A stretch of DNA of 64,000 nt, from contig OZ024743.1 of the NCBI GenBank assembly GCA_964016885.1, forward strand, positions 371,318,001 through 371,382,000, read 5' to 3'. The first letter of the stretch is position 1; each line of letters opens with the position of its first letter. This DNA comes from Eledone cirrhosa. Lineage: Eukaryota. The notes under the pieces are model-generated. The model was not told where the DNA came from, ran no database searches, and saw only the letters and a list, made by a program, of their open reading frames with translations. Made by a program: the position numbers and the translations under genes. Positions 1 to 64,000 of this stretch are shown piece after piece.

Positions 1-610
1 AGGCTACGTTGGTATGGACACGTGATGCGCATGAAAGACGATAGCTGTATAACAAAGTGCAGGGCAATAAAGATAGACGGTAGCCACGGAATAGGCAGAC
101 CCAGAAAAACCTGGGACGAGCTGATAAATTCCGACCTCACACACTTACACCTCTCCAAGACAATGTCACTGGACCGAGACCTTTGGCGGTACTCAGTAAT
201 AGAGAAGACCCGCCTTATCTAAATACATAGTAAAACCTACTACAGTCAGTAGGCATCTCTAACAAAATACACCCCCGTCCAAACACCCCCACCCCATCCA
301 CACCGCCCCCTTCTATGTAAAGTTATGTTGGTGCCACACCATCCAGGCCGAAACAAATGAGATCATATAGGTGTCACGACAAAAAAACACAGTCCACGCT
401 GTAATGTGGCCGTGTAGGCAACACGGTAAAAACCTCCCAGCTCCACACTGTAAATGCGGTTGGTGTTAGGAAGGGCATCCAGCTGTAGAAAACCCGCCAG
501 ACAGTCCTATGCGAGCAAGTCAATCACTCTTGCCTCAAGTGGGAAAACCCCCGTCCAAACCCATGCAAGCGTGGAACACGGACGTTAAACGTTGATGATG
601 ATGATGATGA
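1..610 (+). mobile_element. 3' end of RTE-clade LINE (ORF C-terminus, 3' UTR, (GAT)n tail)
   Basis: RLRWYGHVMRM...GRPRKTW motif to the stop at 222; near-identical to 49977-50585; ends in gatgatgatgat. Confidence 0.9.
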
Positions 611-698
<88 letters not shown>

Positions 699-708
699 TA
701 CACATATC
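611..708. repeat. (TA)n/(CA)n microsatellite
   Basis: Seen directly; one of many such tracts (e.g. 9657-9775, 25599-25680, 33480-33562). Confidence 0.95.
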
Positions 709-1330
709 ATATATTGAGTTAGAAACTAAAAATAGTCTCTTAAAATTAAATAGCTCAAAGAAAGATTTTCTGAGCCGTGTAATATAATTGAATATACAAG
801 AGAGATAAACACAAATATAAACATACGTGTGTTTGAATTGTAAGTGACCAAGTTCACTAGGGTGAAAAAAATACTAACTATAACAATATGATTTGCCAGA
901 CTCAATTTAACGTAATAAATCAAGAAAAAGAAGAACAACCCTATATAGGACAACTGCCTGAAACACCCAGACAGCTCTGGTAGCTGTTTCGCAATTTATT
1001 TAGCGAAGGAAATTACCAATTTTCTGCTCTTCAATATAGGTTTGTTCTTCTTTTTCCTACTATTGCCGGTAGCAGTCATTAGTTTGACAAGTAACTTTAC
1101 ACTAGCACCGGTATTTACCACCCTTAGCTTACAAACACCTTTCCTCCATTTTTCTATACTGAACAATGCATTCCAATGTCAAAGTATTATTCTACCCGTA
1201 TAGGGTATTTAATTAAAAACTTTGCCTTTGCATCTGCCTCACATGAGCCCCATTGGGCGAAACATATGTAAGAGCTTCATAAAGATATGTTTTAATGGCT
1301 TGTAACTCTTTCATTAATCATTTTGCTTAT

Positions 1331-1366
<36 letters not shown>

Positions 1367-1369
<3 letters not shown>

Positions 1370-1724
1370 ATATATAAGATCAAAAGATGGTTAAATGAGT
1401 TCCATGTATTTTATTATGCGCATTTCAAAAACAAATATCATCATGCAATAACATTTGTGTTTTCATCAGATAAAATAGGAGGACATGATATGAAGGTTAA
1501 AAACACTTGTGGATAGTGCAGTTTTAAATCAACATATATTGATTTAAATCAATATATGTTGATTTAAAACTGCACTATCCACAAGTGTTTTTAACCTTCA
1601 TATCATGTCCTCCTATTTTATCTGATGAAAACACAAATGTTATTGCATGATGATATTTGTTTTTGAAATGCGCATAATAAAATACATGGAACTCATTTAA
1701 CCATCTTTTGATCTTATATATTAT
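1367..1724. repeat. Perfect spacerless palindrome, 179-bp arms
   Basis: Centre gattt|aaatc at 1545/1546; the same 49-aa peptide appears in ORFs 1295+ and 1575-. Confidence 0.95.
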
Positions 1725-2730
1725 GTATACTCCAGTCCTACAAACTGTAGAGTGCTTCTTATCCGATATCTGCATTGCTTTATTGTACTACAATAAAACT
1801 CACCTCCTACATATATATATATATAAGTTAAAACAATGAAATAAAAAATCAAGTCATTAGAGATATACTTCACTGCTTTATGATCGTTTCTAGATGATGA
1901 TAATACATTGTAGCTATATTCCGTTATTGATCTATGTAAGGTTAGTTACAAAATCTCAGATAAAGAGAATATTTACTTACATGCATATCACCAGCTGTTT
2001 TCGAAAACAATAATAATTTTATTCAGAATTAGTAGTATGTTAGTATCATGTCCTTATTTGGAGGTAGTTGAAGAACTAACCAACCAAATTGTTTTTTTCA
2101 TATGGTGTTAAGATGAAAAGTAATACACTTTAGTTGAGGTCATGACCCCTTGAAAGGAATGGTTGAATGGTGTTAATAGTAGAATTGGCATAAAAATCTA
2201 TTAGGAGGAAAGGGATTGTCAAACTGATAGTTGAATGTATCTGGTATAGTCAAGTTTAGAAGGAATGTAAAAATAAATGGTGATTAGTGTTGTATTGAGT
2301 TTTTAGGTGAATATAAATTAAGGTTATGGCTAGGAAAGATAGTATATTAAAAGATGAAAATTATAATAAGATAATGAAATACAGTAATGCGATAATATAC
2401 AACATAACCAACACAATATAGTACGGTGTGGTAAATTGCACTTAGTATAATACAGCATATGATACGCTCTAAAATACTATCAAGTATGTTTATGTATAAA
2501 TAATCAAAATCAGATAAATACATGTTGGCATAGTTAAAACACATACATTTCATAGATTACAAAGTGCATATATCCACACTATATAGAGGTACAGTTATAT
2601 TGATATCCAACCAAAAATATATATACGCACAAATAGATGCAAATCTAAACACACATTTACACATGTGCACATAATTATATACACACATATCCATACATAT
2701 CTATATCTACACATACACACCTATACATAT

Positions 2731-2777
<47 letters not shown>

Positions 2778-3144
2778 CACATATATATGTGTATGTACAC
2801 ATCTCATACATGTACACACACTCATATATAAACACTCATACACATATACTCACACAGAAACACACATATATATATACACACACACACACATACATATATA
2901 CACATACATAAATATATATATACACACACATAAATATATTTCCATATCATACATAGATATATATATTTATACATGCAATTATGGGTGGTTGTGTACCTTG
3001 TTGCCTTTAGTCATTAACGCATTAACCTAAGGAAGCTAAAACATTAAAAGGTAAAAAATAAGCATGAATGCATATACTTAGGGGAAAGGGGTACTTATAA
3101 ATGTTACTCTATATAGAATTATAGTGAGTTGCTATTTAGAATAT

Positions 3145-5890
3145 TTAATTAGGTTTATAGTATTTAAATGTTCTTCGTATACGGTGATTACAAACTATGA
3201 TCAGTTCTTGCCTTTTATTTAATAAATCGTCCTTAGATTTAGTAATTTCCAAGATCTTCCCTGAACATAATCTGCATTCCCTCCTGTTCCCAAGATATGG
3301 AGTTCTTTGTAGAATGGTGTTCCTCGATAACTTGAAATCTATTTTTTTCTTTTTATAATTATTTACTGCTTCAGCTAAAGATGTGGTGTTTGCTAGTTTA
3401 GTATTGTTGAAACTACTAGAGTGTGCGTAAAATCTTTTCTTAAATGTGTTTGATGTCGATCCTATATATGTTTTGTTGGAGTCTGTAGTAGATACAGTGC
3501 ATTTATATATTACATTATTAATCAAACAATTGCCATTTAAGGGCAAATGCTTCTATTTCTGCAATTACAGCCATACGTAAGATGGTTGTTGGGGGTGCCT
3601 ATACTATTTTCATTAATCCTTGAGCTATTCTTATTGTAATTAATGATAGCAGGAGAATGAAGGTTGCTTTGTGGGTGGTTTGGTGCTAGGGTTGTATTGT
3701 GATTTTGTGTTCTGTTGTTTTTGTATTGGTGATTTGGGTGGTTGTGTTTTCTAGGTTGAAGGATTGTATTATTTGCCTTTTTAAAAGGTGCAGTCCTATT
3801 TAAATTATGTTGTGGTGGTGTAGTCATATTATTTTTAAGTTTATAAATGTTGTAGTTGCTTATTTTTTGCTGGAGATTATTTGATGTAGAGTATGAGAAT
3901 TTAACATTATATTTGTTGAATATTTAATGGTATCTGTGGTTTGGTGGAAAATGTTTATGTAGAATTTCAAAGGATTTGTCCAATAGTTTGCAGATTGAAG
4001 GGTGCGTTGTACCATGTTATGTTTCTTTTGCGGTTTTTAGTTAAGTTCTTATTACCACTTATATTATTGTGTTGTGTTCTAGAAGAATTCCTATAGATAG
4101 TATCCTTATTTGTGGAATTTGGTAAATTACCGTGGTTGTATTTGGTGTTATTACTGGGTAGATTATGAGATTTTGAGTCCTTGATATTCATATGTGGGTT
4201 GATAACATTGGTCATAGATCGTGTAGTAATAGTTGTGGTTTTTCGGTTGTTTGGTGTAATAGGAATAACCACTTTAGGTATTTGTTTCAATGGTATTTTT
4301 TGGTGTTTGTAGTTTTTGCTAGGTTTTGTAGTATGGTCCATAGTAGTGTTGGGGATATATGAGATTTTTTCTTTATATCCACTTCTAGTTAAGGCCTCGT
4401 TGTAGAAGGGTGCATTATTATAAAATATATCTTCATTGGAAGATAATTTAGAAAGTCTAAGAGATATGTTATATACTAAGTTCTTGAGTATAGAGCCAGG
4501 GTGGTTAGATCGTGAATGTACATAATGTAGATTCTGGTTGGGTTTGTGGTAAGGTTGATAAGTATTCGTAGAGAGGTCTAAGGTAACGTCAAGGAAATTA
4601 GCTACTTTTAAAGTTTTTTCAAAAGTGATGCTAAGGCTGTAATAGTCCTTGAGGAATTTTCTTGTAATAGTCCTTGAGGAATTTTTTAATTTGTTTTTTG
4701 TTTTTCTCTATATTGGAATTGCTAAGATTGTTAGATAACAATAGACAATCATCCCAATAAAGACCACCTTTGAGGTGGGGAAAAGAGTCATGAATATTAT
4801 AGAGGAGAAATAGTCCAACGAGGTCTGTAACTTGAGCAGAGTCCATGGATCCCATCGTAATATCGAATAAGTTGTTATATGTGTTTCTTGTCCTGTATTC
4901 TTCTTGGAAGTTTAGTAAGGTTTTTCTAGCGTGAGTTATGATATTGATTTCCTCAGTAGATAAATCCAATCTATTTCTGGCGAAGATCAGTGCTTTGTTT
5001 AAAAGAATTGGAGAAATCGAAGAATAGTAAGAATCGATGTCGAATTGAATAAATGAAGCTGAGTTTTTATTCCCAATGCTAGTGAACCATTCAATAACTT
5101 GGGAAGTGTTACAAATTTTTTAATTTGCGGAATGATACGATCAATAATCTTTTTGCTGATATTACCGATATCAGATTTTGATGGGCATATCAGTCTAATA
5201 GATGGGTTCGAGTTAAAGTCAGATTTATGGTCTTTCAGGTTGAAGTGCGGGCTTTTAGGCATGAAAGGCTCAGTCCTATCTTCAATCTGGAGCTTTTTTA
5301 CTATATCACATGATATGTTGTTCAAGGATGTTAGTGCGGTAGTATTTGCTTTCTTATAGTTTTTTCTAAGTTCTTTATATATGAACTGGTTATATTTACC
5401 GATATCCATATGGTACAAATTACCAGTTTTGTCAGAATGGACATGGACCTTGTTTGAATTTTTCAGTTGTAGAAGGGTCCAATCCCTTTTGGAATTCTGA
5501 TTTGTGTTTTCTGAACTTTATGTTTTTAATCATGTTCAGTAGGGTGCTCTCAAAATTTTCAAGCTGAATATTATGAGGAGGATTTTTGTATGTTTTGAAT
5601 CCATAGTGGTACTTCATTTCATTTGTATTGGTTTTGTTGTCAAAATGGTAGGCCCTCCATAACATTCTCCCAATAAATTGGTTAGTTTTTTGTATGAACA
5701 AAAGTAGATATTCATCTTTAGGTGGAATTGGAATATTCTTCAACGAGGTACCCAAATATTGTTTTTCCATTGTGATGCAGGAATTAGATAAAAAAAGAGC
5801 TCTACAACTCTGGAGATCTCAACACTGTACTCCAGAACATCTTGAGCTCAATATGGACACCATGTGCAGCATCGGTGCCACGTAAGCAGA
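3145..5890 (-). mobile_element. Decayed Penelope-like retroelement (RT plus GIY-YIG endonuclease)
   Basis: FDITMGSMDSAQVTDLVG and GLYWDD (YRDD-like) RT motifs; VIYKC...YIGSTSNTFKKRFYAH and CRLC GIY-YIG motifs; several frameshifts and stops. Confidence 0.88.
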
Positions 5891-7308
5891 AAAAACATCC
5901 CAAAAGTATAATTTAGGAGACTGCAGCAGTCCGTCTTGCCAGAAAAGAACGTTGTAATGCTGAACGTGAGTACAAACTGCATAAATCAGATATCAATAGG
6001 AAGTGAAATATATCATCCAACCATCTCAAACAGGTGACAAAAAAGGCAGTGCTTCAATTTGAGCAGCGCATAGCAACCAGCCCTGACAGTAAGGTGTTCT
6101 GGAAGTATGTTCACTCAAAGCAGAAGCCTCACTCTCCAGTTGGTCCTCTTCGCAATCCCTACACAAGCCAGGTTACTGACGATCCCAAGGAATCCGCAGA
6201 GCTCATTGCTGAATGCTATGCAGGCATTTCCACTATTGAAGACCAGAGTGTACCATCTCCACCACCTATGACATCAGATTCTATTACAACTATGGAATTT
6301 ACACCTGCAATGCTGCGATGTCACCTTAAAAATAAACGCAACCATGCATCTCCTGGTCTTGATGGTGTTACGTACCTGCTTCTGAAATGTGGTGGGTACT
6401 TCCTTCTGCACCATCTATCACGCTTCTTCCAATTCTGTCTGAACAACGGTGCTACTCCAGAACAGTGGAAAACTGCCAGTGTCATTCCTCAGTTCAAAAA
6501 GGGTGACCGCACATCACCTGTGAACTATCATCCAGTCACTAGCTGCATTGCCAAACTGATGGAATCCTGTGTCAGAGAAACACTTTGGAACTTCTGGAAC
6601 TCTCACAGTCTTATCCGGCCCTCGCAATTTGGATTTATCCCTAACTCCAGCTGCTGTGATCAACTTATCGAGTTTCTTGAAGACATCACCCGGATCACTG
6701 ATGGCGGCTCATGGGTGGATGTTGTTTACCTTGACTTTGCTAACGCTTTCAATTCTCTGCCACACAAAAGACTTATGGCAAAACTCTCTGCAATGGGTTT
6801 GAAGGATGATCTTTTTAACTGGTTGAAGTCCTTCATTCTCAGTCAAAGAGAGGTAGTCACGGTTCTAGGACAGCATTCCTCACCATATGAGATGTCATCT
6901 GGTGTACCACAGGGATCTGTTCTTGGCCCCCTTTTGTTTGTGGCATATATTAATGACATAGATGCCAACTTAAAGAATGCCACAGCACTAAAGTACGCAG
7001 ATGACATCAAGCTGTACCTTGAGATAAAAAGGACAGATCCTGAACACTGTAGATCTTGCCTGCAATCTGACCTGGACACAATGCAATAATGGATCACAGA
7101 CTGGCAACTCAGGCTAGCTGTGAACAAGTGTACCACCATGCATTTTGAGAGTAAAAACCCAGCGTCCACATACTCCCTCCACAACACTAATATCAAGAAG
7201 TCTTCTTGTGAACGTGACCTGGGCATTACGGTCAGCAGCGATTTGCATTGGATGAAGTACGTCTCTAAAATTGTCAAGAGAGCCGAGGGTGTCTTAGCAT
7301 CACTTTAA
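5890..7308 (+). mobile_element. CR1/L2-type LINE ORF2 fragment (RT), truncated
   Basis: SQFGF, VVYLDFANAF, SGVPQGSVLGPLLF, KYADDIKL, ERDLG motifs; stop at 7089. Confidence 0.88.
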
Positions 7309-7844
7309 AATATAAGACTTGCATCTGTATATATATATTAATCTACATAAGCGAATATATCCGTATATGCGTGAATATTTCTACGGTTATATATATTTAT
7401 GCATATATATATCCACTAATTAATACATCATTCAAAAACGGCCGCTTTACGACCAACATAATTACACTAATTTTCAAAATGTTCAAGCGTCTATAATAAC
7501 AGTCATTTTATCTGTTTAATATATCCCTTTTAAATTATATCCTACAAAATTTTGAGATTCTTTTTCACATACCTGTAAGCTGACATCGGAAATTTATACT
7601 TTGGGTATATCACTATCTTATACATCAAATATTGTATTTTATCTGATAAAAGCATACTACAATTTAGTATCCTTGAAATATGTATAATAAATTAAATATG
7701 ATGTTATAGTGATATTTTCCATTTATTAATATTGTTAATATTATAATACTCCAGATAAAATTTTTCTGTAGAGAGCTTCATATCTGTTATGAACATAACT
7801 CTGTTGAATACTCATCAACAAAGCATACAACTCATTGTTAACAT

Positions 7845-8351
7845 ATATATATATATATATAAAGTTGTATTCCTGTCTGTTTGTTTATTTGTTCATGAAC
7901 TCCTCCTATGGTTTTGGAGATAGACCCCCATAGCCATATATATTCTGAAACTACATTGCCCAGGGTACTTGGATAAGTATATTTCATTTTAATCAAAGGG
8001 TTCCCCGGTGGCACAAACCCCTGCTGAAAATCGTCTCCATTCGATTTATATGAAATTTAAACCATAGGTCAATGACAAGATATGATGCCTATTCACAAAA
8101 ATTTTGAATTGATATTTTGAAAAAAATTATTTACAAGAAACAAAATAAGAATAAGATTTAATAATGTAATTTTGATTTGATATATTACAAAAAATAATGT
8201 TTTTCAATTTTTCATGCATTACATTTTACATTGAGTAATATTGAAATGCAGAGTTTTTCTCCATAAATTATATCACTGATTTAAAATCAATCATCATTTT
8301 CTTACAAAAAAAATGTGTGAAATGCAACAAGGCACGGGTAATTTGGCTAGT
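7845..8351 (+). mobile_element. Probable non-autonomous Helitron-like element
   Basis: Starts (ta)n-aaag with ctgt/ttgt repeats; ends in a GC-richer segment (ggcacggg) followed by CTAG|T at 8347-8351. Confidence 0.5.
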
Positions 8352-8355
8352 ATAT

Positions 8356-8750
8356 ATCATCATCATCATCATCACTGTTTTACGTCCGTTCTTCCATGAT
8401 GCTAGCATGGGTTAGACGGATTGTCCTGTTGTAGGCAGTGTCCGGTCGGCTGACCTTGTCTTGTTCATACAGGAACTGATTCTGGCTTAATTTCTACAGC
8501 TGGATACCCTTCCTAACACCAACCTCATTTACAGTGAGTGCTGGGTGCTTTTTTTCCGTGGCACCTCCACGACCACTTTGCAATGGAATGATAGGAACCC
8601 CAGTCCTATCATTTCATTTCTAAAGTTGAGTAAACTGGAGCAATGTGAAATAAAGTGTCTTGCTCAAGGAAACAACACATCACCCAGTCCGAGAATTGAA
8701 CTCACAACCTTACGATTGCAAACCCAATGCTCTAACCACTAAGCCATGCA
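8356..8750 (-). mobile_element. tRNA-derived SINE with RTE-derived 3' tail
   Basis: A box TGGCTTAGTGG, B-box-like GTTCAATTC, core ccttgagcaagacactt, tail matching the RTE 3' UTR with (GAT)n; paralogous to 28248-28573. Confidence 0.85.
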
Positions 8751-8764
8751 TCTTTATATATATA

Positions 8765-9653
8765 CAGGGTGCGGACGATATTTGTTCGCAAGATTACTGT
8801 CTAAGAAAAAATAACACAGTAGTTTTATTTTTTAAGATATATTTATCAAACTTGGGTCAGTTTGTCTTCATGACTTGTTCTTTCGATCTCACTCAATAAA
8901 CCCGCCATCGGCTTTGATGACGGCCTCAAGGCGGCCTCGGAACCAGCTACAGGTCTTTGTCACTGTCCCCCGACTTAGGCCCCTAAAGGCACTTGTGATC
9001 CTAGCCTTCAGACCGTCTTTCGTATTGCAGCTAGATCTGTTGGTGTCTCATCCCACTGCGCCCCACACAAAGAAGTCGAGGGGGTTGCAGTCAGGCGAGC
9101 TGGAAGGCCTGATGTCAGGTGAAGTGTGGTCGACGAAGTTCTCTGACAGCCAGGCTTGGGTCTTTAGGCTGGTATGGCAGGGCGCTGAGTCTTGCTGCCA
9201 CACGTACGGCCTACCTGCAGCTACCTGGTCGATCCAGGGCTTTACTACCTCGCTCAGAATGCGGATGTAGCCATCGGTGTTCAGCTTGAGGCCCACGGGG
9301 AAGAAGTGAGGTGGCATGACGCCACCTTGACTGCTGACGACACCTAAGACCAATGTTGTCGCTGGAAACTTTGTCTGCATGACTCTGGGCACGTCTTTGG
9401 ATGAGACAGCGAGCCACCTGTTGTTCTGGGAGTTGATCTTCTGGTCTTATTTGTCCACCCGGCGCGGATTCCAAGAAGAACTCTGTGTCTCTTCCACAAA
9501 TTTGGAGGTTCAAAATTATTCATAATCAATTATTCTGAAAATAAATAATGGAAATATAGTCACTGTTTTTATGAAGACAAGAGTGACAACGGAAGTAAAA
9601 AAAATTTGCATAAAATTAGCAGTTGAAAATTGCGAACAAATATCGTCCGCACC

Positions 9654-9656
<3 letters not shown>
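8765..9656 (-). mobile_element. Internally deleted Tc1/mariner element, maT (DD37D) family
   Basis: 27-bp perfect TIRs CAGGGTGCGGACGATATTTGTTCGCAA flanked by TA; WQQDSAPCH...SPDCNPLDF with 37 residues between the last two catalytic Asp. Confidence 0.92.
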
Positions 9657-9730
<74 letters not shown>

Positions 9731-9939
9731 TATATATATATAAACATATATATAAATATATATATATATACACATATATTGTTATACTTGGGGAGGGTTA
9801 TATTGTTGTAATAATATTGCCAGAAATAATAACAGAACACACTCACTGTTTGGTTGGTTTTTGCTTCTGTATCTTTTATATCTACATAGTTAATTCATCC
9901 GGCAATCAATGTTTATAAATATACAGATATAAATACATA

Positions 9940-10200
9940 TATATCACCTTGATCACCTTGACCGACCAGTCTGTCGGGCGCCAACCGGCGCCGCAGGTCA
10001 CAGCACGTTTTGCTGTTTTAGCCATAAGATAACGCCATCCCACTGGCTGGGCGGGCAGGCCGGTACTCATTTCTACAGCTGAGTAAACTGGAGCAACGTG
10101 AAATAAAATGTCTTGCTCAAGGAAACAACAGATCACCCGGTCCGAGAATTGAACTCACAACCTTTCGATTGCAAGCCCAATGCTCTAACCACTAAGCCAT
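9940..10200 (-). mobile_element. tRNA-derived SINE, same head/core as 8356-8750 but a different tail
   Basis: Head near-identical to 8630-8750; tail ends in caaggtgat repeats. Confidence 0.8.
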
Positions 10201-10205
10201 ATATA

Positions 10206-10258
10206 TAGTCTAACAAAGTTCTTTCGTTGCACATCTGCAACATCATCAGTGGTACTAT
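10206..10258 (-). ncRNA. Minimal type I hammerhead ribozyme motif downstream of a Penelope-like ORF
   Basis: Minus strand reads atagtacca CUGAUGA u GUUGCA gaug UGCAAC GAAA gaac UU uguu..acuau; imperfect stem I. Confidence 0.65.
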
Positions 10259-11875
10259 TATGTTTCCTCCTGTTGTATTGTAATGTCTACGCCATTTTTA
10301 TTTTATCTTTTTATTTATTTTTGTCTTCTTATCTGCGCATGCGTTTGCGTGTGTGTGTAGTGTTTGGTGTGTGTGTTCGCGTTTGGGTGGCTGTGTTTTG
10401 GTTATTGTATTCTATCTTAGTTTATTAGTGCGTGTTTATGTGTTTGTTGTTATTGTGCTTGTGTATATATTTATTTATTTATATTTCTCTTAAGTCAGTA
10501 TTGTTTGTTTGGGTGTTGTTGTTATTCCATTCATTTTTTCTGTTTAGCTTTGGCTTTCTAAGCTCTATTTCACTTGCCTCTCTGATTTGCCTACCTGCTG
10601 CGTCATTTCTATGTTTAGTTATTATTTTAATTTCTATGTTGTCTATGTTACCGTCATGTTGTTGTCTGGCGTGTTCGGATAGTACTGAACTGTTTGGTCT
10701 ATTCTTTCTCCTATGCTTCGAGCTGTCTCGCCTATGTATGTTGTTGTCATGTTTCTGCAAGTACCCTCTGTATATCTTATGCTATAGACTACATTTCTAG
10801 TTTTACAGTTTATCTGGGGGTTAACTTTACATATAACACATTTCTTATTAGTACAGTGGGTTTTCTTAAAAGGGTATGTTTTGCTGATCAGGGATTTTAT
10901 GGTAGTTCCTGGCTTTCCTACCACTTTAATCTTTAAGTGGGTCTTTCTTAGGGCCTTTCTACATTGGTTAGCTAATTTCCCTCCAGGGGTAGCATCCACG
11001 AACATGACACTCTGGTATCTCTGGTTGTCGTACCATGAGGTGGCTTTCCCTATCTTATGTTTAGTCCTATCTAAGCTATTCCATGATTTGCTCCTGTATA
11101 ATGGGCACATTCCTTTCATGTCCAGTTTTATGAGGGTCTTATACTTCTCCATGGCTCCTTTGTATACTCTGATTCTGTCTCTTTGATTGTAGCCAGAGAA
11201 CTGCATGTGGTTGATGAAGTGTTGGGTGTCTTTCCATTTCTGTTGGGTCACACATGCAGGACATGTTCTTCATCACTCTTACCAAGTCTGCGATCAGAAT
11301 ATTAAACTTAGCACTACTGGACATTGCTGAGTTTTTTAGTATCAGGTATTTGGAGGCCATGGGTTTAGCATAGTGTGAGTGGAGAATTTGGGCCCTCTCG
11401 TCTATAATGTTAATCCAGAGTTCCGTGTCTAATACAGGTAGTCTATTGTTAGGGTGTTTGGAAGGGTAGTCAATAGTTAGTTATACTCTGCTGGATGCTT
11501 TCCATTGTGCTATATTCTAAATCATATTTATTAGTATTCTCTTGTGGGGGTGTCCTTATTACTATATTAATATCGTCTACATAACGAGAGTACATGATGA
11601 GGTCTATGGAGCTCTCATCAAGGAGATCTTTGAGTCTCCTTTCCCACCATACCATAAAAAGGTTGGCAACATCACCAGCTATGCTGACGCCAATGGCTGC
11701 TCCCTCATTTTGGGTGTAGATATTTTCATTGAATTTGAATATATGGTCCTTTAGGGTAGTTTTAATACTAGCACGACCATTTTTCTTACCTGATCATTGT
11801 TTTGGGGTGTCCGTATAGCTTTGATCCACCCAATCCACCTTCCCATGGGAGTTTTTTTTGCCATTGAGGTTATGG
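10206..11875 (-). mobile_element. Decayed Penelope-like retroelement, second family
   Basis: YSRYVDDI RT motif; C..C..C..C then NVVYSI...YIGETARSIGER GIY-YIG; LNRKNEW C-terminus. Confidence 0.85.
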
Positions 11876-11878
11876 TGG

Positions 11879-12106
11879 GATTTGGCGTAGTACCCACTGT
11901 AATGATCTCATCAGACAGCTTCTTATATAATAAGGTTACAATCAAGGAGCTAATCCAAAATTGAAGTGACAACGGAAAGGACAAACAGCGATGTTCATGA
12001 GCCCGTTCCCCTTGTCACTTCAATTTTGGGTTAGCTTCTTGATTGTAACCTTATTATATAAGAAGCTGTCTGATGAGATCATGACAGTGGGTACTACGCC
12101 AAATCA
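11879..12106. mobile_element. Fold-back / MITE-like element with ~100-bp arms
   Basis: gatttggcgtagtacccactg...cagtgggtactacgccaaatc; few mismatches and a short spacer. Confidence 0.75.
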
Positions 12107-12789
12107 CGTGGCCACTATCATCATCGAAATATCTATCACAGCCTTATCAATAAATGACTTTATCATCTAAACTTTGTATTTCCTTATTCTAAAAATACTC
12201 CGTCACTCCCATGTGGTAAATGCACGTTGAGTTCTCGAATTACATCCTTGTTTTACAGTATATATATATATATTGGGGAGGTGTAGGATAGGGTGATATG
12301 GTGTGGGTGGCATGGGGGGGGGGGCTGTGAGATGTGGGGGGAGGGAATTGGTGTAGTGAAGTGTATCATGTGGTGGGGTGGGATCACTAAACAACAATAA
12401 AACTGAGATAAGCCCCAGCTGACTTTAACCCTACAATGGACAGGTATCCTGTCCAAGTGGGGTGGGTGTGGGAGATGGAAAAGTAGAAGTGTTGTATTCT
12501 TAGTCCTTTAACATCAGAGATGGAATGTTAAAGATCAAGTCAGGGCTAAATTTGAATTACTGTTCACTTAGATGGGTCAGTGAAGTGAAATGAAATGTAT
12601 AGTTCACACCTACGTAGGTTTAGTTGGCCTCCCACAAGGCTGTAATAACATAGGAGGTTTCTTGGGTGTTTTAATGATAGGGACTCCAGTCATATCATGT
12701 TGTTGTTGCTACAGCTCACACCAATGTAGGTTTAGCCGGCTTCCTACAAGGTTATATCACATAGGAGGTTTCTCAGGTGTTTTAATAAT

Positions 12790-12973
12790 TGTTTCTACTT
12801 TTGGCACAGGGCCAGCAATTACCCCAGTGCATTACTGGTGCTTTATTTTATCGATCCATAAAGATGAATGGCAAAGTTAACTTCGGCAGGATTTGAACTC
12901 AGAACGTAAAGGGCCATAACTCTGTGCTGCAAAGCATGGTGCCTGACGCCCTACCAATACTGCCAATCCAATA
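12790..12973 (-). mobile_element. tRNA-derived SINE (second family) with 16-bp TSD
   Basis: B box gagttcaaatcc; flanked by CAGGTGTTTTAATAAT at 12774-12789 and 12974-12989; related copies at ~23770-23935, 26700-26772, 35628-35800, 42270-42475 and 46910-47040. Confidence 0.85.
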
Positions 12974-12992
12974 CAGGTGTTTTAATAATATG

Positions 12993-15900
12993 GGGCAGAC
13001 ATGGGCTCCGTAAGATGTAGTGACGGCAACCCATCTAGGAAGGTAATACTTAAAAACGACTGCACAGGGCAGACATGGGCTCCGTAAGCCGTAGTGAAGG
13101 CTACCTGTCTAGGAGATTAGACACTCCAAATAAGAATTGATATAGAGTGGAGAAGACTCTTAAGTCCATTAAGACAACCTCTCTAGTGCTAGTGACATGA
13201 GCAATGCAGCCAGTCCTCTCTGTAAAGTGGTTGGTGATAGGAAGGGCATCCTGCTAGAAAAAAAAACAGCCAAACTTATGAAAAGCATAAGCAACGTGAT
13301 TTCCACTAATTGTAAACACAGGGCTAACACTAATCATGTTAGTGCTGCACACGGTAGTGAGGTGGCTAGAGTAGCCATGCAAGAACCCCTCGACCGTCAT
13401 CAAGCAATTGCACAACCACTTTCCCTTTCAGGTACATAGAACCTCTAACCAAGGAAGTAACATCAACTATCAAGGTACAAATCTCAGGACTGCCAGCCTC
13501 AATTTTGGTACCCTGAAAGGCAAATCAGGTGAAATTGTGGAACTGTTAGAGAGAAGAGGAGTAGATCAAGTCTAATCATGGTCTAGCTACTTAGATATAA
13601 ACTCTACTGGACAGAAAATGACAATGGGGTTAGAGGTGCAGGCATCTTACTAGCTGAGAAATGGATAGATAAGGTGATAGAGGTAGTTAGAGTAAGTGAC
13701 TGAATCATCAAGCTTAGATTAACTGTTGGAAATAGACTGGTGACAATCACAGGACTGGGTAAAGAACAAAAGGACAGGTTCTATGAGGAACTTTTACTGA
13801 CAACTTCAGGTACTGATGAAAGGGACCCCATCATCTTGGCAGGCGACTTCAATGGACATGTGGGACAGTACCAGGATAGATTCAGCGGAGTTCATGGCGG
13901 CTATGGTTATGGCTCAAGGAGTGAAGGACTGAGACTCCTGGAATTCTGTGATGCAAATGAACTAACCATTTGCAACACAAATTTCAGGAAATCAGCCAAT
14001 TAACTGATTTCAGATCAATCAGGTGAACACACAAGCCAAATTGATTCCTTACTTGTAAGACAAGACAGACAGACTGTAATCTAAGGCCTTCCCTGGGGAA
14101 GAATGCATTGCCCAGCACAAGTTAGTTATTAGTGACATCAAAATAAACAAAAGACAGACCAAGACACGCATGAAATTATGGAGACAGAGGGTGTGGAAAC
14201 TAAAGGACCACTTGGTTAAGTATAGGTTTAGAAAGGCCCTACGGGATGCACTTGATGAGAGGAATAACGAGCTAGATACCTATGACGTAGAGGGCAACTG
14301 GAAATTCTTACACGACAATCCTTTGCGAACTACTAACGAGACTTGCAGCTGAAGTAGTGTGCCAGCCAGACAGAGGATGACCTGGTGGTGGAACAGCACA
14401 CTAGATGCAGCCATTAAAGCCAAGAGAGAGGCTTGGAAAGACTGGGAAAATGGGGGTAGCAGAGACTGGTACCAAGTAGCTAAGAAAGAAGCTAGGTGAC
14501 GGGTGTACACAGTTTGGAAAGTGGCTGAAGAAAGTAAATTTACCAATGTCTTGAGTCTTGAGGATCAGAGACGTATTACAAGGCAGTGTATTACTGTAAA
14601 TCAAGATGATATTGGGGGAAAATGTGCTCGAAATGATGCTGGTGCACTTAACACCACTGATGCTCAAAAGAAAGAGTCTGGAATTGTTACTATGCGAGAT
14701 TGATGAATGTAGAGAATGAATGGGAGGAAGAGAGACTACCCCCAAACTTACCCAACCGAAGTACCAGCTATTGAAGTTGACAGTTTTAGAGTCAAAGAAG
14801 CAATCAAAGATGTGAAGAATGGTAAAGCTGCGAGACCATCAGAAACAGATGCTTAGATGTTAAAAGCATAGGGTGAGGTAGGAGTCAAACTAGTAACTCA
14901 TATAGTAAATCAAGTAATACATGATGGAGTCATACCCAATGACTGGTACAGCAGTACGATTGTAAATTGCTATAAAGGCAAAGGTGATTCCCTAGAAAGG
15001 AGCAACTGTAGAGGAATAAAACTAATGGACCAAGTTATGAAAGTGATAGAACGAGTTATAGCGCAGCTAATTAGGGAAAAAGTCAAAATAGATCAGATGC
15101 AGTTTGGTTTCGTGGGAAAAGTACTACAGATGCTCTCTTCTTCATGAGGCAACAACAAGAGAAGTTCCTAGCCAAGAATAAGCTGCTATATTTAGCTTTT
15201 GTTGATCTAGAAAAGGACTTTGACAGAGTTTGTGGATCTGTTATCTGCTGCTCCTTAAGGAAATTAGGTGTAGAAGAATGGCATGTGAGAGCACTTTACT
15301 TATAGAGGAGCTGTCAGTAAAGTGAGTGTAGGAACTGAGTTTAGTGAGGAATTCAAGGTACAGGTAGGAATTTATCAAGGTTCAGTTCTTAGCCTAGTGT
15401 TGTTCATCATAGTTCTTCAGGCCATAACAGAAGAGTTTAAAATGGGCCGCCCATGGGAACTTCTCTATGCAGATGATTTGGTCCTTATAGCTGAAACCAA
15501 AAAAGGACTAGAAAATATATTCTGATTATGAAAACTAAATTTGGAATCAAAAGGTCTGAGAGTAAACTTAACCAAAACTAAAGTGCTAGTGAGTAGGAAA
15601 GAAGATAGGACCCAGATTCCCTCGGGGAAGTGGCTCTGCTCAATATGTAGGAAAGGAGTAAGCATAAACTCCATATAATGTACACAATGTAAACTTTGGG
15701 TAAACAAAAGATGTAATGGGATAACAGGAAGGGAAAACTTTGAATGTAGAAGATGCACAGGAGTAATCGAGAGAATGGGTGCGAATGATATAAACTTTTT
15801 CCAGTCACAGGAAGGATCCATAGACATGGTTGATAGCTTCTGCTATCTAGGTGAATAATTAGCAGCGGAGGAGTGTGTGCCGAGAGTATCATAACTTGAA

Positions 15901-16379
15901 TAAGGATAGGATGGAAGAAGTTCCAAGAACTACCCCCAATGTTGACAATAGAAGATTTCTCCCTAAGTACAAAAGGAAGACTGTATGATGCCAGTGTGCA
16001 GTGCCTGATCCTGCATGGCAGTGAAACATGGGCTGTGACTGCAGAGAACATGTGTAGACTGGAGAGAAATGAAGCCACCATGCTTTTTGAAAATGCAATG
16101 TAAGTGGGAGAGAAAGGCAAAACTTGGATGAGCTGAGGGAGAAACAAGAGAGAAGACTGCGTTGGTATGGACATGTGATATGCATGGACAATGATCGTTG
16201 GGTGAAGAAATGCCAGGAAATCCCAGCAGAGGATTACCAAGAAAGACCTGACCTCAAATTGCTAAGACTAGCAGAGATGATGATGAAGGAACGCGACGAG
16301 TGGAGAGATGCCATGCTGAGAAGGACCCGTCCAACCCATGCAAGCATAGAAAAGCAGATGAAAAACGATGATGATGATG

Positions 16380-16410
<31 letters not shown>

Positions 16411-16437
16411 AAAAACGATGATGATGATGATGATATA
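12993..16437 (+). mobile_element. Near-full-length decayed RTE-clade LINE
   Basis: 5' UTR; AP endonuclease motifs ILAGDFNGHVG and ICNTNF; RT QGSVLS and LLYADD; C-terminal RWYGHV; duplicated (GAT)n tail. Confidence 0.9.
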
Positions 16438-16774
16438 TATATATATATATATATTATTGAAAGATTGGCGGCCATAATCAGTTGATTCAGGTTTATTATG
16501 TCATGCACCGTTCATTTTCCTGACGCTTGAACATTACCCTATGTACTATACATACACTTTTTGATGAGTTGTAGTGCACCTGAGCACTGTACACAATATT
16601 TTCATTCATTATTATTTAAAACTCTGTTATACATATTTCATTGAGGACTATCAGTTATGATAGCTTGAACTCTTAAGACGGCAAAACCTATAAAAACTTG
16701 AAAACATTGAAAGTCCACAGGTCTGCAGCAACTGTGAATTTTATAACCATACATCTGTGTTCGGTTAACCCCAT

Positions 16775-19700
16775 ATCATCATCATTTTACGTCCACTTTT
16801 CCCTGCTTGCAAGGGTGGGACGGGTCTATTCAGCACAGCATCTCTCCACTTGTCATGGTCTTTCATCATCTCCACTGTGAGCTTCAGTGATCTGAGGTCT
16901 GTTCTCACCACCTCCGCCCATGATTTTCGTGGTCTACCTCTACCACGTCTTCCTTCAACTGGCATTTCCTGGCACTTCTTCACCCATCGGTCATCCTCCA
17001 TGCGCACCACGTCCATACCACCTCAGTCTCCTCTCCCGTACACTACATTCTATCCCTCTCAGACAGTTTCTCTCTCAACACATCCATGCTGGGTCGTTCA
17101 CGCACATTAACATTGCACATCCAATGGAGCATGCTTGCCTCATTTCTCTCCAGCCGTCGCTGCCCATGTCTCACTACCATGCAGCATCGCGCTCCTCACA
17201 CAGGCATCATATAACCGGCCTTTCATACGCAGGGAGAAACCTTTCTTCGTCAGCAGCTCCCTAAACTTCTTCCAGCCCGTCCTTATTCTAGATACTATGG
17301 CCTCGGAACACCCCCTTCCCATGCTAATCTGATCTAGGTACCGGAAGCTATCCACCACTTCTGTAGCAGCTGCCTGCATTTGAAAAATGTGTCTATCAAT
17401 GCGACTTCTACTGTCTAATTTCCCTGTACATCTACTGCATACATATTTCTCCCTACCTGTTAGTTTGCCTGCTATCCCGCTACATCTCTTGCGTACCCAG
17501 GATCTGCATTGTGAGCATTTTATAGAATTTATGCCAGTTCCTTTTCTGCATATTGAGCATGGCCATTTCCCTGACAGAATCAGAGTTTTGTCCTCTTGTC
17601 TACTCATCAACACTTTTGACTTAGCTAGGTTCACTCTCAGTCCTCTTGCTTCCAACTGCTGTTTCCATAGCCAGAATTTATTCTCTAGCTCCTCTACTGA
17701 TTCTGCTATAAGAACCAGATCATCAGCATAGAGAAGTTCCCATGGACAACCAGTCGTAAATTCCTCTGTTATGACTTGGAGGACTATAATGAACAAGAGC
17801 AGGCTGAGGACCGAACATTGATGTACTCCTACTTGTATCTGGAATTCCTCATTAAACTGCATTCCTATCCTCACTTTACTGGCAGCACCTCTGTACAAAG
17901 TTTGCAGTCCTCACAAGCCATTCCTCAACACATAGTTTCCTTAGGGACCACCAGATGACAGATCGGGGAACCCTATCAAAGGCCTTCTCTAGGTCAACAA
18001 AGGCTAAGTATAGTGGCTTATTCTTCTCTAAGAACCTCTCTTGCAATTGTCTCACCAAGAAGAGGGCATTTGTTGTACTTTTCCCAGGCACAAAACCAAA
18101 CTGCATCTCATCTAGTTTGACCCTTTCTCTAATTAGTTGTGCTAATATTCTTTCTGCCACTTTCATAACCTGATCCATCAGTTTTATACCCCTATAATTG
18201 CTCCTCTCCAGAGCATCCCCTTTACCTTTTTAGCAATTTATGAGAATACTGCTGCACCAGTGTTTGGGTATGACACCACCATATATAGTCTGATTGATGA
18301 TGCGCGCAATCAGTTTAGTGCTTACGTCCCCTGATGCCTCAGCATCTCAGCAACTATCCCCGACGGTCCAGCAGCCTTACCATTTTTCATTTCCTTAATT
18401 GCTTCTTGGACCCTATATTCGTCAATCTCAATAGCTGGTCCCTCTGTCGGATCTACTGAGGGTAATTTCTCTCTCTCCCATTCGTTCTCCACATTCATCA
18501 GTCTGTCATAATGACATTTCCAGGCCTCCTTTTTCTGATCATTCTGGACACATTTATCTCCAACATCCTGATTTGCATTGACACACTGCCTTGCAATGTG
18601 GAACACCGCACGCCTCTGATCTTCCCGTTGCAGAACATTGGCAAACCTCCTACTCTCAGCCTCCCTGCGTGCTAAGTACACCCGACGTCTAGCTTCTCTC
18701 TTAGCGGCTGTAGATCCTTCTCTACTCCCACCCTTTTTCCAAGCCTTCCATGCTAGTCTTTTGTCACTAATGGCCTTATCTACTGTGCTGTTCCACCACC
18801 AGGTCACTCTGTCTGGTTGGAGCTCTGCTCCAGCCACAAGTTGTTTCATCAGTAGCCTGCAGTAAGTTGTCACATAAGAAATTCCAGTTATTATCTATGT
18901 CATACGTCTCTAAATCGTCTTCTTTTTCGTCATACACATCTTGAAGGGCTTTCCTAAATTTGTATCTTAGTGAAAAGTCTTTTAGCTTCCAAACCTTTCT
19001 TCTCCACACCTTCCTGTATGTCTCATTCCAACTCTTGCTTACTGAGATATCACTAACGACTAACCTATGCTGTGGGGTACATTCTTCCACAGGGTATGCC
19101 TTGGTATTTGACATCATCTGCCTAACTAGTAAAAAGTCAATCTGGCTTATGTGCTTGCCTGATTTGTAGGTTATTAGGTGGTTGGCAGGTTTCTGGAAGT
19201 TAGTGTCGCAAATAGTCAGTGTACTTGCATCACAAAATTCAAGAAGTCTCACTCCTTCATTTCTTGAGCCATAACCGTGCCCATCATGTACTCCAGTTAA
19301 CCATCCTGGAGCTGTCCAACATGACCATTGAAGTCCCATGCTAGCATAACGATGTCTCCGTCCTCTGTCATTGCAGCTGTTTGTAAAAACAGTCTTTCTC
19401 TTCTTTGGCTAGGTCTGCTTGGGGGAGCATAGGCAGAGATGATTGTCAGTAGACTCCTGCCTACAACTAATCTAAGCTTAATTATTTGATTACTAACTCG
19501 AACTACCTCTATTGTCTTATTGATCCATTTCTCAGCCAGGAAAATGCCTACTCCCCCTAACCCATCATCCTTACCTACCCAGAAAAGCTTATAGCTAAGA
19601 TGTTTTGCCTGCGACTAGTCTCGCAGAGGCACCTTTCCATCTCACCTCTTGCACGCAGCACACATCCACATGCCTTCTCTCCAGCATCTCCGCTATTTCA

Positions 19701-19900
19701 CCAGATCTACCTGTGAGAGTGCCAACATTAAGTGTTGCAACTCTGATGTGACGTCTTCATATTTTTGTTGTTCCTATATATTTGTTGCTGGGCTCATAAT
19801 TGTTTTGGCATTGATATACTGGTTGGATGCCCTTCCTAACACCAGTGCCACTTTACAGCATGGACTGGGTGCTTTTATTCATGCCACCAGCACTAGAGAG
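16775..19900 (-). mobile_element. Near-full-length decayed RTE-clade LINE
   Basis: EN, RT (QFGF, FVDLEKAFDRV, LLYADD), PHD-type finger and GRGRPRKSW in frameshifted ORFs. Confidence 0.9.
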
Positions 19901-19929
19901 GATGTCTTACATACATACATACACATACA

Positions 19930-19999
19930 TTCAACACAGACAATGGTGTTGTTGATATTGTTGTTGTAATTGTGTTGAAATCTGGTTGCTTCGACTGAG

Positions 20000-20038
<39 letters not shown>

Positions 20039-20290
20039 TATATGTATATGTACACATTCAACACAGAGAAAGGAGTTTAGCAACAGGTCAGTGATATATA
20101 TATATATATGCTGTTGTAGTTGATGTTGCTTTGTTGAAATCTGGTCGCATCGACTGAGATATATATACATACATATACACACACTTACATATATACATAC
20201 ATATATACACACACTTACATATATATATATATATATACACACACATTCAACACAGAGAAAGGAGTTAGGATTTGTCAACAGGTCAGACAC
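19930..20290. repeat. Imperfect tandem duplication (~170-bp unit) rich in microsatellite
   Basis: gttgaaatctgg...cgactgagatata and cacattcaacacagagaaaggagtt each occur twice. Confidence 0.7.
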
Positions 20291-20717
20291 CTTAGTGTAG
20301 ATAGAGTAATGACGTATGTGGTGGTGGGGGGAGCGAGTGTAGACGTTATTGTGGTGGCGGGGGGGCAGTGAGATGTATCAAGTTCATAGTTCACTTGTCC
20401 CTTTTCCTCTCATTCAAAATTTGAATTTATGGCCATTTTGCAATGGGGGACAAGAAAATGTAAAATTTAAATAGAGATTGCTCTGGAAAAATATATGGAA
20501 TATTTCTGTAGCTTCCACAGCTTTTGTCAGAATATTTCCCCCCCCCCCCCCCGAGTCCAACGAGCAAACATTTTGTCGTATTTTGATCTTTCAGAATACG
20601 AAAATTAATAAAAACTTACCCCTATGAAAAACAGTGTGTTGTCCGATCTATGAGCTCGCTATATATATACTCTAATATTTTTATATATATATATGTGTGT
20701 GTGTGTGTATGTATGTA

Positions 20718-21162
20718 TATCATCATCAACGTTTAACGTCCGTGTTCCACGCTTGCATGGGTTTGGACGGGGGTTTTCCCACTTGAGGCAAGAGTGATTG
20801 TCTTGCTCGCATAGGACTGTCTGACAGGTTTTCTACAGCTGGATGCCCTTCCTAACACCAACCACATTTACAGTGTGGGTCTGGGAGGTTTTTACCGTGT
20901 TGCCTACACGGCCACATTACAGCGTGGACTGTGTGTTTTTTTGTCGTGACACCTACACGATCTCATTTGTTTCGGCCTGGATGGTGTGGCACCAACATAA
21001 CTTTACATAGAAGGGGGCGGTGTGGATGGGGTGGGGGTGGTGGGACGGGGGTGTAGTAGGTTTTACTTTGTATTTAGGTAAGGCGGGTCTTCTCTATTAC
21101 TGAGTACCGCCAAAGGTCTCGATCCAGTGACATTGTCTTGGTGAGGTGTAAGTGTGTGAGGT

Positions 21163-21165
<3 letters not shown>
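20718..21165 (-). mobile_element. 5'-truncated RTE 3' end
   Basis: Reverse complement of ~130-610. Confidence 0.9.
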
Positions 21166-21208
<43 letters not shown>

Positions 21209-21292
21209 CAGTAGAGATTGTTTTGGTAAAAGCAGGAGCAAGCAGGAGAAATATCTCTACATTCGTAGTTTGAAGTTTCAATGGAGATTCAG

Positions 21293-21690
21293 TATAAGAA
21301 TAACATCTAGAAAGATGCTGATGTTACATAAATTATTTCTTCATAATAATTATTTCAACGGTTCTCCCATGCAATCCAAGATGTAATTCATGCATTTATT
21401 GTTGTTATGAAAACAGTATCTTCAGATGAAATTCAATTTTGTGATATGCCGCAGGCAGAAAAAAACACGACCTTCTGTTCATGTGCCCGGCAGAGATATA
21501 AGTTCCTCAAAGGGTCTTTCCCAGCCGTCGTGTTTTCGGCCTATCACAAAATCGAATTTCATCTGAAGATACCGTTCTCATAACAAATGCATGAATTACA
21601 ACTTGGATTGCATAGGAGAAACGTTGAAATAATTATTATGAATAAATGATTTATGTAACATCAGCATTTTTCTTAATGTTATTCTTATAT
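21293..21690. mobile_element. Fold-back / MITE-like element with ~175-bp imperfect arms
   Basis: tataagaataacat...atgttattcttata termini; paired ORF translations RKMLMLHK..HNNYFN..PMQSK on both strands. Confidence 0.8.
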
Positions 21691-21711
21691 ATATATATAT
21701 ATATATATATA

Positions 21712-22660
21712 GTGTTAGGAAGGGCATCCAGCCGTAGAAAACCTGCCAGACAGTTTTATACGGGTGAGACATGGTCACCCAACCAATCTTGCTTCAAGTA
21801 GGACAATTTCTGTCTAAACCCATGCTAGCGTGGAAGATAGATGTTAAACAGAGCTTATACCACTATTGGCCACTAAAGGTTTCTCTCTAAAAATAAAAGG
21901 CAGGCTGTATGATGCCTGCATACGAACAGCGATGTTACATGGCAGTGAGACATGGGCATTGTGTGCAGAAGATATACGCAAAATGGAGAGGAACGAAGCT
22001 TGCATGCTCCGTTGGATACGCGAACGGCAAAGCATAAATGAACTAAGTGAGAAATTAGGAATAAGAGGGATCAGATGCTGTTTACTCGAGAGAAGACTAC
22101 GTTGGTATGGTCACGTGATGCGCATGAAAGATGACAGTTGTATAAAAAAGTGCAGGGCGATCAAAATAGACGGTAGCTACGGAGTAGGCAGACCCAGAAA
22201 AACCTGGGACGACTTGATAAAATCTGACCTCACACACTTACACCTCTCCAAGACAATGTCACTGGACCGAGATCTTTGGCCTTGCCTAAGTACAAAGCGA
22301 AACCTACAGTCAGTAGGCACCTCTTAACCAAAATACACCCCCGATCCACTAACCCTACCCCCACCGCCATCTACACCACCCCTTTTGATGTAAAGCTATG
22401 TTGGTACCACAACATCCAGTCCTAAATAAATGAGGTCGTCTAGGTGTCACGACAAAAAAACACACAGTCCACGCTGTAATGTGGCCGTGTAGGTAACACA
22501 GTAAAAACCTCCCAGTCCACACTGTAAACGTGGTTGGTGTTAGGAAGGGCATCCAGTCGTAGAAAACCCGCCAGACAGTCCTGAGCAAGACAACCAATCT
22601 TGCCTCAAGTGGGACAATTCCCGTCCAGACCCATGCTAGCGTGGAAGATGGACGTTAAAC

Positions 22661-22692
<32 letters not shown>
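21712..22692 (+). mobile_element. RTE 3' fragments (tail remnant followed by a 5'-truncated copy)
   Basis: KGRLYDACIRTAMLHGSETW; 3' UTR; long (GAT)n. Confidence 0.88.
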
Positions 22693-22693
<1 letters not shown>

Positions 22694-24889
22694 AGGAAAA
22701 TGTTTAACCCCGACGGTAGAACTCAAGCCGTTTCGACAGCTATTTATATATATATATCATCATATAATCAATATCATTTAACGTCTGTTTGCCCTGTTAT
22801 ATATATGTCGCATGTGTATTTATGCGTCTAACATGCTTAATCAATTGCCTTGCAGTTCCATAAGCAAGGTCAGTAACTAATTAGCACCAAGAACATCCTT
22901 AAAAAGATGATGATGATTTATATATATATTGCATATATTGTTATATATATTTATTTCTCAAATTGACATTACATTGTTGAGAATAATTCATTTAAGTGAT
23001 GAGAGCATATCACTTCAAAATTCCATTTTTAATCAGATCTTTTGTTTAGAATTTCAAATTTTAATGTAGATTTATTCTTTTTTTAAACTGCTTTTGTAAT
23101 CTAATGAAAAAAATAATTAATTTTGTTAAATTAAAAAAAAATTTGTAAAGTTACTGCAACTGTTTAAATCTTCAACATTAGGCATTAAACATTTAAAAAT
23201 AGATTTTTTGAAAAACAAAACTGGAAATATTTGCTAAAACAATGAAATTGTACAAAGAGAAAATATAGAAATGCATATATCAAATCTTGTAGAGATTAGG
23301 AAAAAAAAGCATCCTGGAAGGATCGTACAATTCTATATACAAATTAGTATGACCAGATCAGGTTTTCAAAGACATTTCAAGACTAGGTACAGGGTGTTAA
23401 GAGTTAACTCTCTCCATCCTGTACTGCATGTAACTATTAAAATTTAAATTTTTGCTTAAGTTTACTGCAAAATATTAAAGATGCTATAAACATTTGAATT
23501 AACAAACTCGTTTTTATATATATTCTGCTAAATCATTACAGGATAGTAAGAGTTAAGCAAGTAATACAAACTTATATTACTAAGACGGTGATATAAAGTT
23601 GTATCATTTTTTTTTAACACTTAACTTTTGGGATCAAGTTAATCATTATGTTTGTTTTTTATTTTATTTCTTAAGACTTTTTCTAGATATGAATACAAAA
23701 GCTACAAAGCCTCAAGTCATAAGTGATAAGACATTTTAAAACATTCTATCTTCTCTAATTTTTTAATAATGGTTTCTAATTGACCCCCAATGCTTATCTG
23801 GTACTTTATTTCATTGACCCTGGAAGGAAAGATGAAAGGCTAAATTGACTCAGAAGGATTTGAACTCAGAACATAAAGAACCATAACTAAATGTCCAATA
23901 GTTTAATGATTCAGTCAATTCATTGCCCTTCTATTTTTCTAATAATAAATATTGAAATTTCACATGTAAAGTAGGATTGAACTTTCCATCTCCACCTTAA
24001 AGTTGAGCAATGATGCCTTCCTAATAATAAAGCACTAGTTTAAACCACTGGGGTTCTATCTGTACTAGAATACAGTCCTTTTGATACCAAACCACCCTTG
24101 GTTCTACAATATATTTTAAAGTATTTATATTTATCTAAAAATCTCCCATCATAATATAATAAAGAGAGGAGTGCAGATCTGTGTCCTGAATATATTTTTT
24201 TATCCCGTTAGTAAAATAAGTTGGATTACTTTGAATAAATAATGAATATTACATAATTTATGTACTAAATTTCGTAACTGTTGATTAAACATAAATATTC
24301 TTATATATAATGATTGCTTATTTTGATTCACTTCTTTTAAAATTTTCAAATGTCAACACTTCCGGTTATGATATAATGGACGCTATGTCATATCGCTTAT
24401 ATAGACGTTCATATAGTGTATCATAATGTTTATATTTCCGTTGCTAATTTTCTCCTTTTTCGTTTTCATTACATTTCACCGTAATGCAGTTTATATATAA
24501 TATTGTCTTTTTTAAATGTATCATGGATTACTTTACTGTTTACAGAAGAGAGTGTAACACAGTCTCTCTTCAATATCTGTGGATATCATTAATTACCATT
24601 TTATTTGATGTATCATATCTACATGCATATATATTTGCGTATATCAATATACACACTACAAGCAGAAAACCACTCGAAGGGTGGTTTTTCTGCTAGTTTT
24701 ATCTAAGAAACTTTGTTATGTTATACTTCAAACACAAGATTAGTTATTTTTACCAAATTCCTTTAAACTTTTTTCTAAATGATCTGAAAATTAGACAATG
24801 TTTTTCATTAGAAATATGGTAACAAAATACTAATGTGAAAAATAAAATAATACTAATATAGCTTCTATATTGTACAACTGAACAAATTG

Positions 24890-25115
24890 TTAACCCTTTT
24901 AATAACATCCTACACAAAACAACCTATTTTAAAGGATTCCTATTCAAATTAATATCTTGCAATCTGATTGGATATAAGAACCTTTTTATTAAGTTACATT
25001 ACAAATACCATGTTAATAATGAAATAATTAATTTTAGTAAATCCCCTCCAATTTTTCATTAATCAATTCAAATGCAGTGTATTTCATTAGAGATATGATG
25101 TAATGAAAGGATTAA
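24890..25115. mobile_element. Degenerate piggyBac-type MITE
   Basis: TTAA-CCCTTT...AAAGGA-TTAA termini. Confidence 0.45.
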
Positions 25116-25596
25116 AGTTCATGGGCCAATAAATACATCTGATTTGTATTGAATAAGGATTATTTATTAATTAAAGTCCACTTTCATATGTAAAAGATCA
25201 CAGCAGTAAAGTACCATGTTTCCAAAAAACTGATATTATGGCGACAGAAGTATTGTTAAAAAAAAAAAAAATACTCCAGGATTCTCGAAAGTGAACAATT
25301 ACATGTAATTTGAGATGCACAATTTTTTTGGTATAAATCTAGAAATAAATCTTATTTGTTAAAAAAAAATAACAAGAATAACAATTAATTGATATGGTTG
25401 ATCTAAAATAAAAATTTCCAACATTTCAACAATTTTTAAATATTCATTTTTAACAGGTATCAAGGGGTAGAATATTGAAATTCTGTGATGTTCATTTTGA
25501 GCATTAGTAACCAACACAATAGATGTAAACAAGCTATAAGTAGGAATCAAAAGCAAACTGCCAGATTCTTATTACCAGGAGTCTACTTTTACAACA

Positions 25597-25638
<42 letters not shown>

Positions 25639-25699
25639 GCGTGTGTGTGCGTGTGTGTGCGTGTGTGTGCGCGCGCGCACTCACGTTTACAAGTTTAAT

Positions 25700-26124
25700 G
25701 AAATTGCTCAAGAGCAGAAATGCTATATACATTATAAACTAGACGGAAAAAGAATTTGCCAATGAGCGGTCGTTGGCAAATTTTTTTCCCATCCTTTTAA
25801 GAGTATATACTTGTATATATACATATATTCAAAAGCTGAAAATTCGGCTTTGTACATTGTTTGTTTACACATGGATGTCTGTCTGTTAGTCTCTCTGCCT
25901 GCTGACATCTTATAGCTGTTGTCCAGTTATATATAGTTAAAATGACGGGAAGAAGTTTGTCATTGGCTCCTTAACTTAAAGATTAAAGCATCTAGTAGGT
26001 ATCTGGAAGATAAGGGGTTCAATTCCTCATAGCGGTTGTTGGCAAATTCTTTTTCCGTCTTTTAAGGGGTCCTCACCCTATTTTATAAGCTATCTTTATA
26101 GCATTTCTGCGTTTGAGCAATTTC
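25700..26124. mobile_element. Inverted-repeat element with an internal hairpin
   Basis: gaaattgctcaa..gcagaaatgctata versus tatagcatttctgc..ttgagcaatttc; agacggaaaaagaatttgccaa versus ttggcaaattctttttccgtct. Confidence 0.6.
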
Positions 26125-26130
26125 TTTATA

Positions 26131-26165
<35 letters not shown>

Positions 26166-28247
26166 TATATTCTCAGCACTTCAAAAGCCGAAAATTTGGC
26201 TTCGTGTTAATTTATATATATATAAAGTAAATTTCCAAATATGCATATACTACACTGAAATCAATTTAATTAGCTATTATTAAAGAGTTAGAAGCTATTT
26301 TGATGCAAGGTTTATCAAAGAATGAAAACTTCAGCTTATAAAGGCAAGAACGAGAACTTTACGAGAGCAGTAAATTAATGGATCTAAATATATTTGAAAT
26401 CCAGTTATAAACACATGATATATAATATCTTATACCAGTAGTTCTCAACCAGGGGTCCGTAAATGCAGTACTGGAGTTCATGAACCAAAATGAAAATTGT
26501 CCTTTGTTAAAAACATAATATACACAGGCTATTGGATATCCAACCTACTCTATGTATGATCATTTCTTTCTTTGGATCGTTATTCTGACGAGAGCAATCT
26601 GCGAAAGGGGTGATTGCAGCAACTTGTCCATGGAAAAAATTATTTTAAATAAAAGGAATCTTTTGTAGTGAAAATGTTGGGAATCACTGCCATATACCAT
26701 AACTGTTTCTACTTTAGGCACAAGGCCAGCAATTACCCAGTGCATTACTGGTACTTTATTTTATCGACCCCGTAACATGATATATTTACATGTCTACTAG
26801 AATACAAGCAGCAATATAGCAATAATAAAGTAAGCTATACGATAGGTGTATAGAATATGAAACAGTGGGTGGTTATTCTTTTACTATTTGATAAAATTCT
26901 GCACAAACTTATTTAGGTTCATTAACTGTGTTCCATACTGATTGTGAAGGTGTGGGGCTTTGTGGTAAAGGGCATGAGTTTGGTTCCAGGATCACTCAGT
27001 GTATTGTGTCTTTGAGCAAGACACTTTATTTTGCCTTGCTTCAGTCTACTCAACTGGAAGGAAATGAGTTATGACAACACTGATGCCTTTTGCGTGGACA
27101 ATATTGATGGTGTGAAGGGAGACTTGTATGCATGAGTGACTGCTGGTCTTCCACAAAACACTCTGGCCAGGCTTGTGCCTCAGAGAGGAAAACCCATGGT
27201 CGGTCAGTCACTCATGGGTACATAATCTATGGTCAATCAATATCAAAGAGATTCTTTCCATTTTTTTTCAATATTGATTGAAGATTTTTTTTGTTTTGCT
27301 TTCTTTTTTTTATATATATACTCTTTTACCTGTTTCAGCCATCCGGCTGAGGCCATGCTGGGGCACCGATATATTTTTTTTCATTTAAAGATACAATTAG
27401 CAGAAAATTAAGCAGTAATGGCAAAAAATAATGATTAATCAAATATATTTTTAAATTTTAAGGGAAAAAGAGAGAGAGCAATTTATTTATAAGATAGAAT
27501 TTGATAAAATTAAAAAAGTTATAACCCAATTGTATAGATATGCCTGTTTCCCTACACACACACATATAAATATATACATACACCAGCAACTGAATAGAAA
27601 CTCATACAGTATAGAAGAGACACATATATATAGAGAGAGAGAAATAGATACACATACACACACATATATATATATATATACACCCACATACATACACATA
27701 TATATAATACTTTTCTCTTAAAAAAGCAAGCGAGGGAGATAACTCCAGCAATAGCAATTAATCCAAGTTTGGATAAAACAAGAAAAATGCAGTAAAGAAT
27801 AGATCTTGATTGATAGCCAAATGGTTTCAGATTTATTCAGTGATGCATATTCACCTAAGGTATTTTTCCTCCATCCATTATTGATAAGCATAATTCAGAT
27901 AGGTTGATCTTCTTTTACTATTTAGATATTTTCATTTTATTACCATTTCGATGTTAAATTTCATATTTATTTCCTACTAGACACGTTGGGTCACGTTCAC
28001 TTCAAAATATTTAAAAAAAATCATGTTCACTTAAAAATAATTTTTAAATAATTAAAATAAACACAGACATGTATATAATGTGAAATGAAACTGGAAGGCC
28101 CATAAATATACGTGTGTATGTATGTATATATATGTGTGTTTCTATACATATATATGTGTGGATGTTTGTGATCTATATACACTGATCATAGACACACACA
28201 CACATATATATATATCCACACACTCACATATATATATATATATATAC

Positions 28248-28573
28248 ATGGCTTAGTGGTTAGAGCATTGGCCTTGCAATTGAAAGGTTGTGAGTTCAAT
28301 TCTCAAACCGGGTGATGTGTTGTTTCCTTGAGCAAGACACTTTATTTCACATTGCTCCAGTTTACTCAGCTGTAGAAATGAGATGATAGGGACTGGGGTC
28401 CCTATCATTCCAAAGTGGTTGTGGAGGTGCCACAGCAAAAAAGCCCCCAGCACTCACTGTAAATGAGGTTGATGTTAGGAAGGGCATCCAGCTGTAGAAA
28501 TCAAGCCAGAATCAGTTCCCGTCCCACCCTTGTAAGCAGGGAAAAGTGAACGTAAAATGATGATGATGATGAT
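28248..28573 (+). mobile_element. tRNA-derived SINE with RTE 3' tail
   Basis: A/B boxes, ccttgagcaagacactt core, gttaggaagggcatccagctgtagaaa, (GAT)n end. Confidence 0.88.
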
Positions 28574-29103
28574 ACACAACACCACCACTCTTCCATATTC
28601 CTTCTCTGTCTTCTCTCCCTCTCTCTATGTCTCTCTTTCAATCTACTCTGTCACAACCACTATCTCTTCCTCTCTCTTTGTTTATGAAGGTACCCAGAAA
28701 ACCCCATATCATGGGAATCCTTGGTCCGATTTACGCATAACTTGTTTTATTCCATTTGTATTCCCATTTCTGGGTCAACTTCCTTTCAAAGTATTTTCCT
28801 ATTATGCGCCCTTTTGGCTGTATTACATTACAGACAAGCAAGCAAGCAATCACAGACTTTTAGTATTATATAGATTACATATTATGTTTAATGGCTGAAT
28901 TAGCTCTCTCTAACTTCCTGTGATAGCATCTCTGCATACTCCCTATCCACCGCCTGATGGCATGCTTTTTGGCTGACATCCCCCTCCCCGTCCTACCACC
29001 TTCCCTCGCCCTACATTACATACCCCCCCCCCTCCCATCTTCCCATATATTGCTACCACCTCCTACATCAACAATGCCAATCTGCCCCCGAAAAAAAAAA
29101 ATT

Positions 29104-29497
29104 AAAATGACTGAAACATGGACGCTTTCATCCAAACAACAAAAACGCCTTGATGGTACTTACACTCGCCTACTTTGGCACATTCGCAACATAAGCTGGC
29201 GACATCTGACTTTGAAAAAAATATATGCTGGCCTCCCGTGCATATCTGTTGTACGTAAAAGGAGAGTAAGATTTGCTGGCCACTGCCATCGTACGACCTC
29301 TGTGGCTGTGTCCCCACTAGTGCTTTGGAAACCACAAGCAGTCACTAATAACAGGGGGTGCAAGCTCTCCTATGCCGATGCCATCTCCAGAGATTCTGGT
29401 ATTGATATTCAGGACGTGGCAGCGACAATGAACTACAAACCCATGTGGAGATCAATTGTTGAGTTGATTTCAGCAGAGGCCACCGGTTGATGATGAA
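29104..29497 (+). mobile_element. 3' fragment of a distinct RTE-like LINE family
   Basis: ETWTL...LDGTYTRLL...RRVRFAGHCHR...LVLWKP; stop runs into tgatgatga. Confidence 0.75.
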
Positions 29498-31277
29498 GAC
29501 AACCTTTCTAGTGCTGGTGGCACAAATAATACACCCGATCTACACTGTTAGGTGGTTAGTATTAGCAAGGGTATCCAGCCAGAAAGAACTCTGCCAAAAA
29601 ATATGAACAGTACAACAAATATAACTCTCACAAATTGCGTATACAGGGTTAACACTAGTCATGTTAGTGCAGCGCACAGCAGTGGAGTGGCTAGAGTAGC
29701 CATGTGCGAGAACTCCTTGGCCATCATCAAGCAATCACATAACCCTTTTCCCTTTCAGATACATAAAACTTCTACCCAAGGAAATAGCAACTGGTAAAGT
29801 ACAAAACTCAGCACTGCCATTCTCAATGTTGGCACTCTGAAAGGTAAATTGGGCAAAATTGTGGAACTACTAGAGAGGAGAGAAGTAGACATTTGCTGTG
29901 TACAAGAGGTGAGATGGAGGAGTGCCTCAGCAAGACTGCTGACAGGCAAACAGCATAGATACAAGATTTACTGGAGAGGAAATGATGATGAGTAGGAGGT
30001 GTGGGCATCTTTCTGAGAAATGGATAGATAATGATAGAAGTAGCTAGAGTAAGTGACAGAATTATCAAGCTTAGGTTACCAGTAGGAAATAAATTGAACA
30101 ATTACATCTGCCTATGCTCCACAGCCAGAACTGAGTAAAGAACAAAAAGACAGGTTCTATGAAGAACTTTTACAGACAACTTCAAGTACCTATAAAAGTG
30201 ACCTCATCATCCTAGCAGGCAACTTCAATGGATATATGGAGCAGTACCAGGACAGATTCAGTGGAGTTCACAGTGGCTATGGTTATAGCTCAAGGAAATA
30301 AGAGGGACTGAGACTCCTGGAATTCTGTAACACAAATGAACATTTGCAACACAAATATCAGGAAACCAGCCAGCCAGCCACCTAATCTCATATTAATCAG
30401 GCGAACATAAAACCCAAATCGACTATTTACTTGTTAGACAAGAAGAGAAATGGACTGTAATAAATACTAAGGCCTTCTCTGGGGAGGAATACACTGCTCA
30501 GCACAAGTTAGTTATTAGTGACATCAAAATAAACATGAGACAGAACAAGACGTGCAGGAAAATATGGAGATGGACGGTCTGGAAGCTAAAGGATCTCATG
30601 ATTAAATATGAGTTTAGAAAGGCCCTACAGGATGCATTTGATGAGAGAAGTGATGAGTAAGATACCTATGATGTAGAGAACAACTGGAAATTCTTACATG
30701 ACAACCTTTTGCAAACCACTGACGAGACTTGTGGCTGGAGTAGAATACCAGCCAGTCAGAGGATGACCTGGTGGTGGAACAGCTCAATGGAATGAGCCAT
30801 TAAAGCCAAGAGACAGGCTTGGAAAAACTAGAAAAATGCTAGGCGAATGTATGATGCCTGTGTGCGAAGTGTGATGCTGCTTGGTAGTAAAACATGGGCT
30901 GTGACTGCAGAGAACATGTGTGACTATAGAAAAATGAAACAACCATGCTTTGTTGGATGTGTAATGTAAGTGAAAGGCAAAACTTGGATGAGCTGAAGGA
31001 GAAGCTGGATTTAAGTGGAATCCGAGGTGGTGTGCAGGAGAGAAGACTGCATTGGTATGGACATGTGATGCGCATGGACGAAGAAATGTCAAGAAATCCC
31101 AGTAGAGGACGACCAAGAAAGACCTGGGCAGAGGTTGTGAGAGCTGACATCAAATTACTGAGACTCACAAAGCGATGACAAACGATATTGACATGTGGTG
31201 AGATGCTGTGTTGAGAACGACCGATCCAACCCATTCAAGCATGGAAAAGCGCACATTAAAACGATGATGATGATGAT
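29498..31277 (+). mobile_element. Internally deleted RTE (5' UTR and EN joined to the C-terminus)
   Basis: EN motifs (VDICCVQEVRW); junction near 30840 skips the RT; (GAT)n tail. Confidence 0.82.
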
Positions 31278-31553
31278 AATCAGTGTCATTGCTCTTTCTC
31301 CTTTCCTATGTCCAATGGACCATTCTAAATGTGTCACAGTTATATCAAAAATACTTTTTTCATGCAAAGCAATTTGGAATAGTGATCAATAAAAGGGAAA
31401 AGAATTGGATTTAGATCAATAATATATAGGGACATTTAAAAATAAGATCAAGCCACATATCTATATAAACATATATTCAATATATTACATATCCAGAATA
31501 TTATAATTTGAACTTTTTTTTCTCCAAACATCATAGTATGATATATATATATA

Positions 31554-31597
<44 letters not shown>

Positions 31598-31639
31598 AAG
31601 AACTATAGAAAATTAAGAATCCCTCGTCTTTCTCTTACA

Positions 31640-32290
31640 TTTTACACTCAGTGAGATCACCTCCAACCCACCACCAGCACCAAATGATGAAAGAGGGGTC
31701 AGGGGAGATTGAAAGGAAGTGGATGTGTGTTGTGTACAAGAGACTTGATTCAGAGATCTAGACTCCTTGTGAGAAAGAACAATGCTACAAATTTTTCTTG
31801 GTGGGTAGCAGAAAAATGGATAGATAAGGTAACTGAAGTGGTTAGAGTGAATCATTAAGCTTAGTTTAGTCATAGAATAGATGCATATGTACCACAATCT
31901 GAACTGGTAGATAAACTGAAAAACTATTTTTATGAGTCCCTAATGCAGACTACTTCTCTAATGAGTGATTGTGACTTCATAATCATAGCTGGCAATTTTA
32001 ATGGACACGTTGGGCAACACAGGAATTTTACATTGCAAGACAAACTTCAGAAAATTACTTGATCACCTACAAGCCATATAGATTTTATCCTCACCAGAAG
32101 ACGAAATAGCTGATGATTGCAAACATAAGGAAAACCTCTCCCAATATAACATAGTAACTAGCAACTTTAAATGGTTCTCAACTTCAAAAGTTCAGGGAGC
32201 TAATGTCCCTGCTTTCTACAAAAGGTTTCTCCCTCATGGCGAAAGGCAGATTGTATGATGGCTGTGTGCAAACAACAACACTGCATGGAA
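31640..32290 (+). mobile_element. Highly decayed RTE fragments
   Basis: Remnants of VCCVQE, AGNFNGHVG and KGRLYD. Confidence 0.6.
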
Positions 32291-32417
32291 AAGTATAGTA
32301 ATAGTAGAAGTAGTACTAACATTAAAGTTATATCCAGCAGCTAGTAAAAGGTAGCCATAACTGCTATCAACTGAATGTAATTGTTGGCTACACACCTAAT
32401 CAATGGTTGATGATCAG

Positions 32418-32423
32418 TTTATT
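32418..32423 (-). promoter_or_regulatory. Possible polyadenylation signal AATAAA
   Basis: About 24 nt after the FAM114A stop; the motif is common in AT-rich DNA. Confidence 0.3.
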
Positions 32424-32446
32424 TGCTCTTGTTAGTTGCATGAACT

Positions 32447-32542
32447 TTATGATGTCGTGGTTTTCTTCTCAAGCAGAGCCAACTGCATTATGGGTAAAAG
32501 AGATCGGAAGCCTTCATCAATATATGAACTGCTATTTGAGGC
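32447..32542 (-). CDS. FAM114A2: FAM114A-family gene, terminal coding exon (ASNSSSYIDEGFRSLLPIMQLALLEKKTTTS*)
   Basis: Resembles the vertebrate FAM114A C-terminus as recalled (ASNS.SYIQDAFQLLLP); ttag acceptor, phase 0; TAA at 32449-32447. Probably co-orthologous to FAM114A1 and A2. Confidence 0.88.
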   Translation of the reverse strand, partial: ASNSSSYIDEGFRSLLPIMQLALLEKKTTTS

Positions 32543-33494
32543 CTAAATAAATAAACAAAAAGTGTAAAAATGAGCATAGTGTGTATAATATTGGGGAACA
32601 AAATAAAAGTAAAGTATCTAACCATCAGATTGAACCAAGGAAAACAAATTTCCATAGCCTTTTCTGTTGCTGATACAATCTGTTGATTGCAACTCCTGGC
32701 AGAAGGAGCAAAATAAAATAAATTATTTTGCTCAAGAACACTGCCCACTCAGGAAGTTGAACTAATGACTTTATGATCATGAATCCAACACCCTGACCAC
32801 TAGTCCATGTGCCTTCATGTATAATACTGAATCTAGGGAATATTTTGTATATACAGATAGACAGACAATATATATAGTAAAGAAGACTATTCAGTCTTGC
32901 TGAGTACATGACAACCTCTCTAGAGCTGGTGCAAAGATAAAATGCACTCAGTACTCTGTAAAAGGGTAGTGTAGGTGCCACAATAAAATGCATCCAATAC
33001 ACTCTGTGGAGTAGTAGTTCTAATCCCATGATACAATACACCCATTACACTCTGTAAAGTGGTAGTACTGGTGCCACGAAAAAGTGTTGGGCATTAGGAA
33101 AAGCAGTATGACAGAGTTTGATCAGCAAATATTATGGACATTTCTCCTCAGACCTTAACTTCATTGTTCATGATCATTTTTTATATCTGCTTTGCCATGC
33201 TAGCATGAGTTGGATAGGTTTTTTTATAGGCAGAATTCTATGGCCAGATGCCTTTCCCAACACCAACCCTTCTTTTTGCACATTTAACTGCTGAGCCACA
33301 GGAACATCCAGATTCACACAAGATTTGACATGCATGCCAGAACACACATACATGTTTAAGTTCCAATGAAAGAGCCTTATTTCTGTGTTGGGGGCTGATT
33401 CTTTCTCTATTGGTGAGAAATTTTAAAAATAAAATGAAAACATCTATACATACACAAACATATATGTGTATGTATGTATGTATATATATATATG

Positions 33495-33566
<72 letters not shown>

Positions 33567-33832
33567 CATCATCACTGTTTTACATGTTTCCAAAATGGCA
33601 TGGGTGAGACAAGTTACTATGTTCTGAGACTAGACAAGTTGGATGACCCCATCCAGCTCATACATTCCATTTTTCCATTTTGACATGATTTCTACAACTG
33701 GATGCCTTTCCTAATGCCAATCACTTTACATGGTGTACTGGGTGCATTTTATCATGGCATCATATATAAAATAAATTTATTAAAACAAAACAACCGACAT
33801 ATCAGAATATAATAAAAGCATTAATTACTTAC

Positions 33833-33889
33833 TTCAAGATAAACATTAGTTATGTATTGGTTGATAGACTTCCTTTCATTCTCTTCTTC
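33833..33889 (-). CDS. FAM114A2: FAM114A exon (EEENERKSINQYITNVYLE)
   Basis: ttgcag acceptor, gtaagt donor, 57 nt, phase 0-0. Confidence 0.88.
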
Positions 33890-34416
33890 CTGCAATAGAC
33901 AAACAAATCTATTCCAATAAACAACATTTAAGTAACAGTCATTTAAAAGATTAGCATGAAGAATTGATCTATGTTTACATATGATGCCTGTGTGAGATGC
34001 ACGATGCTGCATGGTAGTGAGACATGGGCAGCAACTGCAGAGGATATGCGATGGCTGGAGAGAAATTTTTTCGGGGGTTGAAATCAAAATAGTTCAGGTG
34101 AAGAAGAATCTGTAAGTATCTTGACTCTCTCTTAGTTAAACTGTTGGAATTCTTATGCTTTCTTTGATCATTATCTACCTGATCGTTTCCACATCGGTAC
34201 TGTTATCCTATGAATCAATCGATATGATATGCTCGGAAACTAATTACCGCACATGATTTTAACTGTTGTATAGAAGTTCCATAGGTAGTTAAATCGATTT
34301 AAATTCTCATAATATATATATATATACACACATATATATATATATATATACATACACGCACACACATACATATACATACACACATATACACATACACACA
34401 CATATATACACACACA

Positions 34417-34453
<37 letters not shown>

Positions 34454-34462
34454 CACACAAAT

Positions 34463-35530
34463 AGGTGTACATCAGGGTTCGGTCCTCAGCCCACTCTTGT
34501 TCATTATAGTCCTCCAAGCTATAAAGGAGGAGTTTAAGACTGGCTGTCCATGGGAACTTCTCTATGCTGGCGATCTGGTTCTTATAGCAGAATCAGTAGA
34601 GGAGCTAGAGAATAAATTCTGGCTATGGAAACAGCAGTTGGAATCAAGAGGACTGAGAGTGAACCTAGCTAAAACAAAAGTGTTGATGAGTAGAAAAGTG
34701 GACAAAACTCTGATTCCATCAGGGAAATGGCCATGTTCGATATGTAGCAAAGGAACTGGCATAAATTCTATAAAATGTACGCAATGCAGATCTTGGGTAC
34801 ACAAGAGATGTAGTGGGATAGCAGGCAAACTAACAGGTAGGGAAAACTATGTATGCAGTAGATGTACAGGGAAAGTTGGCAGTAGTAATCGCAGTGATAG
34901 TCCAATTTTTCCAATGCAGGTAGGTTCTATAGAAGTGGTTGATGGCTTCCGGTACCTAGGTGATCAGATTAGCATGGGAAGGGGATGTTCCGAGGCCATA
35001 GTACCTAGAACAAGGACAGGTTGGAAGAAGTTTAGGGAGCTGCTTCCTCTGTTGACAAAGAAGGGTTTCTCCCTGCGTACGAAAGGACGGTTATATGATG
35101 CCTGTGTGAGATGCGCGATGCTGCATGGTAGTGAGACATGGGCAGTAACTGCAGAAGATATGCGACGGCTTGAGAGAAATGAAGCAAGCATGCTCCATTG
35201 GAAGTGCAATGTCAATGTGTGTGAACAACCCAGCATGGATGTGTTGAGAGAGAAACTGGGTATAAGTTGTGGTGTGCAGGAGAGATGACTGAGATGGTAT
35301 GGACATGTGATGCGCATGGAGGATGACTGCTGGGTAAAGAAGTGCCAAGAAATCCCAGAAGGAAGACTATGAAAAACATGGGCAGAGGTGGTGAGAGCAG
35401 ACCTCAGATCGCTGAAACTCACGGAGGAGATGACGAAGGACTGTGACAAGTGGAGAGACACTGTGCTAAATAGGATCCGTCCTACCCTTGCAAGCAGAGA
35501 AAAGCGGACGTAAAATGATGATGATGCTGA
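34463..35530 (+). mobile_element. 5'-truncated RTE in a FAM114A intron
   Basis: 263-aa ORF: HQGSVLSP, LLYAGD (mutated YADD), PHD-type finger; (GAT)n tail. Confidence 0.9.
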
Positions 35531-35580
35531 TATATATATTTACATACATATATATATATATATAATTGTTTCTACTTACT

Positions 35581-35619
<39 letters not shown>

Positions 35620-35627
35620 GTTTCTAT

Positions 35628-35800
35628 CGGTAGAGGGTCGGACGCCATGCTTTGACGCATAGAGTTACGGCCTTTGCCATTCTGAGTTCAAATCCCGCCA
35701 AGGTTAACTTTGCCTTTCATCCTTACGGGGTCGATAAAATAAAGTACCAGTAATACACTGGGATAATTGCTGGCCTTGTGCCAAAAGTAGAAACAATTAT
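35628..35800 (+). mobile_element. tRNA-derived SINE (second family)
   Basis: gagttcaaatcccgcc B box; gcctttcatccttacggggtcgataaaataaagtacc domain. Confidence 0.85.
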
Positions 35801-35829
35801 TTATTTATAATTATATATGTAAGAAAAAC

Positions 35830-36430
35830 GCTACCTAAGGTTTCAAGGTCCAATATTGACCATATCTCCAGATTGTAAGAGGGATCAAATTTGAGACCTA
35901 GTTGTCAAACACTTCGACGAGTTTGATGATATTCTTAAAAATATAGCATGTTAATAATTTCTTTATGAAAACAAAGCATAACAAAGGGAAATAACTCAAA
36001 GATGTAAATTTGAAATGGCAATGTCGGTGTATGCGTGTTAGTGTGCACAATATAGCAGGTGTATGATATTATGTGGTGGTATGTAAAATAGAGATGTTTA
36101 TATTTATTAAGCTATGGAGTAAAGTCGTACAAAAGGTTTACCATATTAAGTGTGGGAAAAGAAAAGTTATTAAGAAAGTATAGAAATCAATATTCATTGA
36201 GTGTTTCCATTTAGCAAGAAGTTGGCCTTTGAGATGTAGACATCCTCTAAAAATCTCATTCTTTGAGTTCAAATAATTGAAGACGACAAACCTTGTAATA
36301 TCCTAAAATTTTTATTGAGGCAGAGACAGCATCTCTTGGTACCATTAGTATAAGTAATCTTATGTGGGACTCCTTTAATTGCCAATGCTGGTTCTCTTAT
36401 CAGGCTTCCTGATAAGTAAAAACATTGTTT
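35830..36430 (-). mobile_element. Penelope-like 3' remnant with a decayed hammerhead
   Basis: YTNGTKRCCLCLNK resembles the end of the Penelope GIY-YIG region; CUGGAGA...GAAA-CCUUAGG-UA downstream. Confidence 0.5.
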
Positions 36431-36973
36431 AAAACGATCTTGCACCATACTCGCATATCTTTCCCTAACTTTAGAATTTTCTGGTGTTGTTTGCAATCTC
36501 TGCCTCATATACAATGGATTTGATATTACATTTATGTTCAAGAGGGCAGTTCTCTATAATCTTACAAGAGCAACTTTGATTATAGATGTATATATATCAA
36601 GGAAAAAAAGATCCCATAACATTCAAATGGTTCCTGGACAAATTCTTCCAGAAAATTCTAGATAAACTACCTAGAAGCAAATATGTTTAGACTAATAAGA
36701 ACTTACATGTGTGTAGGACATGGGATTCAAAATTTAACTTAAACATGATTTGAAAGATTTCACTAGATGATGTTATTAAGTTAGCATTCAAGAGAGATCT
36801 CTAGGTTGAAAATACCTTCCTCCCTTCATCTCAACAGACATGAAAGACCTGAAGTGGGTTAAGGGCACTCTCTTCCTTTCCTAACCATACAATTAAAAAA
36901 ATAATAAGAAACTTCATGAGTTTCAGATTGACACAAATGTATGAAAAAGAATCTGTTTACTATCAGTACTTAC

Positions 36974-37049
36974 AGCAATCACAGTATTGAGACATTTGGC
37001 AAACTTCGTTGATAAAATGTTAATTTCAGTCCAGAATATTTTAGTCAAA
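36974..37049 (-). CDS. FAM114A2: FAM114A exon ((S)LTKIFWTEINILSTKFAKCLNTVIA)
   Basis: cttcag acceptor, gtaagt donor, 76 nt, phase 2-0. Confidence 0.88.
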
Positions 37050-37351
37050 CTGAAGAAATGAGAGAAAATATGTATGTATTAAGTTAAAAGAGGTAATAAA
37101 TGTCATTTTCAAGTTGTTTACAGCAGAGATATATAACTTGCATTAAGAGTTTTTAGTAAACTCTCCTTTCCACTTTGTATATTTCAATAAATGCAATATA
37201 TAAGAAAGCTAATTTTTGCATTGTTTTATAACAATTCCCCTTTGTTTTGAAGAGAAAATAACAGAATTATTGGTGCTGGTTGAAAAGCTTGCATATTTAG
37301 AACAAAATGATTATGTATTGCACACATGCACATACAGTTTACTAAATCCCT

Positions 37352-37580
37352 TTAACCCTTTAGCATTTAAACCGGCCATATCCAGCCAGAATTCTCTCAC
37401 CACTTTCTGTTCAAACCAGCTGTAATCGGCCACTCATACTGATGTTAAAGTATTGTTCTCAAAATAAATAACATCAAAATCTCATAGCTTCGATATTATG
37501 TGATATAACTATGTGAGGAAAAGCCTTTACCATGAAAATACAATAGTAAATGTAGAATAATGTAAATTCTAAAGGGTTAA
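37352..37580. mobile_element. piggyBac-type MITE (221 bp between TTAA sites)
   Basis: TTAA|CCCTTTAGCATTTA ... TAAATTCTAAAGGG|TTAA. Confidence 0.8.
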
Positions 37581-37686
37581 GACAGTACTCCAACATGATT
37601 GCAGTTTAATGATTAAAACTAGTGAAAGAATGCAGTTTAATGATTAAAACCAGTAAAAGAAAAGAAACAGAAAAAAAGCAATGTAC

Positions 37687-37826
37687 CTGGCAAGGTTTTT
37701 GGCACGATCTTCTACACTTCGTTCAACGTCACTTTGCAAAAGAATCAATTCACCTGCTTTATGGAACTGTTCAATTATTTTGGCTGTCAGTTCAGCCATT
37801 GACTGGATTGCAACTGTGTAAATTTC
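37687..37826 (-). CDS. FAM114A2: FAM114A exon (EIYTVAIQSMAELTAKIIEQFHKAGELILLQSDVERSVEDRAKNLA)
   Basis: Family motif AI.SLAELTA..IE.FHK; tgtag acceptor, gtacat donor, 140 nt, phase 0-2. Confidence 0.92.
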
Positions 37827-37837
37827 CTACAGATATA

Positions 37838-38620
37838 TACAGGGTGCGTCAGTTTTTTTAGGACATTCGTATAGATTTAGAAAAAAAGATGCATAACACA
37901 TCAAAGAAATGCTGTATTTAGATACAAATTGGTACAAATATTATTAACAATACATTTATGATATTTATTCAATGAATCCTCCGTTAGCTTCAATGACTGC
38001 TTCAATACAGGGTTAGAAGCATTGGCATGCCCGAATAAGATGAACTCTATCAATACTGGATATTGTGCTGGTAATGGCGGACTTGAAAGGTTCTATAGTG
38101 TTGTGAGGGTGATGATTGGCTTCTCTTTCAACTATGCCAGGGGATTGAGATCTGGATAGCTAGGACGCCATTTCTGGAAGAACATGATCAAGAAGATTGT
38201 CAATGTTTGTAACATTCTGACCTTATGAGAGAGCGCAAAGTCTTGTTGGAAAACAAACAGTCTTCCGTTGCTTACCCTGTCTATGCAGGACTTCACAACT
38301 GTCCCCAACACCTCTTTGTAGACAGTAGTGTTGAGTCTTAAGCACAGAAAAAAAATGAGGAGGCATGATATCTCCCTTGTTGCTGACAACACCCAGAACC
38401 ATCACAGACGCTGGAAATATGGCGTGCATGACCATTGAAACCTCATTTGGGTCTCTGCGTAGTCATCTATCATTCTTTTAGTCCTCATCAAAGTTTTTCT
38501 CATAAGAAAACCAAAGCATTCCAGCTTCTTGATGTTTTATTTAGTAAGCGCTTTGCACAGACAAAACGATTTTCTTTTGTCACAGTCAACATAAACTGGC
38601 CTCTCCACATAACATACAAC
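37838..38620 (-). mobile_element. Decayed maT-like Tc1/mariner element; one TIR visible
   Basis: TA|CAGGGTGCG end; VMVLGVVSNKGDIMPPHFF, FVFQQD, PDLNPL; homologous to 8765-9656. Confidence 0.8.
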
Positions 38621-39018
38621 TGTGTCAGGGTATAGGGTGTTATCTTGAGTGAGGGGATGGGTGACCAAGGGTAAAGTGTCTATATACCTACCTACATGTC
38701 TATCTGGCTATCAGACTGTCTACCTATAGTTATCTACTTATGTTTATTTACTAATGCATCTATATTCAGACAAAAACAACAATAACATTAAGAAATGTAT
38801 TCCAATAGTAGGCTGATACATACATAAGTAAACAAAATCATCATAATTTAGTGGATGTATGTTTGAGAATGATTGAGATAAGGAGAAAAAATAAAAGTAA
38901 AAGAGAGAGAGCTTAAATGATAAAAATAACTTGAATTTTGTTTTACTTATACAGTTATATAGCTTTCCAATTTCAGATTTACTTAAAATAAATTTCTGAA
39001 ACAATGAATATATTTCAC

Positions 39019-39102
39019 CTTAGGATCAACTTCTTTTTTCTCTTCAACTGCTGAGTATGTTTCAAAGAACTCTGTGATCCATAGCCTTGCATTTGCTTGA
39101 CA
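39019..39102 (-). CDS. FAM114A2: FAM114A exon (CQANARLWITEFFETYSAVEEKKEVDPK)
   Basis: Poly-T cag acceptor, gtgaaa donor, 84 nt, phase 0-0. Confidence 0.82.
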
Positions 39103-39540
39103 CTGAAAAAAAAAACATTCTAAGAAAGTAGAAATATGAGATCAGTAGAATGTATGTTTTGTTTTTTTTCATTTAGTTAGAAGAGGAAGGGTAGTGCCCA
39201 GGATCTTTACAGGGTTTCAGAGACTAGTTGGGAAAAAAAACACGTAAGTTGCTGTAGTAAAAAGCAACACAATATATTGTTGGCAACAGAGTGGACTCCA
39301 CTAAAGGCACCCATGGATTAGATGATGGTGTTGAACTAGGTTATGGATTAAGTCTGCTACATCCAGAACAAGAATCATTCTTTTGACAGGCTTCCAGTTT
39401 TTGTATATAAAATTTCACTCACAAGCCTTTGGTTGACCCAAAGTTATGGTAGAAAATGCATGTCCAAGGTCTACATAGTTGTATTGGACTCAGGATCAAC
39501 AATAACAATTTAATAATTAATAAAATGTGATCCAACTTAC

Positions 39541-39632
39541 TTTGTTAAGTTTGTCTGGCTGAGCTCCCAGGTGGACATCTGACAAATGTTCAGTAACAAG
39601 ACCAACAAACAAGTGGTCTTTATCAAAGTCTT
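39541..39632 (-). CDS. FAM114A2: FAM114A exon ((E)DFDKDHLFVGLVTEHLSDVHLGAQPDKLNK)
   Basis: ttgtag acceptor, gtaagt donor, 92 nt, phase 1-0. Confidence 0.88.
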
Positions 39633-39751
39633 CTACAAAAATAATGAAATAAAATACATTCCGTGTCAGAATTGCAATAAACTTCATTGTATTCAAATAA
39701 AATAACAATAAACTGAAAAAGATAAAATTGAAATTGTACAAATTTAAATAC

Positions 39752-39910
39752 CTTCATCTTCTATAGCCACCTCAAAGGCATCCCTCACTTTTAACAGTTC
39801 GTTCTTCACTTCTTCCTCCTCAACATTTGAGCTCAAGTATTCCAACAATACACTTAACTTAGCTTCACTTTGTTGAGAGAGTAATCGTAAAGCATCCATA
39901 TGAGCTTGTC
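39752..39910 (-). CDS. FAM114A2: FAM114A exon ((G)QAHMDALRLLSQQSEAKL...FEVAIEDE)
   Basis: Family motif G..HLEALE.LS..SE.K; tttcag acceptor, gtattt donor, 159 nt, phase 1-1. Confidence 0.92.
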
Positions 39911-40189
39911 CTGAAATACACAATGTATAACATGCAGAAACTCTAAAAACAAATTTAACTGTCAATGTTAAATAATACATTTGAGTAAGACAAACACAAT
40001 ACAAACACATTTTATTTTATGAGAGCTTCAATTTAATACTGCCACTACACACATATTGCATTCAAAAATTCAACCAAAAAAAAAAAAGTGTGTGACCGAA
40101 GGACAAGTTTTTATCTAGCTATAATCACTTGCATACTATTCATCTGTAACCCTAAACAACTACTTGTACTATTTCTACAACAGGGCTAT

Positions 40190-40716
40190 ATCATCTTCAT
40201 CATCATTTTACGTCTGCTTTTCCCTGCTTGCAAGGGTGGGATGGGTCCTATTCAGCACAGCATCTCTCCACTTGTCACGGTCCTTCGTCATCTCCTCCGT
40301 GAGCTTCAGCATGTTTTACATGGTCTTCCTCTACTGGCATTTCTTGGCACTTCTTTACCCAGCGGTCATCCTCCATGCACATCACATGTCCATACCACCG
40401 CAGTCTTCTCTCCCGCACACTACAACTTATCCCTCTTATACACAGTTTCTCTCTCAAGTCATCCATGCTTGCTTCATTTCTCTCCAGCCATCGCATATCT
40501 TCTGCAGTTGCTGCCCATGTCTCACTACCATGCAGCATTGCGCATCTCACACAGGCATCATATAACCGGCCTTTCGTACGCAAGGAGAAACCCTTCTTTG
40601 TCAGCAGAGGAAGCAGCTCCCTAAACTTCTTCCAACCCGTCCTTATTCTAGATACTATGGCCTCGGAACACCCCCTTCCCATGCTAATCTGAAGCTATCA
40701 ACTACTTGTATCTGGA
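40190..40716 (-). mobile_element. 5'-truncated RTE 3' end in an intron
   Basis: 135-aa ORF KGRLYDACVRCAMLHGSETW; (GAT)n tail. Confidence 0.88.
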
Positions 40717-41207
40717 ATTATATATATATATAGCATGATAGTGTATTGCTAGCAGACTCGCTAATTGTCTACATCTGTAGATTGATGTTATTGTACGGCA
40801 CCCTGCTGATGAGTTGTAATTAGCCTGGATTGCATAACATTTGCCAATCAACTGCACACTTGTTATCTTATTGAGCATGTGAGCTATGGTTGGGGGCTGA
40901 CTAAAATAAATTCAGTGACTTTCATAATCTCTCTCTCTCTATATATATATACACACACATTTGGGGATTACAAACAAGAGAAAGAGCACTCAATACATGT
41001 AAGTTTATTTATTTGTAAACATCTGATAATATATTCTATTACAATTCATCAGCTGACATTTTTTAGGCAAAGTTTTACAACCAGATGCTCTTCTATATGC
41101 CAACCTTTGTAGTTGCCCCTGGTGGCATGCAAGTATATGGTGTACTTTTTCTATACCAAACACATACAGCATAAGATTAATCATATAGATAAAGAATATT
41201 TAGAAAC

Positions 41208-41460
41208 CTTGATAATCTTCAAACAAAGCCCCAAAATCAAACTTCAATGCTTCAGTAGTTTCTTGAGCAATTTTTTCCTCCATTTCTGTCTTCTCTTTAG
41301 CTTCTTTCAACAGATCAGCAAGCTGTGGTGAATCCCCTCTCTCAAATAACATTTTGGTTTTATCTCTGATTCCAACTGGGTCATGATCATTGATTGCATC
41401 AAATGTTTTCCTTCCTAGAGATTCTAACACATCAAGGCTTCCTGTAACAAGGGTTTTACT
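41208..41460 (-). CDS. FAM114A2: FAM114A exon (SKTLVTGSLDVLESLGRKTF...FGALFEDYQ)
   Basis: Family motif GGLDALE.IG.KT and LF..YQG; tttctag acceptor, gtttct donor, 253 nt, phase 0-1. Confidence 0.92.
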
Positions 41461-43139
41461 CTAGAAAAATAAAACAAACAGCTTGAAAGTTTTTATAACA
41501 AATACACAGAATGAACAATTAACTTTGACTCTTAATGTTCTGTGTGTCATGAAACTACATTAGCAAGATATTTTTGCAAAGTACAAAACAGCACTCTGAC
41601 TACATTAAAAACTGAAGTCTTTATTTCATTATTACAAATTTCCATAACAATTTGTTCACTAGTAATGATACTAAAAGCACTTGCATTAACAAACCTGTCT
41701 TTAGATATTTTCTGCTAAATCATTATAGGATGTTAAGAGTGAATAGACATATTTATGCCCCAACGCTTTTCATACAAAGCCACCTGAGATACCTACAAGT
41801 TCTATGTTATTAATATACTAATATTAAAATATTCATATTTCAAATGCAACCACACATAGGCGAAGGTGCCGTATTTCTGCAATAAACATTACTTACTGCT
41901 AACAATACTCAAGTACAAAACATTGGCACATAGAGAAATTCAGAATCACAATATAATATACAAATAACTGAAATAGTAAGCAAAAATAGTAAATCAAGAA
42001 TAATAATAAGCAAAAATAAATAAAAATAATAAAGATAGTAAATAAATCAAGAAAAGAATAAAATCCTGAATTACAATATATATATATAAATATAGATACA
42101 ATATTTGTAAGTGTGTGTGTGGGGGGGGGGGAGTTTACAATCCAAATTACATAAATGATATTGATAAATTTTTCTAGGTAAAATTCCCATAATAAATTTA
42201 TATAAGAACTTCTCTTCTTCCTAAGTTGTATTCTAAACAATCTACACATGCAATTACTCCATCATGCAATAATTTTCTAATTTAGGCACAAGGCCAGCAA
42301 TTTGGGGAAGGAGAAAGTCAATTAAATTGGTTCCAATACTTGATTGGTACTTTATTTTATCGACCTTGGAAGGATGAAATTCAAATTTGACCTTTTTGGA
42401 TTTCAAAGAGCGAGAATATATACCACAAAGCAGTTTATCTGATGCTCTAATGATTCTGCCAATACACTGCCCTGCATCATGCAATAATGCAACATGTAAT
42501 TAAGTCAAAGTTGCTTAAAATGACAATCCCATATATATAATATTACGAAAACAATATCCCAAAGCCCCGATCAGTTGTTGACCATCTACAAAATTCAAGT
42601 AAGATGCATTTTAGAGTACTAATTACATAGTGTGACAGTGCTGCTGCTGTTACAAATACAAACAGTCTAGACTGCATCTAATAGAAGGTTATCCGATTGA
42701 TTGACAAAAACTCACTCACTCTTTAACACACTATAAACCACTGTTTCAAAATTATGCTGTTTCTTCTCCCTTCCTCTTCTATAGTTTCTACAAGCCTGTG
42801 AACTAACTAGTTATATTCAGGCCCACCAAACACATCTGTCTATGCTCTTCTTGTCATACCTATTGTACCTCAAACCTTTTGGTACCAACCTACCCAAAAC
42901 CACCTCTAGTTCTAAGAAACAAGACCACCTATTTTCCAGGGTTCCTATTTAACCCTTTCATTACAACATTTCTAAAAACACATGATTTTCAAATAATCAA
43001 GAATTTGGAAAGACTTAAAAATATAACTAAGTTTCACATTATTCATCTGGTTTTTGAAACATGACCACAGAGGTAGATTAACAGCTGGCAAAATTAAGTT
43101 ACTAAAATAATACATATATAAAACATATTTTTCACCAAC

Positions 43140-43306
43140 CTTTTCTTGAACTGCCCCAGTAATTTTGGACACTCCCCAACCAGACAACCAACTACTGATG
43201 CCTTGCCCCTCAGGTTTCGATCCTTCTTTTTCCAGTCCTTCTCCTCCAATATCAGAATTTTCAGCAGGAGAGAAGCTTTCAGTTGTTTTGTCTTCTGGTT
43301 TCTTCT
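43140..43306 (-). CDS. FAM114A2: FAM114A exon, the most 5' one found (KKPEDKTT...SGWGVSKITGAVQEK)
   Basis: aacag acceptor, gttggt donor, 167 nt, phase 1-0; open and in frame with the next exon. Confidence 0.75.
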
Positions 43307-43410
43307 CTGTTCACAACATGAAACAAAATACGAATATTTACAAAAATATATGAATATATATATTTATATAAACTATATAAAGTGTTCATAATGAATATCA
43401 TCATCATCAT

Positions 43411-45891
43411 CGTGCTTCTCAACCTTTTTCAGCCCATGGACCATTTTTTCTTCAAAAAACTCCAATGGACCACTCCTACTTTTACTTTTAAGCTGTTCCA
43501 TTTTCACACTAAAATACTTAATGAAAAGACAAAATAGTCTATTTACACTTTAAAATTTATTTTAGTAAACAAGGATAAACACAGGATATCAAAATCAATT
43601 TTGATGAAGTCATTCAGTTTTAGTCCATTCAGCTAGTGACTACCTTGATCTTGGTGTTTCTGACACAAGATATCATAATCAATTTTGATGAAGTCATTCA
43701 GTCTTAGTCTGATAGTTCCTCTGCTGTTGAGATCTAATTTATTTCTTTTTCTACTGAAAACATCCACAACAGCTGAAAATCCAGATTCCACCATCCATGT
43801 GGTAGGGAAAGAAATGATGCTTGCTTCTACATGTTGAAAAATATTTGGGTGCGAGTCCTTTATCGATATGTAGGCAAAGACACCTTCTTTGTCAACTCCT
43901 CTTCTCAGTTTTACATTCTCTTTCAAGTCCAACAACATTTCAGCCAACTCAACATTTTCATCTCCTGGCTCATAATTTTCTAGGTCTACAAACCAGAGTG
44001 GATAATCCATCTTTAATAGATCATTGTATCTTCTCTCAAAGTCTACATGAAGACCTTCAAGATGGGCAATGCATGCAGCAATGTATTCTGATGTAGGAGC
44101 AGTGGTGTTGAAATTTTGAAATGATGCAAATTTTTTTTTCCCAAACTGTTTTTTCCAAAATTTCAATTCCCCATATAGCCTTTTATCGTCTGAGCACAGG
44201 TGACTAAATCTGATCTTCTACCTTGCAGCTCCAAGTTAAACAGATTCACTGTTTTAAAAATATCACTCAGGTAGAATATTTTTGATTTAAACTCAGGAAG
44301 TCTTTCCAAAATTTCCTTAGCTGTATCAGCTTGCTTCTTGGAGTTGTAACGAGTCATTTGGGACTTGAACAAGAGAAAGTTGATTAATGGTTCCCACAAA
44401 TTCACTAGTCTTTCAAGGCTCAGGCCTTTTGACAACCATCTTGCTTCTGTGTGAAGCAATAGGGTTTTAAAATTTTCATCTTCACAGAATTGCACAAAAA
44501 AATCTATTATTCAGAGTTTGATTTGACAAAGTTAATTGCAGTGTTGAATGCTTCTTGCATGTCTCCTCCAATATTCTTAGCAACCAAATGCTGTCTGTGG
44601 ATAATGCAATGTATATAAAAGATGTGAGGAACAACTGATTTCATTCTAGAAACAAAGCCTTTCACTTTTCCAGTCATAGCTGCAGTTCCATCTGATGCAA
44701 TGTTGATCAAATTAGTCAATGGAATATTTTTATCATTAAAATACTGCATTAACTTCATTGAATACATCTTCTCCATTAGTAGTTTCAGGCAAACTTTTAA
44801 TGAATAACATTTCTTCCCTTATATCATCTTCATGGATGAATCTGACATAGACCAGAAGGATAGCTTGGTTATCAATTGTGCTCTCATCAACCTGGATAGA
44901 AAAGTTTGTCTTTTGCAGAATTTCCACCATCTTCTCCTCAACAAAATTAGACATTTCATCCTGTCGTCTTGTAATAGTGTCATTTGAAAGCGGAATTGTA
45001 CTCAGGGTAGATGCAGAATCTTTTCCCAGAACCTCATTTGCACAAGCTATCATAGCAGGCTTGACAAGCTTCTCACCATAAACATGAGGTGCTGCAACCT
45101 TGGCACTAATTTCAGAGACCAAATAACTTGGTTTGAGTGTCTTTTGCTTTTGCAGTATTCATCTTCTTTACAAAGTCGGATAGTTTGACTGGTTGTCTTT
45201 TATTTTTATTCTCAAAATATTCCCTATCTTTATCAACAGATGATGGTTGCTTTGATTTCTGGTGCTGCTCCAGCTTAACTTTCTTCATGGAATGATTTGT
45301 CAAGATGGCACCACATTCAAGACATATAGGTTTTGAGTCTACAGATACAAAGCCAAACATGATAAAATCTTCTGTGTAATTCCTCAGTTTTGCCTTTTTA
45401 GCAGTTGGTTCAGACATTCTTACAACTGATATGAAAAAAAAAAAAAAAATAATATATACTTTATTTCTATAAATTAGAAATATCCAATTTATTATCAAAC
45501 AATATTGTGTAGTGACCTATTAGCAGAGGAATAATTTTTTTGGTCCTTGTGGCGGATATATGTTCCGAGTCTTTGCTATTCTCTTGAATATCTTACTATA
45601 ATTTGCCGAATGTCCGTCTGTCTGTCTGTCCGTTTTAGTTATCAACGAAGAAGATTTCATGGTACGTACATTCGTTACAAGTACCATTTTTTATATGAAT
45701 AAAAAAATAAAATAAATATAGCACTGCATAATACCTATGTAATTTCGAAATTTTCAAATATAATGGACATGTGTGTAATTAAACAAAATATTATATTAGT
45801 TACATTTTTGTGAAATGGCTACAATTTTTTTATGGCTACGAATTCTCTGTGGACCACCGGTGGTCCACCTGGACCACGTTGAGAATCACTG
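43411..45891 (-). mobile_element. hAT DNA transposon (Buster/Charlie, ZBED5-like) with a frameshifted transposase at 43633-45418
   Basis: TIR CAGTGATTCTCAAC at 45878-45891 and eroded GTGCTTCTCAAC at 43412; KPICLEC zinc finger, FSIQVDES, SDG, CIIH, RWLS and VESGFS motifs. Confidence 0.92.
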
Positions 45892-46342
45892 GTTTAACAT
45901 CTATTTTCCACGCTAGCATGGGTTAGACAGGTTTGTCCCATTAGAGGCAAATTGGATCAGGTGACTGTGTCTTGCTCATATAGGACCATCTCTGGCTAGA
46001 TTTCTATGGTTGGATGCCCTTCCGAACGCCAACCGCATTTACAGTGTGTGCTGGGGTCTTTTTGTTGTGTCTCCTACACAACCACTTTATAGTGTGAGCT
46101 GGGTGCTTTTTGTCGTGACACCTACACGACCACTTACAGAGTGGGCTGGATGTTTTGTGGTAGTAATGTAACATATGCTTCAGCCTGTGCCTGCATAACA
46201 CGAGATCACGGTCTTGTGTCATCGCCTTTGAGAGATGCAACCGAGCAAGGTCAGCTTTTACCACCTCATCCCACATCTTTCTGGGTCTCCCCATTCCAAG
46301 GCTCCCATCAAATTTGAGTGCTCTGCACCTTTCATCCTTCAT
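45892..46342 (-). mobile_element. RTE 3' end whose tail was split by the hAT
   Basis: GRPRKMW; 3' UTR; the missing (ATC)n tract lies at 43397-43411. Confidence 0.8.
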
Positions 46343-47084
46343 ATATATACATATATACTATAGTAATAGTTTGGTAGAAATATCCAAGGGTAAGAGCACT
46401 TAGTCGATATGACAAGTTAAGTATAATTAGTTACAATAGTGACATATACAGGTACTTAAGTTTTGTTGGGTTATACACCCCAACTCATTCAGCCTGTTAT
46501 AAAAACAAATATGGCCACTAAAGATTGAATATAATCTCTTTTGGCAAGAATATATAAGAGCTCTTCAAAGGCAGATATTTTCAAAAATAGCTATAAATAA
46601 CCAAAATTATTATCTAGGTCTCTCCTAAAAGTAATATCAAATGTAGGGAAATTTATGTTAAGTTATTGATTCAAAGAAATCAAATTCCTTGCAGCACAAA
46701 TTAGTTAGTAATTCAAGGAAATATATTCCTTGATATTCAAATTAGTTAGTCAGGTCTATACCATTTACTCAGAATGAATTTTGTTTCGTGTGGAAAGCAG
46801 TCAAGGCGTGTATTTAAGCAGTGTTTATCTGAAGCTAGTTGTGAGAATATATTCCACTTTTCTTGCTTGAAAAATCCCTGGGAGACACTATAATTGATCA
46901 AACAACCTCAACACTTTATATATCGACCACAAAAGGATGAAAAGCAAATTTGACCTCAGCAAGAATTGAACTCGGGTATTAAAAGACTGTATCTATATCA
47001 TCTAGGGGATGTTGCCTGATACTCTAATGGTTCTGCCACACCCTATTTGAATTAGTTAGGATTTTAACTATTATGAAAAATAGC

Positions 47085-48458
47085 GAAACCTACAGTCAGT
47101 AGGCACCTCTAACAAAAATACACCCCCGACCCACCACCCCCACCCCATCCACACCACCCCTTTCGATGTAAAGTTATGTTGGTACCACAACATCCAGTTC
47201 GAAATAAATGAGGTCGTGTAGGTGTCACGAAAAAAAAACACACAGTCCTTAATTAAGAATGTAGGATTCACATGCAGCAGCTGTGCTGAAACAGCAAGCA
47301 AACAGCCACAGGAAACAAGTACCACCAATCTCTGGGAGGGCCCTGTAGAAACAGTAGACAGCTTCTGCTACCTAGGTGACCGAATTAGCAACGGAGGTGG
47401 GTGCTCAGAAAGTACAATAACTAGGGTAAGAACGGGATGGAAAAAGTTTAGGGAACTACTACCACTGCTAGCTGCAAAAGGCTTCTCCCTCAGAATGAAA
47501 GGCAGACTGTATGATGCGTGTATCCGAACAGCGATGTTGCATGGTAGTGAGACCTGGGTGCTGAAGGTGGAAGACTTACGTAGATTAGAGAGAAACGAAG
47601 CCTGCATGCTCCGATGGATGTGTAACAGTAATATACGTGAACGACAAAGCATAAAGGAATTGAGAGAGAGACTGAGCATAAGAGGAATCAAATGCTGCGT
47701 GCAGGAGAGGCGGTTACGCTGGTATGGACATGTGATGCGTATGAAGGATGACAGCTGCATAAAAAGGTGCAGAGCACTAGAAGTTGATGGAAACCGCGGA
47801 GTGGGGAGACCCAAGATGACTTGGGATGAGGTGATAAAAGCCGACCTTACCCAACTACACCTCTCAAAGTCAATGACACACGACCGTGACTTCTGGCGTC
47901 ACGCAGTAATACAGGGTACCCGACCTCCCATGGGTACATGCTGAAGCATATAAACAATATGCCCCCCCCCCCCCCACCGCAAGGTGGTCGTGGAGGTGCC
48001 ACGGCAAAAAAGCACCCAGCCCACACTGTAAAGTGGACGTGTAGGCGCCACGAAAAAGCACCCAGCACTCACTGTAAATGAGGTTGGTGTTAGGAAGGGC
48101 ATCCAGCTGTAGAAATCAAGCCAGATCAGTTCCTGTATGAGCAAGGCATGGTCAGCCGACCAGACACTGCCCACAACAGGACAACCCGTCTAACCCATGC
48201 TAGCGTGGAAGAACGGACGTAAAACGGTGATGATGATGAGTCCACGCTGTAATGTGGCCGTGTAGGTAACACGGTAAAAACCTCCCAGTCCACACTGTAA
48301 ACGTGGTTGGTGTTAAGAAGGGCATCCAGCCATAGAAAACCCACCAGACAGTCCTATACGAGCAAGACAACCAATCTTGCCTCAAGTGGGAAAACTCCCG
48401 TCCAAACCCATGCAAGCGTGGAAGATGGACGTTAAACGATGATGATGATGATGATGAT
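47085..48458 (+). mobile_element. RTE copy (47250-48238) nested in the 3' UTR of another RTE
   Basis: Host UTR breaks at cacacagtcc and resumes agtccacgctg (AGTCC duplicated); two (GAT)n tails. Confidence 0.85.
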
Positions 48459-48782
48459 GTCAATAAAGCAAGTTATAAGATAGATTGAACAAACATGCTG
48501 AACATATAACTTATTTTCTGGAAGTCTAAGAAATTGTGTAGAGCTGTTAGTTGCTGACTCCTGTTGCTAGAGTCAGATCAATGGAATCACTTTAATCTTT
48601 AGTCTATATAACAGATAGATTTTCTAGCTGAATAAAAGGAAGAATAAGAGGGGAGAGAGAAAAAGAAAAAAAATCAGACATACAGACAGTGAGAAACAAA
48701 GAAAGATAGAAAGACAGGCCCAAACATACAAAAATACATACAATCACACACATATATCATCATCAAACATCTTCTTTCCCTG

Positions 48783-48814
<32 letters not shown>

Positions 48815-48815
<1 letters not shown>

Positions 48816-50579
48816 AAAAAGTAATAGCGCAACTAATCAGAGAGAGAATTGACCTCGATGAAATGCAGTTCGGGTTTGTGTCAGGCAAAAGTACCACAGA
48901 CGCTCTTTTCATTGTACGACAACTACAGGAGCAGTACCTAGCTAAAAGTAAACCCCCTATACTTTGCTTTCGTCGACTTGGAGAAAGCCTTCGACAGAGT
49001 CCCCCGTTCCATTATCTGGTGGGCTCTTAGAAAACTAGGTGTTGACGAATGGCTTGTGAGAGCTATACAAGCCATGTATAAAGAAACAGTCAGCAAGGTT
49101 AGAATTAACAACGAATATAGTGAAGAGTTTAGCATAAAAGTTGGCATCCATCAGGGCTCTGTTCTCAGCCCCCTACTATTTATTATTGCTCTTCAGGCTA
49201 TAACAGAGGAGTTCAAGACCGGCTGCCCATGGGAACTCCTATACGCAGATGACCTAACGCTCATAGCTGAATCAATGGCCGAGCTAGAGAAGAAATTCCA
49301 AACATGGAAGCACGGCCTAGAATCAAAAGGCCTTAAAATTAACCTGGCTAAGACCAAAGTTCTAGTTTGCAGGAAAGAAAATAAGGCGGCGGTCCCTTCC
49401 GGGAAGTGGCCATGCTCAGTGTGTAGGAAAGGTGTAGGTAGAAACTCCATTTTGTGTCCGAAATGCAAAGTATGGGTGCATAAAAGATGTAGTGGGATCA
49501 CAGGTAAGCTAACTAAGAACATAGATTTCACATGTGGCCGGTGCTCTGGTGCAATAAGTAGCAGCAAGTGCCCACAAAATACTAGCTCTTTCAACTGCGC
49601 AGAGGGCTCTATAGAAATAGTGGACAGCTTCCGTTACCTGGGTGACAAAATCAGCAGTGGGGGAGGGTGCTCTGAAAGTACAGTAGCTAGAGTCAGAACT
49701 GGATGGAAAAAGTTCAGAGAGCTTATACCACTATTAGCCACTAAAGGGTTCTCCCTAAAAATGAAGGGCAGGTTGTATGATGCCTGCATACGAACAGCAA
49801 TGTTGCATGGCAGTGAGACCTGGGCATTGTGTGCAGAGGATATACGCAGACTAGAGAGGAACGAAGCTTGCATGCTCCGCTGGATGTGTAATAGTAATAT
49901 ACGTGAACGGCAAAGCATAAACGAACTAAGGAAAAAATTAGAAATAAGAGGGATCAGATGTTGTTTACTCGAGAGAAGGCTACGTTGGTATGGTCACGTG
50001 ATGCGCATGAAAGACGATAGCTGTATAACAAAGTGCAGGGCAATAAAGATAGACGGTAGCCACGGAATAGGCAGACGCAGAAAAACCTGGGACGAACTGA
50101 TAAATTCCGACCTCACACACTTACACCTCTCCAAGACAATGTCACTGGACCGAGACCTTTGGCGGTACTCAGTAATAGAGAAGACCCGCCTTACCTAAAT
50201 ACATAGTAAAACCTACTACAGTCAGTCGGGATCTCTAACAAAATACACCCCCCTCCCACCCCCCACCCCATCCACACTGCCCCTTCTATGTAAAGTTATG
50301 TTGGTGCCACACCATCCAGGCCAAAACAAATGAGATCGTGTAGGTGTCACGACAAAAAAAAAAACCACAGTCCATGCTGTAATGTGGCCGTGTAGGCAAC
50401 ACGGTAAAAACCTCCCAGACCCACACTGTAAATGTGGTTGGTGTTAGGAAGGGCATCCAGCTGTAGAAAACCCGCCAGACAGTCCTATGCGAGCAAGACA
50501 ATCACTCTTGCCTCAAGTGGGAAAACCCCCGTCCAAACCCATGCAAGCGTGGAACACGGACGTTAAACGTTGATGATGA

Positions 50580-50585
<6 letters not shown>
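48815..50585 (+). mobile_element. Young 5'-truncated RTE with an uninterrupted RT-PHD-C-terminal ORF (over 406 aa)
   Basis: FVDLEKAFDRV, HQGSVLSP, LLYADD, C4HC3 finger, FRYLG; no stops until 50198. Confidence 0.95.
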
Positions 50586-50619
<34 letters not shown>

Positions 50620-50713
50620 GAAGTAATTCCGTCGGAAAGGTCCAGGAAAAAAGAGTGCTCTATGTAGGTTACAGAGCTTAATAGTTATGTAATAAACAAC
50701 ATAAGGTAATTAA

Positions 50714-50772
50714 TTCATTTACCAGTGGTTTCTTGAAAGCAAACAAAATTTGTTTTCAATCATCAGAATGAA
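50714..50772 (-). ncRNA. Type I hammerhead ribozyme motif (family B)
   Basis: uucauu CUGAUGA uugaaaacaaa uuuug uuugcuuucaa GAAA ccacugg UA aaugaa; inverted paralogue of 57304-57364. Confidence 0.82.
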
Positions 50773-50940
50773 AAAATCCTGGTGTATTTATTGACATTGG
50801 ATTTTAAAAACAAAAATATAATCTATATGAAAGTGAGGCTGGAAAAGGAAGAAGGAAAGGAAAAATAAACACACATGCACACACACACACACACACATAT
50901 ATACATACACACACATATATACATACACATATATATACAT

Positions 50941-52090
50941 CATCATCATCATCATCATCAGGTTTAGCGTCCGTGTTCCACGCTTGCATGGGTTTGGACA
51001 GGGGTTTTCCCACTTGAGGCAAGAGTGGTTGTCTTGCTCGCATAGGACTGTCTGGCGGGTTTTCTACAGTTGGATGCCCTTCCTAAGACCAACCACATTT
51101 ACAGTGTGGGGCTGGGAGGTTTTTACCGTGTTGCCTACACGGCCACATTACAGCGTGGACTGTCTGGCGGGTTTTCTACAGCTGGATGCCCTTCCTAACA
51201 CCAACCACATTTACAGTGTGGGGCTGGGAGGTTTTTACCGTGTTGCCTACACGGCCACATTTACAGCGTGGACTGTGTGTTTTTTTGTCGTGACACCTAC
51301 ACGATCTCATTTGTTTCGGCCTGGATGTTGTGGGACCAACATAACTGTACATTGAAAGGGGCGATGTGGATGGGGTGGTGGTGGTGGGACGGGGGGGTGT
51401 TTTGATAGAGATGCCTACTGACTGTAGTAGGTTTTTACTTTGTATTTAGGTAAGGCGGGTCTTCTCTATTACTGAGTACCGCCAAAGGTCTCGGTCCAGT
51501 GACATTGTTTTGGAGAGGTGTAAGCGTGTGAGGTCGGAATTTATCAGCTCGTCCCAGGTTTTTCTGGGTCTGCCTACTCCGTGGCTACCGTCTATCTTTA
51601 TTGCCCTGCACTTTGTTATACAGCTGTCGTCTTTCATGCGCATCACGTGACCATACCAACGTAGCCTTCTCTCGAGTAAACAACATCTGATCCCTCTTAT
51701 TTCTAATTTTTTCCTTAGTTCGTTTATGCTTTGCCGTTCACGTATATTACTATTGCACATCCAGCGGAGCATGCAAGCTTCGTTCCTCTCTAGTCTGCGT
51801 ATATCCTCTGCACACAATGCCCAGGTCTCACTGCCATGCAGCATTGCTGTTCGTATGCAGGCATCGTATAACCTGCCTTTCATTTTTAGGGAGAACCCTC
51901 TAGCGGCTAATAGTGGTATAAGCTCTCTGAACTTTTTCCATCCAGTTCTGACTCTAGCTACTGTACTTTCAGAGCACCCTCCCCCACTGCTGATTTTGTC
52001 ACCCAGGTAACGGAAGCTGTCCACTATTTCTATAGAACCCTCTGCGCAGTTGAAGGAGCTAGTATTTTGTGGGCACTTGCTACTACTTAT
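50941..52090 (-). mobile_element. Young 5'-truncated RTE, inverted relative to its neighbours, with a ~120-bp duplication in the 3' UTR
   Basis: Protein almost identical to the C-terminal half of ORF 48978-50198; possible TSD of about tatatatatgtg. Confidence 0.92.
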
Positions 52091-52353
52091 TGCACCAGAG
52101 CACCGGCCACATATATATATATGTACATACATACACATATACATACACGTACAAATACATACATACACACATATATATCCACATATCCATACATACACAT
52201 ATACACAAATACACAAACACACACATGTATATATATATATATATATATATAAACGGAAAAAATGAAACAAAAATTTATTATAATGGTCGGTGTGTTTTAA
52301 GCAAACATCCCGAATTAAGCCGTACAGTGTTTAGCAACCATCATTGCCCTTTT

Positions 52354-52440
52354 GTTCAACACTGACAAAGGACGATGTACTAGTTTCAAGCTTATTAGCT
52401 ATCGTCAGCAACGTATACCTTCCTGCCAGATGATTGAACG
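52354..52440 (-). ncRNA. Minimal type I hammerhead ribozyme motif (family A)
   Basis: acguug CUGACGA u AGCU aaua AGCU u GAAA cuag UA caucgu; extended stem I. Confidence 0.78.
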
Positions 52441-52979
52441 TCTGAAAGTATATACTTTCCTTATGCACATTAACGGCTGAGCAGCCTAATTTGCATATCG
52501 AGTGAGTTAATCGGCCAGGCGTACCGAGAACGATAAACGGAAAAAATGAAACTAAATTTCATTTCTCACTCTTAGTACGGCTGTTACTTAAATAAAAGTA
52601 TGTATACGTACATACATATATGTATACAGACGTACAGTAGTATGCAACGATGGTTGCTAAACACTGTACGGCTTAATTCGGGATGTTTGTTTACAAACAC
52701 ACCGAGCATTATAATAAATGTTCGGTAAATCCATACGTACATATATATGTGTGCATGTATGTATATATATATATACGTACTACTGTACGTCTGTATACAT
52801 ATATGTATGTACGTATACATACTTATATTTAAGTAACAGCCGTACTAAGAGTGAGAAATGAAATTTAGTTTCATTTTTTCCGTTTATCGTTTTCGGTGCG
52901 CCCGGCCGATTAATTCACTCGATATGCAAATTAGGCTGCTCAGCCGTTAATATGCATAAGGAAAGTATATACTTTCAGA

Positions 52980-53068
52980 CGTTCAACCATCTGACAGGAA
53001 GGTATACGGTGCTGATGATAGCTAATAAGCTTGAAACTAGTACATCGTTCCTTTGTCAGTGTTGAACG
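52980..53068 (+). ncRNA. Minimal type I hammerhead ribozyme motif (family A)
   Basis: CUGAUGA 53012-53018, GAAA 53033-53036, palindromic ACUAGU helix III, GUA site after 53042; long bulged stem I (acggug/caucgu, aagg/ccuu, cugaca/ugucag, cguucaac/guugaacg). Confidence 0.85.
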
Positions 53069-53421
53069 AAAGGGCAACGATGGTTGCTAAACACTGTATG
53101 GCTTAATTCGGGATATTTGTTTAGAAACACACCGAGCATTATAATAAATGTTCCGTAAATCCATACGTACATATATATGTGTGCATGTATGTATATATAT
53201 ATATATACATACTACTGTACGTTTGTATACATATATGTATGTACGTATACATACTTAATACAATTTGTTTTTGTTGATTTATGATGTATTATCTTAAGTC
53301 ATGATAGGCAAACTGTAATATTATTATTAGTATATTTCTATCTAGCTAACTTGGTCATTTACAATACAAACATAAATATGAGGATATTTGTGTTTATCAA
53401 ATATATTGATTTGTGTTAACC

Positions 53422-53455
<34 letters not shown>

Positions 53456-53629
53456 ATCATACATATATACACACGTACATACACACATATATACACGCAT
53501 ACATACGCACACACAAATATAGATATATGTACACACACCTACATACGCGCACACACAATTAATTATAAGAAAAAATATAATAATAAAAATAAAAATAAAT
53601 AAAAATATATATGTTTATGTGTGTATATA

Positions 53630-56457
53630 ACGAGACAATCACTTGATCACCTATAGATCAGGGGAACACGCCAGTCAGATAGATTATATCCGTACCAGAA
53701 GACGTGATAGAGTGTCTGTTGTAAACACTAAATCCCTCCCCCATGAAGAATGCACCTCCCAACATAGACTCATAGTTAGCGACCTCATAGTCAGGACAAG
53801 ACGTACTCGACAACAGAGGGGGGCTATCCTCAGGAGAAAAATATGGAAGCTAAAGGACCCCACAGCCAGTAATAAATTTAAAAGCATATTACATGATGCT
53901 TTCGACAGTAAGGAAGAGCAATTAGAGTCGTACAATATAGAGGAACAGTGGAAATTCCTGAAATCTAACCTGCTTAAGGCGGCAGATGAAGTCTGTGGCT
54001 GGAGCAGGCCTATAGGCAGGAGGAGAGTAACGTGGTGGTGGAACAGTAAGGTGGAGGAGTCAATTAAGGCCAAAAAGCAGGCTTGGAAAGTATGGCGGGA
54101 TGGGAGAAGTAGAGAAGACTATCAAGTGGCCAGGAGGGAAGCTAGGAGACAAGTCTACTTCACAAGAAGGGAAGCAGAGGAAAGAAAGTTTAAGCATGTT
54201 CGACAACGTGAGGACCCAAAATGTGAGGTGTTCAGGATTACTAGGCAATGTGTCAAGGAAAACCGTGATATTGTCGGGGAGAAGTGTGTCCTTAATGATG
54301 ATGGTGTACTTGCCATCACTGACGCTGATAAGAAGGTAGCTTGGAAGTGTCACTACGAAAGGCTACTAAATGAGGAGAATAATTGGGAGAAAGACAGCCT
54401 CCTCCACATCGATCCAATAGAGGGACCAGCAGTGCTAGTTGAAGGTAGTATAATAAGTAAGGCAATCAAAGATATGAAGACGGGCAAGGCGGCTGGGCCT
54501 TCGGAAATAGTTGCTGAAATGCTGAAAGCATCTGGAATGGTGGGACACACTATGGTCACCCGGATAGTAAACCAAGTCATACAGAATGGGGTTGTTCCAA
54601 AGGACTGGCGTAGCATCATTGTTAACTGTTACAAGGGTAAAGGAGATGCCCTAGATAGGGGTAACTATAGAGGCATTAAATTAATCAACCAGGTCATTAA
54701 GGTCACAGAAAAAGTAATAGTGCAACTAATCAGAGAGCGAATTGATCTAGATGAAATGCAGTTCGGGTTTGTGTCAGGTAAAAGTACTGCAGACGCTCTT
54801 TTCATTGTACAACAACTACAGGAGAAGTACCTAGCTAAAAGTAAACCCCTATACTTAGCTTTTGTTGACTTGGAGAAAGCCTTTGACAGAGTCCCCCGTT
54901 CCATTATCTGGTGGGCTCTTAGAAAATTAGGTGTTGATGAATGGCTTGTGAGAGCTATACAAGCCATGTATAAAGAAACAGTCAGCAAGGTTAGAATTAA
55001 CAACGAATATAGTGAAGAGTTTAGCGAAAAAGTTGGTGTTCATCAGGGCTCCGTTCTTAGCCCCCTACTATTTATTATTGCCCTTCAGGCTATAACAGAG
55101 GAGTTCAAGACCGGCTGCCCATGGGAACTCCTATAAGCAGATGATCTAACGCTCATAGCTGAATCAATGGCTGAACTAGAGAAGAAATTCCAAACATGGA
55201 AGCATGGCCTAGAATCAAAAGGCCTTAAAGTTAATTTATCTCAGACTAAAGTTCTAGTTTGTAGGAAGGAAAATAGGGCACCGGTCCAATCTGGGAAATG
55301 GCCATGCTCAGTGTGCAGGAAAGGAGTAGGCAGAAACTCCATTTTATGTCCCAAATGCGAAGTATGGGTGCATAAAAGATGTAGTGGGATCACAGGTAAG
55401 CTAACTAAGAATATAGATTTTACATGTAGCCGGTGCTCTGGTGCAATAAGTAGCAGCAAGTGCCCACAAAATACTAGCTCATTCCACTGCACAGATGGTT
55501 CTATAGAAATAGTGGACACCTTCCGTTGCCTGGGTGACAAAATCAGCAGTGGGGGAGGGTGCTCTGAAAGTACAGTAGCTAGAGTCAGAACGGGATGGAA
55601 AAAGTTCAGAGAGCTTATACCACTATTAGCCGCTAAAGGGTTCTCCCTAAAAATGAAAGGCAGGTTGTATGATGCCTGCATACGAACAGCAATGTTGCAT
55701 GGCAGTGAGACCTGGGCATTGTGTGCAGAGGATATACGCAGACTGGAGAGGAACGAAGCTTGCATGCTCCGCTAGATGTGTAATAGTAATATACATGAAC
55801 GGCAAAGCATAAACGAACTAAGGGAGAAATTAGGAATAAGAGGGATCAGATGCTGTTTACGCGAGAGAAGACTACGTTGGTATGGTCACGTGATGCGCAT
55901 GAAAGACGACAGCTGTATAAAAAAGTGCAGGGCGATAAAAATAGATGGTAGCCACGGAGTAGGCAGACCCAGAAAAACCTGGGACGACTTGATAAATTCC
56001 GACCTCACACACTTACACCTCTCCAAGACAATGTCACTGGACCGAGATCTTTGGCATTACACAGTAATACAGAAGACCCGCCTTGCCTAAGTACAAAGCG
56101 AAACCTACAGTCAGTAGGCACCTCTAACAAAAATACACCCCTGTCCCACTACCCACACCCCATCCACACCACACCTTTCAATGTAAAGTTATGTTGGTAC
56201 AACAACATCCAGTCCGAAACAAATGAGGCCGTGTAGGTGTCACGACAAAAAAAACACACAGTCCACGCTGTAATGTGGCTGTGTAGGTAACACGGTAAAA
56301 ACCTCCGGTTGGTGTTAGGAAGGGTATCCAGCCGTAGAAAACCTATAGAAGTCCTATACGAGCAAGACAACCAATCTTGCCTCAAATGGGAAAACTCCCG
56401 TCCAAACCCATGCAAGCGTGGAAGATGGACGTTAAACGATGATGATGATGATGATGA
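53630..56457 (+). mobile_element. Young RTE with 5' truncation inside EN; one reading frame with two nonsense changes
   Basis: ORFs 53643, 55167 and 55776 share a frame; TAA replaces the Tyr of YADD (55134-55136); TAG replaces a Trp (55773-55775). Confidence 0.95.
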
Positions 56458-56599
56458 GAGTGATTTAATGCTTATTTTCATTGATCATTTGCTCCAGGAA
56501 CTTGTTGACTGCTCTAAATCAGCTATAAACATGTATACCCTTATCTATTTATTTATTATTTGTCGTATTCCCTACTATTTGTTTACCCCTTTCACCTTT

Positions 56600-56633
<34 letters not shown>

Positions 56634-56944
56634 TTAAGAGTTAAAAGGGGGTCAATGAATACATCTAAGAATGAGTTTTACACACATACATGTGTGTGTA
56701 TGTATTTATATGTGTGTGTGTATATGTATATATATATTTATATATATATGTGTGTGTATGTATGTGTATATATATGTGTATGTGTATGTATGTGTATGTG
56801 TGTGTATGTATTTATTTATATGTATGTATGCGTATTGCTTACCACGTGTGTTTGTTCATTTATTTGTTTCTTGTATCGCTGTCAACTTTATAATAATTTT
56901 TACATTTATTTTTATTCTTATGTGACAGCCTATATGGTTGTCTA

Positions 56945-57395
56945 TTGTTTTTTATTTTTATTATAATTAATTGTATGTGCGCGTATGTAGGTGTGTGTAC
57001 ATATATCTATATTTGTGTGTACGTATGTATGCGTGTATGTGTGTATATATGTATAATTATGTGTATATATATATATGTGTGTGTTTGTGTATTTGTGTGT
57101 ATGTGTATGTATGGATATGTGGATATATATGTGTGTATGTATGTATATGTATGTGTACGTGTATGTATATGTATATATGTGTGTGTATGTATATGTGTGC
57201 GTGTGTGTTTATTTTTCCTTTCCTTCTTCCTTTTCTAGCCTCACTTTCATATAGATTATATTTTTGTTTTTAAAATCCAATGTCAATAAATACACCAGGA
57301 TTTTTTCATTCTGATGATTGAAAGCAAATTTTGTTTGCTTTCAAGAAACCACTGGTAAATGAAATAATTACCTTATGTTGTTTATTACATAACTA
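56945..57395 (+). mobile_element. Microsatellite-rich non-coding hammerhead-bearing element (family B)
   Basis: An inverted second copy is split into 53425-53600, 52090-52250 and 50687-50940. Confidence 0.72.
57304..57364 (+). ncRNA. Type I hammerhead ribozyme motif (family B)
   Basis: Stem I uuucauu/aaugaaa, CUGAUGA 57311-57317, perfect 11-bp stem II, GAAA 57345-57348, helix III ACC-acu-GGU, GUA site after 57357. Confidence 0.88.
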
Positions 57396-57440
57396 TATAT
57401 ATATATATATACATACATACATACATATGTATATATACAC

Positions 57441-60400
57441 ATATCATCATCATCATTATTTTATGTCCACTTTTCCTTGCTTGCAAGGGAGGAATGGGTC
57501 CTCTTCAGCACAGCATCTCTCCATTTGTCACAGCCCTTCATCATCTCCTCTGTGAGTTTCAGTGATCTGAGGTCAGCTCTCACCACATCCGCCCAAGTTT
57601 TCCATGGTCTTCCTTCCACTGGGATTACATGGCACTTCTTCACCCAGCAGTCATCATCCATGCGCATCACATGGTCATACGAACGTAGTCTTCTCTCCTG
57701 CACACTACAGTTTATTCCTCTTATACACAGTTTCTCTCTCAATTTGTCCATGCTTGGTTGTTTAAGCACATTGACATTGCACATCTATCAGAGCATGCTT
57801 GCTTCATTTCTCTCCCGCCTTCGCATATCCTCTGCAGTGGCTGCCCATGTCTCACTATCATGCAGCATGATGCATCTCACACAGGCATTGTCAACAGAGG
57901 AAGCAGCTCCCTAAACTTCTTCTATCCTGTCCTTATTCTAGATACTATGGTCTCGGAGCATCCCCCTCCCTTGGTAATTTGATCACCTAGATAACAGAAG
58001 CTATCAACCACCTCTATAGATCCTACTTGCACTTGAAAAATGTGCTTATCACTGACACTTCTACTATCAATTTTCCCTGAACATCTACTACATACAAAGT
58101 TTTCCATTCCTGTTAGTTTGCCTGCTATCCCACTACAACTCTTGTGTATCCAAGATCTGCATTGTGTACATTCTATAGAGTTCATACCAACTCTTTTTCT
58201 ACATATCGAGCATGGCCATTTCCCTAATGGAATCAGAGTCTTGTCCTCTTTCCTACTTATCACTACTTTAGTCTTGCTAGGTTAACTCTTAGTCGCTTTT
58301 ATTCCAACTACTATTTCCACTGTCAGAATTTATTCTCTAGCTCCTCTACTGATTCTACTATAAGTACCAGATCGTCAGCATAGAGAAATTCCCATGAGCA
58401 GCCAGTCGTAAACTCCTCTCTTATGACTTGGAGAACTATAATGAATAAAAGTGGCCTGAGGACCAAATCCTAATGAACTCCTACTTGTATCTGGAATTCC
58501 TCACTAAACTCCATTCCTACTCTCACTTTACTAACAGCTCCCCTGTACATAGCTTGCACTGTCCTCACAAGCCATTCCTCTACACCTAATTTCCTTAGGG
58601 ACCACCAGGTGACAGATTGGGGTACTCTATCAGAGGCCTTCTCTAGGTCAACAAAAGCTAAATATAGTGGCTTATTCTTCTCTAAGAACCTCCCTAAAAA
58701 GAAGGCATTTGTTGTACTTTTCCTGGGCACAAAACCAAACTGCACCTCACCTAATTTGACTCTTTCTCTAATTAGTTGTGTTAGCACTCTTTCTGTCATT
58801 TTCATAACCTGATCCATCAGTTTTATACCCCTTTACCTTTGTAGCAATTAACAAGTATACTGCTGCACCAGTCTTTGGGTATGACTCCGCCATATATAAC
58901 TTGACTATGCGTGTAACTAGTTTAGTTCCTACTTTTCCTGATGCCTTTAATATCTCAGCGACTATGCCTGACAGACCAGTGGCCTTACCACTTTTCATGT
59001 CTTTAATTGCTTCTTTGACTCTATAGTCGTCAACCTCAATATCAGGTCCCTCTGTTGGGTCTGCTGGAGATAGTTTCTCTCTCTTCCATTCATCAGTCTC
59101 TCATAGTGACATTTCCAAGTCTCCTTTTTATGAGCATCAGCAACGCTAAGTGCACCAGCATCATTTCGGGCACACTTATCTCCAACAACATCCTGATTTA
59201 CACTGACACACTGCCCTACAATATGAAACATCTCACATCGCAAAACATTAGCAAACCTCCTACTCTCAGCTTCCCTTCATGCTATGTACACTTGATGCCT
59301 AGCCTCTCTTTTAGCAGCTGAGTACCGGTCTCTACTCCCGCCAGTTTTCCAATCCTTCCATGCTTGTCTTGTCTTTAATGACTCCATCTACCATGCTGTT
59401 CCACCACCAAGTCCCCATCTGTCTCTTCAGTTGCATGCAGTAGGTTGTTGCATAAGAACTTCCAATTGTCTTCTATATCATATAATTCTAATTCGTCTTC
59501 TATATCATATAATTATAATTCGTCTTCTCTCTCCTCATACACATCCTATAGGGCTTTCCTAAACCTATATATAAGTGAAAGGTGCTTCCTTTTCCATACC
59601 TTCCTGCATGTCTCATTCTGATTGAAATGTCACTAATGACTAACCTATGTGTGTGTGTGTGTGGGGGGGGGGGGCATTCTTCCCAGGGTATGCCTTAGTA
59701 TTTGTAACCATCTGTCTGTCTCATTCCCTAACTAGCAAGAAGTCAATCTGGCTTATGTGCTTGCCTGATTGGTAGGTGATTAGGTGATTGGCAGGTTTCC
59801 TGAAGTTAGTGTTGCAAAGGGTTAGTTCACTTGCATCACAAAATTCAAGAAGCCTCACTCCTCCTTCGTTTCCATAACCATAACCAGCATGTACCCCAGT
59901 GTATCCATCCTGTAGCTGCCCAACATGACCATTGAAGTCACCTGCTAGTATGACTAGGTCTGTCCTCTGTCACTATAGTTGTCTGTAGAAGTTGCTTGTA
60001 AAAGCGGTTCTTCACCTAGGCCCACTTGGGGAGCATAGGTAGAGATAATCGTCAGCAGTCTATTGCCTACAGCTAATCTAATCTTGATGATTCTATTACT
60101 TTCTCTAACTACATCTATTGTCTTGTTAATCCACTTCTTGGCCAGTAAAATGCCTACCCTACCTATCCCATCATCGTTTCCTACCCAGAAAAAGTTATAG
60201 CTCAGCTGTTGGCCTATGATTAGCCTTGCTGAGCCACTTCTCCATCTCACCTCTTGCACCCAGCACACATCCACGTTATGCACAGCCATAACATGGTTAG
60301 TGTTATTACTGTTTACTTAGTTATTGTTATAATATTTGTATTTTGTCTTCATAATTTGGTATTAATAATATATTGGTTGGATGCCCATCCTATCACCAGC

Positions 60401-60500
60401 ACTAGGGAAGTTGTCTTACTGGACTTAGGGGCATTCTCCACCCCACACAAATTTATTTGGAGTAGTTGATCTTCTAGACGGGTTGTTACATTAGCCTTTT
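57441..60500 (-). mobile_element. Near-full-length decayed RTE
   Basis: VDVCWVQEVRW and ISTYAPQ (EN); FVDLEKA; PHD-type finger; tail. Confidence 0.9.
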
Positions 60501-61089
60501 GTTCTTCCAGCTAAAATCTCTATTTCTCCTCCACACTACAACTTCAGACTTCATAACATGCTTCCTCTCTATTTTCCTCTCCTGTCGGCCAGAACTTTTT
60601 TCATCGCTCTCTCACTTCGTTCTTCTTTCATACTGAATTAGAATCTTCAAGAAAAAACAAGTGAAACCCTCCTATTGCATTGTATACTCTCATTTCCTTC
60701 ACTTCAGGCTTCATAACATGCTACCCTTGTATTCTCTTCTCTTATCGGTGTCATTCTCCATTTTCCTGCCCTCCCATCCTCACACACCACCATACTCACC
60801 TAGACCAATCAAAACAAAGCAGTGCAAACATTTTGTAATTGTTTACTGAATATCTATCGCCATTACTACTACTACTACTAATTCTACTACCGTCATCTAT
60901 GGACCTGAGTATTGTTCTGTATGGGAACTGGAGTACAAAGCTAAGGATGAATATAAACACACCATCTGTCTCTGGACGACCAGGCGAATGCTCTTCTCTA
61001 TTTGAGATACAGAAAACCATCACAAATCCATCTTCCACTACCCCTCACAAGTTTCAATCTTCTTCCTCTCACTTTTCCAGTGAACTTCA

Positions 61090-64000
61090 TAACTGTACCA
61101 TCAATGTAGGCACAATGAAAGGGAGATCAGGAGAAATTGTAGAGATGCTTGAACGAAAGAAAATCAATTATGCTGTCTACAAGAGACCAGATGGAGGGGG
61201 TATTTCAGCTAAATTCCTTGTGGACAAAAAAACGGGTTATAGTAGCAGAAAAGTGGGTAGAAAAGGTATTTGTTGTAAATAGAGTGAAGGTTAGAATCAT
61301 CAAACTTAGACTAGTACAAAATAAAACAACTGTAACGATTATATCTGCATATGCACTTCAATCAGGAGTGTCAGATGGACAAAAAGAAAGGTTCTATGAA
61401 TCACTAATGCACATAACCTCATAAATAAACAACGGGGACTTCATAATCATCGCTAGTGACTTCAATGGGCATGTTGGGCAATTCTGTGACGGCTTCAAAA
61501 GGATCCACAGAGGTCAAGAATTTGGTGCTAAAAATGAGGAAGGTTCAAGGCTTCTGGAATTCTGTGATGCCAATGATCTATCTATAACACAAACTTTAAA
61601 AAAAACCGAACAATCCCTTCATCATCTATAGATAAGGTGAGCATGCCAGCCAGATAGATTTTATCGTTTCCAGAAAACGACAGAGTGACAGTTGTAAACA
61701 CAAAATCCCTCCCTGGTGAAGAATGTCCCTCCCAACATAACCTAATAGTTAGTGACCTTATAGTTAGGGCTAGACAAACTCAATGACAGAGGACAACCTT
61801 GAAGAGAAGAATATGGAAGTTAAAGGACCCCACAGCAAGTGGCAAATTTTGAGGTATGTTGCTTGATGCTTTTGACAGTAAGGAAGAACAAATAGAGAAA
61901 TACAATACAAAGGAGCAGTGGGAATTCCTGAAAGATAACCTACAGAAGATGACAAATGAAATCTGTGGTTGGAGTAGGTCTCTAGGGAGAAGTAGAGTGA
62001 CTTGGTGGAACAGTAAAGTGGAGGTGACAATTAAAGCCAAAAGACAGGCATGGAAAGAATGGCAGAACGAGGTAACTAGAGAGCACTGCCAGGATGCTAG
62101 GAGATAAGCTAGGTGACAGGTATACTTTGCAAGAAGGGAAGCAGAAAATTAGAAATTTAAACATGTTCTACAATGCGAAGGCCAAAGGCGTAAGGTGTTC
62201 AGGATTGCAAGGTAGTGTATCAGGGAAAATTGCGATGTTGATGGAGAGAAGTGTGTCTGAGAAGATAATGGTGTTCTTGCACTCTCTGACACTGAAAAGA
62301 AGGTAGCATAGAAGTGCCCCTATGAAAGACTACTGAATGAGGAGAATGGACGGGAAGATAGTTTGCCCCAAGTGAACCCAACAGAGGGACCGGTGGTACA
62401 AGTGAGTAGTAGTATAGTAAGTAAAGCAATCAAGGATATGAAGACAGTCAAAGCAGCTGGACTTTCTGGGATAGTTGCCAAGATGCTGAAAGCATCAGGG
62501 ATGGTGGGTCACACCCTAACCATTCATATTTTAAACCAAGTAATACAAAATGGTGTCATACCCAATGATTGGTGTAGCAACAGCATAGTCAACTATTACA
62601 AAGGCAAAGAAGATGCCCTAGACAGAAAACTATAAAGGCATCAAATGGATTGACGAAGTCATGAAGGTTACAGAAAGAGTTATAGCACAGCTAATCAGAG
62701 ACTGAGTTAAGCTAGATGAGATGCAGTTCAGATTTGTGCCAAGTAGAAGTACCACGGATGCTCTCTTCCTTGTTAGGCAAGTACCTAAGTAAACCCCTAC
62801 ACTTGGCATTCGTGAACCTGGAGAAAGCTTTTGACAAAGTCCTCCTGTTTCGTTATCTGGTGGGCTGTTAGAAAACTAGGAGTAGATGAGTGGCTTGTGA
62901 AGGCTGTACATGCCATGTATATAGAGGAACAGTCAGCAAGGTTAGAATTAACAATGACTATAGAGAAGAATTTAGCTTGCAGGTAGGAGTACATCAAGGC
63001 TCCATTCTCAGCCCTCTCCTGTTTATTATCATCCTGCAGGCTATTACAGAAGAGTTTAAAACAGGCTGCCATGGGAGCTTCAGTATGCCGATGATCTAAC
63101 CCTCATAGCTGAATCTATGGTAGATCTAGAGAAGAAATTCCAAACCTGGAAGCAAGACCTAGAATTTAATGGTCTTGAAGTCAACCTGACAAAGACCAAA
63201 GTCCTAGTATGTAGAAAGGATAACGACCCAAATTCCCCAGGGAAATGGCCTTGCTTAGTGTGCAGGAAAGGTATAGGTAAAAACTCCATCCTATGTCCCA
63301 AATGCAAACTATGGGTACACAAGAATTTAGTGGGATTTCGGATAGGCTAGCAAAAACATGGGTTTTATATGTGGTTGTTGCACAGATGCAGTAAGTAGCA
63401 ACAACCTACAGGATACTAACTCCTTTAAATGCCCAGAGGATGTGGTAGAAGTAGTTGATAGTTTCTGTTACCTTGGCAAACAAATTAGCAGTGGATGTGG
63501 ATATTCCAAAAGTACTATAGCTAGAGTAAGAACGGGATGGAGAAAGTTCAAGGAGCTTCTACTGTTGCTAACCGCAAAAAGTTTTTCCCTCAGAATGAAG
63601 GGCAGATTATATGATGCGTGTATACGAACAGCAATGTTGCATGGCAGTATGACCTGGACACTGTGTGCAGAAGACCTATGAAGATTGGAAAGAAATGAAG
63701 CTTCCATGCTTTGATAGATTTGTTATAGTAATATACATGATCAGCAAAGCATAAATTAACTGGGAGAGAAACTGAGCATAAAAGATATCAGATGCAGTGT
63801 GCTGGAGAGGAGATATGGATATGTGATGCGTATGAAAGATGACAGCTATATAAAAAGGTGCAGAGCATTCAAAGTTGATGAAAGCTATGGTGTAGGAAGA
63901 GCTAGGATGAGGTGATAAAAGCTGACTTTGTATAATTGCACCTTACAAAGGTGATGACACAGGACTGAAACCTCTGGCATTATGCAGTAATACAGAAGAC
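61090..64000 (+). mobile_element. Decayed near-full-length RTE running to the window end
   Basis: TINVGTMKGRSGEIVEML, ISAYA, HQGSILSP, PHD remnant, KGRLYDACIRTAML. Confidence 0.9.

What the first reader, a model, noticed from the sequence alone, without database searches (positions are those of the whole stretch)
52251..53256. ORF-less ~430-nt repeat with two back-to-back hammerhead ribozymes: candidate retrozyme or non-autonomous Penelope derivative
Seen: a 430-nt-period partial tandem repeat preceded by a ~370-bp inverted copy. Each orientation carries an intact hammerhead core (CUGAUGA / CUGACGA, GAAA, GUA), a minimal palindromic helix III (ACUAGU) and a long bulged stem I. Established: Penelope-like pseudo-LTRs and metazoan non-LTR retrozymes carry minimal type I hammerheads with palindromic helix III that cleave best as dimers, and partial-tandem plus inverted layouts are typical of Penelope insertions. 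Inferred: this is a non-coding, self-cleaving mobile RNA family mobilised in trans by Penelope RT/GIY-YIG, possibly through a ~430-nt circular RNA. The U-U juxtaposition at the base of stem II is non-canonical.
Basis: partly seen in the sequence, partly recalled or inferred. Interest (0 to 1): 0.85.

Follow-up and report, generated by a model that had tools for sequence, protein, structure and literature searches.

The report
Penelope-mobilised hammerhead retrozyme, two-armed copy
This is one probably inactive copy of a very abundant protein-free jumping repeat that carries a predicted self-cutting RNA fold; its copies land in TA repeats as two back-to-back arms with two fixed ends, which points to Penelope-type retrotransposon enzymes as the likely copier, a known kind of element with an unusually readable insertion footprint.

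Summary
Observation confirmed: a 430-nt ORF-less unit, 1.4 copies on +, a 95%-identical inverted arm, one type I hammerhead per strand. It belongs to a family with over 24,000 exact 31-nt ribozyme cores, dispersed or in head-to-tail arrays, folding into a covarying structure. 3' ends fall at two fixed sites beside (TA)n (234 of 290); 55 of 56 classifiable back-to-back pairs have one end of each kind: the Penelope 'tail' footprint. Corrections: the U-U at stem II is family-wide, shared with autonomous families here and published for axolotl; the two ribozymes lie on opposite strands, so this copy cannot release a monomer. Cleavage, expression and circularity are untested; core conservation is not significantly above background. 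Verdict: new member of the animal non-LTR retrozymes (non-autonomous Penelope-like elements). The scan has reported this system before, in this genome (e.g. e1-8667415, e1-8665425) and others.

The parts
52251..52642 (-). Left arm: 5'-truncated copy (unit ~135 to 430 to ~79, internal deletion, then unit ~225-242); ends at the distal fixed 3' site (T) next to (TA)n
52378..52408 (-). Type I hammerhead core, stem II and palindromic helix III of the left arm; predicted cut after 52378; weaker stem I
52644..53073 (+). One complete 430-nt ORF-less unit (unit coordinates 1-430)
52823..52887 (+). Region between the two family-wide 3' ends, S (unit 180-190) and T (unit 244 = 52887): the ~56-60-nt 'tail'; inferred reverse-transcription start sites
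   Evidence: read-level loose end at 52887 followed by (AT)n
52924..52972 (+). Octamer-like ATGCAAAT (52924-52931) and TATA-like stretch (52965-52972) upstream of the ribozyme; candidate internal promoter, untested, motif identity recalled
   Evidence: sequence; the 26-mer overlapping it has 15,994 exact matches
52979..53068 (+). Type I hammerhead of the right arm with long bulged stem I; core 53012-53042; U.U at base of stem II; predicted cut after 53042
53074..53256 (+). Partial second unit (1-183) ending at the proximal fixed 3' site (S)
52227..52250 (.). (TA)n target; the paralogous segment at 56896-57199 (- strand) lacks the insertion and reads through the TA run (empty site)
53257..53421 (+). 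Not part of the element: 3' tip of a different, younger hammerhead repeat family inserted at the S end, followed by (TA)n

Best explanation
This is a two-armed copy of an abundant, protein-free 430-nt repeat family whose RNA carries a predicted type I hammerhead ribozyme and is likely copied into (TA)n microsatellites by the reverse transcriptase and GIY-YIG endonuclease of a Neptune-type Penelope-like retrotransposon. Shown: ORF-less units, tandem arrays, more than 24,000 cores, two fixed 3' ends, scattered 5' ends, one end of each kind per two-armed insertion. Inferred: tandem arrays are transcribed (internal promoter or read-through); neighbouring ribozymes pair through the ACUAGU palindrome and cut out unit-length RNA, which a host ligase would close into a circle (by analogy with PMC7229834); the borrowed enzyme nicks both target strands, starts one cDNA at site S and the other at site T inside the RNA (as shown in vitro for an anole Penelope element, PMC11167929), runs on for 0.1 to more than 8 units, and the two truncated cDNAs are joined back to back. 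A circular template is my preferred form but only at about 0.45; an uncut linear multimer is about 0.4. This particular copy has one ribozyme per strand, so it would not release a monomer and is likely a dead end.
For: Copy number 10,601 + 13,428 exact cores, controls 0. Cleavage-to-cleavage monomers of 421-538 nt without ORF, arrays to 8 or more units. 3' ends: 150 of 189 and 84 of 101 in two windows covering about 6% of the unit, 179 of these 234 followed by TA repeats; 5' ends scattered over 75 positions in 85 segments. Back-to-back pairs: 36 of 36 classifiable of 61 and 19 of 20 classifiable of 32 (two are a local duplicate) have one S and one T end. Craig et al. describe inverted 5'-truncated copies, a tail at one end only and (TA)n bias linked to the Neptune linker (PMC8557442, passages). 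The genome holds RT + C-terminal GIY-YIG families with the CxxxxxCxxC linker whose 3' ends also lie 130-250 nt past a hammerhead at (TA)n. Circular monomers fold at z -6.6 to -12.3 (6 of 6, 25 shuffles each); 98.5% of cells paired, 7 pairs with double changes, slid controls 24-47% (16 monomers); stem I pair 53009:53045 is G.U 27, U.G 14, A-U 12, other 4 of 57 insertions. Both arms, and tandem units, usually share subfamily markers (3.5% and 4.5% differences vs 36.7% for random pairs). One locus has both arms carrying clustered sense-strand A>G changes (18 of 29 substitutions; motif found only there), consistent with an edited RNA template.
Against: No helper identified: no homology between the unit and the downstream regions of 13 autonomous loci (best shuffle z 3.8 of 52 comparisons); only 50 of 10,598 GIY-YIG candidates were read. 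Core conservation is not significant: recurrent alleles at 1 of 12 core sites (A17>U, an allowed change) vs 20 of 103 others, p=0.31; rare changes equal, 1.0 vs 0.96 per site. In tandem dimers the predicted probability of the six-pair helix III is only 0.01-0.06, with stem II palindromes competing (5 dimers). 2 of 20 tandem pairs mix subfamily markers, and the window's arms differ at 5 of 26 marker sites, which a single re-read circle does not give. The random-pair control mixes subfamilies and so overstates the contrast. Covariation counts rest on few phylogenetic events (pairs with double change: 92 of 500 shuffles as high). In the anole element ribozyme cleavage was not needed for insertion, and only 1 of 9 Xenopus dimers cleaved in vitro. 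No genome-wide A>G bias (423 vs 406 T>C).
Confidence: 0.85

Rival explanations
1. Same Penelope mobilisation, but the template is an uncut linear multimer transcribed from tandem arrays; the hammerhead is a passenger or acts late, and no circle is needed.
For: Mixed subfamily markers in 2 of 20 tandem pairs; low predicted dimer helix III probability; ribozyme mutants did not change insertion in vitro for the anole element (PMC11167929); core not significantly more conserved than the rest.
Against: 18 of 20 tandem pairs differ at 0-1 marker sites; the cleavage-to-cleavage monomer closes on itself through the extended stem I in all subfamilies; related mussel, coral and axolotl elements accumulate as circles.
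Confidence: 0.4
2. The repeats are solo or truncated pseudo-LTRs of an autonomous Penelope element not sampled here.
For: Ends and layout are those of Penelope elements; only a small share of GIY-YIG candidates was read; most hammerheads in Penelope-rich genomes are single remnants (PMC4209133).
Against: Complete units join head to tail with no ORF between successive ribozymes (31 monomers; arrays); Penelope protein hits near family copies were few, and none of them lay in line upstream of a unit.
Confidence: 0.07
3. A SINE-like passenger of the neighbouring RT+PHD LINE family, or a DNA-level satellite or fold-back element, with a chance or relict hammerhead.
For: The copy sits between LINE fragments in microsatellite-rich DNA; arrays could grow by unequal crossing-over.
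Against: Two alternative 3' ends paired one per arm (55 of 56) match neither LINE priming nor DNA hairpin duplication; copies are dispersed with scattered 5' ends; stem I covaries; no Penelope-independent feature was seen.
Confidence: 0.06

Closest known systems
Animal non-LTR retrozymes (coral, mussel, axolotl; Cervera and de la Pena 2020, PMC7229834, parts 2-4 of 6 read, supplement unreadable; Li, Clavereau and Pollet 2026, bioRxiv 10.64898/2026.07.22.740005, parts 1-3 of 5 read, supplements not seen)
   Same: ORF-less tandem units of a few hundred nt, low GC (0.35-0.38), one type I hammerhead per unit, short palindromic helix III, highly self-paired circle; U.U at the base of helix II as in axolotl HHR_Amex2; co-occurs with Penelope elements.
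   Different: Mostly dispersed 1-2-unit, often two-armed insertions with two fixed ends in (TA)n; very long stem I; no expression, cleavage or circle data here; this copy does not meet the 'active' definition of two consecutive ribozyme-bearing units.
Penelope-like elements, Neptune type, and their pseudo-LTR hammerheads (PMC4209133 parts 1-2 read; PMC8557442 passages; PMC11167929 parts 1-2 read)
   Same: Partial tandems, inverted 5'-truncated arm, tail at one end, microsatellite target, hammerhead upstream of the 3' end, two internal start sites.
   Different: No RT or GIY-YIG ORF; tail about 56-60 nt rather than 30-40; G10.1-C11.1 replaced by U.U; no detectable homology to the autonomous families sampled.
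Non-autonomous Chlamys elements such as MRC1 (PMC8557442, passage)
   Same: Non-autonomous Penelope-like elements forming pseudo-LTRs and head-to-tail multicopy insertions.
   Different: Those resemble their autonomous families at the 3' end and mostly lack canonical hammerheads; here the hammerhead is intact and no 3' homology to a helper was found.

Membership tests
Animal non-LTR retrozyme | Short tandem repeats with a type I hammerhead in each unit | tested here: met
   Family level: 31 cleavage-to-cleavage monomers of 421-538 nt, arrays to 8 or more units
Animal non-LTR retrozyme | 'Active' copy: two consecutive units with complete ribozymes (Li et al. 2026) | tested here: not met
   This window copy has 1.4 units and one ribozyme per strand; sister loci meet it
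Animal non-LTR retrozyme | No coding capacity, GC below 50% | tested here: met
   Longest ATG ORF 78 aa in microsatellite; GC 0.35-0.38
Animal non-LTR retrozyme | Highly self-paired monomer | tested here: met
   z -6.6 to -12.3, 67-71% paired; covariation
Animal non-LTR retrozyme | Self-cleavage in vitro | not testable with these tools
   Bench test
Animal non-LTR retrozyme | Expression as linear and circular RNA | not testable with these tools
   No RNA holder listed
Animal non-LTR retrozyme | Absence of LTR, primer-binding site and polypurine tract | not tested
   No specific search run
Type I hammerhead ribozyme | Core C3 U4 G5 A6 G8 A9, G12 A13 A14 A15.1, U16.1 H17 with three helices | tested here: met
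   Both strands; intact in 45 of 57 insertions chosen by an upstream anchor; helix III can form only as a dimer (monomer probability 0)
Type I hammerhead ribozyme | Canonical G10.1-C11.1 pair | tested here: not met
   U.U in 52 of 57; precedent HHR_Amex2 still cleaves
Type I hammerhead ribozyme | Match to an Rfam hammerhead model | tested here: not met
   No hammerhead family at E<=1 in 50000-56000
Penelope-like element (insertion signature) | Fixed 3' ends, variable 5' truncation, inverted arm, tail at one end, microsatellite target | tested here: met
Penelope-like element (autonomous) | RT plus GIY-YIG ORF within the unit | tested here: not met
   None in the window or in line with units at about 180 places
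Penelope-like element (deletion derivative) | Homology to the pseudo-LTR of an autonomous family | tested here: inconclusive
   None to 13 loci of about 7 families; 50 of 10,598 candidates read

The most novel reading that the evidence does not exclude
A viroid-like 430-nt circular RNA, unrelated in sequence to its helpers, hijacks several Neptune-type Penelope enzymes by structure alone: an enzyme dimer primes the two target strands at two fixed sites on the circle and reads round it, occasionally pairing a retrozyme arm with an arm from an autonomous element (two candidate hybrids, L085 and L135) or fixing an ADAR-edited template in the genome (L195).
Probability: 0.25. Interest if true: 0.7.

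Novelty: new member of a known kind. Interest (0 to 1): 0.4.

Why it matters
Penelope-like elements have been proposed as the mobiliser of animal retrozymes from co-occurrence and pseudo-LTR homology (PMC7229834; bioRxiv 10.64898/2026.07.22.740005). Here the insertion ends themselves carry the Penelope footprint, and the near-absolute rule of one end of each kind per two-armed insertion (55 of 56) gives a genomic counterpart of the two start sites seen in vitro for one Penelope protein. That supplies a small defined RNA, two predicted start sites and candidate helper proteins for a direct assay. The class is known, the one-sided tail is in print for Penelope elements, and the scan has noted the same system repeatedly, so the gain is incremental.

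Tried and rejected
Rfam scan: no hammerhead model matched; miRNA hits are microsatellite artefacts. Sequencing runs: no RNA holder listed, which says nothing on expression; contigs of two runs were laid: X1 shows the family's variants, X4 (organism B) has only 10 low-depth contigs and is not used as evidence of spread. Helper search: GIY-YIG loci, local alignment to their downstream regions, a relaxed ribozyme pattern excluding this stem II (9 scattered matches, none homologous), and a tail-motif search (25,397 matches; 30 loci read, all family copies) found no homologous autonomous element. Hybrid insertions: two candidates, none further in 60 more loci; both junctions lie just 3' of the unit's internal TA run, so later nested insertion is not excluded and they are not used to name a helper. 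Within-locus versus best-other-locus identity was uninformative because the comparison is a maximum. A family-wide editing bias was tested and rejected. A target-site duplication could not be called in (TA)n. Lunse et al. 2017 (PMC5785218) is not held; only its citation and a review's summary were seen, so further U.U precedents there are unseen. Literature searches for a cephalopod description (octopus + Penelope + hammerhead; cephalopod + hammerhead ribozyme + retrotransposon; Penelope + non-autonomous + pseudo-LTR + tail + inverted; PMC5680766 passages) showed none, but unread supplements of PMC7229834 and the 2026 preprint may list one. The cephalopod label is recalled from sequence style and from earlier notes, not tested.

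Full report
Observation. The layout is as described: a 430-nt-period direct repeat (52644-52825 vs 53074-53257, 176/184) and an inverted arm 52270-52642 with 19 differences in 375 columns. Taking 52644-53073 as unit 1-430, the right arm runs 1-430-183 and the left arm, on the - strand, runs ~135-430-79, then jumps by an internal deletion to ~225-242 and meets (TA)n at 52250. Each strand holds a full hammerhead core with a 4-bp stem II flanked by U and U, the palindrome ACUAGU and a long stem I. Rfam's models did not detect it. The longest ATG ORF is 78 aa of microsatellite. A paralogous segment at 56896-57199 lacks the insertion and reads through the TA run, giving the empty site. The 165 nt right of the element are the 3' tip of another, younger repeat (22 copies at 100% over the full 165 nt among 40 scored).

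Family. The 31-nt core has 10,601 exact matches and a sister with a different loop II has 13,428; reversed controls give 0. Anchors outside the ribozyme give 15,994 and 25,397. The 40 best DNA matches are 95-100% identical. Complete units join head to tail with no ORF, 421-538 nt from cut site to cut site (31 monomers), in arrays of up to 8 or more units. Across 250 family locus records, about 180 distinct places with 1-1.5 kb flanks, Penelope protein hits were found at L019, L024, L029, L126/L161, L239, L284 and L288, and none lay in line upstream of a unit. The window has no Penelope ORF; its neighbours are RT + PHD LINE fragments.

Insertion footprint. 3' ends cluster at unit 180-190 (S) and 232-246 (T): 150 of 189 segments and 84 of 101 in a fresh set, 179 of the 234 followed by TA repeats, while 5' ends scatter. 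Of 93 back-to-back pairs, 56 had both ends classifiable and 55 had one S and one T (one S+S at L293; one pair is a local duplicate). The window copy fits: T on the left, S on the right. Craig et al. list partial tandems, an inverted 5'-truncated copy, a tail often at one end only and microsatellite bias for Penelope-like elements (PMC8557442, passages), and Frangieh et al. show both strands cut and reverse transcription starting at two internal sites that delimit the tail (PMC11167929). The tail here is about 56-60 nt; autonomous family B in this genome has a similar pair of ends about 70 nt apart.

Candidate helpers. PF01541 gave 10,598 candidates, 150 scored. The 50 read fall into about seven RT + C-terminal GIY-YIG families, most with the CxxxxxCxxC linker that the literature ties to Neptune elements and (TA)n bias. 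Their 3' ends lie 130-250 nt beyond a hammerhead and meet (TA)n or similar repeats, as in this family (219 and 275 nt). Two of them have U and U flanking stem II (family A at L094, L095, L098, L104, L106, L060; the L108 family at about 10 loci). None is homologous to the unit. Following a lead from note e1-8667327 I looked for hybrid insertions and found two, L135 (family B arm) and L085 (L109-like arm), each joined without spacer to a retrozyme arm; none appeared in 60 more loci, and both junctions lie beside the unit's internal TA run, so nested insertion remains possible. The helper is therefore unnamed.

RNA structure. Six monomers folded as circles give z -6.6 to -12.3 with the same branched shape, closed by the extended stem I. 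On 16 monomers 98.5% of cells pair, against 24-47% for slid controls, with 7 doubly changed pairs; that last count is not beyond shuffles (92 of 500) and relatedness inflates the others. Stem I pair 53009:53045 is kept in 53 of 57 insertions in three forms. In 57 insertions picked by an upstream anchor, the 12-nt core is intact in 45; recurrent variants within the motif fall at tolerated places (N7, loop II, H17, the first U), but core versus rest is not significant (1 of 12 vs 20 of 103, p=0.31) and rare changes are equal, as expected from decay after insertion. Monomeric helix III has probability 0; in five real dimers the swapped stem I forms at up to 0.58 but the six-pair helix III only at 0.01-0.06, so cleavage is likely slow or protein-assisted, as reported for Penelope hammerheads. 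Axolotl HHR_Amex2 has the same U.U and cleaves 22% in an hour as a monomer and better as a dimer.

Template. Tandem units and opposite arms mostly share subfamily markers (4.5% and 3.5% differences at marker sites vs 36.7% for random pairs, a control that mixes subfamilies), so an insertion usually comes from one template lineage. Exceptions: 2 of 20 tandem pairs are mixed and the window's arms differ at 5 of 26 markers. Circle and linear multimer cannot be separated with these data. At L195 both arms carry the same clustered sense-strand A>G changes (18 of 29 and 13 of 22 substitutions; the motif occurs only there), which fits ADAR editing of an RNA intermediate (inference); there is no family-wide bias.

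This copy. The two ribozymes face apart on opposite strands, each strand has only one, and a read-through RNA is predicted to pair the arms into a long duplex that hides the core. It is likely inert.

Comparison and verdict. It works like, and at family level meets the sequence-testable criteria of, an animal non-LTR retrozyme; its ends place it among non-autonomous Penelope-like elements, the link proposed in PMC7229834 and argued in the 2026 preprint. Expression, cleavage and circularity are untested. My searches showed no paper on this family, but two supplements were unseen. Earlier notes of this scan describe arrays of matching unit length in this genome and the same system elsewhere; I formed my reading before reading them. 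New member of a known kind; interest 0.4.

Noticed in passing
window 53257-53421; L252-L259: 3' tip of a very young, different repeat family (1,550 candidates; 22 of 40 scored copies 100% identical over 165 nt) that also forms back-to-back pairs with two ends at (TA)n and carries a type I hammerhead with long helices II and III about 140 nt upstream of this tip.
   Followed up: partly
L195 (G000:C1:4530124-4533144), 1104-1334 and 1645-1870: Both arms of one insertion carry clustered sense-strand A>G changes that break the ribozyme; unique in the genome; consistent with a retrotransposed ADAR-edited RNA.
   Followed up: partly
L085 899-1276 and L135 1211-1372: Arms of autonomous Neptune-type families joined back to back with retrozyme arms; hybrid insertion or nested insertion undecided.
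   Followed up: partly
L091-L110, L031-L060: About seven Penelope families with RT + GIY-YIG ORFs (open frames to 938 and 1,096 aa); several carry the U3-A8 hammerhead core variant with a CCGG palindrome and a shared promoter-like block upstream.
   Followed up: partly
L085, L091, L096, L100, L109, L258; L032 2560-2900: Further small ORF-less hammerhead families with U.U at stem II, often as short inverted pairs in (TA)n.
   Followed up: no
window 10249 (-), 50766 (-), 57311 (+): Other hammerhead-like motifs in the window, unrelated to this family; the 10249 motif matches one seen beside GIY-YIG loci L053 and L057.
   Followed up: no
window 48000-58000: Nested direct (about 5.9 kb period) and inverted duplications of an RT + PHD-finger LINE surround the element.
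   Followed up: no
window 52924-52972: Octamer-like and TATA-like motifs conserved across subfamilies just upstream of the ribozyme; possible internal promoter (motif names recalled).
   Followed up: no
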